From: Mytilus trossulus
Taxonomy: Eukaryota
Length of the DNA: 64,000 bases
Direction of reading: 5' to 3'
Assembly (NCBI RefSeq): GCF_036588685.1
Contig: NC_086380.1
Location: 23,870,001 to 23,934,000 of the forward strand
The notes beneath the pieces are model-generated. The model did not search any database and had not been told where the DNA came from. It worked only from the letters and a program-made list of their open reading frames with translations. A program made the position numbers and the translations under genes. Below, piece by piece: positions 1 through 64,000 of this stretch. How positions within the stretch are numbered: position 1 is the first letter of the stretch; the number at the start of each line of letters is the position of its first letter.

Positions 1-331
1 AATAATGCAGTAATTATGCTGATGTGCATTAAATTAAATAATTCAGTGTAGTCCAAATGATCGTTTCTCCCACTGTCAAGGACATGAAATCTTTATAGGA
101 TTTAAAGGCATCACAAACCAAGGGTTTTAATTGGAACTCTCTGGGTGAGCTAAAAGCTTAAAGTTTTCATGGTAGGTAAATCCAGAGCTAATTCTGAATA
201 ATTAATTGGCTACTTTCCATTGTCTAAGCATTCAGTTGTTAATGTAGCAATATATTGAGGGAATCTGATTGAAATTTGATGACAAATTCTGCTTGTGCTG
301 AATTTAAAGAAACTATGACATTTAACAATAC

Positions 332-1196
332 CTCTTTCTGTGCTAGGAGTGCCTGATCAACTTCTGCCATTTCTCTTCTTTTTTCCAAAAGTCTTGTTGC
401 AGGTGTCAAGTGATCATCTTCCCGCTCAGGCATTTTGCTAATGAAAGAAAAACAGGAAACAAAGATTTTCTCTTTTTTCTCATATATATATGTTAAACGT
501 TACATACAAAGGGAGCATGATTAAAGATGGCCTTTCTCATATGCAATAACCAAGGGAATAAAACTTTGACATCCTAATACTAAATTTCTGGTCTCCATGA
601 AGGAAAAATCCCGGGCTTAAAATCCTGAGGTCCTGAATTAATAAAGTAAATCTCGGCATCCTGAAATCCAAAAAAACAGAATTCCCAGATCCCAAACGGG
701 TCAATCCCAAAATCCTGAACTTAAAAACAGTCGATCCCGGAATCGTGATACACCTTATCGCTATTAGATTTATCGGCCGGCTGACCCAGCTGCTGGAACT
801 TTTCCATTGTGGCGCCAGATATTTTGTTTTATGACGTCAAAATTTTACGGGAACCTGTGTGATATCCAGTAATGGTGGACAAATAGCAATAAGGTGTATA
901 AAGGTCCTATCCCCCCTCTTGTATGCGTAAAAGTTCAAGCTGCGGGTCAGTCAGGATTATTATAGCGATAAGGTGTATAGGGAAACATGACAGAAGAAAA
1001 CCACATTCTGCATATCTAGGTCTATAGTATATGTTTTCTTAAACTACTTCTTCGATTTTTTACATTGCACCAGTGTGAAATTCTTATGCATTATTTTTTA
1101 TATTCTACTTATTTCTAGACTACAAAATAGGAAAACGTACACAACGAGGGTATCCTCGAAGGTCGTCTTGAAGTATTCTTCCAAATCCACAGACAT
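332..1196 (-). CDS. CFAP73: CFAP73/CCDC42 family coiled-coil cilia protein, coding exons 1-2 (gene continues off the left edge)
   Basis: Exon 1 is 1196..1141 (ATG, MSVDLEEYFKTTFEDTLV, donor GT|gtacgt). Exon 2 is 437..332 (tag| ... KMPEREDDHLTPATRLLEKRREMAEVDQALLAQKE |gtattg). The exons join in frame (56+106 nt). EEYF and RLLEKR.E...DQAL.AQKE match the CFAP73/CCDC42 N-terminus as I recall it. Confidence 0.88.
751..896. mobile_element. MITE with CACCTTATCGCTATT TIRs and TA TSD, nested in another repeat
   Basis: ta|CACCTTATCGCTATT ... AATAGCAATAAGGTG|ta. A closely similar copy lies at 30165-30321 and an inverted end fragment at ~922-977. Confidence 0.8.
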
Positions 1197-1270
1197 TTTG
1201 ATGGTATAATGTTATTGTCTAAATAAAAACAGGAATAGTAAAGGGCACTTTTAAATTGTTGTTCAATGAT

Positions 1271-1505
1271 CCGCCATTTGTAAACCAGTCAGTAGTTGCC
1301 ATGACATCGAACATATCAAAAGTTTAAAAAAGTAGAAATTAACATTAAACCCCAATGATTTTCAAATTAAACTAAGATACAATCATTTATTTACACAAAT
1401 TTCACATTAAAAAGAATTCAATGAAATAAATATAAACAAAATACGCTTCCGGTTATGTTGACTTCCGGTAACTTTTCGAGGTCAAAAAACAAATCGAAAA
1501 TGGCC
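1271..1505. promoter_or_regulatory. Bidirectional promoter shared by CFAP73 and NipSnap
   Basis: Start codons at 1196 (-) and 1500 (+). X-box-like GTTGCCATGACATC at 1295-1308. YY1-like CCGCCATTT at 1271-1279 and AAAATGGCC over the NipSnap ATG. Two ETS/GABP-like CTTCCGG at 1446-1452 and 1462-1468. Confidence 0.65.
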
Positions 1506-4500
1506 AGCATTGTTTTGAAGCAAATATTTTCTAGAACAGCAACAGCTTCTTGTTGTCATGTTAGAGCCATCGCACAGAATTCAAGCAGGTACAATTTCTT
1601 TGTCGAAAAACATAGGTTAAATAACTTTGTTTGGTTTAAAGACCAAATTTGCAGACGAATTTTGTAACAGCTGATGATGCAATGGCTTTTCTTATGTGGG
1701 CATTGTCAGTATAGACCAATGACATTGAAGCATATTTACTGTACAATTTGATGTTCATTTAACTTATTTAGCTATAGGCAGATAGCTGATACTTAATGAT
1801 GAGTCCCCTAACGGCATAAGGTTATTTGTTAATCATTATCATTTTTTAAAGGTTTGATGAGTTTACTGAGGATCACAGAGTGATTTTCGCGCTTTAAGTA
1901 TAACGTTTACCATAAAATTCAGGCTGTGACATACCGTTATTAATAGGGACGAAAGACACCAAAGGGACAGTCAAACTCATAATCAAAAATAAACTGACAA
2001 TGCCATGGCTAAAAAAAAAAGACAAACAATAGTACACATGAAACAACATAGAAAACTAAAGAATAAACAACACAACCCCCCCACCAAAAACTAGGGGTAA
2101 TCTCAGGTGCTACTGAAGGGTAAGCAGATCCTGCTCCACATGTTGCACCCATCTATTGCTCTTGTGATAACAAATCCGGTAAATGGTATAATTTGGTAGG
2201 TCACATTCATTAAAGGGAAGGGGATTGTAGTTACGAAGTAAGGAACATATCCGATATCATTTGTGAAACGGTTATCTGTCAACAGAATTTTAAGGACCAA
2301 CAAAAGCATGTATTTTATCTAAAACATTTAAAGAATTTTTAACACTCCAAAAAAAATTAATACCTTTATTTTCATATGCTATATTACAAAAGGGAATAAC
2401 AAGTTCTTTGATAGAAGTAAGGGAGGAGGGATTAACAAGTTATTTGATAGAAGTAAGGGAGGTAGTTAGAAGCACTGATAGATTAGTAGTAGAACACTTA
2501 CTAGCTGCAGAACTTTAAAAGAGGGACGAAAGATACCAAAGGGACAGTCAAACTCATAAAATTAAAACAAACTGGCAACGCCATGGCTAAAAATTTTAAA
2601 AAGACAAACAGACAAACAATAGAATACACAACAAAACAATGGTCGCATCAACTTGACACGAAGTAAACATATCAATGTTTAAGTGAACTGTTTGATACAG
2701 TTTGTGTATATTTAATTACAAAATAAGGGTTTTCATAAATTTTTTAGGTTCACTGAATATCATATATATTTTTTTGTATTCTTGTTTAGTTATTGAGAGG
2801 TTCTTTGGTTAAGCTTTGGCTATCTAATTTTGCCATTTGAATTTGAAATTGTATAAATTTTTGAAATCTCTTATTTCAGATCTTTAAGCACATCCCATAC
2901 ACTGCTTTCTAATAAAGAGGCTGCTAAAGTGGAACCACAACAAGAAGAACAACAAACATCCAAAAATGGAGGATTCTTTAAAAACTTACTCAGAGTACGA
3001 ACATTAAATCCTACTAAAGAATCACATTCTAGTCTTCTTTCGTCCAAAGAAACAGTTTATGAAATACAGTGTAAGTACATGTAATAAGTTTTTTCGATGA
3101 ATATCATCTTAATTTCTTTATTATGATTAGTACTATAAGAACACATGGCTTGAAAATAACTTCTGCCATTAATATTCATGAATGGAAAGAGATTGGATAT
3201 ACCTCAATGAAACAGAAACATAACAAATACAAAAAACAAAAAGTCATCAAGAGTATTTTTGTAATGCTTAATAAATGCTATAATTAATTTAATGCACCGC
3301 CATGGCTTCAATATCAGGTTTATTTACTTGAAACAGGAGGGCCTTTCAATATAAAAAAAAAGTGAAAATACAGTACTCATTAGAAAATAATTTGGTTTTT
3401 AAATCTTTTGCACAAATTTTCTTTCGAATTTTCATATTTGTCATGTATGTGCTTTTGCATTTTCAGAAGTATGAAGCTAACAGGGAAAGTCAATTTGTTA
3501 GAAGCCTAAATGCAAATCTTAACACATTGTGTTTTGGGGTCTTCTCAAAATGTTTGTTTGACCCCTTTTGTTTATAACCATGTAGTATTTTGAGATTTCT
3601 TTTCTATGTAGTTCATGCTGTGAAACCTGAGTTTATGGAAGATTACTTAAATCAGTTGTAAGTAATATAGATTGTAATTAATGGATAGAATTTGTTTTTC
3701 AGGATCATTGTTTTAGCAGATATGAATAAGTGGTATCTCTGACATTGGATATGCCATTATTTTATCTTTTCAAATTACATTTCATTTCAAAGATAATTTA
3801 ATGGATTTCATCACAATTTTTTTTAATAATTATATAAAATTATACAAATGATAGATTTAGGTAGATGAAGTCAGTCTGTGACCTTCTGTAAGGCATAATT
3901 CTTTAATTTAACAAATTTGGCGTTGTTTTCGAGTGGCAGTCTGAGTTACATTTATAATATTTGTTTTTTACTTGTTCTTGGTTTATTTTAGTCACGGATT
4001 AAACTCAATACTTGTTGGTCCCTACATGAACTTTGTAAATTTGGAAACATTCAACATTTATTTTTGAGAAATGAAAAATATACTCAATTTCTGATCAACG
4101 AGGATTTAGTGCAAGAAGATATCAGTAATTTGAAAGAGCATGCTTCTGTAATCTACTATAAATGTACTTATTTCTTGTGTACTTATCTACACAAATGTCA
4201 AATTTATGTGTTTTTGAATTCATGGTACATTTTGTGTATTTCTGAAATTTCATATCTGCAGTATATACATTTTTTAACTTCAAAAAAATGAATTGGTTCT
4301 GTTGACCGAGACACATATACGAACCTCTCCTGTCTTTCTAGTACAAAGCAGAGTTGATATTCATATTGTTTTCATTTTGAATATGTATTAAATTGGCCAT
4401 TGGACATTTAATGGTCATAATTCATCATCATCTTAGGTTTAAGCTCACTTGGCCCAAATGATCTGTGTGATCAATTGATATCCTTGCCATCATCACCAGC

Positions 4501-7500
4501 TAATTTCAGCCCTTCATGGCATAAACTTTTCTATACATGTTGTTGATTATATTTTTAGGCAGTTAAGCTGCCTTAAGCAAGCACCCTGGATTTCTGTGCT
4601 ACCCAGTAAATGCTGAAATATGTGCCATTGTTATCATCTAGCTGACTACTTTATTATTTATAACTTATTGGGCAGTTTTTTCATACTTTTCATTCTGGAT
4701 TACAAAGAATATGACCAGAAAAACCTTAAATGATCGTCGATTTTCCCAACAGTTTTGAAGTTGCACATAGGAAGTAGAGCACATTAGGAATCCTTGTGTA
4801 GTTTATTATCCCCTGAGCTTTTGGTTAAGATGTCAAAGAACAAATGTATGAAATATTTTATATAAAAGACAAGTAGTTAAGATTTTCCAAATTGCAAAAC
4901 TCGTAGGAATATTATTTGTCAGTATATACGTCAGTGGTCTATTAATATAAGTTCAACTGATCACGCTGTTGGCGGCAATTTTGAATAAGAAGACGAAATT
5001 TTCGTATCTTTTAAATTTGGACGCAGGGTTTCAAATAAGCGGTGGTCCGAGGTCTGTGACCTTCCACTTTTGCAGACGGACTTACTTAATTACAAGCTAC
5101 GCCCGACGGACCTTGAAAGAAAGTAAAAAAATAACTTTACAAACATTTTTACCAAAGTTTCCTAAAAAATGATCTCAAACTTATTTTCATCATTTCTATT
5201 CATGACAGCGATGTTCAATTTGTTCAACCGCTAGCTTTATACAGAAAATCGCCGATAAATAATGTGTACATCTGAGTGAAATCGTATCTCACTTTCTGTC
5301 AAAAACAACACTGTAAACAAAATGGCTGCCGCGAGATTACAGTAATGGATCCGATTCCGGAAGCGGATAAGGGTAATCCCGGGTTTTGGGGCTATCAACA
5401 AAAAAAATCCAGACAGGTTACAAAATACATCTATGCATGGTAAATAAATATAAACACTAGAATTGAAAACCAATATTGTGTAAAAGAAAGAAAAAGCAGA
5501 AAATATTTTGTACACCAATTTTAATGTCAAAATCCAATACAAGTGACAGTTGGGAACAGTTTATCTAACAATATATATGTTCCTGGTAACAGTATAATTT
5601 TTTTTATCAGTGATAAATTTTGGTAATGCATGTTAAATGCTTTTCAAGTTAAACATATTAATGCAATTTCAAAGGTTATTTTTTTCTTCTCAATTTTGAT
5701 AGGTCAGTTAAAATAGCTGGAAGTTTCTTATATAAAAAAAGATGTGGTATGATTGCCAATGAGACAACTATCCACAAGAAACCAAAATGACCAAAACTTG
5801 GTAACGGTCAAGATCCCCACCCATATTCATAAGTCAATTACACTTCACTACAGAGTTCGACTCGTAACGGGAAGAAGAAGATGGGACAATATAACAAATC
5901 ATATGAAATATAGGTGGAGTTCGTGGGCCCAGTCTACCTCTTTCTGTTTGAGAATTTATAACGGTCGAGATCCACAATCTTAAACAATATATATTAATGT
6001 ATAGGACAATGTTACAAATCAAATAAATTATAAGGGGGTCCCAAAGGTCACTCTACACCTTCACGTTTGAGAACTTGGAAAAATTCGAGATCATCACCCC
6101 TTAACCATATATACTCATGTATAAGACTATATAACAAATCAAATGAAATATAAGGGAAGTCCCTGTGGTCAACCTACCCCTCATGTTTAAGAACTTTGAA
6201 ACAGTTGGGATCCCCAACTCTAAATTAAATGAAATATAGGGGAGTCCCTGCAGTCACGATTGAGAAATTGGAAACAGTCGAGATCCCCACCTTTAAATTA
6301 AACCATATATATTCATGGTATGACAACTAATCAAATGAAATATAGGGAGAGTCCTTAGAGTTACCCTACCCACTCTTGTTTGATAACTTAGAAACAGATG
6401 AGATCCCCAACCCTCAACCATATATATTCACGTATTGGACAATATAACAAATCAAATGAAATATAGGGGAAGTCACTGGGGTCCCCACCCCTCCTGTTTG
6501 AAAACTCGATAACAGTTGAGATCCCCACCCATAAACCATATATATTCATGTATGGGACAATATAAAAAATCATTGAAAAATAGGGATAGTCCCTAGGGTA
6601 ACCCCACACCCTCTTGTGTGTGTTTTGAGAACTTGTAAAAGATTTAGATACCAACGCCTAAACCATATTCATTCCTGTTTTTCATTTCAAAAAGATTGAA
6701 TGACATACAAGGTCAATCTCATAGCGTCATAGGCGACACATATGCATATCACTTTGCTAGCCCCTAACACCTGTCATTTTATTCCAAACTTAGACATCAT
6801 GGACTTGGGGTGAAGGTGGGAGTCATTTACATTTACTATGGACAGGTCAGTCAGACCCCACCATTGATCCCTTTAGTAGTAAACATTTGTCTGATTTGTG
6901 TCTCATAACTTTTGTGCTGTAAAACACACTTGGTTTTCTTTCCAGGGAAGCAAGTTCATTCATACTTTTACAAGCTCGTACTAAAGTCAACTTGAACTAC
7001 TAACAGTCAACTAATACAAACAATTACGCCCAACTAGAAGAACTGCAATCATTGCAAATTTGTACCACTGCTGACTCATGAAAGACTCATGACCTTCGTG
7101 GTCATGTGCGTTGCTATTGAAAACCTTGATAAATATGAATTATTTGCCTTAAATGAACATAAATGCACAGTCATATATGAATGTTTAATGTTTGTTCTTT
7201 TAAATCTTTTAAAAAAAGTTAAAGCAACATTGCCACAGTTTTCATAATTATGTTTGCCTTGGTTTTTGGTTAACTGCCTACAGTGCTTACAGCACTTTGA
7301 TTATATACAAAAGCAAAATGAAAAGGTCGGGTCAACAAATTAGGGATAGTACATTTGTAATTGCGAAATATCCTACACAATTATTCCAACATAGTTCAAC
7401 TTCACAAATGCCTTGAAATTAAATCTGTCAGGGCTAATGGACTACATTGGAATGTAAATAATTGATAAATCCTGTACAAGTTTTCTGAAGGGATTTAGTT

Positions 7501-10500
7501 TTGATATACAAGTATCAACTTAAAACCTGATTATACACTGTTAATTATATAAATGAAGATATTTGGGTTTTTTTGCACTTTTGTGTGTGTATTATCAAGG
7601 GTGTTTTATTTCAGCTCAAGGTTTCAAGGTCTGATGCATGAAAAGAAAACAGGTGCAAATTTAGTGGCCAGTTTTACAGTGGAAATAGGAGATCAAGATG
7701 AAGCTGGTATGTTAATAGGTTGATGTTATAAAAAACAAGAAGATGTGGTATGATTGCCAATGAGACAACTATCCTCAAAAGACCAAAATGACACAAACAT
7801 TAACAACTATAGGTCACCGTACGGCCTTCAACAATGAGCAAAGCCCATACAGCATAGTCAGCTATAAAAGGCCCCAATAAGACAATGTAAAACAATTCAA
7901 ACAAGAAAACTAATGGCCTTATTTATGTAAAAAAATGAATGAAAAACAAATATGTAACACATAAACAAACGACAACCACTGAATTACAGGCTCCTGACTT
8001 GGGACAGGCACATACATAAATAATGTGGCGGGGTTAAACATGGTCCTTTTCTTTTCTTATGAATAGTTTTACATGTCCTATCAGGGCCTTGTATAGCTTA
8101 CTTTGCCATAAGGGTTTTGCTCATTATTGAAGTCTTTGGGAAGAACAATTAGAAATACTCTCATCTAATCAGTTAATCCCTGTTGTATAGTTTTCTCAAT
8201 GGCAATCATACCGCATCTTCATATTTTTATATGCAAATCATTGATAGTAATTAGGATTGACAAGAATGGATGTCTCCACCTCAGTGAAAATAAGGCAATA
8301 GATAAGTTACAATTAGTAATATGCTTTGAAACATTGTTTATCAATTTAATCAGTTTGCAAGAAGATATATGCTAAAAGGCCAAATATTTTTCTATTGTTT
8401 AAAATTCTCAAATCTTCAAAAGAAATTGATTGACATATATTGAAATATATTTGCAGTGTCCATTTTTATATGAACAGTAGATGAGAATACAGCAAATATG
8501 ATATGTTATTTCAAAATCAGCAATTTTAACAGATATTTTTCAGTTATTTTTTGTTGACTTCTAAACTTTGCATTATTTCCCCTTAGACATTGAAAATTGC
8601 ATAAATCTTCAATAATCATTAACGACTAGCTTATATTTCAGTACACATATGGGAATATAAAGGTGGTTATCCAGTTTTAAACAATGCTACAGAAATTTAC
8701 AGAACAGATCAGGTTAGTGTACTGTGTTTTATAATTCTTCTAGGAAGTTATAAAGAAATAATTAAAAGAATATGTTTTGAGATTAGAAATGTAATTTTAT
8801 ATTAAAATTTTGTTGAGTAAAAAAAATAATTATTTATGCATATATTGAAATCTACTACACAGTTTTCATGGTTTTAGATAATTATAGATTATTGTTGATT
8901 ATCTCAACGAGATTGATTTTCTCGCTTGAGCTGGATGACATCTGTTTATCGCTATTTTACCTATGACGATGTTGTCAATTTCAATGTCAATTTCGTTAGC
9001 AACGCCACATGGCCTCCTTAGTTTCTAGTGATAATTTTTCCATCTCAAGCGAGAAGCATGATATGAAAATTATCACCAAAAAAGATCAAAGGAAAAATGC
9101 ACAAAATAGCGATAATATGAATTAATGTGATTCCAAGAAGCTATCAAGGTTTTAGAGTTGACATCTGTATCATGTATACTTTTGCTTTTTCAAGATGCGA
9201 CTCTTTGTTGCTTATTTATTTCTCTCTCAATTTAAGTAAGGAAAACTATAAGAGTATTGAAAAAGAAACTGATAACTGTCAGATCAGATACTGAGATAGC
9301 TATCTATATAGGCTGTATGCTTAAAAGAGTAGATGTGATTCATTTATAGCTATAGAGTTTATCAATGTTTATTGTGATTTTGCTTGATGTATTTATTTAA
9401 CAACATGAGATATGAAATCTGTACTGAAAAGGCTACAAATGAAAATTTCACACTCTTTAAGAAGAGGCCTTAGTTTTATCTTGCTCAGCCAAATCAAGTC
9501 AAATACAACATTTCTATTATTCAGAAATCCTACCAGTGCGGAATATAGATTCCTACACTGCAACAAGTGTATTACGATATTTCTCCACTCGAGACAGTTA
9601 AATTTAATTATCTAAAGCACGAGGCTTGCCAAGCTCTTTAAATAACTTAAATTTAACTGTCGAGATTCAAAGATTTTCAGAAACTTGTGTTCTTTATATT
9701 TGACGTCATCAGGCATGGTCACCTTTTTTCATGACGTCACAATAGGAAAATTCAGAAAGAACAAAACATTTAGACTTCATAATCAAATTTCAACTAATCA
9801 TTTGCCGAGAACATATCTTTCACTAGTGAAGAGAAATATTTTTCTCACACCGTTCAGGAAATATGAAAGTAGCACAAAAATTAGAGAATGCATGTTCTTC
9901 TATCCCTTAATCATAGACTCCTTTTGTGACCTACATTTTTTACAATTTGATATATTACAATTTTTTACAAACATTTTATCTTTCTTTTTTACAGGACTTT
10001 ATAGAATACAGATTAGCCAGAAATAAAATGTTAAGATCCAGAAAGAATCAGATCTTGTTAGCATTTAGTTTTTGGCCAAAACTTGAACCAAGAAAGGGTA
10101 AAAACATTTATGAGATGAGAAGTTATACACTAAAGGTATGAATCATTGGTAAAGGATTTTCTGATCTGTCTGTCACTTATCAGCTAAAAAATTTGGTTTA
10201 CCAAAATTTGATAACACAAGTTTCCATACAACAAAGGGACAGGTAGGATTGGATTTGGATGGTTATGGCTCAAAATCATTTAGGAATTCGAGGCAAAAAA
10301 GGAGAAAAAAAGGGTTTCCTTGCTAATAGACAATATTAAAGCAGTGTAAGGGAGGTTATCCTGAAATAAAATTGTACAATGTTGGATTACCTTCCTTACG
10401 CTGACTTTATATATCTATTTTAGACTTTTATGATGTATTTAAATGGGTAATTAGGGTTGCAAACTCCATCAGAAATTTGAATTTCAGATGTCAGAAATCA

Positions 10501-13500
10501 AACAACATTTTTGCATATAAGAGGTTGGTTGGTTTTGTTTTTTTTTGTTTTTTTTTTGGGGGGGGGGGGGGGGGGGTCCAATATGCAACATTTCAGCAGA
10601 AAATGTCTATCGGTCATGAAACAAGAAACATTACAGCAGACCCAGTGCATTTTCTTATATCCTATAACTACATTTTGTCTTAAAAATTATATTTTTTTTT
10701 CAGGCTGGCACAATGATAGAATGGGCAAATTGTTGGTAAGTTATTCAAACATTATTACCTTTAATATATATAGAAAAACAAGTCTCTTGAAAAAAAACCT
10801 TAAAAGTGGATTAAAAGGAGATGATAGTAAACATCAATGAGGCAGCAACATAAAACATATAACAAAACTGTCAAAAGACTTGCAATCTTCAATACAAGAC
10901 CTGAGTTTAAACAACATGACAAACTTTTAATAAAGCCGATAAAAATTAACAGACACAATCGGAGATCTGTTGTAAACACTCAGGAAAATACATGAAGAGA
11001 AAAATAAAGACATGGCTCCTGACTTGGGAGAGATATATCAACCTGAAGCTGATGGTCAATTAAATGACATTTATGCAAGTAGGTGCAGGTACACATTTTG
11101 TTATTGCCTATTTCAAAGAACATGTATGGTAAAGTAATATACAAAAGATTTGATTGCTATTACAATGGCAATGTTCAAACTGAATATTTAATGAGTTAAA
11201 AGTAAGATTAAGTAAAAACTATGTACATTACAGGGGAACTTGGTGAGCATTATCTGTTCAGATTTTGTTACTTTTTTGTTCCGTTAGAAAAAAATCATAG
11301 TTGTCTTTTATTATTTCAAAAAGTAAATTTTTTAACTGGAAAACAAAAAATCTTTAATATTTTAAGACTATTGTTCTTACTTTTAAGTTTTAGCGCATCA
11401 ATGTTTTTACAAATGCACACTTTTACATCCATATAGATTTCCCATCAATTACAGGGCAATATAGATTTCAGATAATTTAAAAACTGTAGACAATATACAA
11501 CAATTGTGCAGTTATTTGATATATCATGGAACATTGTATTTATTATTTTACAATATTACAAGGGATTATACATATTTCAAGACAAGCAAGTGCTATTTGT
11601 TAAGCAGATAAGTGTCATTAGCACTCATACCACATCTTCTTATATCTGCATAATTTTATTTCAATGAAATTGTATGCTGAACTGATAACATACCGGACCA
11701 TGTTTTATTTTATGAACCACATGTTTACAACTTGATTTTCAGATAACTTCAAAAGTGAAAGGAGAATTTCTTGTATTTGATTTTTTTCTCCAGGCAAACA
11801 AAGAAGTATATAACCAAATTAGCAAGTAAAAACGAAGAATTTTATCAAAGAATTATTTGAATATTATTGCAGGTGATACTGTATTAATAGACAATTACTC
11901 TTTAAGCAGACATATTTTTTTCTCTCTACAGGTGAACCAAGGCTTTCATTGAACATAAACTGAGCATTTTCAGAAATACAGTGATACAGCATACTTTTTT
12001 TTTATTTTTTAGATACCAGGTTATTTTTCAATAGGGTTTGGATTGGGTTTACAAAAAAGAAAATCATCAACCAACAAACCAATCTCCAGTTTTTTGTTTT
12101 TTTATAAGGTAGAGAGGCCAGGCCTTATTATTGACAGGGAATATATTGTCATTTAGGCATGTTATTGGACAAAGCTCCTTGAGACAAACATTTTGAGCTA
12201 TTAATTTTCTTAATCGGATATACAGTTCAAAAGTTATGGTTGTTCAAAATTTCCAATTCATCCCCCCTTTTTTTATCCAAGATGGCCACCATTAATTAGA
12301 CATTGAAGTCCCTTTTGGAAGGTTAATATTGATCCACATTGACATATATCAACCACATATTGCTTGTTTTCTGATAGTGTATACCACATTCTATTATAGT
12401 ACACTTTAGCGGCCGTATTTTGACGTTGCCGTCCTCTCTATATAAGGATAAGTCACTCCAAAGTCAGTCAACATAAATTTGGTCATTACTAATTTGTACC
12501 TCTTACTGTGACTGTTATGTATATAATGAAATAAGCATTTTGTGAAGTAGGAAATGTACGGGAAAGTGCTCAAATTCCAAAGTTGACTTTACTTTAGCAA
12601 AATGGCCCCCAAAAATAGATTAGAGAATAATGGGGAGTTAAACTTAAAATATAAAGATTAGAGAAAAATAATCTACAAAATTAAAGAATACAGAATGAGA
12701 TATGCTATCCAGACACTCATGCAGTCTCTTTTCATGGTACTTTCATTTTTATTTTTTTTCATTCATCGTGTGTAAAAAAAAGTCCAGTGAAAAGCTGTGC
12801 ATAGCAGGGGAACCAAGGCAACACAATCAATTGTTTTGCCTTGTTATTACACCAGTTCACCATAATGGTGTTTTGAGATGATGTTACATAGGTATTAAAA
12901 CAGATCTTTGCCTTGTCTGAACAAAGTTGTTGCAATGCAGGTTTTATATTTTTTTCTTCTAATTTTTAATCCCAATTTAAAGGGCTAGAGGTATACAGTC
13001 CCGAGGACAGGGAGAGGAACCTGTACTGGGTGTATTTTCACAGATAGGTGACCTATATATGGTCCACCATGTTTGGGGTAAGTTGTGAGTGGACCTAACT
13101 CAGTCCACATCTGCAAGCTTCACCCTCATAATATAAAAAAATATTTCAGCCAATTTCAGAACCTCAAATGTAATAACAATATGTATTGAAATTGTATTGC
13201 TGCTATCAAATTCAGTATCGAAATTGTCTTTTTCAAATTTATTTTAGAAAACATATCTTTATTTATATTTTTAAAATTCAAAATTGAAAGCAATGATATT
13301 GTTATTGCATTGTCAAGGTACTTTTCAAGTTTGTTCTTTCACCTGAAAAAAAACCCAAAACACTCTCTGCTGCTAGCCCACCAGGCTAAGCTTGTAAAAG
13401 TTTTATTAGGCCTTAAATGACTTCTTCTACAGGCCAATTGAATTCATACAAATTTAACTGCTGCTTCAAAGTAGGTGCACCATTTCAATATTTGAAACTT

Positions 13501-16500
13501 TTGACTTTGCACTATAGTACTTCTTCTTCAAAACCAGTCATTAAATAGTTTAAAAAGACCATATCTTAATTCTCTGTTGAAAGAACAATAAGCCAGGATT
13601 AAAACAAATTACCTGTCAGAAATTGGCTGGCATGATTCATGTTTACTAATATGTTTTGATATTATATGTGTGTAAGTTTTGTTTTTTTGCATTTTGCTTT
13701 TGATATTCATGCTTGTATAAAGCAAAATGTCAATAAAAAAGTACCATATATGTTTATCTTTTTATTTTTTTTTATAAACATTCTTATCTTACCAAGAAAA
13801 AAGTATATGTTGCATTTTACTGACATTTTGTTTATGTACATTTTTGTGTCAATTAATATATGATTTGCGTAAAATTTTGAGTTTTATGTAAACTATTTCT
13901 GCATGGCAATTTTTGTGTTTGAAATTCCAATCTGAAATTGATATTGTATATATGTTTGTACATGTACACACAGTATTTTCACTTCATAAATTGAATGTAT
14001 CTTTTTCATCCTTTATAACAAAAATCCATTTATTTTCATTGGCTACATTGATAACAAGCTTTTGCTTATTAATGATTTCCTAAGCAGAGATATTTTTTAT
14101 AGTCTTTTTAAGTAGCATTTAAGACATTATTGCTTTTATTTGTGTGTGAACATCCTTATACAGTATTGCTAATTATAATTGAAGCTTAAATTTCTTGGAA
14201 ACTTTGTCACTTCCACCTTTGGTAGTTTTTCTAGGGATATAGAACAAATATTTCACTTTGTTTAAACTTGGTTGTAATATAATTTGAAATGAGAAAGTAT
14301 TTAGAATGTTTGACTGAATATAGAAAGTCTTCCAAAATACATCAATTATTTGCTTTGTTGGGGAAAACAAATTTTACCAAAATTGTTTTGAATTTTATTT
14401 TTGCATTCTTGCCCTTTTAGTAATTCATGATTTCAAACTTTATTGGATACTGAGTAACATTTTCAAAGCATATAGCAATATTTTGTGATTGGTCAATAAT
14501 TTCCTAAACAGTGGAAAATCAACCAATGGCATAATGTCATTTTCATTTTGATGTTCAATCATAGAAGTTACCCATAATCCTTAGAAATTCTGAAACAGGA
14601 AATTATGGTACAGAATTTTTAAGATAACAGTATTAGATGTTCAGATATAAATACTAATGCTTATGTAAATTTAATAACGCAATACTAATTCATTTCAGTG
14701 TGAATTGCTTACATTTAACATATGAGTTGCTGTTAATATGTATGAAAGTGCAAATGCTTTTAAAATAATTTTGAAATGTGCAGTTGTTTGAATTAAAGTG
14801 ATTTCCCCTCTCATTACTAATTCAAACAGAAAGAAATGTATTGAAACGACTATCAAAGACATTCTATGTAAACATTTAAACATGTCAATACATTTTTTTC
14901 TGAAATAGTCATTGTATTTAGGAGCAGATGATTCATGCTACAGAAACTATCTGATCATTTGTGCTTTTTAAGAGTTGCTTAGAGCCTGATTTTTATTGTG
15001 CTTTTGCATGTTATTTTCAGTTTTACCTCATGGCTTGTACAGAATATCATATGCGTAGTACACAGTGCAGTACTGGTTAGAAGATTGAAAACTTCTTACA
15101 ATTTTCTAGTGCATGCTGAAAGAACTATTAGTTTTCAGGCTGAAATCTCTAGTCGATATGACTGGTTCGTTAGGACTAAAAACCAATTACAACTATTAAG
15201 AATGCTTTAGATAAGATTTTGATTTGTTGTATAGGGCCCGTGGTATAGAAAACCGGAAGACAAATAACGAGCCTGTCGGAGGTTTCTTCTCACATCTAGG
15301 AGAACAATATGTTGTACATCATCTATGGGGTATGTTTTCTCTATAGCATGTGACATCCCCCAGGTACAGTATTGTTCTGTTGTCAATGTCTGCATAAATT
15401 TCAGTCCCATTGCATGTTAAAGAAAATCTAAAAAAATCTTTAGGTTGATTACTGTTGATTCATTTATTTTAGTTGGTAGCAATTTTCGTGGATTGAGGAA
15501 AACTTGTATTTCGTGGATATTTGATTTCGTGGCTTTTTAGAAGTCTGCATAAACTCCTATATACAAAATGTTATTCGTTGGACATTTGAATTTGTGGTTT
15601 TGGGGTTACCACGAAATCTACGAAAATTAGTATCCAACAAATAATAATGAATCCACAGTAATTAAATGGCATGTACTAATCAAAGTTGATAAAATGAAGA
15701 ATTCAGAATGAAATGCACTGTTATTATTGACGAATTAAAACATAAACACTTTATAGCACTGAATTTCAACTTATTAAAAGCACTGTAACTTAAAAAAGTA
15801 TAAGCTTTTAGAACACTTTTATACTAATTTTTTTATCATCTTTAAAAATAACTGTATTATAATGTATATATGATTAATCCAAATCTGAAAAAAAATTACA
15901 TTAATATAACTCTTAGTAATGTTAAATCAACTGTTGAAATCATCAGAAATGCCACATATTTTGATACTGGTAGGCGAATATTTCATTCATATATATGTCA
16001 TTTCTATAAGATCATATTCTAATTCCAGCAAGTCTAATAGCATTAAAACAGAATGAATACTAAGATTCTTATAGTTTTTTTCCTGGTAATATCAAATACA
16101 TGTGCAGCAAGTTTTAGTGACAGAATATACAGTAGTAAATATACGGGGCTAAGTCATTTTTACAGTGTACACTTTTTCCTAGAGGATTTATACAACTTTT
16201 TTGGCAAATAAATATTTTAATACCTCAAGTATCACTAAACCTCAAAAATGTAAAAAGTAAAAGACACATACAGCAAAAGATAAGTGAAAAATTTCACCTA
16301 GTCATATCAGAAATTAATGTCTTGGTAACTGAAATTTGAAATTACAACGCCCTTATTTAGCTATATATGACACTGAATAATTGTCTTTCATGGAATATGG
16401 AAAATTACTTACAATAGTATATAGAAATATATATCATTTAGGGTGAAAGAATAACCATTACTCCATGAATTCTTCTCCAAATTTTAATTTTCAATTTTAA

Positions 16501-17354
16501 CATTTGATCGTCTCAAGAACGGACTACAATTAAAGTTATAAAGTATTCTTCCAATGATCAAAATGTGACTGAATGTAGACTTTTAAAAACAATTGAGGCC
16601 TTGTTTTGTACCTTTCTTCATTAGTCTTTCATTACTGTTGTAGGATATACAGATTTACAGACCCGTAAAGAGACAAGAGAAGCAGCATGGAGCAGACCTG
16701 GCTGGGATGAATGTGTTGCTTACACAGGTAATAAATGGTGCACATGTGGTTGAAGATGAACATAATGTTACTGTTCCATCTTACTGTTGATTCATTATTA
16801 TAAGTTGGATAACACGTTTTGTAAAAAAAATTAAGCAACTGGAAACAACAGATTTAAGTTTTCAATGAATTTCAAACTTTGTTAAATATGAGATAACCCT
16901 CCAACAGAGAACCCATAATGTAGAAGTAAGCAACAATTAGTCATAGTACGACCTTCAACAATGAGCTAAATCCCAACTGTATAGTATGATAAACAATGCT
17001 TAAAAATGAAAATTATCAGAAGAGAAAACAAAGGGCTTGATTAATGTACAAAAAAATGAACAAAAAAATGTGATTTACAGCAACAGAAGATACAAAATGT
17101 CTTTGGGTTAAACATATTTCCTGGCATCCAATCCCTAACTTGGGACAGAAGTGTAACAGCACAACATAAGAACAAACATTACAATCAGTTGAAAAAAAGC
17201 TATAAAACTCATCAGCCTATTTATTATCTATTTCCAAGTTTTCATTGTGAAACCTACACCATTCTCTTAACTATACTTTTCTATTTCAGTGCCATTGATA
17301 AGACATATGCAGTCTAGAATCCTGATACCAACACCTTTCTCACCTCTCCAGTAG
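1500..17354 (+). CDS. NIPSNAP: Protein NipSnap (NIPSNAP1/2-like, mitochondrial), 10 coding exons with two alternatives for exon 8; 301 aa
   Basis: Exons 1500-1588, 2880-3070, 3612-3657, 7615-7706, 8642-8712, 9995-10135, 10704-10735, [12983-13077 or 15235-15329], 16644-16727, 17290-17354. All GT-AG, total 906 nt in frame. Family motifs: [104 protein letters not shown]. The basic, acid-free N-terminus resembles a mitochondrial presequence. Confidence 0.95.
1945..2632 (+). repeat. Interspersed repeat, two copies (GGGACGAAAGAYACCAAAGGGACAGTCAAACTCAT...)
   Basis: A near-identical ~110-nt head occurs at ~1945 and ~2520. Confidence 0.65.
5790..6680. repeat. Degenerate tandem array, ~120-bp unit, ~7 copies
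   Basis: Recurring GAGATCCCCACC..AACCATATATATTCATGTAT.GGACAATATAACAAATCAAATGAAATATAGGG unit. Confidence 0.8.
7731..8041 (+). repeat. High-copy interspersed repeat (AAGAAGATGTGGTATGATTGCCAATGAGACAAC family), near full-length copy
   Basis: Other copies or fragments at ~5735, ~8190 (-), ~16890, ~22560-22870 (-), ~41690, ~45660-45935 (-), ~48320, ~50325-50680 and ~59035. Confidence 0.85.
12983..13077 (+). CDS. NIPSNAP: NipSnap exon 8a (mutually exclusive alternative)
   Basis: aag|G ... G|gtaagt, 95 nt, encodes (W)[31 protein letters not shown](G); phase 2 in, phase 1 out. Confidence 0.9.
15235..15329 (+). CDS. NIPSNAP: NipSnap exon 8b (mutually exclusive alternative)
   Basis: tag|G ... G|gtatgt, 95 nt, encodes (W)[31 protein letters not shown](G); same phases as 8a. 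Confidence 0.9.
15450..15660. mobile_element. TA-flanked MITE (Tc1/mariner-like), TACTGT.GATTCATT...AATGAATCCACAGTA
   Basis: Terminal inverted repeats with TA flanks. Truncated copy at ~16782; a related CTGT-ended family at 25272-25491 and 38343-38539. Confidence 0.7.
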
Positions 17355-19240
17355 GAGAGTTACTCAGGGAGAACGGACAACGTTCAAAGATTGCATTATA
17401 GACTAAACAGTATACAAAAAACACAGAATCTTACAAGTTGTAGGATAGCATGTTTATTTCTTGTTTATAAATTAAAAAGAGTTGATAGAAATACTTGTAT
17501 TGTATATCAGACATTTCAAATGAAAACTTATTTTGTTTTCATTCTGATAGGATTATGATTTTTTGTAAGAAAAAAATATATATAAAAATGTTTTAGGTAC
17601 ATGTATTTGTAAAAATATAATTTCAAGATTATGCAGTTAGACTAGATGATTAACTTATACAGTAGATATTTAAAGATAAATAAAGTCACTGCATTTAAGA
17701 AGCAGAATTCAATAATTAAAACCTGTAAACATGTAGCTGAATTTTAGAAATAGTGATGCCAATCTTGTGGTGTTGATTTGTAGATCACTTTGAAGATTTT
17801 AATGGTTTACTTGACCTTGTCCTCATTTTCATGGTTCGTCAATGTTTTTGTAATACCTGTATAAACCCCTCAATCTCAAAGTTCCAAATGTCGTTCAATC
17901 ACAATCAGTAAAACAGGGAAGACATTTCAATATGTCAATTTTTTTTGTTGATTTTGATATTTCTAGTAAGTTTCTTATGATTCATTGTGACCAGTTAATA
18001 TATTTTTTTTTATAACTACAAAATTCTTTACTTTATATTTTATCAGAATATAAATGTGAATTTGAGATTTTTATAGTATACAAAAAACTCTTTTATTAAG
18101 GGCAAAACTGAATTTGAAATTTGGATAACTTGGTTTTTTTTAAGAAACACTAAACTTGAATGTGAAGGTCTTATAGCACTTTGTTGTATTATTTACATTT
18201 TTGTATGTACGTGTACATGTGTCGTTAGTTCTGGTTAAAGTTTATGTATACCTATAATACAAATACATATGAGAAATGTTATTGAAAATTTTTTTTGGAA
18301 TGAATAAAAACTAGCTGAGCGATTGTATTTGTGAATGGTTTGATTGTTCACCTTATCTGTTTTAATTATGAAGACTAAAGCAGAGTTATCTCCCTGTTGT
18401 TTCATATCTATATCTTATGTTACTGGGTTGTATTTGGTGCATGTTCATTGTGGTTTGTGTTAATGTTCAATTTTCTCTTTTTATTATATTATATGTTTTT
18501 TTTCATGGAATGAAATGAGTTGTTAAATAATACTGTCGGTTTAAAAGTATTGATATTTTACTGAAAATAAAATTATTTAAGATATGGAAATGTATAAGTA
18601 AAATATATAAAATAAATTTAATAAATAAAAAGATAAGTTTACCATATTTATTCTTTTAAAAAAAGAACAATTATGTATAATTGAAAAAACTTATTACAGA
18701 GTTTTATAGAACTTGAGAAAAGTAATTGCAATATATGTAGTATTATTTTTCAAATAAATGCATTTTGTCCATTTAAACTATTCTTTATTTGTAATACTTT
18801 TTTGGTGAAGTTTATTTTAACTGTAAAATGAATTGCAAACAAATTGAAATAATCTTTTAGTATTTAACTAATTGTTTGAAATTATTAAGGACTATGTTGT
18901 ACAGGATTGTTATAAAACTTATCATATTATTGAGTAAAACTCGAACTGTACCTGCTTTTAAACTTACAATTAAAAGACAAAATAAAATGTCTGCCATATT
19001 ATAATACAAATGTATAGTGAAGACTGAGATCTTAAAGCATGAGAAAATTTGAAAATGTTAGAAAATAAAAAATACTGTCTATAGCCACCATATATTGCAT
19101 TAGATCTCACAAAGTCTATGACAGCATTATATAATGATCTATAAACACATCTGTACTCACTTTCTTAGATGTGTGTAATATAGATGGAATATATTTTAAA
19201 ACAATAAATTGTTATTTAAGTGAAAAATCTTGACTTTTTA

Positions 19241-19690
19241 TTATGCCACACATACGATAGTAGAAGGGCATTATGTTTTCTGGTCTGTATGTCCTTTCGT
19301 CCGTTAGTTTGTTCCACTTCAGGTTAAAGTTTTTGGTCGCAGTAGTTTTTGATGAAGTTGCAAGTCCAATCAACTTGAAACTTAAAACAAATGTGCCCTA
19401 TGATATGATCTTTCTAATTTTAATGTCAAGTCAGAGTTTTGACCCCAATTTCACGGTCCACTGAACATAGAAAATGATAGAGCAAGTTTCAGGTTAAAGT
19501 TTTTGGTCAAGGTAGTTTTTGATGAAGTTGAAGTCTAATCAACTTGTAAATTAGTACACATGTGCCCTATGATATAATCTTTCTAATTTTAATGCCATAT
19601 TAGAGTTTTCATCCCAATTTCATGATCCACTAAACATAGAAAAATGATAGTGTGAGTGGGGAATCCGTGTACTATGGACACATTCTTGTT
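19241..19690 (-). mobile_element. HINE/DINE-like non-autonomous Helentron-type element with internal duplication
   Basis: Reverse copy of the 26018-26327 element, with an internal ~175-bp segment duplicated. Confidence 0.65.
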
Positions 19691-19894
19691 TAGTATTCAC
19701 AGCTTTTTTCAATACCCCAAACATTAAAGGAAAACTAACAAAAAAAGGAAGTAGGATTTTAATCAATATATAAGTACCAGAACTAAGATAACTTTTGCTT
19801 TTAGGTTTAAAATCCTTACATGTAATTCTAATTATTGTATATAATATTTTACCATTTTGATTACCATAAGTAAAAGGAGAGAGAACACTATGAC

Positions 19895-20363
19895 AACAAG
19901 TGAAACTGCGGGCTACTGCTCATGATACCCCTGCCGCAAGTGGATAATTTTAAAAGTGTAAAAATATGCAAGTGTTCGGTAAACAGGAAGTTGTTGTGTG
20001 ACAAAGCTGTAAACACATCACACAGTATAGCTGACTTGTATAAATCCTGAAACCAAATTTCAGAAATCCTTGTATTGTAGTTCCGGAGAAAAATGTGACG
20101 AAAATTTTCAACTTGGCTATCATGTATAAAATCATACAAGTGTTTGGTAAACAGGAAGTTGTGGTGCGATGAATCTGAAAAGGCATCACATGGTATAGCT
20201 GACTTATATAAATCCTGAAACCAAATTTTAAAAATCCTTGTATTGCAGTTCCTGCGAAAAATGTGATGAAAAATATTCATGGGACAGAGGGACTGACAGA
20301 CTGATGGATAGACAGACAGAGGTAAAACAGTATACCCCCCTTTTTCATAGCGGGGGTATAAAA
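19895..20363 (+). mobile_element. HINE-like element with internal tandem repeat, (GACA)n and terminal hairpin
   Basis: AACAAG head, two ~175-bp repeats, GACA-type microsatellite, TATACCCCC..GGGGGTATA stem at the end. Confidence 0.65.
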
Positions 20364-20755
20364 AGATGAAGACAAAAAAAAGGTCACTATAATCCATAAA
20401 CAAAAATAGATTCAGCAACAAGGATCCAATCATATCATAAACTAAAGGTAAAATCAAGTGACTAACTAGTATCACCTGTATTGTATGGCTGCTGATTCAT
20501 ATGATTTTACAATTATATTATAGACACTGACACAGTAAGGAAATATCCTTGTCTAAACACAATCAGGCTGGTCAATTATGAGACAAAAGAGAAAAATATA
20601 ATATTGTTTTTTTTTTAATTTCCCATCTGATATTACATGAAAAAATAGTCATCTTTGGGTCTGCATCAACCAATCTATCAATCATCTTACTCTGACAATG
20701 TTTAAAGCTTGTTATTGCACACAAATCCTTCCTCTTTGCTGATGATGATGATTCA

Positions 20756-23700
20756 CTACCTATAGGATACTGGTGGTATGTGTAATTCTTCTTTGAAGTT
20801 ACACAGAAATGGATGGAGCTGGAAAGAAAAATTTCTGATAAATATTCTAATAGTAAAATTATACAACACATATTCTGTTTAAATGGGCCCTGATTAAATT
20901 CAAAAGGTTACACCCAAAAGTAGTCCTCTGTAGAAGATTCTTTTGAGGAAGGATCTTAATTAAAAACAAAGAGGTAACACCCATGTAACAAATATTCTGC
21001 TTCTAAATAATATAAAATATTGTCTGTTAGAAAAGTATTCTAGTATGAATTTATAATTTTGTTTGCTTCCAAAATTTTTGTTCTAGCTTTTGTATACTGG
21101 TACATTTGAAGGGTCTCAAGATATTCAGAATATTTTTATTTCCAGAATAGGATACATATGCTAATTTTTAAGACACAGCATAAAACATAATAGTACATTT
21201 TTATACGACCCAAAAAAAAAATTTGGGATCCTATAATGGTACGATGTCGTCGTCTACGTCGTCTGCGTCGTCCTAAGACACTTTCCGGATAATAACTTTA
21301 GTTTAAGTGAATAGATCTTAATGAAATTTTTTCAGAAGGTTCAATACCACAAAAGGAAGCTTGGGATTGATTTTGGGGATGATGGTCCCACCCGTTTAGG
21401 AATTAGGGGCCCAAAACAAGCATTTGTCTAGTTTCAGGATAATAACTTGTTTACAAGTATTTCAATTGCTCTGAAATTATACCACAGTGTTTAAAATCAC
21501 AAGTAGAAGGTTTGGATTCATTTAATGGGTAATGGGGCCAAAGTTTAGGAATTAAGGGTCAAAAAGGGGCCAACACAAGCATTTTTCTAGTTTCCAGACA
21601 ATAAATGGTGTGTAATTGCATGGATTTCTCTGAAATTGTACCACAATATGAACCATATAAGAAAGGGGGAGCTGGGATTAAGTTTTGGGTTAATTGCCTA
21701 AATATGTAGGAATTAAGGGCCAAAAAAGAAGAATGTTTCTGGTTTCCAAACAATCATGACAATAACTTGTGTTTAAGTGTATGGATCTCTCTGAAATCGT
21801 ACTACAAGGTTCAATATTACAAAGGAAAGCATGGGATCGAGTTTAAGGGTTATTGCTCCAAGGGGGGGGGGGTCAATAAATGGGGGGGGGGGAGGGGTTG
21901 TTTACCATTTTTTTAAGGGATTTTTTTTTTCAACATTTTTCAAATTTCGAATTTTGAAAAGTTTCAAGAAGAAATATTCAGTTGCACAGTATTGTGCAAT
22001 AGATGTGTTAGATCTTTGACCACATTAATGTTGTGGCAAAAACCAATATTAAGTAAAAAATTTGATCACAATCAAAATTCAGACAGTATCAAGCTTGAAT
22101 ATTGTGACCAAATTTGCATCAACTGTTCAAGGTTTGACCACTGGGGTTGTATAAAGCTGCGCCCTGCGGAGCACCTGGTTTCATTAAATATCATTAAATC
22201 AATGTGTTGATAAACTCAAGGCTCTGGAAACAAATATTATGTGATCTACAGTAATATCAGTTTATGAAAAGAATCATCAATAAAGGGAAATAACTCTTTC
22301 TGCACTTCAAACATGAAAAAAGTTTAGATATATTAGCATACTTCTATCTGTTCATTACTGTTTGCCTGTAATCTGTTCAGTTCCATTTCATACTGCTGTA
22401 CTGTACTGTTAGAAAAAATAAAATACATAGGAAAAATAGAAGCCTAAGTCCATAGAACAACATAATTATTTGAATCACCAGCCATTTTGAGAGGCATCTA
22501 AAACATATCACTATTTTTATTCTTATGATGTTTCAACACTATTTTCCAAGGTTTGGGGATGGTTTAGCGGCCAGAAACATGTTTAACCCTGCAATATTCT
22601 TTCTATGCCTGTCCCAAGTCAGGGGCCTATAGTTCATTTGTTGTGTTTGGTTTATGTCTGTCATATTTGTTTTTTTATAAATTGTTTTGTAATAATTTAG
22701 GCTTTTAGATTTCACATTTGAATTATTTCACTATATTCCTGTCAGGACCATTTATATAACTAACATAGGGTGAGGGTCTTTCTCATCATTGAAGGCTGTA
22801 CAGTTATCTATAAGTGCTAATATCCACCACATTAAAGCTCTGGTTGATAATTGTCAATCATAACACCTCTACTTATTTTTTCAATGACATGTATTAGAGT
22901 CCTCCTAGCCAATAGCTAGTTCTCAGAAAAAATAAACATATAAAAGGGTAGCATGGTCTGCCCCCTCCCTCACCCCAGTTATGTTTCTTGATTAATCAAA
23001 GAATTTCCAATTACACCAGGGGAGATAACTTTCTCACTAATAGTTCTGTTAATTCATGGGCAAATTATTACACATTACAAATAGTTGTTAATTCAAGGGG
23101 ACATAATTACACATTACAATTTACGGAAAATCAACATTTCATTGACTATTAAAAAGAATTGTAATATGAAACCAATTAAAACAGGGAGCATACAGAATTC
23201 AATAGTTTTGTTAATCATAAAAATAGTTAATGTGGTTTAGTATAAGAATTAAAAGGTGGAGGCATGTTAAGGCTGTGAACAAATTTGTTTTGCTCAAATG
23301 TACCAAATGTAATAAGAGAAAAAAAAAAGAAATTTGTGACAGAGTAGTCAAGACTGTCTTGTTTTCTAAATAAATGGTAATGTTTTTTTAGAATATCATT
23401 GTCACATGCATTTTGACAGTCCCTGTTTTGTTCATCACATTCTCTAAATGGTTTTGATAAACAAATCTTACTTTTCTTCCTCTCTAACAACTTCTTCTAG
23501 AATTTCTTCATGGTTAGCAACATTCTGCGATTCTCCTGCAGCTAATCTCTAAAATATTTTTCAGAAAGAGTGATATGTTATATAAAAGTACTCTCCCATA
23601 GTATGATAAAAGATTCTATCATTAATGAATAAAATTGAAAACTGGATAATTTTCATTAAATAATTCTTTCAAGAAGAATGAGATATAATATGATGGTTAG

Positions 23701-26700
23701 TTTGCAAGTCAACAGTATGAATTTTGATCTGATTTGACAGGTGTGTTTGATCTTCAGCTTGATTGCCATATTTGACGTTCTGATTTACTTCTGAAGTGTA
23801 GTTTTTACCTGTATCTGTGTAATTTTCTTGATGTCTCCATAACTTTTCACTGGTGCTCTCAGTTTTTTCAACTGATCTTTAATACTGAAAAAAAGAAATC
23901 AGTGACTTAAAATATTAGCCCATCATGTCTAGATCTACATAATGTATTCAATTTAAAGGAAGAGAAATGAGAAATGAAGGGAGACAATTAGTGTTTTTCC
24001 AAAGAAAATTAATATTCAGTTTAGACAAATCTGATTAAAAGTTAAGTAAGAAATTTGATTGATTTTTTAAAAGGCTATTGTTGTTTAATTGCCAATGGAA
24101 AATATTATAAGTATATTCGGGATGAAGTGTGAATATAGGCTGTGACCAACAACACAAAGCAAGTGTTGTTAATAATTCTTGATTTTGTGATAGGGACCCG
24201 ACAAGTTGCCATATATGATAAACAGTATGAACCAGATCTAGATACACCCATCCTATGCATATTGAAATTGATTCAAGAATAAAATGGAATATTGTAGATG
24301 GCATTAAATCAGAATCATAAATATGGATAAGCAGAAAAACTTGCAAAAGGTATTACAGCTTTGAAAAGTTGTCTAAAAATTGATGATTGACGTCCCATAA
24401 CTCTGGAAAGGTCAACGTTTTTTAAAATAATGTAGAGATGCACAGACAAACTTAGGGCATCTACTTAATATTTATATATCATAAAAAGGCATTGATCTAT
24501 ATGAATATGTCTAAGGAATAGACACTAGACTTATATGTTACAAATTGTGGGTGAATAAAGTTCAGTAGTACCAACCCTTTTACTGTTTCAGACAATTTAT
24601 CCTGTAGGTCGTCCACATCATGGCCTTCATTTGTTGCTTTAGACAATATGATTCTAAAAATAAAATTAAAAATTGTATATCTATCATTTTAGTTGATGTT
24701 ACCTGTGGCACAATGTGTATGTTTAATATGCTACACAAGACTACAATGATAGTTTGCATAATCATCAAGACAGAAGAGCTTTCATGAAGTTGTAATTTGG
24801 AAAAAATATAGTGCCAAATTGCCTATGGAATGTTTGGATACCTTCATCATGTTCATAATGTCACACACAAGTGACATCAATAAGATAGTTGATGCTCAAC
24901 ATATTCTAAAAATCATGGTAAGAGTTTGTACAAAAAACATGAAATGGTACACATTTATAACATATGAAATGATCAGCAAAAAAAGTACATTTTTGTGTTT
25001 GAAATACTATTCTTTATCAAATTATGTGCCTGTCCCATGCAAAGATGGGTTTTTTTTGGTAGCAGTCTACAATTAATAAAAGTTCTTTTATAAATAGTCT
25101 TTTTTGTACTGGTCATCAGGCCTACCAAAGCTTACTATATTGTATTGATTTTGCTCATTGTTAAACCATACACTTGATTTAATAAATGTGATGTTAAATT
25201 ACAATGGTAACATAATAATTTTACACATCATTATCTGTACAATGATCTTGATATGAAATAGTGACATTAAACTACTGTTAATTCAGAAATTATTGCATGC
25301 ATTTAATATTGCGATTTTATCATTTAAGACTTAAATGCGATTTTATTTTTTACAATTTTGAGAAAAATCCAGGATTCTTCTTTAATTCATATAAAATATT
25401 TTAAAATGCAAGTTTAAATTATTTGCGTTTAGAACTCTCTTGCATTTTTCGCAATAATCAAAACCTTGCAACAATTTGTGAATTTACAGTATCTTTTTAT
25501 GAAATAGTGGTAAATGGTGATTTATAACTAACCTTACACCTGTTTCTAAACATTCACCGATATATTCTTGTGTTGACTGATGAATTACTTTCCAGTTCTT
25601 GGTTTGCTTCCCAGTAAATGTCTTTTTCTTTACTGAAATAAATGTGGAGAATGTAATTGAAACATCTAGTCTTTGGATACATGATTTTTTTATTAAATAA
25701 TGTATTTATGCTTTAAACTACAGTTTCAGTAACTTAGAGTACTCTCAGATCTGAACCCTGTTCGTGTGTCTATTGTGTTTTTGTTAAGAATAAGATATTT
25801 TATCTTTGTATTAATCTAATAAAAGAAGCCCTGTTCAACTGATTTTAAAATTTTGTTCCAGTGTTGTACTGTACCATCATGTTCCCAGGTTAGGGTGAAG
25901 GTTTGGCACCAGCAAACATGTTTAAACACCCCCTGTAAGGCTGTAACTGCAATTCAGTGGTAGTACTTTGTTGCTGTTTATCAAATTTGTATTTCATTTA
26001 TTGTCTATTTTAAATACAACAAGAATGTGTCCTCAGTACACGAATGCCCCACTCGCACTATCATTTTCTATGTTCATTGGACCCTGAAATTGGAGTAAAA
26101 TCTCTAATTTAGCATTAAAATTAGAAAGATCATATCATAGGGAACATGTGTACCAAGTTTGAAGTAGATTGGACTTCAACTTCATCAAAAACTACCTTGA
26201 CCAAAAATTTTAACCTGAAGCGGGACAGACGGACGGACAGACGGACGGACGGACGGACGGACGGACAGACAGACGCACAGACCAGAAAACATAATGCCCC
26301 TCTACTATCGTAGGTGGGGCATAAAAATCAAGTGGTTAGGTTTTGCTTATTGTTGAAGGCTGTATTGTGATAAATAGTTTTTAACTTCTAAAATTTTTAA
26401 AACATATAGACCTCAGGCCGACCTTAAAAATATGTTTGTTTGCAGTTTTCCGACTGTACCTACAGACTAGAGGGTCGGTAGGTAGGAAAAATATTTTATT
26501 TTATCAGCCAAAAAGTTTAAACAAGCAGTTACACAAACCAAGTTTCTTAAAAAAAAAACAACCAAGAAACACTGAAAACCAACATGAAATGAATATAGGC
26601 ATTGTCAGATAAAAAAAAACTTTTTGACCAAAACTGAAACTTTAACATAGTGTGATTATCCAATTTATGACATAAAATATGTTCTAATTATATTGAGACT

Positions 26701-29700
26701 GGAAGGTTCCGTAACGAAGCGCTACCAGAACGAATATGTGTACTGTGTGAAAAGCAAGAGATCGAAGATGAAAAACATTTTATTTTAAACTGTCCATGTT
26801 ATGATAAACTTAGACAAAGGTTTCTACCTATGGCCGCATTAGACAATTTTAGTGACAATAACGAAAAACTTATCCATTTATTAAAAAACTGTCAAATTCA
26901 AACTGCAAAATTTGTAAATTCGGCTTTTATTCATAGAAAAAAACAACTTTACTTCTAATTCTGTATTTTTATTTTGTAAATTTTTACGTTTTCGGATACG
27001 ATATCATATTGTTTAAAGTGACATATAGGTCCAATGGGCCGGGTGTAAATATAAAATTGCTATGTATATAATTGTATAAATGTATGTTGTGATACACATG
27101 TCACTATAATAAATAATTACTTACTTACTTACTTACTTATATACTGAAACACTTATAAACAAGGAATGACTAGAACTGTTTTAAAGAAATATATTCACTG
27201 ACATGTATGCTTCCTGACTAGAATATGATCATGAGTAGAGTATTTTCATCAGAAAAAATGTAGATATTAAAAATTTAGTAGACAATGTATTTTAAAGTGT
27301 ATTTTTAATAATAAAAAAAATAAGCCATTGAATCTTCCTCAATTGAAAATAAGGCAACTCAAAAAAGACTGTTTTCATATTTCTATAAACAATATTTAAT
27401 TATATATGTAATAAGGTTATATTTTGAAAGATATGTTGATGCCAGGCTTAAATGAAAACCAAAGAAAACTTGCTAGTTTGGGTTGAAATCCATAGCACCC
27501 CACTAATATGATTAAAGTAAATGGTCTGTACTGAAATGTTTTGACTGCATAAAAAAAATTGGCAGCATAGCTCCTAGGAACCTGTTTTAATTCAATTCAC
27601 ACAGGCCACAAAGCTTTGGTATATTTAATATTGTATAAAGAAAGAGAATAATTGCAATGAGTGGGGCAACTCCCCTTATCCTAAAGGAGCATACTCATTG
27701 CAATCCAAGATAGATTGAATATATTGTATATTTATTTTTCAAGCTAATCATTCATTTTCTCTACATGTTTGTGTAGTTTGGGTTGATTTGGCATGGTCTC
27801 TATCCATTTCAATTTCAAATGAGCTCTTTCTCCGTAAAGGCATGATAACATGTACATGTATCCATAAATTCATGGAGGAATGGTTTCATCTTTGTCTTCT
27901 TCACAACGATTTATAGAAAATAAGACATACTTCAAGCTGCTGTCGAATTGTTTAACCACTGAAATTGGTTTATAAAGTCAGGCTCAAAAGATTCTGTACC
28001 CGATTTGTTTGAGACAGAAAGTTGTTGAGAAAGATGAGTTATCATGTCAGTTCTTCTTCTTCTTCTTCAATGATATCATCAAAGACATCATTTTATGTGC
28101 CTGAATCTGTATAAACAGTTTACTATTCAACTTGTTTGTTTGTTATTAATCTTAAAATTGACAGAAGTCGACAGCGTTAAGTACTCCTCCATAACTTTTT
28201 ACCCTCCTACCTAGGAGTCTACTCCCGTATTCGGAAGAAGAACTTCATGGATACCTGTAAACAATTTCCATGTGCTTTATCATTAAACGGTCACATGAAC
28301 GCTTGACGGGAAGGCGAGAAAAACCGAACTTAAAACGTGTAATTGACCTAGACTGAAACCAATTCCGGAAAGGACCAGAATTTCCGGATCTCGTTTATAG
28401 AAGTATTAAAAATAATTTCTTCAAATTTAAAGCAATAAAATTTTCACAGTCGGGAGGATTTTCAAGGGTCGGTCGGTAAACTGCAAACAAACAATATTTT
28501 AATTTAAGCCTCAAAGGCTGTAATCATGGGAAATAACTCCTTTCTCAACTAGTGTTGTTAGAAACCTATCAATACATGTATAGAAAAAGCATTTTTATGA
28601 ATGTTTCAATCTTTATTTGAATTCTTTTAGATAAAATTTCTTGACTAATAAATTAGTCTCAGGTACTCGTGCCTTTATATGGGGACCAAGTCCACCAATT
28701 ACGGTAGGAAAAAAAATCAGGATTTTTTTTTCAAAATTTTGTATTCTAATAACATGACTAATGAACTCAAAATTGTTATTTTTTTTATAAGACTTTTTTC
28801 AATCCCTGCATTTGCGCAGAAATCTGCTCCCTTTTCCCGGTCTTCTTTGCATGAGGCCTTGAATAAATTGTATATTTATCAGTCTAGTTAAATATCGGAT
28901 TGAAACTCAACACCAATTCATTTTTAATAATTGTTTGATATGATTTGATACCTAATGTTTACATTGAATATGACATCATAACTTTAATAACGTCGCAGCT
29001 TATAAATCCCTAGCAACAGAACAAAAATCTGAAACATTACAGTATTTCTGTTTCTTTTATAAACATGTTTGAATTAAAAAAATTATTCAAACAGACTTCG
29101 TCCCCATTCACAGGTATAAATGCCTGCCTCATAAGTCATATTATGCCACGTTTTTTTATTTGTTGGTTTACAGATCCGCCGACCCGATTTTGCCGATTTT
29201 CAGAAAGAAAAAAATAATTGATTTTTCATGCTTTTTTATTCAGGCTGACCCTTAAAAATGCATTATCCCTGAAAAATAATTAAAATTTTCTTTTATTATG
29301 AAATGAAATGCATTAATCATTAACAAAGTTGATAACACTTTCTGTTGTGAAAAATAAAACTTCCAATTTACGTTTCTAAAAATAGACAAATCAATTATAA
29401 CTGACCTTGAAATGTTTTTTGCGCAAATAATTTTGCGGAATGAAACCTGTGTTTAAAACCAATTACAAATAAGTTCGTTTCCCTTATTTGTCATCAGTCC
29501 GTAAGATGCATCATCTCAGAGAAATAGACTTATCCGGAATACATCAAAGTACCGGTACTGAATAATAACAAATCATTTGAAATTTTCTTGTTTCATAGAT
29601 AACAAAAAATATCGATCATTGGGATGAAAAACCGGATTGCATGACAACTGATTAACCTGATATTGTCGTTTTTCCAGTGGATGAGTCTATGACGTTTTTC

Positions 29701-30559
29701 GACATGTGTGTTGAAACTAATTTTTGTACGACGTTTTTATATATTTTTTCTTTATCGTTTTTGTGCTTGAACATCATTATTCACCAAGTTTTCTGGAGTT
29801 GATTGAGAGCTACGTGAATCTGTTTTTCTTGTTTGTGAAATGACGAGTTAATTTCATCTTTGTCCATGCAACCCCCCTTTTTTACAGGAAATTATTAAAC
29901 GATGTCATGCGATGTTCATGATCACTGATCAATAATATTTCATCGAACTTAATGTTAAATAATGATGACAAAACAGCAAAATAAGACAAACATTTTGTAA
30001 GAAAGGTGAAATTTATATTTATTTTGCATATTTTTTCTGTTTTGAAAGATTTTTTTTAAATTTTTTTTTCCCCGACCGACCGACCTGACTATTTGATGCG
30101 AAAAATCCGTAAACCAACAAATTAAAAAAACGTGGCCTTAGCATTACACTCTCTGGTTACAATACACCTTATCGCTATTCCCGGCTGACCCGGCCGCTTG
30201 AACTTTTGGCGCATACAACAATAACTTTTTCATTGTGGCGTCGGCTATTTTGTTTTATGATGTCATAATTTTACGGGAACCTGTGTGATATCCAGTAATG
30301 GCGGACAAATACGATAAGGTGTATATCACCAAACAAAGTTACAGAAGTGTCACTTCTATGTGTTACCTAATGTTTCAAACTTTTTGGAGCTAATAAGACT
30401 CTTTCTTTTTACTTCAGATGCTGGAACAGTAAATTTGTGTATTGAAGTTTGCAAAGACTTATTTTTGCTAGAATTCTGGTTAGTTCTTAATTTTTTTGCT
30501 GTTTTCTTGTCATTCGCTTCTTCTGTATTTTTTCTTTTGGTTGTTTTAGTTTTAGCCAT
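20756..30559 (-). CDS. CENPQ: Centromere protein Q-like (CENP-Q/Okp1 family), 7 coding exons, 216 aa
   Basis: Exons 30559-30367, 25632-25533, 24653-24576, 23884-23809, 23548-23472, 22405-22342, 20818-20756. All GT-AG and phase compatible (651 nt). Lys-rich N-terminus, then KNWKVIHQSTQEYIGECLETGVRIILS...LQDKLSETVKGIKDQLKKLRAPVKSYGDI, a coiled coil, and LHPFL...LHIPP. This parallels vertebrate CENP-Q (W.PLS.ST...L...M...I..ILS...LKVP) from memory. The gene structure is firm; the family call is less so. Confidence 0.72.
21199..22180 (-). mobile_element. HINE-like element with ~150-bp internal tandem repeats and (GTC)n
   Basis: Repeated TAGGAATTA.GGG.CAAAA / ATAACTTGT units, CGTCGTC microsatellite near one end, T-rich flanks. 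Confidence 0.6.
26018..26327 (+). mobile_element. HINE-like element with (GGAC)n microsatellite and 3' hairpin
   Basis: ACAAGAATGTGTCC head, (GGAC/AGAC)n at 26222-26275, ATGCCCC..CTAC...GTAG..GGGGCAT stem at the end. Confidence 0.7.
26416..28510. mobile_element. Non-autonomous PIF/Harbinger-like DNA transposon, 3-bp TCA TSD
   Basis: tca|GGCCGACCTTAAAAATATGTTTGTTTGCAGTTTTCCGAC ... GTCGGTAAACTGCAAACAAACAATATTTTAATTTAAGCC|tca. Confidence 0.7.
26692..27139 (+). mobile_element. 5'-truncated LINE (ORF2 C-terminal CCHC zinc knuckle, 3'UTR, (TTAC)n tail) nested in the Harbinger-like element
   Basis: Open frame 26692-26958: IETGRFRNEALPERICVLCEKQEIEDEKHFILNCPCYDKLR...*. AATAAA followed by a (TTAC)n tail at 27117-27138. 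Clade uncertain (RTE-X/L2/CR1-like). Confidence 0.85.
29144..30137. mobile_element. PIF/Harbinger-like MITE, TTA TSD
   Basis: tta|TGCCACGTTTTTTTATTTGTTGGTTTACAGAT ... ATCCGTAAACCAACAAATTAAAAAAACGTGGCC|tta. Confidence 0.75.
30165..30321. mobile_element. MITE, second copy of the 751-896 family
   Basis: Same TIRs, TA flanks and internal TTTTACGGGAACCTGTGTGATATCCAGTAATGG. Confidence 0.8.
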
Positions 30560-30621
30560 ACTCAAGTGATCTCAAGTGCTGCTACATATGTGGTATAAAG
30601 ATAGATTCATGGCATAAAGTG

Positions 30622-30704
30622 ATTTCAATTTTCGCAGAAAATAATTGTTCAATGTCAATTTTCAACTTTTTGTCATTTTAGACTTTACTTGATTTCAAAC
30701 GCAG
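30622..30704 (-). promoter_or_regulatory. Candidate CHR / E2F-CHR-like elements upstream of the CENP-Q-like gene
   Basis: The minus strand reads TGCGTTTGAAAT (CHR core TTTGAA at 30699-30694) and GCGAAAATTGAAAT (30635-30622), within 140 bp of the ATG. These are short motifs in AT-rich DNA, so support is weak. Confidence 0.3.
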
Positions 30705-31335
30705 AACAGATGGAAATAAAAAATCTAGTTTTAGACTCGTATCCGGATTACATATGTTTCAGCTGTCAAAGATCTACTACAAACAAGAGAAGTGGATTAG
30801 TTTTTAGGTATAATGACATGTCAGTTCCCTCAGAACACTCATGCAGTGACATATGCAGTCATTTTATGCAAAGAATATTTATTTTATCTGCACAGTCTAA
30901 TATTTTTACTTTAAATATCTGTTCAAATTTCATGATCAGTACATCATCATGATCATGTTCACAGTTCATCAAAGATTTCTTCTGACATATATACATCTAT
31001 GTAATTCTAGAGCGTCTGAGCCTCAATAAGAACTTTTTTGGTGAGTGAGTGTCATGGCCAAGCGAGAAAGCTTCATATTGTGTTCAGAGGCTGATATTTC
31101 ATTGTTTGATTTTACTATTTTAAAATGTAGAGAGTGTCATTATCTATATATTAATATAGCAGTGATTGCTGTTCATGTGTAGAAGAAACTTGATAAAAAT
31201 GATAGTTAATAGCAAATACACTTTATTTATGATATACCTATGTTCATAGAAATGGTATACAGAAACACAAAAATCATGGAATTTAACAGAAAACAAAAAA
31301 ATAACGGTCTTTAGAAAAAAGAAGAGTACTTGAAA

Positions 31336-31554
31336 GGGGGTCTCATTGGGGGGTTCCGATCCCGGATCCCTGTTTTGTCAGATTCCCGTATCCTGCTTAC
31401 ACTATGTATGTAACCAATTCTCATTTTTTTGTCATTTCCCGGGTCCCGCAAGACCTCATTTCCCGTTTTCACGACACAATAATTTGACTTTCACGTTTCA
31501 CGCTTACGAAAAATCGGCAATCCCGCGTCACGCTTAGACCCCAATGAGACCCAC
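31336..31554. mobile_element. MITE with GGGTCTCATTGGGG TIRs and TTGAAA direct flanks
   Basis: ttgaaa|GGGGGTCTCATTGGGG ... CCCCAATGAGACCCAC|ttgaaa. Confidence 0.75.
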
Positions 31555-33112
31555 TTGAAATAATTGTCTTGTCTTAAAGTACCTATGACTTTTGATACCT
31601 TTTCTAAAATTCTCCAGACATGTCACATACAATCTTATACAATAATTCATCCTACAGCAATATTAACATACTTTCAATCAAGCTCTAAATGCCCGCTTTT
31701 TAGCAGGTGTGTTCTAGTATTTTTCATTACACATTTGATTTAATCTGGCAAAAAATAGCCTAGTACATGCAAATTATCAGCAAAATTTAAATATAGGATC
31801 ACAACTGTATCATCTGCCCTTAAAGCTGTGACTTACCAGGTTTAATTTAGGTGAACGAAGACTTTATATATAATGGTATTAAGACTGGGCTAACATGTAC
31901 ATGTAGTCTAAACCTCTCATAAAACTCATGTATGCTAATTATATAAATATACACCATTCTTGTGTATTTTATCTTACTATGTTAGTTACTTACTGTATTA
32001 CTTTGTTCATCTATCATTTTATCATCAGGCTAACATGGCTATCTGGTTTTATATTTTTAAACATTCTTAAAAGAATTTTACTTGTCAAGACAAATGTGAT
32101 ATCTTATTCATTGACATTTGGTGCCAAAATATTTGTGACCAATTTATCTATTTGTGAAAATATTGAAATTATTATGACTCATATGAGAGAATTTAATTCA
32201 GAATTGGTATTAAAGGTGTGAAAATATTATAAAGAGATAAAATTTAAGAATGAAATTATAAGAGTAATTGTTATCATGGTTATTATCTTTTAATATTAAT
32301 TAATGTGGATGCTGTCACTTTTCATGCTTATTGTTAAAGGTATGAAATGTCATTTTAAATAGAGTATTGCTGCTAATTTGTTTTGTTAATTGAGTATTAT
32401 ACATTTTCAATTTTTAGTATAAATATTAGTTGTGAATTTGAAATATTCAGAACGAACACCCAATTGAAAAGAGAACATACAAATATAGGCATGTTTGAGA
32501 TGGACACAGTAGGAGTTTTAATGTAATGGCTGCTGATATTGCTCTTTGTATTGTTAGACTATTTAGTACTTTGGTTGGAATGAAATTCATACCTGTCAAC
32601 ATTTCTAAAATGCCCATGGGGGTTTTATGTGCAAGATAGCTTTCATAGTCATAAAAAAAAACCTTAAGAGATGCCGTCTAATAAATTTTAATGTTGTATA
32701 TATATTTGCATCTCCATATTTTTAAATACTATACCGATTGTTTTGTTTTATATTGAGGACACAATTGATATTTAAAAATTTCTGTTTGAGAGCCTTCAAT
32801 TGGATATTTGTTAACTGCTCCCTAGTTATGTCATTGAATTGGTGACCTTAACAAAATGTTAAAGACTTAAATGATTTTCTAATTATTTTACAAATAAAAT
32901 CATGACCCTGTATCATAAGGGGAGCCAACCCAGTTTTACACATCCTTCCTTTTTACCTTAAGGTAAGAACAGCAATCTGATTTAAAATTATACCACTGGT
33001 GTAAACTTGAGGTGCATTTGTCAGTCCTACATGTCATATAAATCTGCTGCAATTCGAATTAAAGAAATATCAAAATTTTAACCTTTATTTCAGGAAAAAG
33101 ATAAATATAATC

Positions 33113-35644
33113 ATGGAGGTTGATGAAGAAAACCATCAGCAGTGCCCTCTATTGGATTCAAACATATGGAGAACCAGATCAACAGTCACTTCATGTAACA
33201 GCTTTATGTTGCAGAACAAAGTAGCTTGTGATATAACCTTCACACTAGGTTCTGAAAGTCAAGAGGTTGTGGCTCATAAATATGTATTAATAAGCAGGTC
33301 ACCAGTGTTTTATGCAATGTTTTGTGGACCAGTAGCAGAGAGCTCTGATGTTATTAGTGTACCAGATATTGAACCAGATATATTTCAATCTTTATTAAGG
33401 TGAGTAAGGGAAACAAACAAATAAAACTCATGCATATCCTCATTTCTATTTTTTTAAAGTTTTGACATGAATGTGTCCTTTTTTTCCACCAGATTTTATT
33501 TGTCATCTTTATATATATATATAGCAGGGTTAAAGAACATCAGTTGTTCGACCTGTTAGTCAAATGCGTTTTATTTAAATATACTTTTTCACTTTTTTGG
33601 TCTTTTGGAAAATGTTGTTTGTGCTGTTTTTAGACCCTTCTACAATGAAATTTGTTTGACATGCACACGTATAAAAATTGCGGTTTTTATCCAACGCAAT
33701 CATAGGTTTGAACGTAGTTTTCAATTTAGACTCGTATATATATATATATATATACAACTCGTCTTAACATCAACCCAACAATGTTAGATCTGTAAATTTG
33801 CTTTCGCAAATTTTTGGTTCTTCCCTCGCCGGGATTCGAACCCATGCTACTGTGATATCGTGACACCAAATCGCCTGCACTGCAGCCGTCCCGCTATATA
33901 TATAAAATGACTGAATAAATAGTCAACGATCAATCTTACAGGGCGATGGATCATGTAATATGATTCTGTACACTACAAAATATATTATATAAAAAGTCAA
34001 AAAGGGTACAACATCACCATAAAATAACTATAAAATATACAAATATTAGATATTTCGGATAACAGATATCCTTCTTCAATAATAGCACGATGTCAAATGA
34101 ATCATGTCAATTCAAATCGAGACTCTATCAAAATCTATTTTTATTTTTGGCATATTTCTGTAGTCTTTGCGGTGTGTTTGGAAATTTTAAAATTGTTCCA
34201 GCGTTCGCTTAAATTGTATAAATCAAGATTTTGATAGAGTCTCGATTTGAATTGACATGATTCATTTGACATCGTGCTATTATTGAAGAAGGATATCTGT
34301 TATCCGAAATATCTAATATTTGTATATTTTATAGTTATTTTATGGTGATGTTGTACCCTTTTTGACTTTTTATATATATATTATCACAGTAGCATGGGTT
34401 CGAATCCCGGCGAGGGAAGAACCAAAAATTTGCGAAAGCAAATTTACAGATCTAACATTGTTGGGTTGATGTTTAGACGAGTTGTATATATATATAAGTA
34501 CGTCTGAGTCCTTTACTATAGATAATTTAGCTGATCTGTAAAACAATAACATCTTCATGCCTTATATATCATGTACTGTAGTACGTCGATAGATTAAAAC
34601 TGACGTGGAAAGGTAACACATGCCCACCGAAAGCTCTTTTTTGAGAGCCCAGGTGGTCGTGTGGTCTAGCAGGACGGCTGCAGTTCAGGCGATTTGGTGT
34701 CACGATATCACATAAGCATGGGTTCGAATCCCGGCGAGGGAAGAACCAAAAATTTGCGAAAGCAAATTTACAGATCTAACATTGTTTGGTTGATGTTTAG
34801 ATGAGTTGTATATACATTATGTACACAGCCATGTATCACTATCATTGATGGCGATCCGATGGAAACATCTGTTGTAGGGTTGTCACTGACTCAGACGTAC
34901 TTATATATATATATATTTAAATGTCTAAGAATATAACTAAAACACACTAATTGATACATTAAAAAGTTCTATTAGATGTTAAATAGAAATACGCAATATT
35001 TCGCTAAACAAATTAGCTTCATCAGGCGTGTGCATCTCTAAAGGTGAAATCGGATGCATGACAGAAAAATACTTTTGTAGCTTAATCTATACAAGATTTG
35101 AGGGATGGGTGTAACATATTAATTCGGTCATAAAACATGTTTGTAGCTACAACTACATGAAGTTGGAATAAAAGTTTAACACATTTATAGATGTTCGATT
35201 AATTGTATGAATTTTTATAAATTAATTTGTATGATTTCAAGATAACTATGGTTTTGATTTGCTTTGAAATCTTTTTTCGTCTCTCTCATTGAGTCCATCA
35301 GGTTCAAGAGTTCGTAACTGGTGCATCCAAAATCTCTCTCTTTTTTGTCTTCCTTGTGTATCCCAATTTTGATTTTTCTCAATGATTTGAAATGTGATGT
35401 TTTCAAAATCATGTCCTGCTCTTAAAAGGTGTCTTGTAATTGGGCAGTTCCTTTCTTTTGTATAAAATGACTGATTGTTATTTAGTCGGATGTTAAATGG
35501 GGTTTCTGTTTCACCAACATATTGTAATTTGCAAGTTCCACACGTTAGAACATAAATGCAATTTTGCGTTTTGCAATTATTTTCACAAACTGATCCACGC
35601 TTAATTAGATTGAATGTTGATTGTTGCTATTTTTAGACATTATA

Positions 35645-35682
<38 letters not shown>

Positions 35683-37210
35683 TTAGGCCTATGAGTAAAT
35701 GATAAACTTATTTCTAGAAACCAATACAATATATAGATTTAAAAAGTATTCTCTGCATTGTCAGATGGTTTTTAGTAAGTACATGTACCACTTTATTGTA
35801 TGGCAAAACTTTCAAGAGACATTATGTTTGACTATTGTTGATGTGATCGTTGTTGTATTAGAAGGCAACTTGATTTCCAGTTTAACATTTAGAAAGAATT
35901 ATGCTTAACTTTACTTAAATAAGATATTTACATTGTTTTATTTATGTTCGGAAAATTGTGACTGGTAAGGTTTTTGAAGAAATAAAGCTCATGTTTTAAA
36001 TTTCAATAAAATTATTTGTATGCAGCATTTTCTTAATTTAATATTTAGTTATCTTGCAATTTTGTTTATTTTTCACAATCACCATTATTAATGCATGCAA
36101 GCTTAAGACTAGCAAACATTTCTGAATTTTCATTATGAATTTTTATATTTCAGCTATCTGTATTGTGATGATGATTCTGTTGTTGATAGTGATTCTGTGA
36201 TGGCATTGTTATATGCGGCCAAGAAATATTCTATTTATAGCCTTGAAGATGTGTGTAAACAATTCCTCAAAGACAACATTAATTTCGACAATGCATGCCT
36301 AATTTTAGAACAATCCCATGCATTTGATGAGAAAGATTTATACGAAGAATGTCTGAAGTTTATATGGAAGAACGGTGAAGAAATATTAGAAATGAGCTGT
36401 GTTAAAGATCTCTGTGAGAAATGTATGCAAGATATCATTGCTTCTGATGCACTGAATGCCGATGAAAAACTTGTTTATGAATGTGTTGTATCATGGTCAG
36501 AAATACAATGTATAAAGAAAAAGATGGAAGTAAATGATCAAAACCAACGAGAAGTACTTAGTAACATTTTGTACCAAGTAAGATTTCCGCTGATGCCCTT
36601 ATCATATTTCGCTGATCATGTTTCAGAGAAACAAATATTATCACCTGAAGAAAAACTCAACTTATACAAATACTTGTGTCAGAGCAGATCAGGGGCAGTA
36701 ACTCCATTTATTTCACGCTATAGAAGTAAGAAAACAAGTTTACATTGTAAGAGGTTTAAAGGTATGGTTGATAGTAGTGATTGGGTCCAAAAGGGCAAAA
36801 AGGATGCTGTATCATTCAGTTGTAGTGTACCAATATTGATGCATGGAGTCTGTATGTACCGATCAGGACTTACTGGCGCCCCCTATGATATCAGATTAGA
36901 ACTCTATGATGAAAGTGATAATCAGCTGACATGTGTTCATCGTACAGAAGATACAATTGAAAGTACGGTTGAAGGGAGATTTCTGTTTCCTGTTTTATTT
37001 GATCAGCCATTGAAAATCCTCTCATGCTCATATTATACAATTGTTGTAAAAATGATTGGGCCAAAGAGTTTTTATGGCGAGCGTGGGAGGAAGAAAGTAG
37101 TATGTGGTAATGTTACATTTGAATTCATCTCTGCACCAAATAGAAGTACAAACTCCACCAATGTGTTCACTGGGCAAATTCCTGTCATCTTGTTTTCTCC
37201 ATGGCTGTAA
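33113..37210 (+). CDS. BTB/POZ-BACK-PHR domain protein (BTBD1/2/3/6-like Cullin-3 adaptor), 2 coding exons, 447 aa
   Basis: Exon 33113-33399 (CDITF..G....VAHKYVLISRSPVFYAMFCG...PDIEPDIF; AG|gtgagt) joins exon 36154-37210 (cag|C; YLYCD...LLYAAKKY, BACK with VRFPLM, PHR ending TNVFTGQIPVILF). Acceptor at 33093 and candidate 5'UTR donors at 31040 and 32962. Confidence 0.93.
34044..34084 (-). ncRNA. Inverted copy of the same hammerhead-like motif
   Basis: Exact reverse complement of 34278-34318. Confidence 0.55.
34278..34318 (+). ncRNA. Minimal type I hammerhead ribozyme-like motif (C3U variant)
   Basis: tatta TTGAAGA a ggata tctgt tatcc GAAA ta TC taata: stem I tatta/taata, stem II ggata/tatcc, predicted cleavage after C34313. 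Confidence 0.55.
34496..34902 (+). mobile_element. TIR-bounded element in (TA)n carrying a tRNA-derived (SINE-like) Pol III module
   Basis: AAGTACGTCTGAGTC at 34496-34510 and GACTCAGACGTACTT at 34888-34902. A-box-like TGGTCGTGTGG at 34654 and B-box GGTTCGAATCC at 34721. Partial copies at 33750-33895 (-), 34383-34487 (+) and 47478-47784. Confidence 0.7.
34920..35640 (-). mobile_element. Penelope-like retroelement 3' fragment: frameshifted GIY-YIG endonuclease and 3' region
   Basis: Minus strand from 35578: NCKTQNCIYVLTCGTCKLQYVGETETPFNIRLNN, then after a frameshift CPITRH...HDFENITFQIIEK...RERFWMHQLRTLEPDGLNE. Confidence 0.85.
34991..35029 (-). ncRNA. Minimal type I hammerhead ribozyme (Penelope-type)
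   Basis: Minus strand: acgc CTGATGA a gctaa tttgt ttagc GAAA ta TT gcgt. Canonical core, stem I acgc/gcgt, stem II gctaa/ttagc, palindromic AATATT stem III. It lies 3' of a GIY-YIG fragment on the same strand. Confidence 0.7.
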
Positions 37211-38828
37211 ATGTTAATGGTCATCATGGTAGACATTCAATCTGATCAAATTACAAGCAAAGCTATCAGCAAGTCGTAGACACTAGATCTGTATTTCAAT
37301 GAGATTTGTTGACCTTTTATCACTTTCAATATTTCGTTGATTCAAGTGTTCAATTCCCATTGATCATGTTGATTGGATTGTTCATGACATTCATGATTGC
37401 TGTACAAAAAATGTTGTTATTACTCTTTTTCACTTAAACAAACAATTACAAAATTAAGATTAAAAAATGTCATTTTGCATATTAACGACGGTTTATGACT
37501 ATTTAATTGTAACAATTGCTTTTGTCATTACTGTACACATGTTGCATGAAAGATAGTATGGATTATGATAATGTTGCCTAACTTGTTTCAAACTTAAGGC
37601 TTGTAAGGAATTTTTATCCTTGAAATGATATTCCAGTTTAATGTTAATTTTTTTTTTTAATATATAAGAGTGGGGCCAAACCTTGAAATGTGAAATTTTG
37701 TTTTTTACTCTATTTATCATGAGCTCAAGGTTGTTTTATACATTGTATATTGCTTTTTTTTATTTGGAATCTCATGCTTGAAATTTTGAGGCTGGTTTTG
37801 CATGGCTCTGAGCTCTCTGACATGGGTTAAGACGTGAAATATATGTAAATAGAGGCAAAACCTTCAATGATAATTTAGAAAATAAGTCAGTGCTTTTTCT
37901 ACTAAATTCATTCCAAATTTAACAAAAACAAACAATCAGTGGTTCATAATGTTCAAGAAAAGCATTATAGTATATAACACTTCAATATGTCAAGCGCATT
38001 TTGTGTCCTGCTTTGTTTGTTCTTTTACATTGTTCAGCTTTTTTCCTATTGTGTATCAAGCCTTGACTTATATGCTCTTAATAAAAGGGCTGGTTAAGTG
38101 ATATATGATGACAAAAATAAAACCCCAAACTCCATACAAACCTAATATCAATTAAATGGAATATATCCAAAGCAATAGCAAATATATTTCTTCTTTGGAC
38201 AGGCTTTTGAGAATTTGCTAATTCATTAAAAATTATTGGTCACTATTTTTTACCTGCATTCTTAATTTCTGTAGAGATCCTTAAGTTTAAAAAAAAAAAA
38301 AAGATTGTGCGATTGTCTTACTAGTTACCATGGCTTCTTATTTACTATAAATTCTGAAATTATTGTGTGCATTTTGTTTTTGCGATATAATCATTATAGA
38401 CTAGTATGCAATTTTAATATTTACAATATTGAGTAAACCCTGTTAAACTTATTATACAAAATATTTCAAAATACGAGTTTAAATTATTGCATTTTTTGCA
38501 ATTATGAAAACATCCCAATAACTTCTGAATTTACAGTATACCTTATATGTTTGATCATGTATGTTTCTTTTTAAAAAATGATGATCATGTTTTATAACTT
38601 CAGAACATATTTTGATGTATTTATATAATCCGGTGAGTGTAATAGATATTTCTGTATTTATCATGTGTATGGCTCATAATTATAGATTCAAATGTGCATC
38701 TATATAACGTTTAACTTATTTCTCTAAAGATATGTATTTGCACAGGTTGTTATGTAAACATAAATAAATATATCGCTGTTCAATAAAAATATTTGACAAA
38801 TTCTTGAATTTCTGTTTATTACATATGT

Positions 38829-40537
38829 CACTGTGCTTAAACGGCCGTGGGTAACTTAAGTTACCCACAGCCCAAGATGGAGCCGCCTGGCTTCGGTTAG
38901 GAAGTTTGCTCCTATATAATTACAATACCACGAATACAAAAGAAATGTTCAGTAATTAAAAAGTTAAATAAATCTTTTAGGGAAACTCTGCAATGTAAAA
39001 CGTGGTTTGTTACTTCAAAATAAACGATTACAGTACGATTTGCCAAATCACTGATGATGTCCGTAACTTCAAAACAACTTGTCCGTAACTTTTTTCCTTA
39101 TTCAAATAGGGATGTCCGTAACTTCAGCATGATGTCAGTAACTTTAAAAAAATCTTTATTCATGGATGTAATTATTTAAAAAAAGAAATGATAAATAACA
39201 AAAATACCGAACTCCTAGGAATATTCAAACTGGAAGTTCTTTATCATGTTTATGGAATGGCAAAGCCAAAAGTTCAATTTAACACTCCAAACGAATGGAA
39301 AACAACGGTCATATTCCTGCCTTTGCACAGACATTAAAAAGTAAAATTACAAAAATACTGAACTCTGAAGAAAATTCAAAAAGGAAAGTCCCTTATCAAA
39401 TGGAAAAATCCAAAGCTCAACCAAATGGATAACAACTGCGATTTTCCTGATGGTACAGGTATTTTCTTATGTAGAAAATTGTACGGCAAAATTAATGTAA
39501 TCATAAGTCTTACATTCTACTGGCTTTATAAATAGATTGTTAACGGCTTAAGTTTTAGATGATAAATCATGACATGCAGGTTATAAATCTCACCATTTCC
39601 ATCTGTAGAAATTACATTAATAGTGAACATATGAAAATCACCTTAAGAGAACAAGTTCGGAGGTCAATCCTTAGCAGAAATACATAGATGAATCAGCCCA
39701 AACCTCTAAAGAAGATATGTATGATTTGATACCCGATCTTATTGAATCCCTGAGGTCAATGAAACTTTTAGAATATTTTAAATCTACCTTTATTGCTATA
39801 ATAAACTGACCCCTGATCAACAATATAGCCTTCCATCTTCTCCGTAGATATTGGCATTTTTTTCTCACAATCAACAACGCATGACACTAGTCGATATAGT
39901 GAAGAGACCATACTTTTTTGGCTGACAATTCAGAAATCATTTAAAGGAAAGGATATCATTTTTTTTTCCGCGGCTACACAGGCCAAGGACTCATCAATGA
40001 ACAATTTATTAAGCCAGAGGAATGTTAGATTAATTTCGCCGTACCGTCAGGTCCCATTTTATCCCGGGAACAATTTAAAAAAAAATTAACGGAAAATCAG
40101 TGACACTCTGGTTTGCTGTTTTCTCTTGTTTAGTTTGAAGCATATCGTTATTGTATAAATCTATGTAATAATTAAGGGGTTTGAAAGTGTTTATTGTCCT
40201 TTAAGTGTTGAAATTGTTAATCTTACAATTTTGAATAAAAAAAGTTACCCACATCCGAAAATAAAGTTACGGACACTCTGATTATTTTTGACTTATAAGT
40301 TACGGACATCTTATGCACTTTTTAAATGTTGGCCTTGCGCTAAAGTGAAGTCAAAATTAAAAAAATTGTAGTGATGGTAAGTGATTTCTTTATTCAAAAA
40401 TCCTATCAATATTTAAATAGATCATGAAAAACGCTGGCAAAAGTAGATTTCGTATCAACTATCATCTCAGCAAATTTAGAGTCCGCCATATTGGGCTGTG
40501 GGTAACTTAAGTTACCCACGGCCGTTTAAGCACAGTG
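38829..40537. mobile_element. Non-autonomous DNA transposon, 47-bp perfect TIRs beginning CACTGTG, ATATGT flanking duplication
   Basis: atatgt|CACTGTGCTTAAACGGCCGTGGGTAACTTAAGTTACCCACAGCCCAA ... exact inverse|atatgt. Subterminal GTCCGTAACTT repeats; no coding capacity seen. Confidence 0.9.
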
Positions 40538-41500
40538 ATATGTTGGACACGACTCTTGAATGCTACTTCATTGAACAAGTCAAAATGGGAGATAACTCTG
40601 GCAGTCCTAGGTAAAATCTAATTCATTTTTATGTTCCAGTTGTATTGTGTGGTTCAGTAAACATGGTAAAGGTATTTTACAACTTCTTGAATTTCTGTTT
40701 TAATGCATAGCCAGATTGCTACTTCATTGAAAGAATATAAATGGGAGGTAACTCTGACAGTCATCAATGAAAACTGTTTCATTTTATATTTTTCAATTGT
40801 TACAACAAAGGAAATATTAACATAATCTGTTACAGTATTTTTAAAGATAAATTTTCTTAAAATTTAAATATTAATGTAAACACAATCCCTCAAGAAAAAT
40901 ATTTGAAAGGTTTCAGTTGTATTGTGGTTCAGTAAAGGTATTTTACAATTTCTTCAATTTCTTTTTTATTGCATATGTTGGACATAAAAGTCACATAATT
41001 CTCGAATGCTACTTCATTTAAAGAATCAAAATGTATGGTAACTCTGGCAGTCATAAATGAAAACTGTTTCATTTTATATGTTTCAATTGTAATCATAATC
41101 TGTTAAAGTACTTTTTAAAGATGAATTTCCTTAAAATTAAATATTAATGTAGAAATCAATCCCTCAAGAAAATGTTTTGAACATTTCAGGTGTACAAAAT
41201 GTATTTCTGTTCAATAAAAGTATCTTACAACGTCATGAATTTCTTTTTTATAACATATGTTGGACATAATTCTTGATTGCTACTTCATTGAGAGAGTCAA
41301 AATGGGAGATAACCCTGGCAATCCTAAATAAAAAAACTGATTCATGTTTCAGTTGTTACAACAAACTGGGAACGGTATATCTACTGGTATGTTCCTGCAA
41401 CAAAGAAGATACTAACATAAACTGTTGTATTTTTTATGATGAATATTCTAAAAATATAAATATTTATGTCAAAACAACCCCTCAAGAAAATTATTTTAAA
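40538..41500. repeat. Degenerate tandem duplications (TGCTACTTCATT.AA.GA.TCAAAATGGGAG.TAACTCTGGCAGTC unit)
   Basis: Motif recurs at ~40561, 40717, 41008 and 41278; the first unit is interrupted by the CACTGTG transposon. Confidence 0.7.
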
Positions 41501-42268
41501 CATTTTAATTCTCTTACTTCTTTAGCTTGTAAATATTTTTACATTGTAGATTTTGGTCTTTGTAAGTTCAACTTGTCATACATGTCCAGAAGTTCTTTCA
41601 TCAGTGATTCACTATATCTTTCAAGTTTTATAACAAAAATTCGTCAATTTCACCAGCTTTCCATTACAGCTTGTTTTTGATGTATAAAAAATAAGCTGTG
41701 ATATGATTGCCAATGAGACAACTCTCCACAAGTGACCAAATGAAGCAAAAATAACAGCTATAGGTCACTGTGTGACCTACAGCAATTAGCAAAGCATATA
41801 GACAGGTATAAAAGGCCCCAAAATCTCAAATGCCATGAAATTGAGGTCTCCTTCTGACCTTTCTGTACACTCCTATGCTATTATAGTGCTCTCCTGTGCT
41901 TTTTGTTTTTAAGGAAAATTTTAACTACTTCGAAATACTATCAATACAGACAAATTGCTATTATTTCTTTAACCATCTTAATTTTTCTCTATAAACATTA
42001 CCAACTACCAAGTGTCCCCTTTAAATCAAGAAGTCTAGCTATTTTGTCCATCATCTTAATATTGTGTCCCAATACCCTTTCATCTTACATAAAACACTGT
42101 TGAAATGTTTTAAGTATTTCAATTGATTACCCCTTGACAATAATTTAACGTAATGTGACCTGTATAAGTCAAAGATTAAGTATTCTAACAATAAGTATAT
42201 ATATTCATAAGTCTCAAATATCCATGTTATATTAGTTTTAGAGTAAATAAAAATATTCTCAATATCCT

Positions 42269-42302
42269 CAAGGATTTGTATAGTTAACTATACAAATCCT
42301 TG
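42269..42302. mobile_element. 34-bp perfect palindromic insertion with near-perfect 7-bp TSD
   Basis: atatcct|CAAGGATTTGTATAGTTAACTATACAAATCCTTG|atatcat. Confidence 0.6.
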
Positions 42303-44049
42303 ATATCATTAACATTGGTATTTTTTTTTAAACCAAAACAAATAATTTGACATTATTTCCACAAATATAAAGCAATGTATTAAATGTATTAAATAGCAAT
42401 ATATTTTTATTGATTATTTTTGTACAGGATTAAAATTCCTTTGTCAGGAATATTTTTTGTCTGGGTTTCAAAGGTTTTAAAGCAGTAGAAATGATTCTAA
42501 TAGATTTAAATTTTAGTATTTAAGGTTAGAATTCACAATGACATCCATTGTTTACTTATAATACCATTATTATAATTACCAATCATTTCATAAAAAAAGA
42601 AATTTAAACTTTTAAACATATAGAATTCCACTTATCTTATTTCGCTTAGTTATTGTGTATTGGGGTTATGTTTCAAGAGGACATTCCTTTCAACTGGTAA
42701 TGTGTATTGGGGTTATTTTACAAAAGTGATATCCTTTCATTTGGTATTATGTATTGGGATTATATTACAGAGAGGAAATTCCTGTCATGTTATATTGTGT
42801 ATTCCGTCAGTTGTTTACAAAAGATCAGTATAGCATATAAAATCATCTAAATAAACAAAAAGAGAGAAATGTCATATATTGATTTGTGTTCAATGGAATA
42901 CAATGTTTCTTTTGATCCATGAAATTATTTTATACAAAACTTTTTTTTTCTAAATATTATTGATATAAGACTTAGTATATCAAAGTTTGTATATTGGAAT
43001 TTGAAATTGTTTTTTGAAGACATAAAATGTACAATGTTTCTCTGTGGTGCATGAAATTCTGTTGTTTTTTTCTTCTTTCTTTTTTCATTTAATATGGATA
43101 TAACCCTTTAGTATCATATCAGAATTCTAATAATTCATTTAAAATATTTTTTAAAGCCTTGAAAGTATGAACATTTTAACAAAGAACAAAAGTACATGCA
43201 TATCAAATAATTGTCTTTCATCTTTCCCTTTTGGGTTTTCCCCACCTATCAAGTGGCCTTGCTGTCTGAGTAGCCTAAGTGGTTTTTGACATTTAAGTGT
43301 TTAATAATTTCAGTGGCTTATCATATTTGGGATATACATTTTTTTAGCTAAATTTGATTTCAGCTGCTTGATTGGGATAGGGAATCGGAAGATGAGTTTA
43401 CAAAGGAGACTGCTGTAACAAAGTCTGGCCTTCAACAAGGAGCCTTGGCTCACACTAAACAGCAAGCCATCAAAGCACCCAAAATGACTAGTGGAAAGCA
43501 ATTATCGACGGTATAACAATATAATCTATATAGCCAACTACTTAAAAACAGGTTCCGGAATGGGAATATGAATTGGACCTATCACAAAACAGATTTATTC
43601 AATACAACTGTCCAAAAAACATGTTTTTGGCTATTTCATATTTGCTTGCTTATTATTCAGTTGCAAATATATCAAGTACATTTTGAACTATTCAAAACAA
43701 GAAATATCAGAATACTATTTGCTTTCAAAGAGGCTACATGTCTTTTGTTGTTTGGTTTCTGTTAAATAGTTGAGTCACCGAAACCTACATTGAGCCATTA
43801 ATGGCTCTGACTTAGCTTTGTATAAAAGCATCTTAGAAACTGTTGGAAGAAGGAGGTATGACTTTCCAACTATTTTTTTTAGCTTTGGCATTGTATGATA
43901 ATCGTATATTTATTTATAATTAAATTGATAACGGTCCGTTTAAAACAGGATCCCCACTCACCAGGACTTTGCTTCTCAAACAAGACTGATTCCTGTTGAT
44001 ATAGGTAAAAGATCATATTCGTACAATACACAAAACGCGAATATAATTG

Positions 44050-45530
44050 AAATTAATAGAGAAAAAATAACGGACTTAGGAAAAAGGGGGAGGGCAAAAA
44101 TAATTGTCCTGCAGACCCAAGAAACTATGTTTAAGACGAGTCAAGTACAATGGAAATGATCACGAGTCGGTCAAAATTTGTTTGAAGGTATAAGATCGTA
44201 TAACCTTCAAAAAAATTTCATTGAAAAAAGTCTTTCTAATAAATAGATAACAGCAAAAAGATATGTACCAGGAAATATTATTTCACCGACAAATTAGTAA
44301 AATGATGAGCACAAGCTTCCCCAGGGCACATGTCCCACAATTGAAAATTGACATTTTGAACTATGGCGAAGGAGTAGTTTGTTACACCCAGTTTATGAAA
44401 GTCTCAGAAATATTACCAATTCTGTCAGCCATTTATTATTTATGAATTACAATTATGAAATTGGTATGCGGATGCCATATTTGGGATCAAATGGAGCAAA
44501 AAACATCTCAAATCCTATGAACTCTAAACGTAGTTCGGTGTTGAACTATAGCTGCATCAACAGTGCAAGGATTTCTGTTATGCACGACGTGGCTTGTCAT
44601 ATTAAGATTCACAAATCATTTTCAAAGACAGGAACATGTTGAAACCGGTTATAAACAAGTCCTTATAAGAGTGACAGTATACATACTACTACATTTAAGA
44701 CCGTACGCACCACAGACAGTCATAAAGTAAATAATCATGTCACTACCATAGCTCAGGTTAAGAACTTTTCTGAACATTTGAAGGATCTCACTATGTATTG
44801 GCTACATAAATTACAAAAAAAACCCATACAGATTCAATACATCTCGGTTTCTAGTATCTGTTCTACTTCTTATTCCTTTCTGTACCTTTAACGAGCTCTT
44901 TTACTACTTCCAAAGACCTTAAAATTATTTTATTTGTTACAAAACATGAAAATAGTGAAATTTACCATTTTTGAATCGGATGACAGTTTTGACTTTCCCA
45001 CTCTTTATACAACACTCCGACACAATCTTATCAAACAAAAGTCTTCCTATTAAATGTAGTTGTCGTTTAATAAATTTGATTGCAAATTTATTTTTGGCCA
45101 GTTTCTGCAATAAAGTTTGTCGACAGGTTGTATGTATTCATATGGGTACCGATTGGACCCCTTACATGTATGATAGCAGACTTGTTCCTTTACTATAGTG
45201 AATCAGTTTATGACCACAAAAGAAGCGTCTTAATTTCATTCAATTGATTAATTAAACAACACTGTCGTTATCTTATAATTGGTGATATTTGTTCAATAAA
45301 AAATCAAGAACTCTCTAAATATACTGCTTAAATTTCCCCAATGGAACTTACTTTGAATAAGTCAAATATAAACAGTAAACAATACTTTCCTACATTATAT
45401 AACTCAGCGTTACACCAGAAACTCTACACAAAAGTTAACGTCAAAAGGGATGATTTTCCCCCCTATATCGTTAATCTTCCCTTTTAGAAGAAGATGTTCC
45501 TGTGGCACCGTTTTACGGCGTTTATATTAT
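44050..45530 (+). pseudogene. Highly degraded Penelope-like reverse transcriptase relic
   Basis: Remnant motifs RQVVCIHMGTDWTP (Q..GIPMGT.CAP-like) at ~45121 and KRDDF...IVNLPF at ~45443, with many stops and frameshifts. Boundaries approximate. Confidence 0.55.
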
Positions 45531-46669
45531 TTAATGTATTTATTTGCATCGATCTGATGAGATTATCCGTTTTCAACTGAGTTTTGTTAGATTGTTTTTA
45601 TGTTCCACTATATATATACCATATTAGAGGAGGGTTGAGCGCTTCTGTGTATGTCTGTTCGAATGTAGGAGCCTGTTGTTTAGTGGTTGTCGTTTGATAT
45701 TGTCAGTCATAATTGTTTTTCGTAACTTTTTGTTATAAATTAGGTCTTTATAGTTTTCTCAATTGAATTGTTTCATATTTTCCCTCTTGGGCCTTTTATG
45801 GACGACTATACGGTATGGGGTTTTCTCATTTTTGAAGGCCGTACGGTTACCTATAGTTGTTAATGTTTGTGTCATTATGGTCTTTAGTGGAAAGTTGTCT
45901 CATTGGCAATAGTACCACATCTTCTTTTTTATATTTAGTTGCTTAAATCCACTTCATTTAAACTTTGCGGATGCTTGTCTCATTGACAATTATACCGCAT
46001 CTCTATGATACCCTACTCCTTTAAGTGTGCATTAAACAAACTAGGGTAAAAACTAGTAATAAGCAAAGGATTAAATCTACAGGAAGACTAAAACACAAAA
46101 CTCTATTGAAACTTAAGTTAAGTGAAGTTTTATAATGGAAACGATAAAGAAGTGAGTCTGCTAAGAATTTAGAAGTTGTTTGAGGGTGTAACTTTCAAAA
46201 CAAAACCATCCACTCAAAAATAGATAGCACTGACATAATTGTACCACTCTTACAGCAAATATAATTTCATTGATATTCTATAGTGAGTTGATCAGTTTAA
46301 GCTTTTGATGGGCACTTATCTCATAATTTAAGTTGATATATCGAATTTTGGCTGTAGTGAAATAGTCGCTTGTTATACAAAGTCAAATATAGACAAAGTA
46401 CAGAAACCAAAATAAATGAAATTGAAAGAATCCATATGTATATATATAGTTGAGCTATAATAGGTGCACTAAAAAAAATGTAAAAATTTGAGAATGGACA
46501 TTTGAAACATATCGAGACACAGCTCGACCAAAGAGCAGAAAACTTAAGTGTAGCGATGTTCTGTTCTGTCATATCTAGATAAATAAGTCATTGTGAAGGC
46601 AGGAAAATGACTAACCCAGTTATAAACTGGTCATGTGAAGTTAAGAGTATACATCTGCTAGCTAAATCT

Positions 46670-47470
46670 CAAGTACGAGACCATGTTAAGGCCAATGTTT
46701 CGCCACAACGAGAACATACTTTGACAAATGGATCTCCATTACGAGAACATGCTCCGATGAATGGATTTTAAGCAGGAGTGCATGCTCTGAAAATGGATCT
46801 CCATTACAAGAACATGCTCTGACAAATGTATCTCAACTATGAGAATATGATTTTACAATTGAATCTAATGTATGAGAACAGGCTTTACAAATAAATTTCA
46901 GTTAAGAGAACATTATCTGATAGAACGATATCAATTATGAGAACTTGCTTTGTCAAATGGATCTCTAGTATGAGATCATGCTCTGACGAATGGATCTCCA
47001 GTATGAGAACATGTTCTGAAAATTGATTTCTATTATAAGAACATGACCAGACAAATGAATTTACTTAATAAGAATATGCTCTGACGAATAAATCTCAAGA
47101 ATAAGAACATGCGCTCACAACTGAATATCAATTATGAGAACATGCTTTGACAAATTGATCTTAGGTATGAGAATATGAGAACACGCTCTGACAAATAGAT
47201 TGTCATTATGAGAACATGTTCTGAAGAATAAATCTCAAGTATGAGAGAAAAAAACCTTACGAATGGACCTCCAGTATGAGAACTTGCTCAGACAAATGAA
47301 ATTCCATTAAAAGAATATCTGACAGATCGATTTCAATTACGTACGAGTACATGCATTGACAAATGGATCTCCAGAGCATGAGAACATGGTTGACAAATGA
47401 ATAAAAAGATTGAGAACATGCTCGAATAAATTAATCTCTAGTATATATATGAGAACATGCTCTGATAAAT
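46670..47470. repeat. Minisatellite, ~32-bp unit (TATGAGAACATGCTCTGACAAATGGATCTCCAG), ~25 degenerate copies
   Basis: GAGAACATGCT core recurring at ~32-bp periodicity. Confidence 0.9.
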
Positions 47471-47477
47471 TAATCTC

Positions 47478-47784
47478 AAATTAACATCATGAGTTAGAAT
47501 CCCGATGAGGGAAGAACAAAACAAAATTACTCTCAAGTATGAACATATATGCTTTCGCAAATTTACAGATCTAAAATTGTTGGGCTGATTTTTAGACGAA
47601 TGACACATATTCCGTCAAACATCAGCCCAACAATGTTAGATCTGTAAATTTGCAAAATATAATTCGTCTAAACATCAGCCACAACAATTTTAGATCTGTA
47701 AATTTGCGAAAGCATATGTTCATACTTGAGAGTAATTTTTTTTTGTTCTTCCCTCACCGGGATTCTAACTCATGATGTTAATTT
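47478..47784. repeat. Fold-back (inverted) duplication of a SINE-like fragment, ~123-bp arms
   Basis: 47478-47601 is approximately the reverse complement of 47662-47784; same family as 34496-34902. Confidence 0.8.
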
Positions 47785-50324
47785 GTTTTTGTTCTAAACA
47801 TTATGAAATATTTCGCACTGGACGTTCGACAGCCAATAACAATCAATCTTCAAGACCCGTTTAAAACATCTACCATTCTGTTAAAAACTACAGCCATATT
47901 GAGGATTTTGTACCCACTTCCCGTATCCAACTTCTATAAAAAGACCATAAAGTATCTCAAGTATTGCTCCAATCTCAAACGTTTATAATCGAGGACCAAT
48001 AAATAATTCGTATGTATTGCTTTGTCATTCATGCAGTTATATTGATAACAGGACAACAGAACACCTGGTTTATTTTTGTTGTTCAATATATTTTCTATCT
48101 TTGTATATAAGACTATATTTATTTCATGACTTTTTTTGGTGTAGTATCTCATTATCCACCCTATATACTTGGTCCATGGCGTTTAAAATCTTGTTTAAAT
48201 CTGTTACGGTGCTTGCTTTATTCAAGGGTCAGTCTTGTTTTTGTGCAATGTATATATACTAATATTTGTTCACCATTTCATGATTTGACATCCTGCTGGA
48301 TTTTTGTGGTCCAATATAAAAAAGAGGATATCGTAACTAATGAGACAAATCTCCACAAGAGACAAAATGACACATAAATTAACAGCTGTAGGTCACGGTA
48401 CGGTCTGCAACAATGAGCAAAACCCATACCGCGTAGTCAGTTATAAAAATAACAGAAATCGCACATTTAAAGCATCACTCAGAAGTAAAAATTTTCAAAC
48501 GTGTTATTTTAGTGTCCACATATTCTGTATAGTAAACACGTTCAAGGAAAACGTATACCATGCAGCATAACCTACGTTAACATATAACAGACTAAGTAAG
48601 TTAGTTTTGTTTCGATGTCTAGATATAAACCTTGTAGAGGAATGATTTTTTATGCTTTCAATCTAGGACAGGAACAAATGTAAATAAGAAAATGCTATAT
48701 TTTCACACCCCAAAATCTACTCCCGAGTATTTAAATATAACAACCAGTCCGAACTGTCCACTTTCCGTACCACTCCCAAGAGATTGAGGACAAATAAACC
48801 ATAATACTATTACTGTTTGAACACACTTAAAGTGTAAACATTTTAAGGTAACTTTTCAAACATTAATTTTATTTTCTTTATTAATTATTGACAAGTAACT
48901 GTTAATAGAACTTAAGCTATATTCATCTGAAATTTAAACAATTTCCAAACTTTGACATGTAATTGAAGATTGTTTGACAAATAATTCCTGACTTATTAAT
49001 TAGTTTGGGGATTTTTTCATTGGTAAACGAGAAAGAAATCCCCTTTTATGAGTATTATGGTCTGCATGGGTGGGGGTCCTTTAATTCTGTGTTCATTTAT
49101 TATAATGCTATGACTTTTCCCCTCTTAAATGTTGACCATTATTCTCCATTTTATATATTTTAGCCACAGTCACTTGTCTCAGAAAAAAAGTTAAATTAAG
49201 GTATATAGGGGAAAAAAGTGCCTGTGATTTTATAGCATCTCATTATTCTCTATTCTTTAATTTTAGGCCTATTTTTCTCTAATCTTAAATTTGTTTTTAT
49301 TGCACTATTGGCCTATTGGTTCCCTATTCAGTAAACCACGTCTAGACCCTTAATTGGTCAGTATTGGTTTTGGGTTCACTCTAGTTGAAAATCATTGTAA
49401 AATATTGGGAGCACGATGTATTCGATTCACGTTTTGCATTTTTTATTCACCAATTGGCGTTTATTTATCATTAGATTTTCGATCAAATTTCGATGGGAAT
49501 TCAACAACACCATCTTCTCTTCTTAAGATATATCGATGATGAATAGATGGTTCATCGATATTTCTTATTTTTACCACATCACTTCTAAATCCAAAATACT
49601 TTTTCCATAAGTAGCAATGCAATTTCGTTTACATCATGTGAAATAGAACTACATTTATTATGCATAAGAACGTGCAAAAGAGTAGTATACATGCATTAAA
49701 TTATTTTTATGTTAGCTGGGACATCATATGCATGTTAGTATAGCTATTCCCAGATGTTAGCTGTCAAGTAGATATGTCTACATGCTGCTTTAGTTGACGT
49801 CTTTGCTGTTAACATCTTTACTTCACATTTGTTTTAAAGTGCATATAGGTACTAGGTAAAAGTTTTGTTTTTTCTAGAGATATTGGTACCATTCGGCAAT
49901 CCTCGGTAGAATCCGCTACTCTCATTCGGAGGTAGGCTGGTCCTCTCCCTTGCAACATACGGGTATCACAGCCAAACAGATAAAGGACAGAGAACCAGTC
50001 TAATTCTGAGGGTACGGAATCGGCCAAGTTGAGACGAATGATATTGGTACCAGTTCTCTCACGTCACGCCTCGCCGACTCAAACAAACGTAAAACACAAA
50101 CATAAACGTGCGTCTGGCGTATATACTAAATTTAGTACTGGTATCTATGATGAGTTTACATACACAATTTGCCGTACTAGTAATTGTTTTCGCGTTACAT
50201 CCCATCTGAATAATTTGAATGCAATTCTTATACTGAAAAAATGGTGATATAGTCACAAAACTATTCAGCGGTAAACAAGTATAATTAAATGCATTGACAG
50301 TCAATATACATACATGTACATAGA

Positions 50325-50680
50325 TATAAGAAGATGTGGTATGAAAGCCAATGAGACTACTCTCCATCCATGCAAGTCAGAATTTGTAAAAGGAAAAAAT
50401 ATTATAGGTCAAATATAAAAAAAGAAGATGTGGTATGATGGTCAATGAGACAACTATCCACAAAAGACCGAAATGGCACAGAAATTAACATATAGGTCAC
50501 CATACGGTTTTCAACAATGAGCAAAGCTCATACGGCAATCAGCTATAGAGGACCCCGATAAGACAATGTAAAACAATTCAAACGAGAAAACTAACGGCCT
50601 TATTTATGTAAAAAAAAATGAACAAAAAACAAATATGTAACACATAAACAAACGACAACCACTGAAAATACAGGCTCCCG
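50325..50680 (+). repeat. Two adjacent copies of the AAGAAGATGTGGTATG repeat family
   Basis: Closely matches 7731-7995. Confidence 0.8.
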
Positions 50681-53481
50681 AAGCATGTACGCATGTTGCT
50701 GCTCAATTTGAGTGTTACTATATCTTAAAAATCTAATTCAAGTTAAATCTTTTACTAGTACACAATGTGACATAAACATATTAATACAATTGCATAATTG
50801 ATCGGATATGGAAACATGCTGTCAATTTATATTATATTGATCCGTTTCCTAATTTCATTTAGAGACAATATTTGGTAATAATCCGAATGAACCAAACATT
50901 ATGATCTAAACATTGGTTGTTTGGACCACAGCATGATTGCTGCAGGAGAAACAAATCATACAGCACAAAAAAATAAACACAAAGACAGTGGCGAAAATAC
51001 CAACGATTATGAATTGGGGAGGAAAAACTATCAAACAAATTAATTTTGAAGTAATGAAATAAAGTATGTGGTTTCATCCATACATATACATTATACATAT
51101 ATAACATGTTTAAAACGACAACAATTGGCGTCCATCGTTCATTATTTACTTGTATGACCACTTATAACTCATCCAATTTTACCCAAATTTGCTTGCATAG
51201 TATTTTAAGGGTACACATTTGGTTCCGATCGAATTAAATCATATTCACAATGAACATTTAATTCATATCTGCAAGTTTTTTGCAATAATATGATAATCTT
51301 TATTGCAAAATTACGCCAAAAAGAGTCAAAGCAATACAAACCAACAAAACAATAAAATACAACAGATTACAATATAAACTCCTCTAAATCAACCAGAAAA
51401 ATATTGAAACTTAAGGAGACAGCTGATTATAAAGAACCCTTTACAATCGACCACATCTAATTTTGTTCGGGTAACACACTAAAGCCTTCCAAAGCTTTTA
51501 AAGTTGTCAGCAGTTATCGTCTAGATAAATTTATCAGCTAAAGCGATTCACGCTCCCTGGAAGCCTCTAGTTCTTTGTTCGAATTATCAAAACGATAATG
51601 TATATTGAATCTGCCTTATCATAGCATTGAATCTTCAGACTGTCAGATAATTGTATCAATTATGAACATGCGAAGTTAAATTCACGGAATAAAACATCTG
51701 GCGAAAAGCATAAAGTCATTACTGACAAAAAACTATCACTGATCTGAGAACAAAGGACAGCAATACACATCCCTGAGTTAGGGAATACACATCCTTTGTA
51801 GCCAGATGTTAAAGATCTGTAAAGTAGATTATCTCAGCTCCTCGTAACTTTCTCGAGTCTGACGTTTACGATTAGTTCGTCTAATTGTATTTGAAACATA
51901 CTAAATCAACGTTTTCTTATATTTTAGACTATTAGTTATCACCTTTTCGCCCTTTTTGCAAGCTTCGATGAGTTTTCTTCATCAGTGTATTCGAGCTCCT
52001 GATCAAATTTCAATCTTTTGTATACTTTTGTATGAGCTTTGTGTTCTTGGTCGATTTTTTTTATATAATTTATGTTTCCAAGGACACTTAAATATTAAAG
52101 TCCGCTACCAAAATTGTCATAAATGATCTGTTTTCGAGATTATTAAGTGTTAGCCTAAGGACATAACTAAGCCAATAAAAACTTTCAGCTTGCTATATTT
52201 CATAACTATAAAGTTAAGAAGTTGTTATATTTTAATCCGGAAGTCTTTATTGAAACATCAAACACAATTTCAAGGATGTGCAATATAAAAAGCGTTTAAA
52301 TCAAAGATGTATGGTGATGTTTAAGGGATTATTTATAATCTGTTTTTAAAAATGAATAACTGATTTGTCAAGTTCGATTGCATTAGGAGTTAGTCCATGT
52401 CGCGTGTGCTTTTGTGCACTTTTGAGCATTTTAATAAAGGAATTATATTGTAAGATTGGGACTTTCAAAAGGAGATTTATGTTTCGGAAATATCGATTTT
52501 TAAAAAAAATATATAGAAATTGAAAACCTCCAGGCTTACAAAATTTTGTGATTTATATATGGAAATAATCTGATTAACAACTACATCATAACATGTATTT
52601 GGTGATCTATTTCGACAAGAACGTTTGAAGGATGCACTTAAATTATACGCCCCTAAGTGAACTCTGATAGCGATCTCGGAGATATCTTGTTTTAGATATG
52701 GTTCATTTGGACATGATTACTTATCTTAAAACAAATTCCTCAAAATAAAAATATACATAACGTGTGTCGAGAGTCTGTCAAATACTATTTTTCCCCGACT
52801 CGTGTGATTGATTTTTATAAGTTCTGAAACTTTTGAATGATTAAGTACTGAAAGTTATTTCACCAACAAATGTCAGTAGAGATTCGGATACAGAGCCTCA
52901 GCAATTATTAATTCATATTTATATTTTACACGTGACACATGGTAAAACGATAAACATGGAATACACAACTTAATATTCTGTGTATTTAAATTAGGAACAA
53001 TCGGAGTGAGACCTGCATAATATGTGGTAATCACCCACAGACGTGACTTGAACATTTGATCGATACACCGCAGACGGAATAAAACGGCGAGTGATAAAGG
53101 AAAGATTTTCTCTTTCGTTGTCACACATTTTCAGAATAGAATGGCACTGTTAATTTTACCCATATTTAAATGCCTTTTAATCATGTGACTTAGGATTTTA
53201 ATAATACCGGGTATTGAATCGAAGGTAAGACATAATTTTATTGATATTTATTCGGCATGCCAGCCAGTGATCCGTTTACTACCTTAATACTCTCAAGTCT
53301 TATTAGTCATGGCAAGTTACTACCTATAGCACATACATGTTTTATTTTCGTTACAAAAATGTAATTCATTGACGAGGAGATATTATGTGGGGCTGGTGTG
53401 ACCCTAAATTCTTACGGAGGACCTGTAGTACTAAGGCATAAATATGGATTATTAATAGTGCCGTTCTAATATATTTTCGCA

Positions 53482-54084
53482 ATGGAGAGTCCAACAGAGA
53501 CCCCTGGTACGTTATTAGTCCTGCAGCTGAAGTCTTTCGTGGGCTTCAAAAGTCAGGACGAGTACTTGTTTGCCATGAAAGAGGATTTAGCAGACTGGTT
53601 TACATGTCTATATAAATTAGAAATAGGTGTGGAGAATTTTTTCGACGTACTCGACACTGGAGTCCGATTATGTGAACATGCAAATAAAGTGCGAAATTTT
53701 GCTCAAGAGCGACGGAAATTAGGATTACTAGAACAAATGCAATCTAATTTTGTGAGAGGAATACAAATTCCAGAATATGAGGTCCAATATCGGTCGGAAG
53801 TCCGACCTCAAACATTCCATGCCAGGGATAATATATCAAATTTTATAAAATGGACCAAAGATGCTGGAATACCCGAAGTGCTTTCATTTGAAACGGATGA
53901 TCTTGTTTTAAGAAAAAATGAGAAAAATGTTGTGTTGTGTTTATTAGAAATTGCAAGGATTGGAGCTAAACTTGGCATGTTGGCTCCGACTATTGTTCAA
54001 ATGGAGGAAGAAATAGATGCAGAGATTGCCGGAGACCCACCACCTCAAATTATCACATGTGATGTTAAAAGTCTCGATGAAATG
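53482..54084 (+). CDS. GAS2-like protein (growth arrest-specific 2 / pigs family), first coding exon with the calponin-homology domain; GAR-domain exons not found in the window
   Basis: F.SQDEYLFAMKEDLADW, LDTGVRLC.HAN, FHARDNISNFIKW...GIPEVL.FETDDLVLRKNEKNVVLCLLEIAR, APTIVQMEEEID are GAS2-family motifs. Donor ATG|gtaaga at 54084/54085. Confidence 0.92.
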
Positions 54085-57083
54085 GTAAGAACCTCAATTG
54101 TTACTTTTAGCCTTTGTTTATCTTTCGTTATTGTAAATTTTCAGGTCCGTCAAATAACTAGCTGACTACGGTTTGTTTGTTTATTTTTTATTTAAAACTG
54201 TAATGTATATTTATTTCTTCATTCTCTTCTTTCTTTCTTTCTGTTGTTATTGTTGTTTAAAAGTTTCGAGTTTTAAGCCTATCTATCAACAAATCCAACA
54301 CATAATCAGTCAAATATTTACAATACCTGCATTAGATTACATTTTAACATGCATAAGGTCTTAACAAATGTACATGTACATGCATATCATAAACAAAAGA
54401 AAGACAGACTAGATTTTGACATTTTCTTGAGTAATTTATTTGAAAACAACAGATGTAAAAAATACATGTTTAAGAAGCCTGTTAAAAAGCTATTAAACAT
54501 TCTTATGTCATACCTTTATTTAACTTTGGATCAATTTCAAATTTTAAAAACACCTTTTGATGTACCTGTTTTCGCCTCTTTTAAACACTTGACTTTTATC
54601 TGATTTCGTTCTAACGCGATGATTAGAGAGAAAAATATTATTATCATATTGATGTGCAAATTTTTATCTGCAAACTTTGAATATTAACCTGTCGATCAGC
54701 AGGTGCTCGAATTGAAATACAAACGTGCTAAATATTGACAAGAATGCTAATTACATTATGACGTCATCAAATCAAATGGCATTTGATACATATGGATATG
54801 AAAATCAATATTTTTTTTAGGATAGGTATTATAAATTAATATATTGTCAGTACCAATGACCCTCTACTTTAGATACGTGTATATTGATATATATCAATAG
54901 GTTGAAGTTGTCCCTGCTCAAAATATTTTAGATGGCTCTGACCCCTTGAATTGTTGATAAGTATGTACATAAACTGTGTATTGGACATCTATGTATATCT
55001 TCACAGTCATTATTGATCTTTTATAGCTTATTTGTAAATACTGGACTCCAATTATTTTATGACCAACGCATTCGTAAAAATGTGAAAATGTCTTAAGACC
55101 ACTATGGTTTCAATATATATACTGTATGTAGAATAAAGCGGCATAGTTGGGGGAAAAGGATCAAGATCCGATTTTAAGGAAGATATACTAGAAAAGGGGG
55201 AGTTTGCTTAAAATATATCAAAAGAAAATCGGTTATACACTGCAAAGGTTAGATCATGAAGCCTCATTTTGCACAATTATTGCAAAAAATAATTTTAATT
55301 TGTTTTGTTCACATAACATTCCGTTTTTGTAATGTTGTTTAACATCTGCAGACATGCTGAAGTTATATAATACAAAACATCACACGAACACACACTTAAA
55401 CCAGACTTTAAAACCAACAACATAAGGCGGAATAAGTGTGTACTATAAAGTTGAACGTCTATGATTTATTCGTTATAATGACAGAATCTCATTTAGTACA
55501 AGGTTTTGTTATGACAGAAATCTGTCATCATAAGTATATATTTGTAGATTTCAATTAAAATATCGAGTATATATATATAGAAATTGGCATCTTTATTCTG
55601 GTAGCTAATATAAATCAGACAGTATTGTGATTGAAGGCAACAAACTCATTTTATTAATTGAAAATAGATTGGCTACTACTATCTGAATTGAAATTTTAGT
55701 AATGAATATACTGATAGAAATGAAATTTGATCGTTATTCATATGAAAGGGATGCGTATTGTGATAAAGAATGATAATTGATTTCTGTCTGTGAGGTCACG
55801 TGTAAGGTCAAGGTGACTATAGAATGATCTTGTATGTTCTGTCTAGTTCTCTAGAATTATGCCGAGTCAGCATTTTTCAGTCCTTTTTTCCATTCGGGGC
55901 TGCCAGCCTCTGCCAGCTCAAGTTTTATAAAAGTGCAAATACGATGTGTATGCAAAGCTACACATTTTGCCAAAATTATGTGTAAACAGCAGTCGATTTG
56001 CACTAGATAGTGAGAAGTCGAGAAAGCTCTTTAAATTGAGACCTATTTGACTTTTAAGTGTCATCTCTTAGTGAAGAACGAGGGTACTCGAGAAATCCAT
56101 TGGCGATAGTATATTTTATTGATCACAACACTTTATGATACACACTATTTAAAATCAACCCATACTTTCTTTTATAATCCACAAACAGTAAATAATACCG
56201 CATTGACTAGATTTAGACACTTGACACATGGGCGGTGCATACATGTCTTACAATGAAGCACCTAGGTCGATGAAGATGAAGAAAAGAGTTAGGATGTCGT
56301 AACAACTGATGTTTAGAGTTACATCAATGGCCGGATCGAGCTATTTAAAAAAAGGGGTCCAATCCAGGATAAAGAGTACTCCATTACTATGCCCCCATTT
56401 ATAAGCATTGATCCTTAAAAAAATGGATGGTTCCAACCCCAACCCCTCTCCCCAACCCCACCAATGGATCCGAAACTGATATATCGAAAGAAATATATAG
56501 CATAGTTGGGATTCAATAATTCGGACTCCGACGGGTATACTGTGTAGTAGGGCATTGAGATCACGAAATAAACTAAAAAGTTTTGGCAATTAGTCATAGC
56601 TGGGATTCATCGAGTGTTTGAGCAGTATATTTTGATGTATGCAGACTTTGAAGACTTTATATATAAGAATGCTTTGAAAACCTTGCATGTAGACTAGTAC
56701 AGAGACGGATAATCATGATAGGGATGACACGGACCTCATGACAATGCTTGCAATTCGGATTGATTGATTGTCTAATGCTTAACGTCTTTTGGAAATACTT
56801 GCATTTGAACATGAACTATTAAGTATTGTGCTAAATTCTGTATTGAATATTAGGATTATGATCTTTTTGACTTTTGAACAGTTAAATAACCAACACATGT
56901 AAACTGTTTATTACTATGATAACAAATAATTAACTTGACTAACTAAGTTAACTTGTAATACTAAATACATATGGAGAATATTAACGGTATAATCTCTACA
57001 TAATATACCACTAACTAGGCTACAATTAATGCAAATTATTACAAATACCACAATTAATTACAATTTTACACATTAATCTACAA

Positions 57084-57120
57084 CTGAGACTACTATAACA
57101 CAGTGTTATAGTAGTCTCAG
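57084..57120. mobile_element. 37-bp palindromic insertion with perfect 7-bp TSD
   Basis: tctacaa|CTGAGACTACTATAACAC A GTGTTATAGTAGTCTCAG|tctacaa. Confidence 0.75.
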
Positions 57121-60100
57121 TCTACAATGTATACAAATAATCACAATCAGTAACAATAAATAATTACAAGTTCCTACATGATGAATTTGACACTGAATCT
57201 CTGTTTTGTCACTCAATTGTGTTTTCTTATTGTGTATTTTGTCAATAATCCATAACAATAAGTATAGCATTTTATTTATCAAGACGACCAAGATATTTTC
57301 TTAAAATTAAGAAGCAACCATTTACAGTATTAAATGTAAAAAAAAGTATGACATGACATAATTTGATTGTAACGTGTTCATTTTGCCAATATAATAGAAA
57401 TTCCTGATTATTTCGTTGGAAATCGACCAAAATTATAGAATTTAATATTTAACCTTTTAAATCAGTTAAATAGTTACTAATCTAATTAGTAAATTATATT
57501 CAAATTGTATATAATGATATAGAGGACATAGGTTTGACAAAAAATGCAATCTTTGAAATTAAGTAAACTGGAAAGGGCCGATCGATGCCAGGTGTTCGGT
57601 CAAGATCATAATGAATTAGTACAGAAAGTGTACTAGTTACCATTAAATAAACCAAACTGGTAAATTAAGAAATAGTTGATGGTCAATAGAGAACGCGGGA
57701 TACACTGCTATTCATCATAATAATTAATCTGTCACAGTCGATACAAATGAAATCAAAGATGAGTATGAGAAATGGTTTCCTGTATTCAAGAGTTATCATA
57801 ATTCCAAGGCTTAACAACCTGAATAATATTGTGGTTCAGTAAAAAAAACTCGGCGTGATACCACCGTTTTTGCATGCTTGTGCTGTCTTCGACGAATTTA
57901 TCATAAAGGCGTTGGAGTCGGTGCCTAATCTGGAAACCCTACACAAATATTTTTTTGAAATTATGCTGTGTCATTAACATGGTGCACAAGTTGAAACTAA
58001 AATTATATTATTTTTCAATTTAACACAATACTAGTACACTATTGTTCTTCAAATATTTGTTCACGTTATATTGTTCTGTGTTATATGCACTCCTATATAT
58101 GACACTAAATCATTTAAATAGGTGAATGAAAATTCTTATACAAAAACATTTTTTTGTGTCATCTTATGAAAGTTTACAGCTAGATGAGCTGCTCCGTACT
58201 TTATCATGCATATTTGAAAGTTAATGTTGTGATGCCCGAAGAATAAACTGTTTTTAGTTGTTGATGCTGGCCCGCTGCCCCATTTTCACCGACCATGGCT
58301 TAAACCTAAAAGTGTCAATTAAAATGGTTCCAAAATATCAGAAAACCCCAGCAGTCATAACAAGTATACCACAAGTTTTACGTTTTACAAATAATCTTAA
58401 GCTAAGATATATACTTTAGTGTTGAATTTTCAATAAGCAAATTAAATATTATTTTCCAGATATTGATTTAGATTAAAAGGTAGATTAACACTCTTATGAA
58501 AAGATTATAAATTTAACCCCCGCTATTAAAACATTTTACTTGTCAGCGAAAGTTAAAATATAATGAAGTAAATTCAAATAGCTGTAAAAATAATAAAATA
58601 CTATTCAGACCGTTGATCGATTTTATTTACGCCTGATTGCTATCAGTTTTGAAAACTATTTAAATATACGTAAATAAATATTTGTAAGATAAGAAGAAAA
58701 GCTTACTATTTTTGTGTATATTGCTGAAGGTTTAACATGGTTAAATGATAAGAGAGTTCAATGAAAACATTCATGATGGATTTGGTTATATATTTCACAT
58801 TGACAACAATGGATATAGTTTATTTAACCTCCTTAAACTTAAAACGTACTACCAACATGTAGTTTACTGACTTTCTGTCTTAAATATTATGTTTCATTGG
58901 TCGACATTAAAAGAGAGAGGGTTGAATACTCTAAATCTAGATGAACCTGTTTCCTGTTATCATGGCTATATGCCTTTTCCTATCACGAGTCTGAACATAT
59001 TTCTTTAATTGAATGTTAGGTGTTTTTTTTTTATATAGAAAATAAGATGTGATATGATTGTGAATGAGACAACTCTCTACCAGAGACCAAATGGCAACCG
59101 TTTATATGTCACCGTAGACGGTAGGGCCTTCAACAATGAGCAAAATCCATAAGTCCTCTTTAAAAAAACGTATTGATCTAAACAAAAAGTCTGATGATGA
59201 TGACACTCACATGTCATAATTCATAGTTGTCTTAATATTTCAGAAAGTTTATCCGATTCAAGATAAATATAGAGACAACCAAAAACTAACAAATATCTAT
59301 GGTACACAAACTCGCATTTAGTTTTATATAGAATCGAATTTCTCACAGCTATGCATTACATATTAAGTTTCAGTTTTTTAGTCTATTCAAGTTGCTTATG
59401 GACGAATAATTTACCATACATTTTATGCTAGGAATACTTGCAGTATAGGGTTATTAGACAAAGTTTACATGTATTTCCGAAACATAAATTCAAATCAAGG
59501 ATGCAAAGTGACATGTGATATATCATACTTGTTTATAGTAGAAATACCTGCACTTGGGCTATAACATATTCAAGATTTCGTTTTACGTGTATATCAGAAA
59601 GTTAAGTGTATTGAATATATACTGACGTATAGCTTAACATAAATTTAACATATGAATTCTTGTTGACAATATACCCCCTTTGTCCTGTTATATCTAAAGT
59701 CATCTGAGAATCCTACGGTGTTATAGCTCCTTTGTTGTAATGTTATCTTTATTTAAACTTTGGATTCAATAACCACTTTAAAAGGGTAACCTGATAAGTT
59801 TAGAGAACAAAACTGGATATTTACCCTTTCAGATATACATTATATACACTTACAGTTTTGGACACAGATGTTCAAGTTCGAATACGACTTAACAGTGGGG
59901 GATCAAGAAATTTTCACAAGAGGGGCCCACTGACTGCCTAAGAGGGAACCGCTCAGTCATGCTTTAGTGGTTCCCTATATAATCAACCATTTTGTCCCCA
60001 AGAAGGGGGACCCGGCCCCCTGGACCCCGTAAATCTGCTTCTGATCATTCTCAGTCTGTTAAATAGATTCCTTGTATTTATTTTGAATGAAAAATCATTA

Positions 60101-63100
60101 TATTTTGCCTAATGTTTGTCGTACGTATAAAACTGTTAGATTATGTTCACATTGAGCAAGGGCATCTCGACTTCACATCTTTTTCTTAATGACACGTGTG
60201 TATCAGCATATTTGATATTGGAAAGGGTCATATATCATATGTATATTGGCGAAAACATTGAATAATATAGTTTAACATTTACTAAAACTAGAAAGACATG
60301 TCTTTATATTACATGACTTGAAAACTTAAAATTATATTTTCTTTTTCACTGACAAAAAACTCGGAAATATAAATTGTGTTAAATGGTCTCAAACTTAAAT
60401 GAACTTCGAAATATTTTAATTTAAGAACACCGTAGTACCATCTCATTTACAAACAAAGTTGTAAAGTGTATACGTAAGTGACAACAAAAGTTCTTTACAT
60501 ATAAATAATTATATAGACATCAGCTTACATTAAGTTATATATCTCTTAATTGAAATAGTTTGTCCATAAGTCACGAAGAGACTTGTCCGGACTTTGTAAT
60601 ATCCTCACCCTACCTTTGTTTATATTTATATTAATGCGTTTGAAGTATACGTTAGGTAAGAATACATAAGTCTAATAACACCCCTTTCAAGTGCTTCAAA
60701 TGAAAATGAATTACAAATAGTTATGACAAACTTTGACGCTCGTTATGCATACGGTTGAGAGATTAATACCAAGGCATTTATTTCTGATTGTTAAAACGTC
60801 CTTAATTTGTCCCTTATCGGATGTGACGTAATTTAAGGGGATTAAAATAAGTGGTTAGCACAATCAACAATAAATCATGCTAACCTATACAATATAGTAC
60901 TTGATATTAACTTTCGTGTTGTCTTGGGAAAACTATTAGCCTACCGTTCGAGCCCTTCATGGGTAGTCGAGGTCGCTTATCACACTCTAAAGCGTAGTAG
61001 TTTTGAACTCATGTTCTTAACCAAGTCTTTCACCACAGGCATTTGTCTCTGGTTATAACCGTTATAGTATATAAAAGCTAGGACTATTATACTAACGTTA
61101 CAGTATAAGAGTCCAAGATAAAAGGTAAAAAATACCATATTTTGTAAAGAGAATTGCATGTGCTTGTACTATATGATATTCTGCATATAGGATAGACACA
61201 CGTATTGAGAAATGTCTTTCAAATTAGTTTAAACAGATGCTACCCCTAAGACCTCAGAATAAAAATACGCGTTTTACCAAAATTCGATATTATAATTGCC
61301 ATAATTAATAAACGATATAAAAAGATGTTTAAAAACGCACGATATCGACTTCTGTTTTAATAGTAGACTGACTGCATACACAAACAATTTGTCAGAGAAC
61401 ATGCTTGGCAGGAAACCATGATGTGAAACCTATATCAATCTGTTGATCTGCAATATGAGAAACGCCATGAATCAATCATAATACACAGTTATGTAATGCA
61501 ATGTCAATTACATCAACTTTAAACTTTATCTTATCGACTGGTGATGCACTTTTAACACAAGAATTCTGCAACACGATTTATGTTCTGTTTACATGTGTAT
61601 GTAGTATTTATATACAGCAAAGTTTTCCGTTTTTTAGGTGTGAATTAACAACCTTTTTGTGTCTGGAATTTATCTTTTATTCTTTTTTTATATACTTAAA
61701 TTCAGTCGTCGTTGCAAGCGGCAAATAGTATCTTTTCTTTCGGAATAAAGCGTATAATATTTATGAATTTCTGCATTATTTAATCCATGAAAAAATAAGA
61801 CTTGCGAAGATTCCTTAAAAAGGCAGACTATGAAGTCATAATTAAAAAAACAACACGATTTTTGTACTCGGACTCCGAAATCAACCAATCCAAACACTGC
61901 ATCGAGTTGGTGTTTCGAGAAAACATACTCTGAGGAAACTAAGTGTATTTTTTTTATGATTTAGAGCCCATATCAATTGAGCAATGTCCTACCTAAATGA
62001 TTGGATCTTTTTTATTTCTCATTCTCGATCACGAAAAATAATTAGTCGAATTCAAAGCCAATTAAAAGATGTAATATTAAATCGTAATATCTGAAAGTGA
62101 CACTTATATAATAATGTATAAGTATCAACATTCCTTATTAATTTTATGACCATATTACTGGTGAAATTATTCTTTATCATAATAAAATCTGTTGTACTTT
62201 TCTGGTATCTAAAATCGACAAGGCCCAGAAGAAAAATTCATTACGGTTTATATTGATGGTCTATAGATAACATGCCTGAAGTGCCTATATTACACTGCCA
62301 ATTTTCACAATTCTATTAAAATTACATGCTTTTAATAATCAGTTTCAATAAGTAATTGATTGTTTGTCTACCGCTGTGGTTCAGATCACATTAATTTTAT
62401 GGATAAATAAACAAATTACTAGTATTTAAAATATTTTATTTTGCTTTTAAAAGCCATATGAGGGGGTGGATTTTAAACAAAAATTCATATAAAAAGATGA
62501 TAATCTGTCTGTGACGAACTGATGAATCTTGTCTTATAATGTTGACACTAATGTTAAATAAATTGCACAAAACTCTTCATCTTTACGATACACGTACACA
62601 TTAATTTGATAGTCATACATTAAAACACAATATTTATTTTTAAAATATACTTAATAAAAGATAAGACACAACAAGGATTTGTGAAGTAAGTATTGCTACA
62701 CAAATCATTAGACTCAATTACTATATTTTTAATGTACTTTATGAAAAGAAAATACATTCTTTAATACAAAATTCCTTGAATTATTGCATTATTGCGCCTT
62801 TACTCATATTTAAGGTGTTCACTTGATATTTTACAATACTATTATTCCAGTAGAACATTAGACCCAGACTAATAATGTTTTATAGTGATAGCAATGGGTT
62901 TTAGTGTGTTTTTATTAACAAATAACAAAGACGCAATGATGTAAAACTTATATTCAGTTCTTCAAATAAGTTATGAAGACTTTTTCATTTACCCATTTTG
63001 CATTACAATTATATTTCAATTTGCATAAATGACATGTAATAATTTCGAGCAGTATCGGTATTTGATTGTACCTGTACCGTAAGTTATGCATATGCACCTA

Positions 63101-64000
63101 TCGAAATTTACATGTTACAATAAATATCTTGTATATGTAGTAAACATTGTATTATTTTATTATGCGAGTTTTGTGATTTTATTACCTGCTTGTTGACAAC
63201 ACCTGTTGTAATAGAAAGGTGTTACATATTTAAGAAGACTTGAAAAAAAGATTTATATACAGCGGTAACAGATGACAATTCAATAAGATTTAACGCTTTC
63301 TTCTCCATATGTATTTTCCGAAGATAGATTTCTATATACATAAAGAAATATGAATCGATCCAATATATCATATTGAGAAACTGCACCATATTTTATTTAG
63401 ACATATGAGAGTTTTAAATTTACTATTCGACTGTTATAACGTTTTCGTCCGAAATATTCATGAAATATGAAGTCACTGGACTTGAAATAAACAACAATCA
63501 ATCAATCAGTAAAATCAACCAAATTTCAAAACTTAATCCATAAATTTAACTTTTTGATTTCTGTCCATTGTCGTAAAAAACAAAGTAAAGGGATTTACAC
63601 TTTAGGAACACTATACATTTTGTCTGATAATTCTATAATTAATAAGCATTAGTTTTTGTCAGTAAAAATGTATTCTTTAAGGAAGAATATAGATGTCATA
63701 CCCATCTATGGGAAGACACACTGACTCCGACATCCAGCTTATGATACTGGTAGAATCTATGCCTCGGGTCGACCTGATCTAGGATACCAGACTATCCATC
63801 GTACATCATCATTGATTTATATCTTCGCTATGTAAAATATGCTGTATCTAGTCATTCTTTGTAAAATCAGTCTGTTACATAAAACCTTACCAGATGGTAA
63901 CATATGCAAGAAATTCCTTTATTTGATTATGAACCATAAAATTGGTTTTTATATGTCGGCGATGTGTTAACACTCTCTTTGGGTAAATTTAGAAAAAGAT

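Follow-up and report, generated by a model that had tools for sequence, protein, structure and literature searches.

Two homologous versions of exon 8 in the NipSnap gene of the mussel Mytilus trossulus

The NipSnap gene of Mytilus trossulus carries two versions of its eighth coding exon, 8a and 8b. The two are very probably old tandem duplicates that are spliced one at a time between exons 7 and 9, that predate the split between bivalves and gastropods and that are both under purifying selection. The gene lies in a window of 64,000 nt of genomic DNA, which is the whole stretch analysed here. A preliminary description of this DNA had called the exon pair hidden. It is not, because the exons of the window translate exactly to the RefSeq proteins XP_063396001.1 (isoform X1, with 8a) and XP_063396002.1 (isoform X2, with 8b), which are automatic Gnomon models without a description, and models of this kind carry both versions in more than 20 other species. 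RefSeq also models an isoform X3, which has 8b plus a retained intron. Both protein forms are thus already in RefSeq, and the case is one of sound, fairly ordinary alternative splicing. A literature search found no paper that names the pair or says how old or how widespread it is.

Exon anatomy, reading frame and protein segment

The two 301-aa proteins are reproduced exon by exon by a ten-exon chain that contains 8a in one case and 8b in the other (Table 1). The two exons are adjacent and homologous, have the same length and phase, are each preceded by AG and followed by GT, and lie 2157 nt apart, as is expected of tandem duplicates. They agree in 17 of 31 residues (55%) and in 57 of 95 bases (60%). 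The coordinates, length, phase, splice sites and residue identity given in the preliminary description were all reproduced. Chance resemblance is excluded because the same two peptides are annotated as isoforms in many other species. The acceptors of both exons had been described as weak, and within the NipSnap gene this is true: 8a is the sole exon with an A at −3, and the pyrimidine content at the 8b acceptor (0.53) is the lowest among the acceptors of the gene.

Table 1. Features of the NipSnap gene and of the exon 8 region (positions in the window)
Feature	Position	Strand	Remarks
NipSnap gene, coding part	1500..17354	+	Exon-by-exon match to XP_063396001 (X1), AG/GT borders, consistent phases; tblastn
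Coding exons 1-7	1500-1588, 2880-3070, 3612-3657, 7615-7706, 8642-8712, 9995-10135, 10704-10735	+	
Exon 7, constitutive, 32 nt	10704..10735	+	Upstream partner of 8a and 8b; donor TTG|gtaagt
Exon 8a, 95 nt, a-type	12983..13077	+	Acceptor aag, donor gtaagt; major form in RNA sampled
Intron 8a-8b, 2157 nt	13078..15234	+	
UGCAUG motifs, sense, in 8a-8b intron	13900, 15005, 15110	+	
199-nt block within 8a-8b intron	14878-15076		Identical in second copy
199-nt perfect block containing 8b	15189-15387		Identical in second copy
Exon 8b, 95 nt, b-type	15235..15329	+	Acceptor tag, poor pyrimidine tract; donor gtatgt; minor form in RNA sampled
TAG on double inclusion	15246..15248	+	Read from sequence; phase from 8a/8b comparison
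UGCAUG motif, sense	15411..15416	+	82 nt downstream of 8b donor; kept in second copy
Exon 9, constitutive	16644..16727	+	Downstream partner of 8a and 8b; contains TAA 16666-16668
Coding exons after exon 8	16644-16727, 17290-17354	+	Stop in last

Since 95 is not divisible by three, including both exons or skipping both shifts the frame into early stops. When 8a precedes 8b in the same mRNA, the stop comes four codons into 8b. When exon 7 is joined directly to exon 9, the TAA in exon 9 lies 59 nt upstream of the donor, which is at 16727. The claim that the 301-aa frame is kept only by single inclusion, with stops at these two places, was confirmed. Double and null products would be expected to be removed by nonsense-mediated decay (NMD).

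The two isoforms differ only at residues 222-252. Both match the Pfam NIPSNAP family (PF07978) far above its cut-off of 22.3 bits (1e-40 and 1e-42; 138.3 and 144.9 bits). The family matches two stretches of the protein, the better of them at residues 202-299, and the protein is predicted to consist of two tandem ferredoxin-like domains, each in the order beta-alpha-beta-beta-alpha-beta. The single-domain structure matches are 1vqy, 2ap6, 5kak and 5ixu, with TM scores of 0.77-0.90 normalised to the target. The swapped segment had been placed in the core of the NIPSNAP domain. It can be located more closely: within the second domain it takes in the tail of the first helix, the loop after it and the beta2-beta3 hairpin. 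Structural models of the two isoforms have the same predicted fold, with pLDDT of 81-94 over the segment, and are not independent of each other because both were built on the same alignment.

Isoforms in other animals and the age of the pair

Isoform pairs that differ only in the exon 8 segment are annotated in the bivalves Mytilus (five species), Pecten, Argopecten, Mizuhopecten, Ostrea and Sinanodonta, and in the gastropods Haliotis (three species), Babylonia, Littorina, Pomacea, Aplysia and Physella. In Patella, both types are found as separate proteins of P. vulgata and P. caerulea. Besides Mytilus, the groups with the two-isoform pattern are scallops, oysters and a unionid on the one side, and abalone, limpets, caenogastropods and heterobranchs on the other.

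How old is the duplication? Exon 8a keeps the ancestral second half of the segment, SQ-G-D/E-L-Y, while the b-type exons of bivalves and gastropods have in common a derived motif, S/T-H-L/I-G-E/Q-Q-Y. The duplication predates the bivalve-gastropod split because this derived motif is present in both classes. In a tree of the 31 columns of the exon, a b-type clade holds bivalves together with gastropods (support 92/85), and a and b never pair with each other within any bivalve or gastropod species. When each bivalve species is paired with each gastropod species, assigning a to a and b to b is better than the cross assignment in 34 cases of 35, a count that is partly circular because the gastropod labels were assigned from the motifs. 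The order is a then b in the gene models of M. coruscus, Batillaria, Tegillarca and Magallana, which wrongly read through both exons. Approximately unbiased (AU) tests on the 31 columns rejected neither a single clade of all b-types (p 0.18) nor a single clade of Mytilus a and b (p 0.21), so the age of the duplication does not follow from the tree by itself. The proposal that these are homologous tandem duplicates of ancient origin is nevertheless upheld by the a and b orthologues in bivalves and gastropods.

The pair could be far older than molluscs. Exon 8 also alternates in a chiton, in crinoids and in acorn worms. Antedon, Anneissia, Ptychodera and Glandiceps each have isoform pairs that differ at this very exon, and in amphioxus the border of exons 7 and 8 bears an optional insert of 26 aa, the start of which resembles exon 8. 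One early-bilaterian duplication would then have survived as alternative exons in molluscs, crinoids and acorn worms, amphioxus would have reduced it to a cassette, and vertebrates, arthropods and most echinoderms would have lost it. The grouping of crinoid type 1 with hemichordate type 2 on starred branches points the same way. However, the comparison spans 31 columns only, the mollusc and ambulacrarian types are unpaired both in the tree and by identity, and many losses are required. This deeper origin is possible, though we consider it rather unlikely. The alternation of exon 8 in the chiton, crinoids and acorn worms may have either a common or a repeated origin. For the gene as a whole, a likewise rather unlikely reading is that NipSnap is a hot spot at which homologous alternative exons recur or are very ancient, with an exon 8 pair that is early bilaterian or at least of separate origin in molluscs and in the ancestor of the ambulacrarians. 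The pair would have been kept for more than 0.5 billion years through two beta-hairpins that give the second domain different partner or ligand specificities, and the switch would have been lost in vertebrates and arthropods.

Expression and conservation of 8a and 8b

The RNA data are contigs from four runs, and contigs drop rare forms. The joint between exon 7 and 8a (10735>12983) is present in all four runs, at a depth of 46-273. The joint between 8a and exon 9 (13077>16644) is present in two runs, and a third run shows an 8a tail directly in front of 16644, as a loose end. In two runs, contigs break exactly at the borders of 8b (15234/15235 and 15328/15329) and continue with 26 and 21 letters that are unlike the genome. 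Their depth is ~21, about one tenth of the 198-273 seen for the 8a joints in the same two runs. Clipping of 8b by allelic mismatch is unlikely because 20 nt upstream and 8 nt downstream of the exon are identical in a diverged second copy of this sequence. Part of the 8b signal comes from incompletely spliced RNA, since one side of the 8b contigs continues into unspliced intron. Among the best-supported joints listed, which rank above 68 further rows, neither those that join 8b to its partners (10735>15235 and 15329>16644) nor those for double inclusion (13077>15235) and double skipping (10735>16644) are present, as may happen to rare forms in contigs. A search of the stop-free stretch around 8b (15215-15343) for short spliced fragments gave no candidate, an outcome that carries no weight because of the length filter in that search. 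The default form in the sampled RNA is 8a; 8b is the minor form and is probably regulated.

The second copy, which lies on C17 of the same assembly, is roughly 8-16% diverged. It is identical to 8a at 94 of 95 bases, the single change being synonymous, and to 8b at all 95, against 84-92% identity in the introns around the two exons. One and the same 8b peptide is carried by the X2 isoforms of four species, namely M. californianus, M. galloprovincialis, M. trossulus and M. coruscus. Together with the orthologues of each type, these comparisons agree with the earlier suggestion of selection on both exons, and they indicate that both are under purifying selection.

The shallow 8b contigs and their attachment to unspliced intron could also mean that 8b is a noncoding alternative in Mytilus, either a poison exon that sends transcripts with 8a to NMD and lowers NipSnap output, or a relic that annotation pipelines retrieve through its homology. 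The stop after four codons on double inclusion and the absence of a 7-8b-9 contig among those listed would fit such a role. This reading is improbable, as a poison exon would be read in another frame and meet its stop after four codons, so that nothing would preserve the single-inclusion frame of 8b. Yet its 31-residue peptide is unchanged across the four Mytilus species and has orthologues in oysters, scallops, unionids and gastropods, and its bases fully match the diverged copy. Moreover, oyster b-type proteins are full-length from transcript-sized Logan contigs (1.0-1.6 kb), and these contigs, together with the RefSeq X2 models, support a productive b-type mRNA.

Less probable still are independent, lineage-specific duplications in mussels, scallops, gastropods and so on, with convergent similarity and a young Mytilus pair: the AU test does leave room for a Mytilus clade of a and b, the b motif is missing from the chiton pair, which the tree does not resolve, and duplication recurs at other exons of NipSnap in nemerteans and a brachiopod, but the low likeness of 8a and 8b in bases and residues, the b motif and b clade that cross both classes, the failure of a and b to pair in any species of either class and the constant a-then-b order in four read-through models all speak against it.

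Possible control of exclusivity and comparison with known systems

What could keep the two exons apart? Under the preferred reading, 8a and 8b would have come from one exon of the single-copy M. trossulus NipSnap gene that was duplicated in tandem long ago, and one or the other is spliced between exons 7 and 9. Exclusivity then probably has two layers. First, the two weak acceptors probably compete, so that control lies in the choice of splice site, and this choice may be adjusted by factors that recognise the conserved sequences on either side of 8b, where the UGCAUG motifs lie. The motif downstream of 8b is a candidate Rbfox-type enhancer. Second, products with both exons or neither would be frameshifted into early stops and cleared by NMD.

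Two other mechanisms are ruled out. Steric exclusion is contradicted by the length of the intron that separates 8a from 8b, and U2/U12 incompatibility does not apply, as both donors are GT and U2-like and both acceptors are AG. An inverted-repeat search of 10736-16643 gave no convincing candidate for docking/selector RNA pairing; the top-ranking pairs measure 14-34 nt, are 71-94% complementary, AT-rich and chance-like, and have no shared arm. Exon 6 of insect Dscam1 is controlled by docking and selector sites. Competing RNA structures control mutually exclusive exons in human ATE1 (PMC7797038). NipSnap resembles such clusters in its tandem homologous pair, its long intron and the conserved intronic blocks near the regulated exon, but differs from both in that the inverted pairs of its exon 8 region look like chance.

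Homologous mutually exclusive exon pairs are known from clusters in C. elegans (PMC4165533), and a general model of them has been described (PMC6071210). Like the pairs that are policed by frame and NMD, 8a and 8b are adjacent, homologous, equal in length and phase and both conserved; they swap the same structural element, and their length is not a multiple of three. Unlike in those pairs, use is strongly skewed to 8a, and exclusivity and NMD are here predicted from sequence. For the evolution of splicing, this is one more old, frame-policed exon pair, and no concept is changed by it. Different phyla have gained homologous alternatives to several exons of NipSnap, including exons other than exon 8 in the nemertean and brachiopod genes.

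The swap of a helix end and a beta-hairpin, conserved in bivalves and gastropods and with parallels in crinoids and acorn worms, points to a region of the domain where variation matters, and 8a and 8b offer two natural, ready-made variants for binding or import assays. PMC12842286, citing Abudu et al. 2019, describes the vertebrate paralogues NIPSNAP1 and NIPSNAP2 as proteins of the mitochondrial matrix by which depolarised or damaged mitochondria are marked for mitophagy. Mussel NipSnap belongs to the same family, has the same two-domain architecture (PF07978) and likewise provides two variants per organism. The suggestion that splicing does in the mussel what these paralogues do in vertebrates nevertheless fails in the exon 8 segment. 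Differences between the vertebrate paralogues are spread along the entire protein and almost lacking in this segment, whereas those between the mussel isoforms are confined to it: shark NIPSNAP1 and NIPSNAP2 differ at 4 of the 31 positions, and 8a and 8b at 14.

The NipSnap gene model and its existing annotation

NipSnap is a gene of current interest, and its exon 8 pair, which was read correctly from the raw sequence, is genuine: two alternative exons that are old and conserved. As a feature, the pair is of an ordinary kind, and public annotation already models it. A homologue search started from exon 9995-10135 against a representative protein library returned NipSnap proteins, and the family was gathered with a chiton protein from those matches as query. 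The coding model, fixed by matching exon after exon to a database protein, has 301 residues with either version of exon 8 (8a or 8b). The window exons translate without mismatch to two isoforms of the M. trossulus “protein NipSnap-like”, X1 (XP_063396001, containing 8a) and X2 (XP_063396002, containing 8b), both of which score far over the Pfam NIPSNAP cut-off. A third RefSeq isoform, X3, contains 8b with the intron downstream of it retained. The preliminary description called the pair hidden; it is not, because the automatic RefSeq annotation of the same species already lists both products. Elsewhere, several deposited models are over-long: P0284 (M. coruscus, 335 aa), P0152 (Batillaria), P0151 (Nucella), P0175 (Tegillarca) and P0291 (Magallana). 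These read through both versions of exon 8 or fuse pieces of each, and are annotation artefacts of the tandem pair.

Coding exons of NipSnap in the window
Feature	Position	Strand	Remarks
Coding exons before exon 8	1500-1588, 2880-3070, 3612-3657, 7615-7706, 8642-8712, 9995-10135, 10704-10735	+	
Exon 7	10704-10735	+	leaves Trp codon open
Exon 8a	12983-13077	+	95 nt, borders aag/G ... G/gtaagt
Exon 8b	15235-15329	+	95 nt, borders tag/G ... G/gtatgt
Exon 9	16644-16727	+	completes Gly codon
Coding exons after exon 8	16644-16727, 17290-17354	+	

The anatomy of the pair is as first described: two exons of equal length and phase with valid splice sites (AG before, GT after), each supplying the last base of the Trp codon and the first base of the Gly codon. 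Recomputing their similarity returned the same figure of 17 identical residues among 31 full codons, with 57 of 95 bases equal. The predicted stops were likewise verified. Reading 8a and then 8b yields TAG at 15246-15248, and joining exon 7 straight to exon 9 yields TAA at 16666-16668, 59 nt upstream of the final donor at 16727. The sequence thus shows a frame rule: double inclusion and double skipping both run into early stops upstream of the last junction. The claim that both acceptors are weak holds in relative terms, within this gene, since 8a alone among its exons has an A at acceptor position −3 and the pyrimidine tract of 8b is the poorest of all (0.53).

Use and choice of the two exons

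Which of the two exons is used? Contigs from four runs were compared with 10704-16703; they are spliced, and hence derive from RNA. The joint 10735>12983 (exon 7 to 8a) occurs in all four runs at a depth of 46-273, the joint 13077>16644 (8a to exon 9) occurs in two of the four, and in a third run the tail of 8a is a loose end ahead of 16644. Therefore, 8a is the main form in all four runs. No 8b joint is among the best-supported joints listed for these runs. Contigs do end at the borders of 8b. In run X2 (runs share such names with the isoforms), record 22 (depth 21) spans 14878-15328 and breaks off precisely at the 8b donor, followed by 21 letters that do not match. In run X3, record 30 (depth 21) begins right at the 8b acceptor, preceded by 26 non-matching letters, and continues into the downstream intron, which is the structure of RefSeq isoform X3. 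Record 14 of run X10 passes through 8b unspliced. Clipping due to allelic mismatch could leave such ends, but is unlikely because the bases adjoining both 8b borders are identical in the diverged second NipSnap copy of the same assembly (the C17 copy). The contig ends suggest that both 8b splice sites are used, at about one-tenth of the level of 8a, and that some of the RNA is incompletely spliced.

Two variants lie inside 8b in RNA contigs of runs X1 and X10. The A>T change at 15258 replaces Lys with Met, the state in the M. edulis X2 protein, and the A>T change at 15280 leaves the residue as it is. An M. edulis-like allele is thus present in some runs. In all four runs, the depth of RNA contigs climbs into the thousands over two intronic stretches, 11504-11703 and 15304-15703, where internal joints and loose ends are numerous. 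The second lies immediately downstream of 8b, its start overlapping the bin that holds the last bases of 8b. Both stretches probably belong to a family of repeats that is abundant and transcribed.

How might the choice be made? The weak acceptor pair and the long invariant flanks of 8b are suggestive as its basis. A factor that binds UGCAUG may take part: these flanks contain three sense copies (15005, 15110 and 15411) within ~410 nt, where ~0.15 would be expected at the window's density, although this count is post hoc. All three are retained in the diverged C17 copy. A search around the exon pair for RNA complementarity of the docking/selector type found none. Steric exclusion is ruled out by the 2157-nt intron between 8a and 8b, and spliceosome-type incompatibility by the U2-like GT-AG sites of both.

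Selection and the swapped segment

The C17 copy is a whole NipSnap gene (G000:C17:1493512-1509435, loci L005 and L006) that corresponds to 988-18077 of the window. Identity is 99.5-99.9% up to 12101 and falls abruptly to ~88% from 12460 on; the copy looks like a haplotig with two parts of very different history and a recombination or introgression break within intron 7. In intron 3, the internally repetitive stretch 5881-6678 may be a degenerate tandem array, as its matches to the C17 copy (65-73% identity) are at shifted positions. Introns in the diverged part are 84-92% identical, versus 94/95 bases for 8a (the single change being synonymous), 95/95 for 8b and 83/84 for exon 9. A difference-free block of 199 nt (15189-15387) encloses 8b, a second of 199 nt lies at 14878-15076, and the one that surrounds 8a measures 92 nt. 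Four species, M. trossulus, M. californianus, M. galloprovincialis and M. coruscus, have exactly the same 8b peptide, and M. edulis has it with one change; the 8a peptide has at most three variable positions across Mytilus and is always intact. As first proposed, selection acts on both exons: the C17 identity and the conserved peptides show that it is purifying, and if anything stronger on 8b.

The swap was also correctly placed within the NIPSNAP domain. AlphaFold models of both isoforms, made from the same alignment (mean pLDDT 78), predict a disordered N-terminus of ~70 residues, followed by a tandem pair of beta-alpha-beta-beta-alpha-beta domains; single domains match solved bacterial NIPSNAP proteins with TM 0.77-0.90. 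In both models, the swapped residues 222-252 fall in the second domain, where they complete helix 214-228, form loop 229-233 and supply most of hairpin 234-242/247-254. The differences between 8a and 8b concentrate in the helix end and loop, the hairpin turn and several strand positions that trade side chains of different size. Both forms have the same predicted secondary structure.

Age, spread and related exon duplications

Homologous mutually exclusive exons that arose by tandem duplication and are policed by the reading frame are well known (for example PMC4165533, PMC6071210), and the NipSnap pair resembles them. A full-text literature search of incomplete coverage, on alternative or mutually exclusive splicing and on exon duplication in NipSnap, returned no paper on the pair. 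The proposed likeness to the vertebrate NIPSNAP1/2 paralogues is weak: in shark, these differ at 4/31 positions of the exon 8 segment, against 14/31 between 8a and 8b.

Spread was surveyed by cluster look-ups and pairwise comparison of isoforms. Pairs that differ solely in the exon 8 segment occur in bivalves (five Mytilus species, Pecten, Argopecten, Mizuhopecten, Ostrea and Sinanodonta) and gastropods (three Haliotis species, Babylonia, Littorina, Pomacea, Aplysia and Physella). In Patella, both types are found among P. vulgata and P. caerulea proteins, not as one species' annotated pair. The 8a-like a-type keeps the ancestral second half S-Q-x-G-D/E-L-Y of cnidarians, vertebrates and arthropods; the 8b-like b-type has a derived motif, S/T-H-L/I-G-E/Q-Q-Y, common to bivalves and gastropods. 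In a 31-column tree, the b-type clade holds both classes (support 92/85), and a never pairs with b of the same bivalve or gastropod species. Like-with-like assignment is more similar than cross assignment in 34 of 35 bivalve-gastropod species pairs, a partly circular count because gastropod exons were labelled by motif. AU tests on this tree had too few columns to decide anything. Read-through models order the exons a then b in M. coruscus, Batillaria, Tegillarca and Magallana. In line with the ancient duplication first proposed, we conclude from these comparisons that the duplication is older than the bivalve-gastropod split. The segment ranges from 29 to 32 residues; as the types differ by indels of whole codons throughout, the frame rule is preserved.

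The same exon alternates in the chiton Liolophura, the crinoids Antedon and Anneissia, and the acorn worms Ptychodera and Glandiceps. Mollusc and ambulacrarian types do not match up in the tree or in the comparison of types, and starred branches join crinoid type 1 to hemichordate type 2; the pairs may go back to a single duplication in an early bilaterian or have arisen several times independently. In amphioxus (Branchiostoma P0411/P0410 and P0415/P0417), some isoforms carry 26 extra residues where exons 7 and 8 meet; this optional insert opens like exon 8 (W-A-K-A-I/V), and may be a decayed exon 8 duplicate turned cassette exon. Isoforms of the nemerteans Tubulanus (P0201/P0307) and Lineus (P0308/P0209/P0309) and of the brachiopod Lingula (P0210/P0310) differ by homologous swaps of other exons, which correspond to exon 4, exon 6, the last exon and exon 2. 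Thus, exon duplication recurs in NipSnap at several sites and in different phyla.
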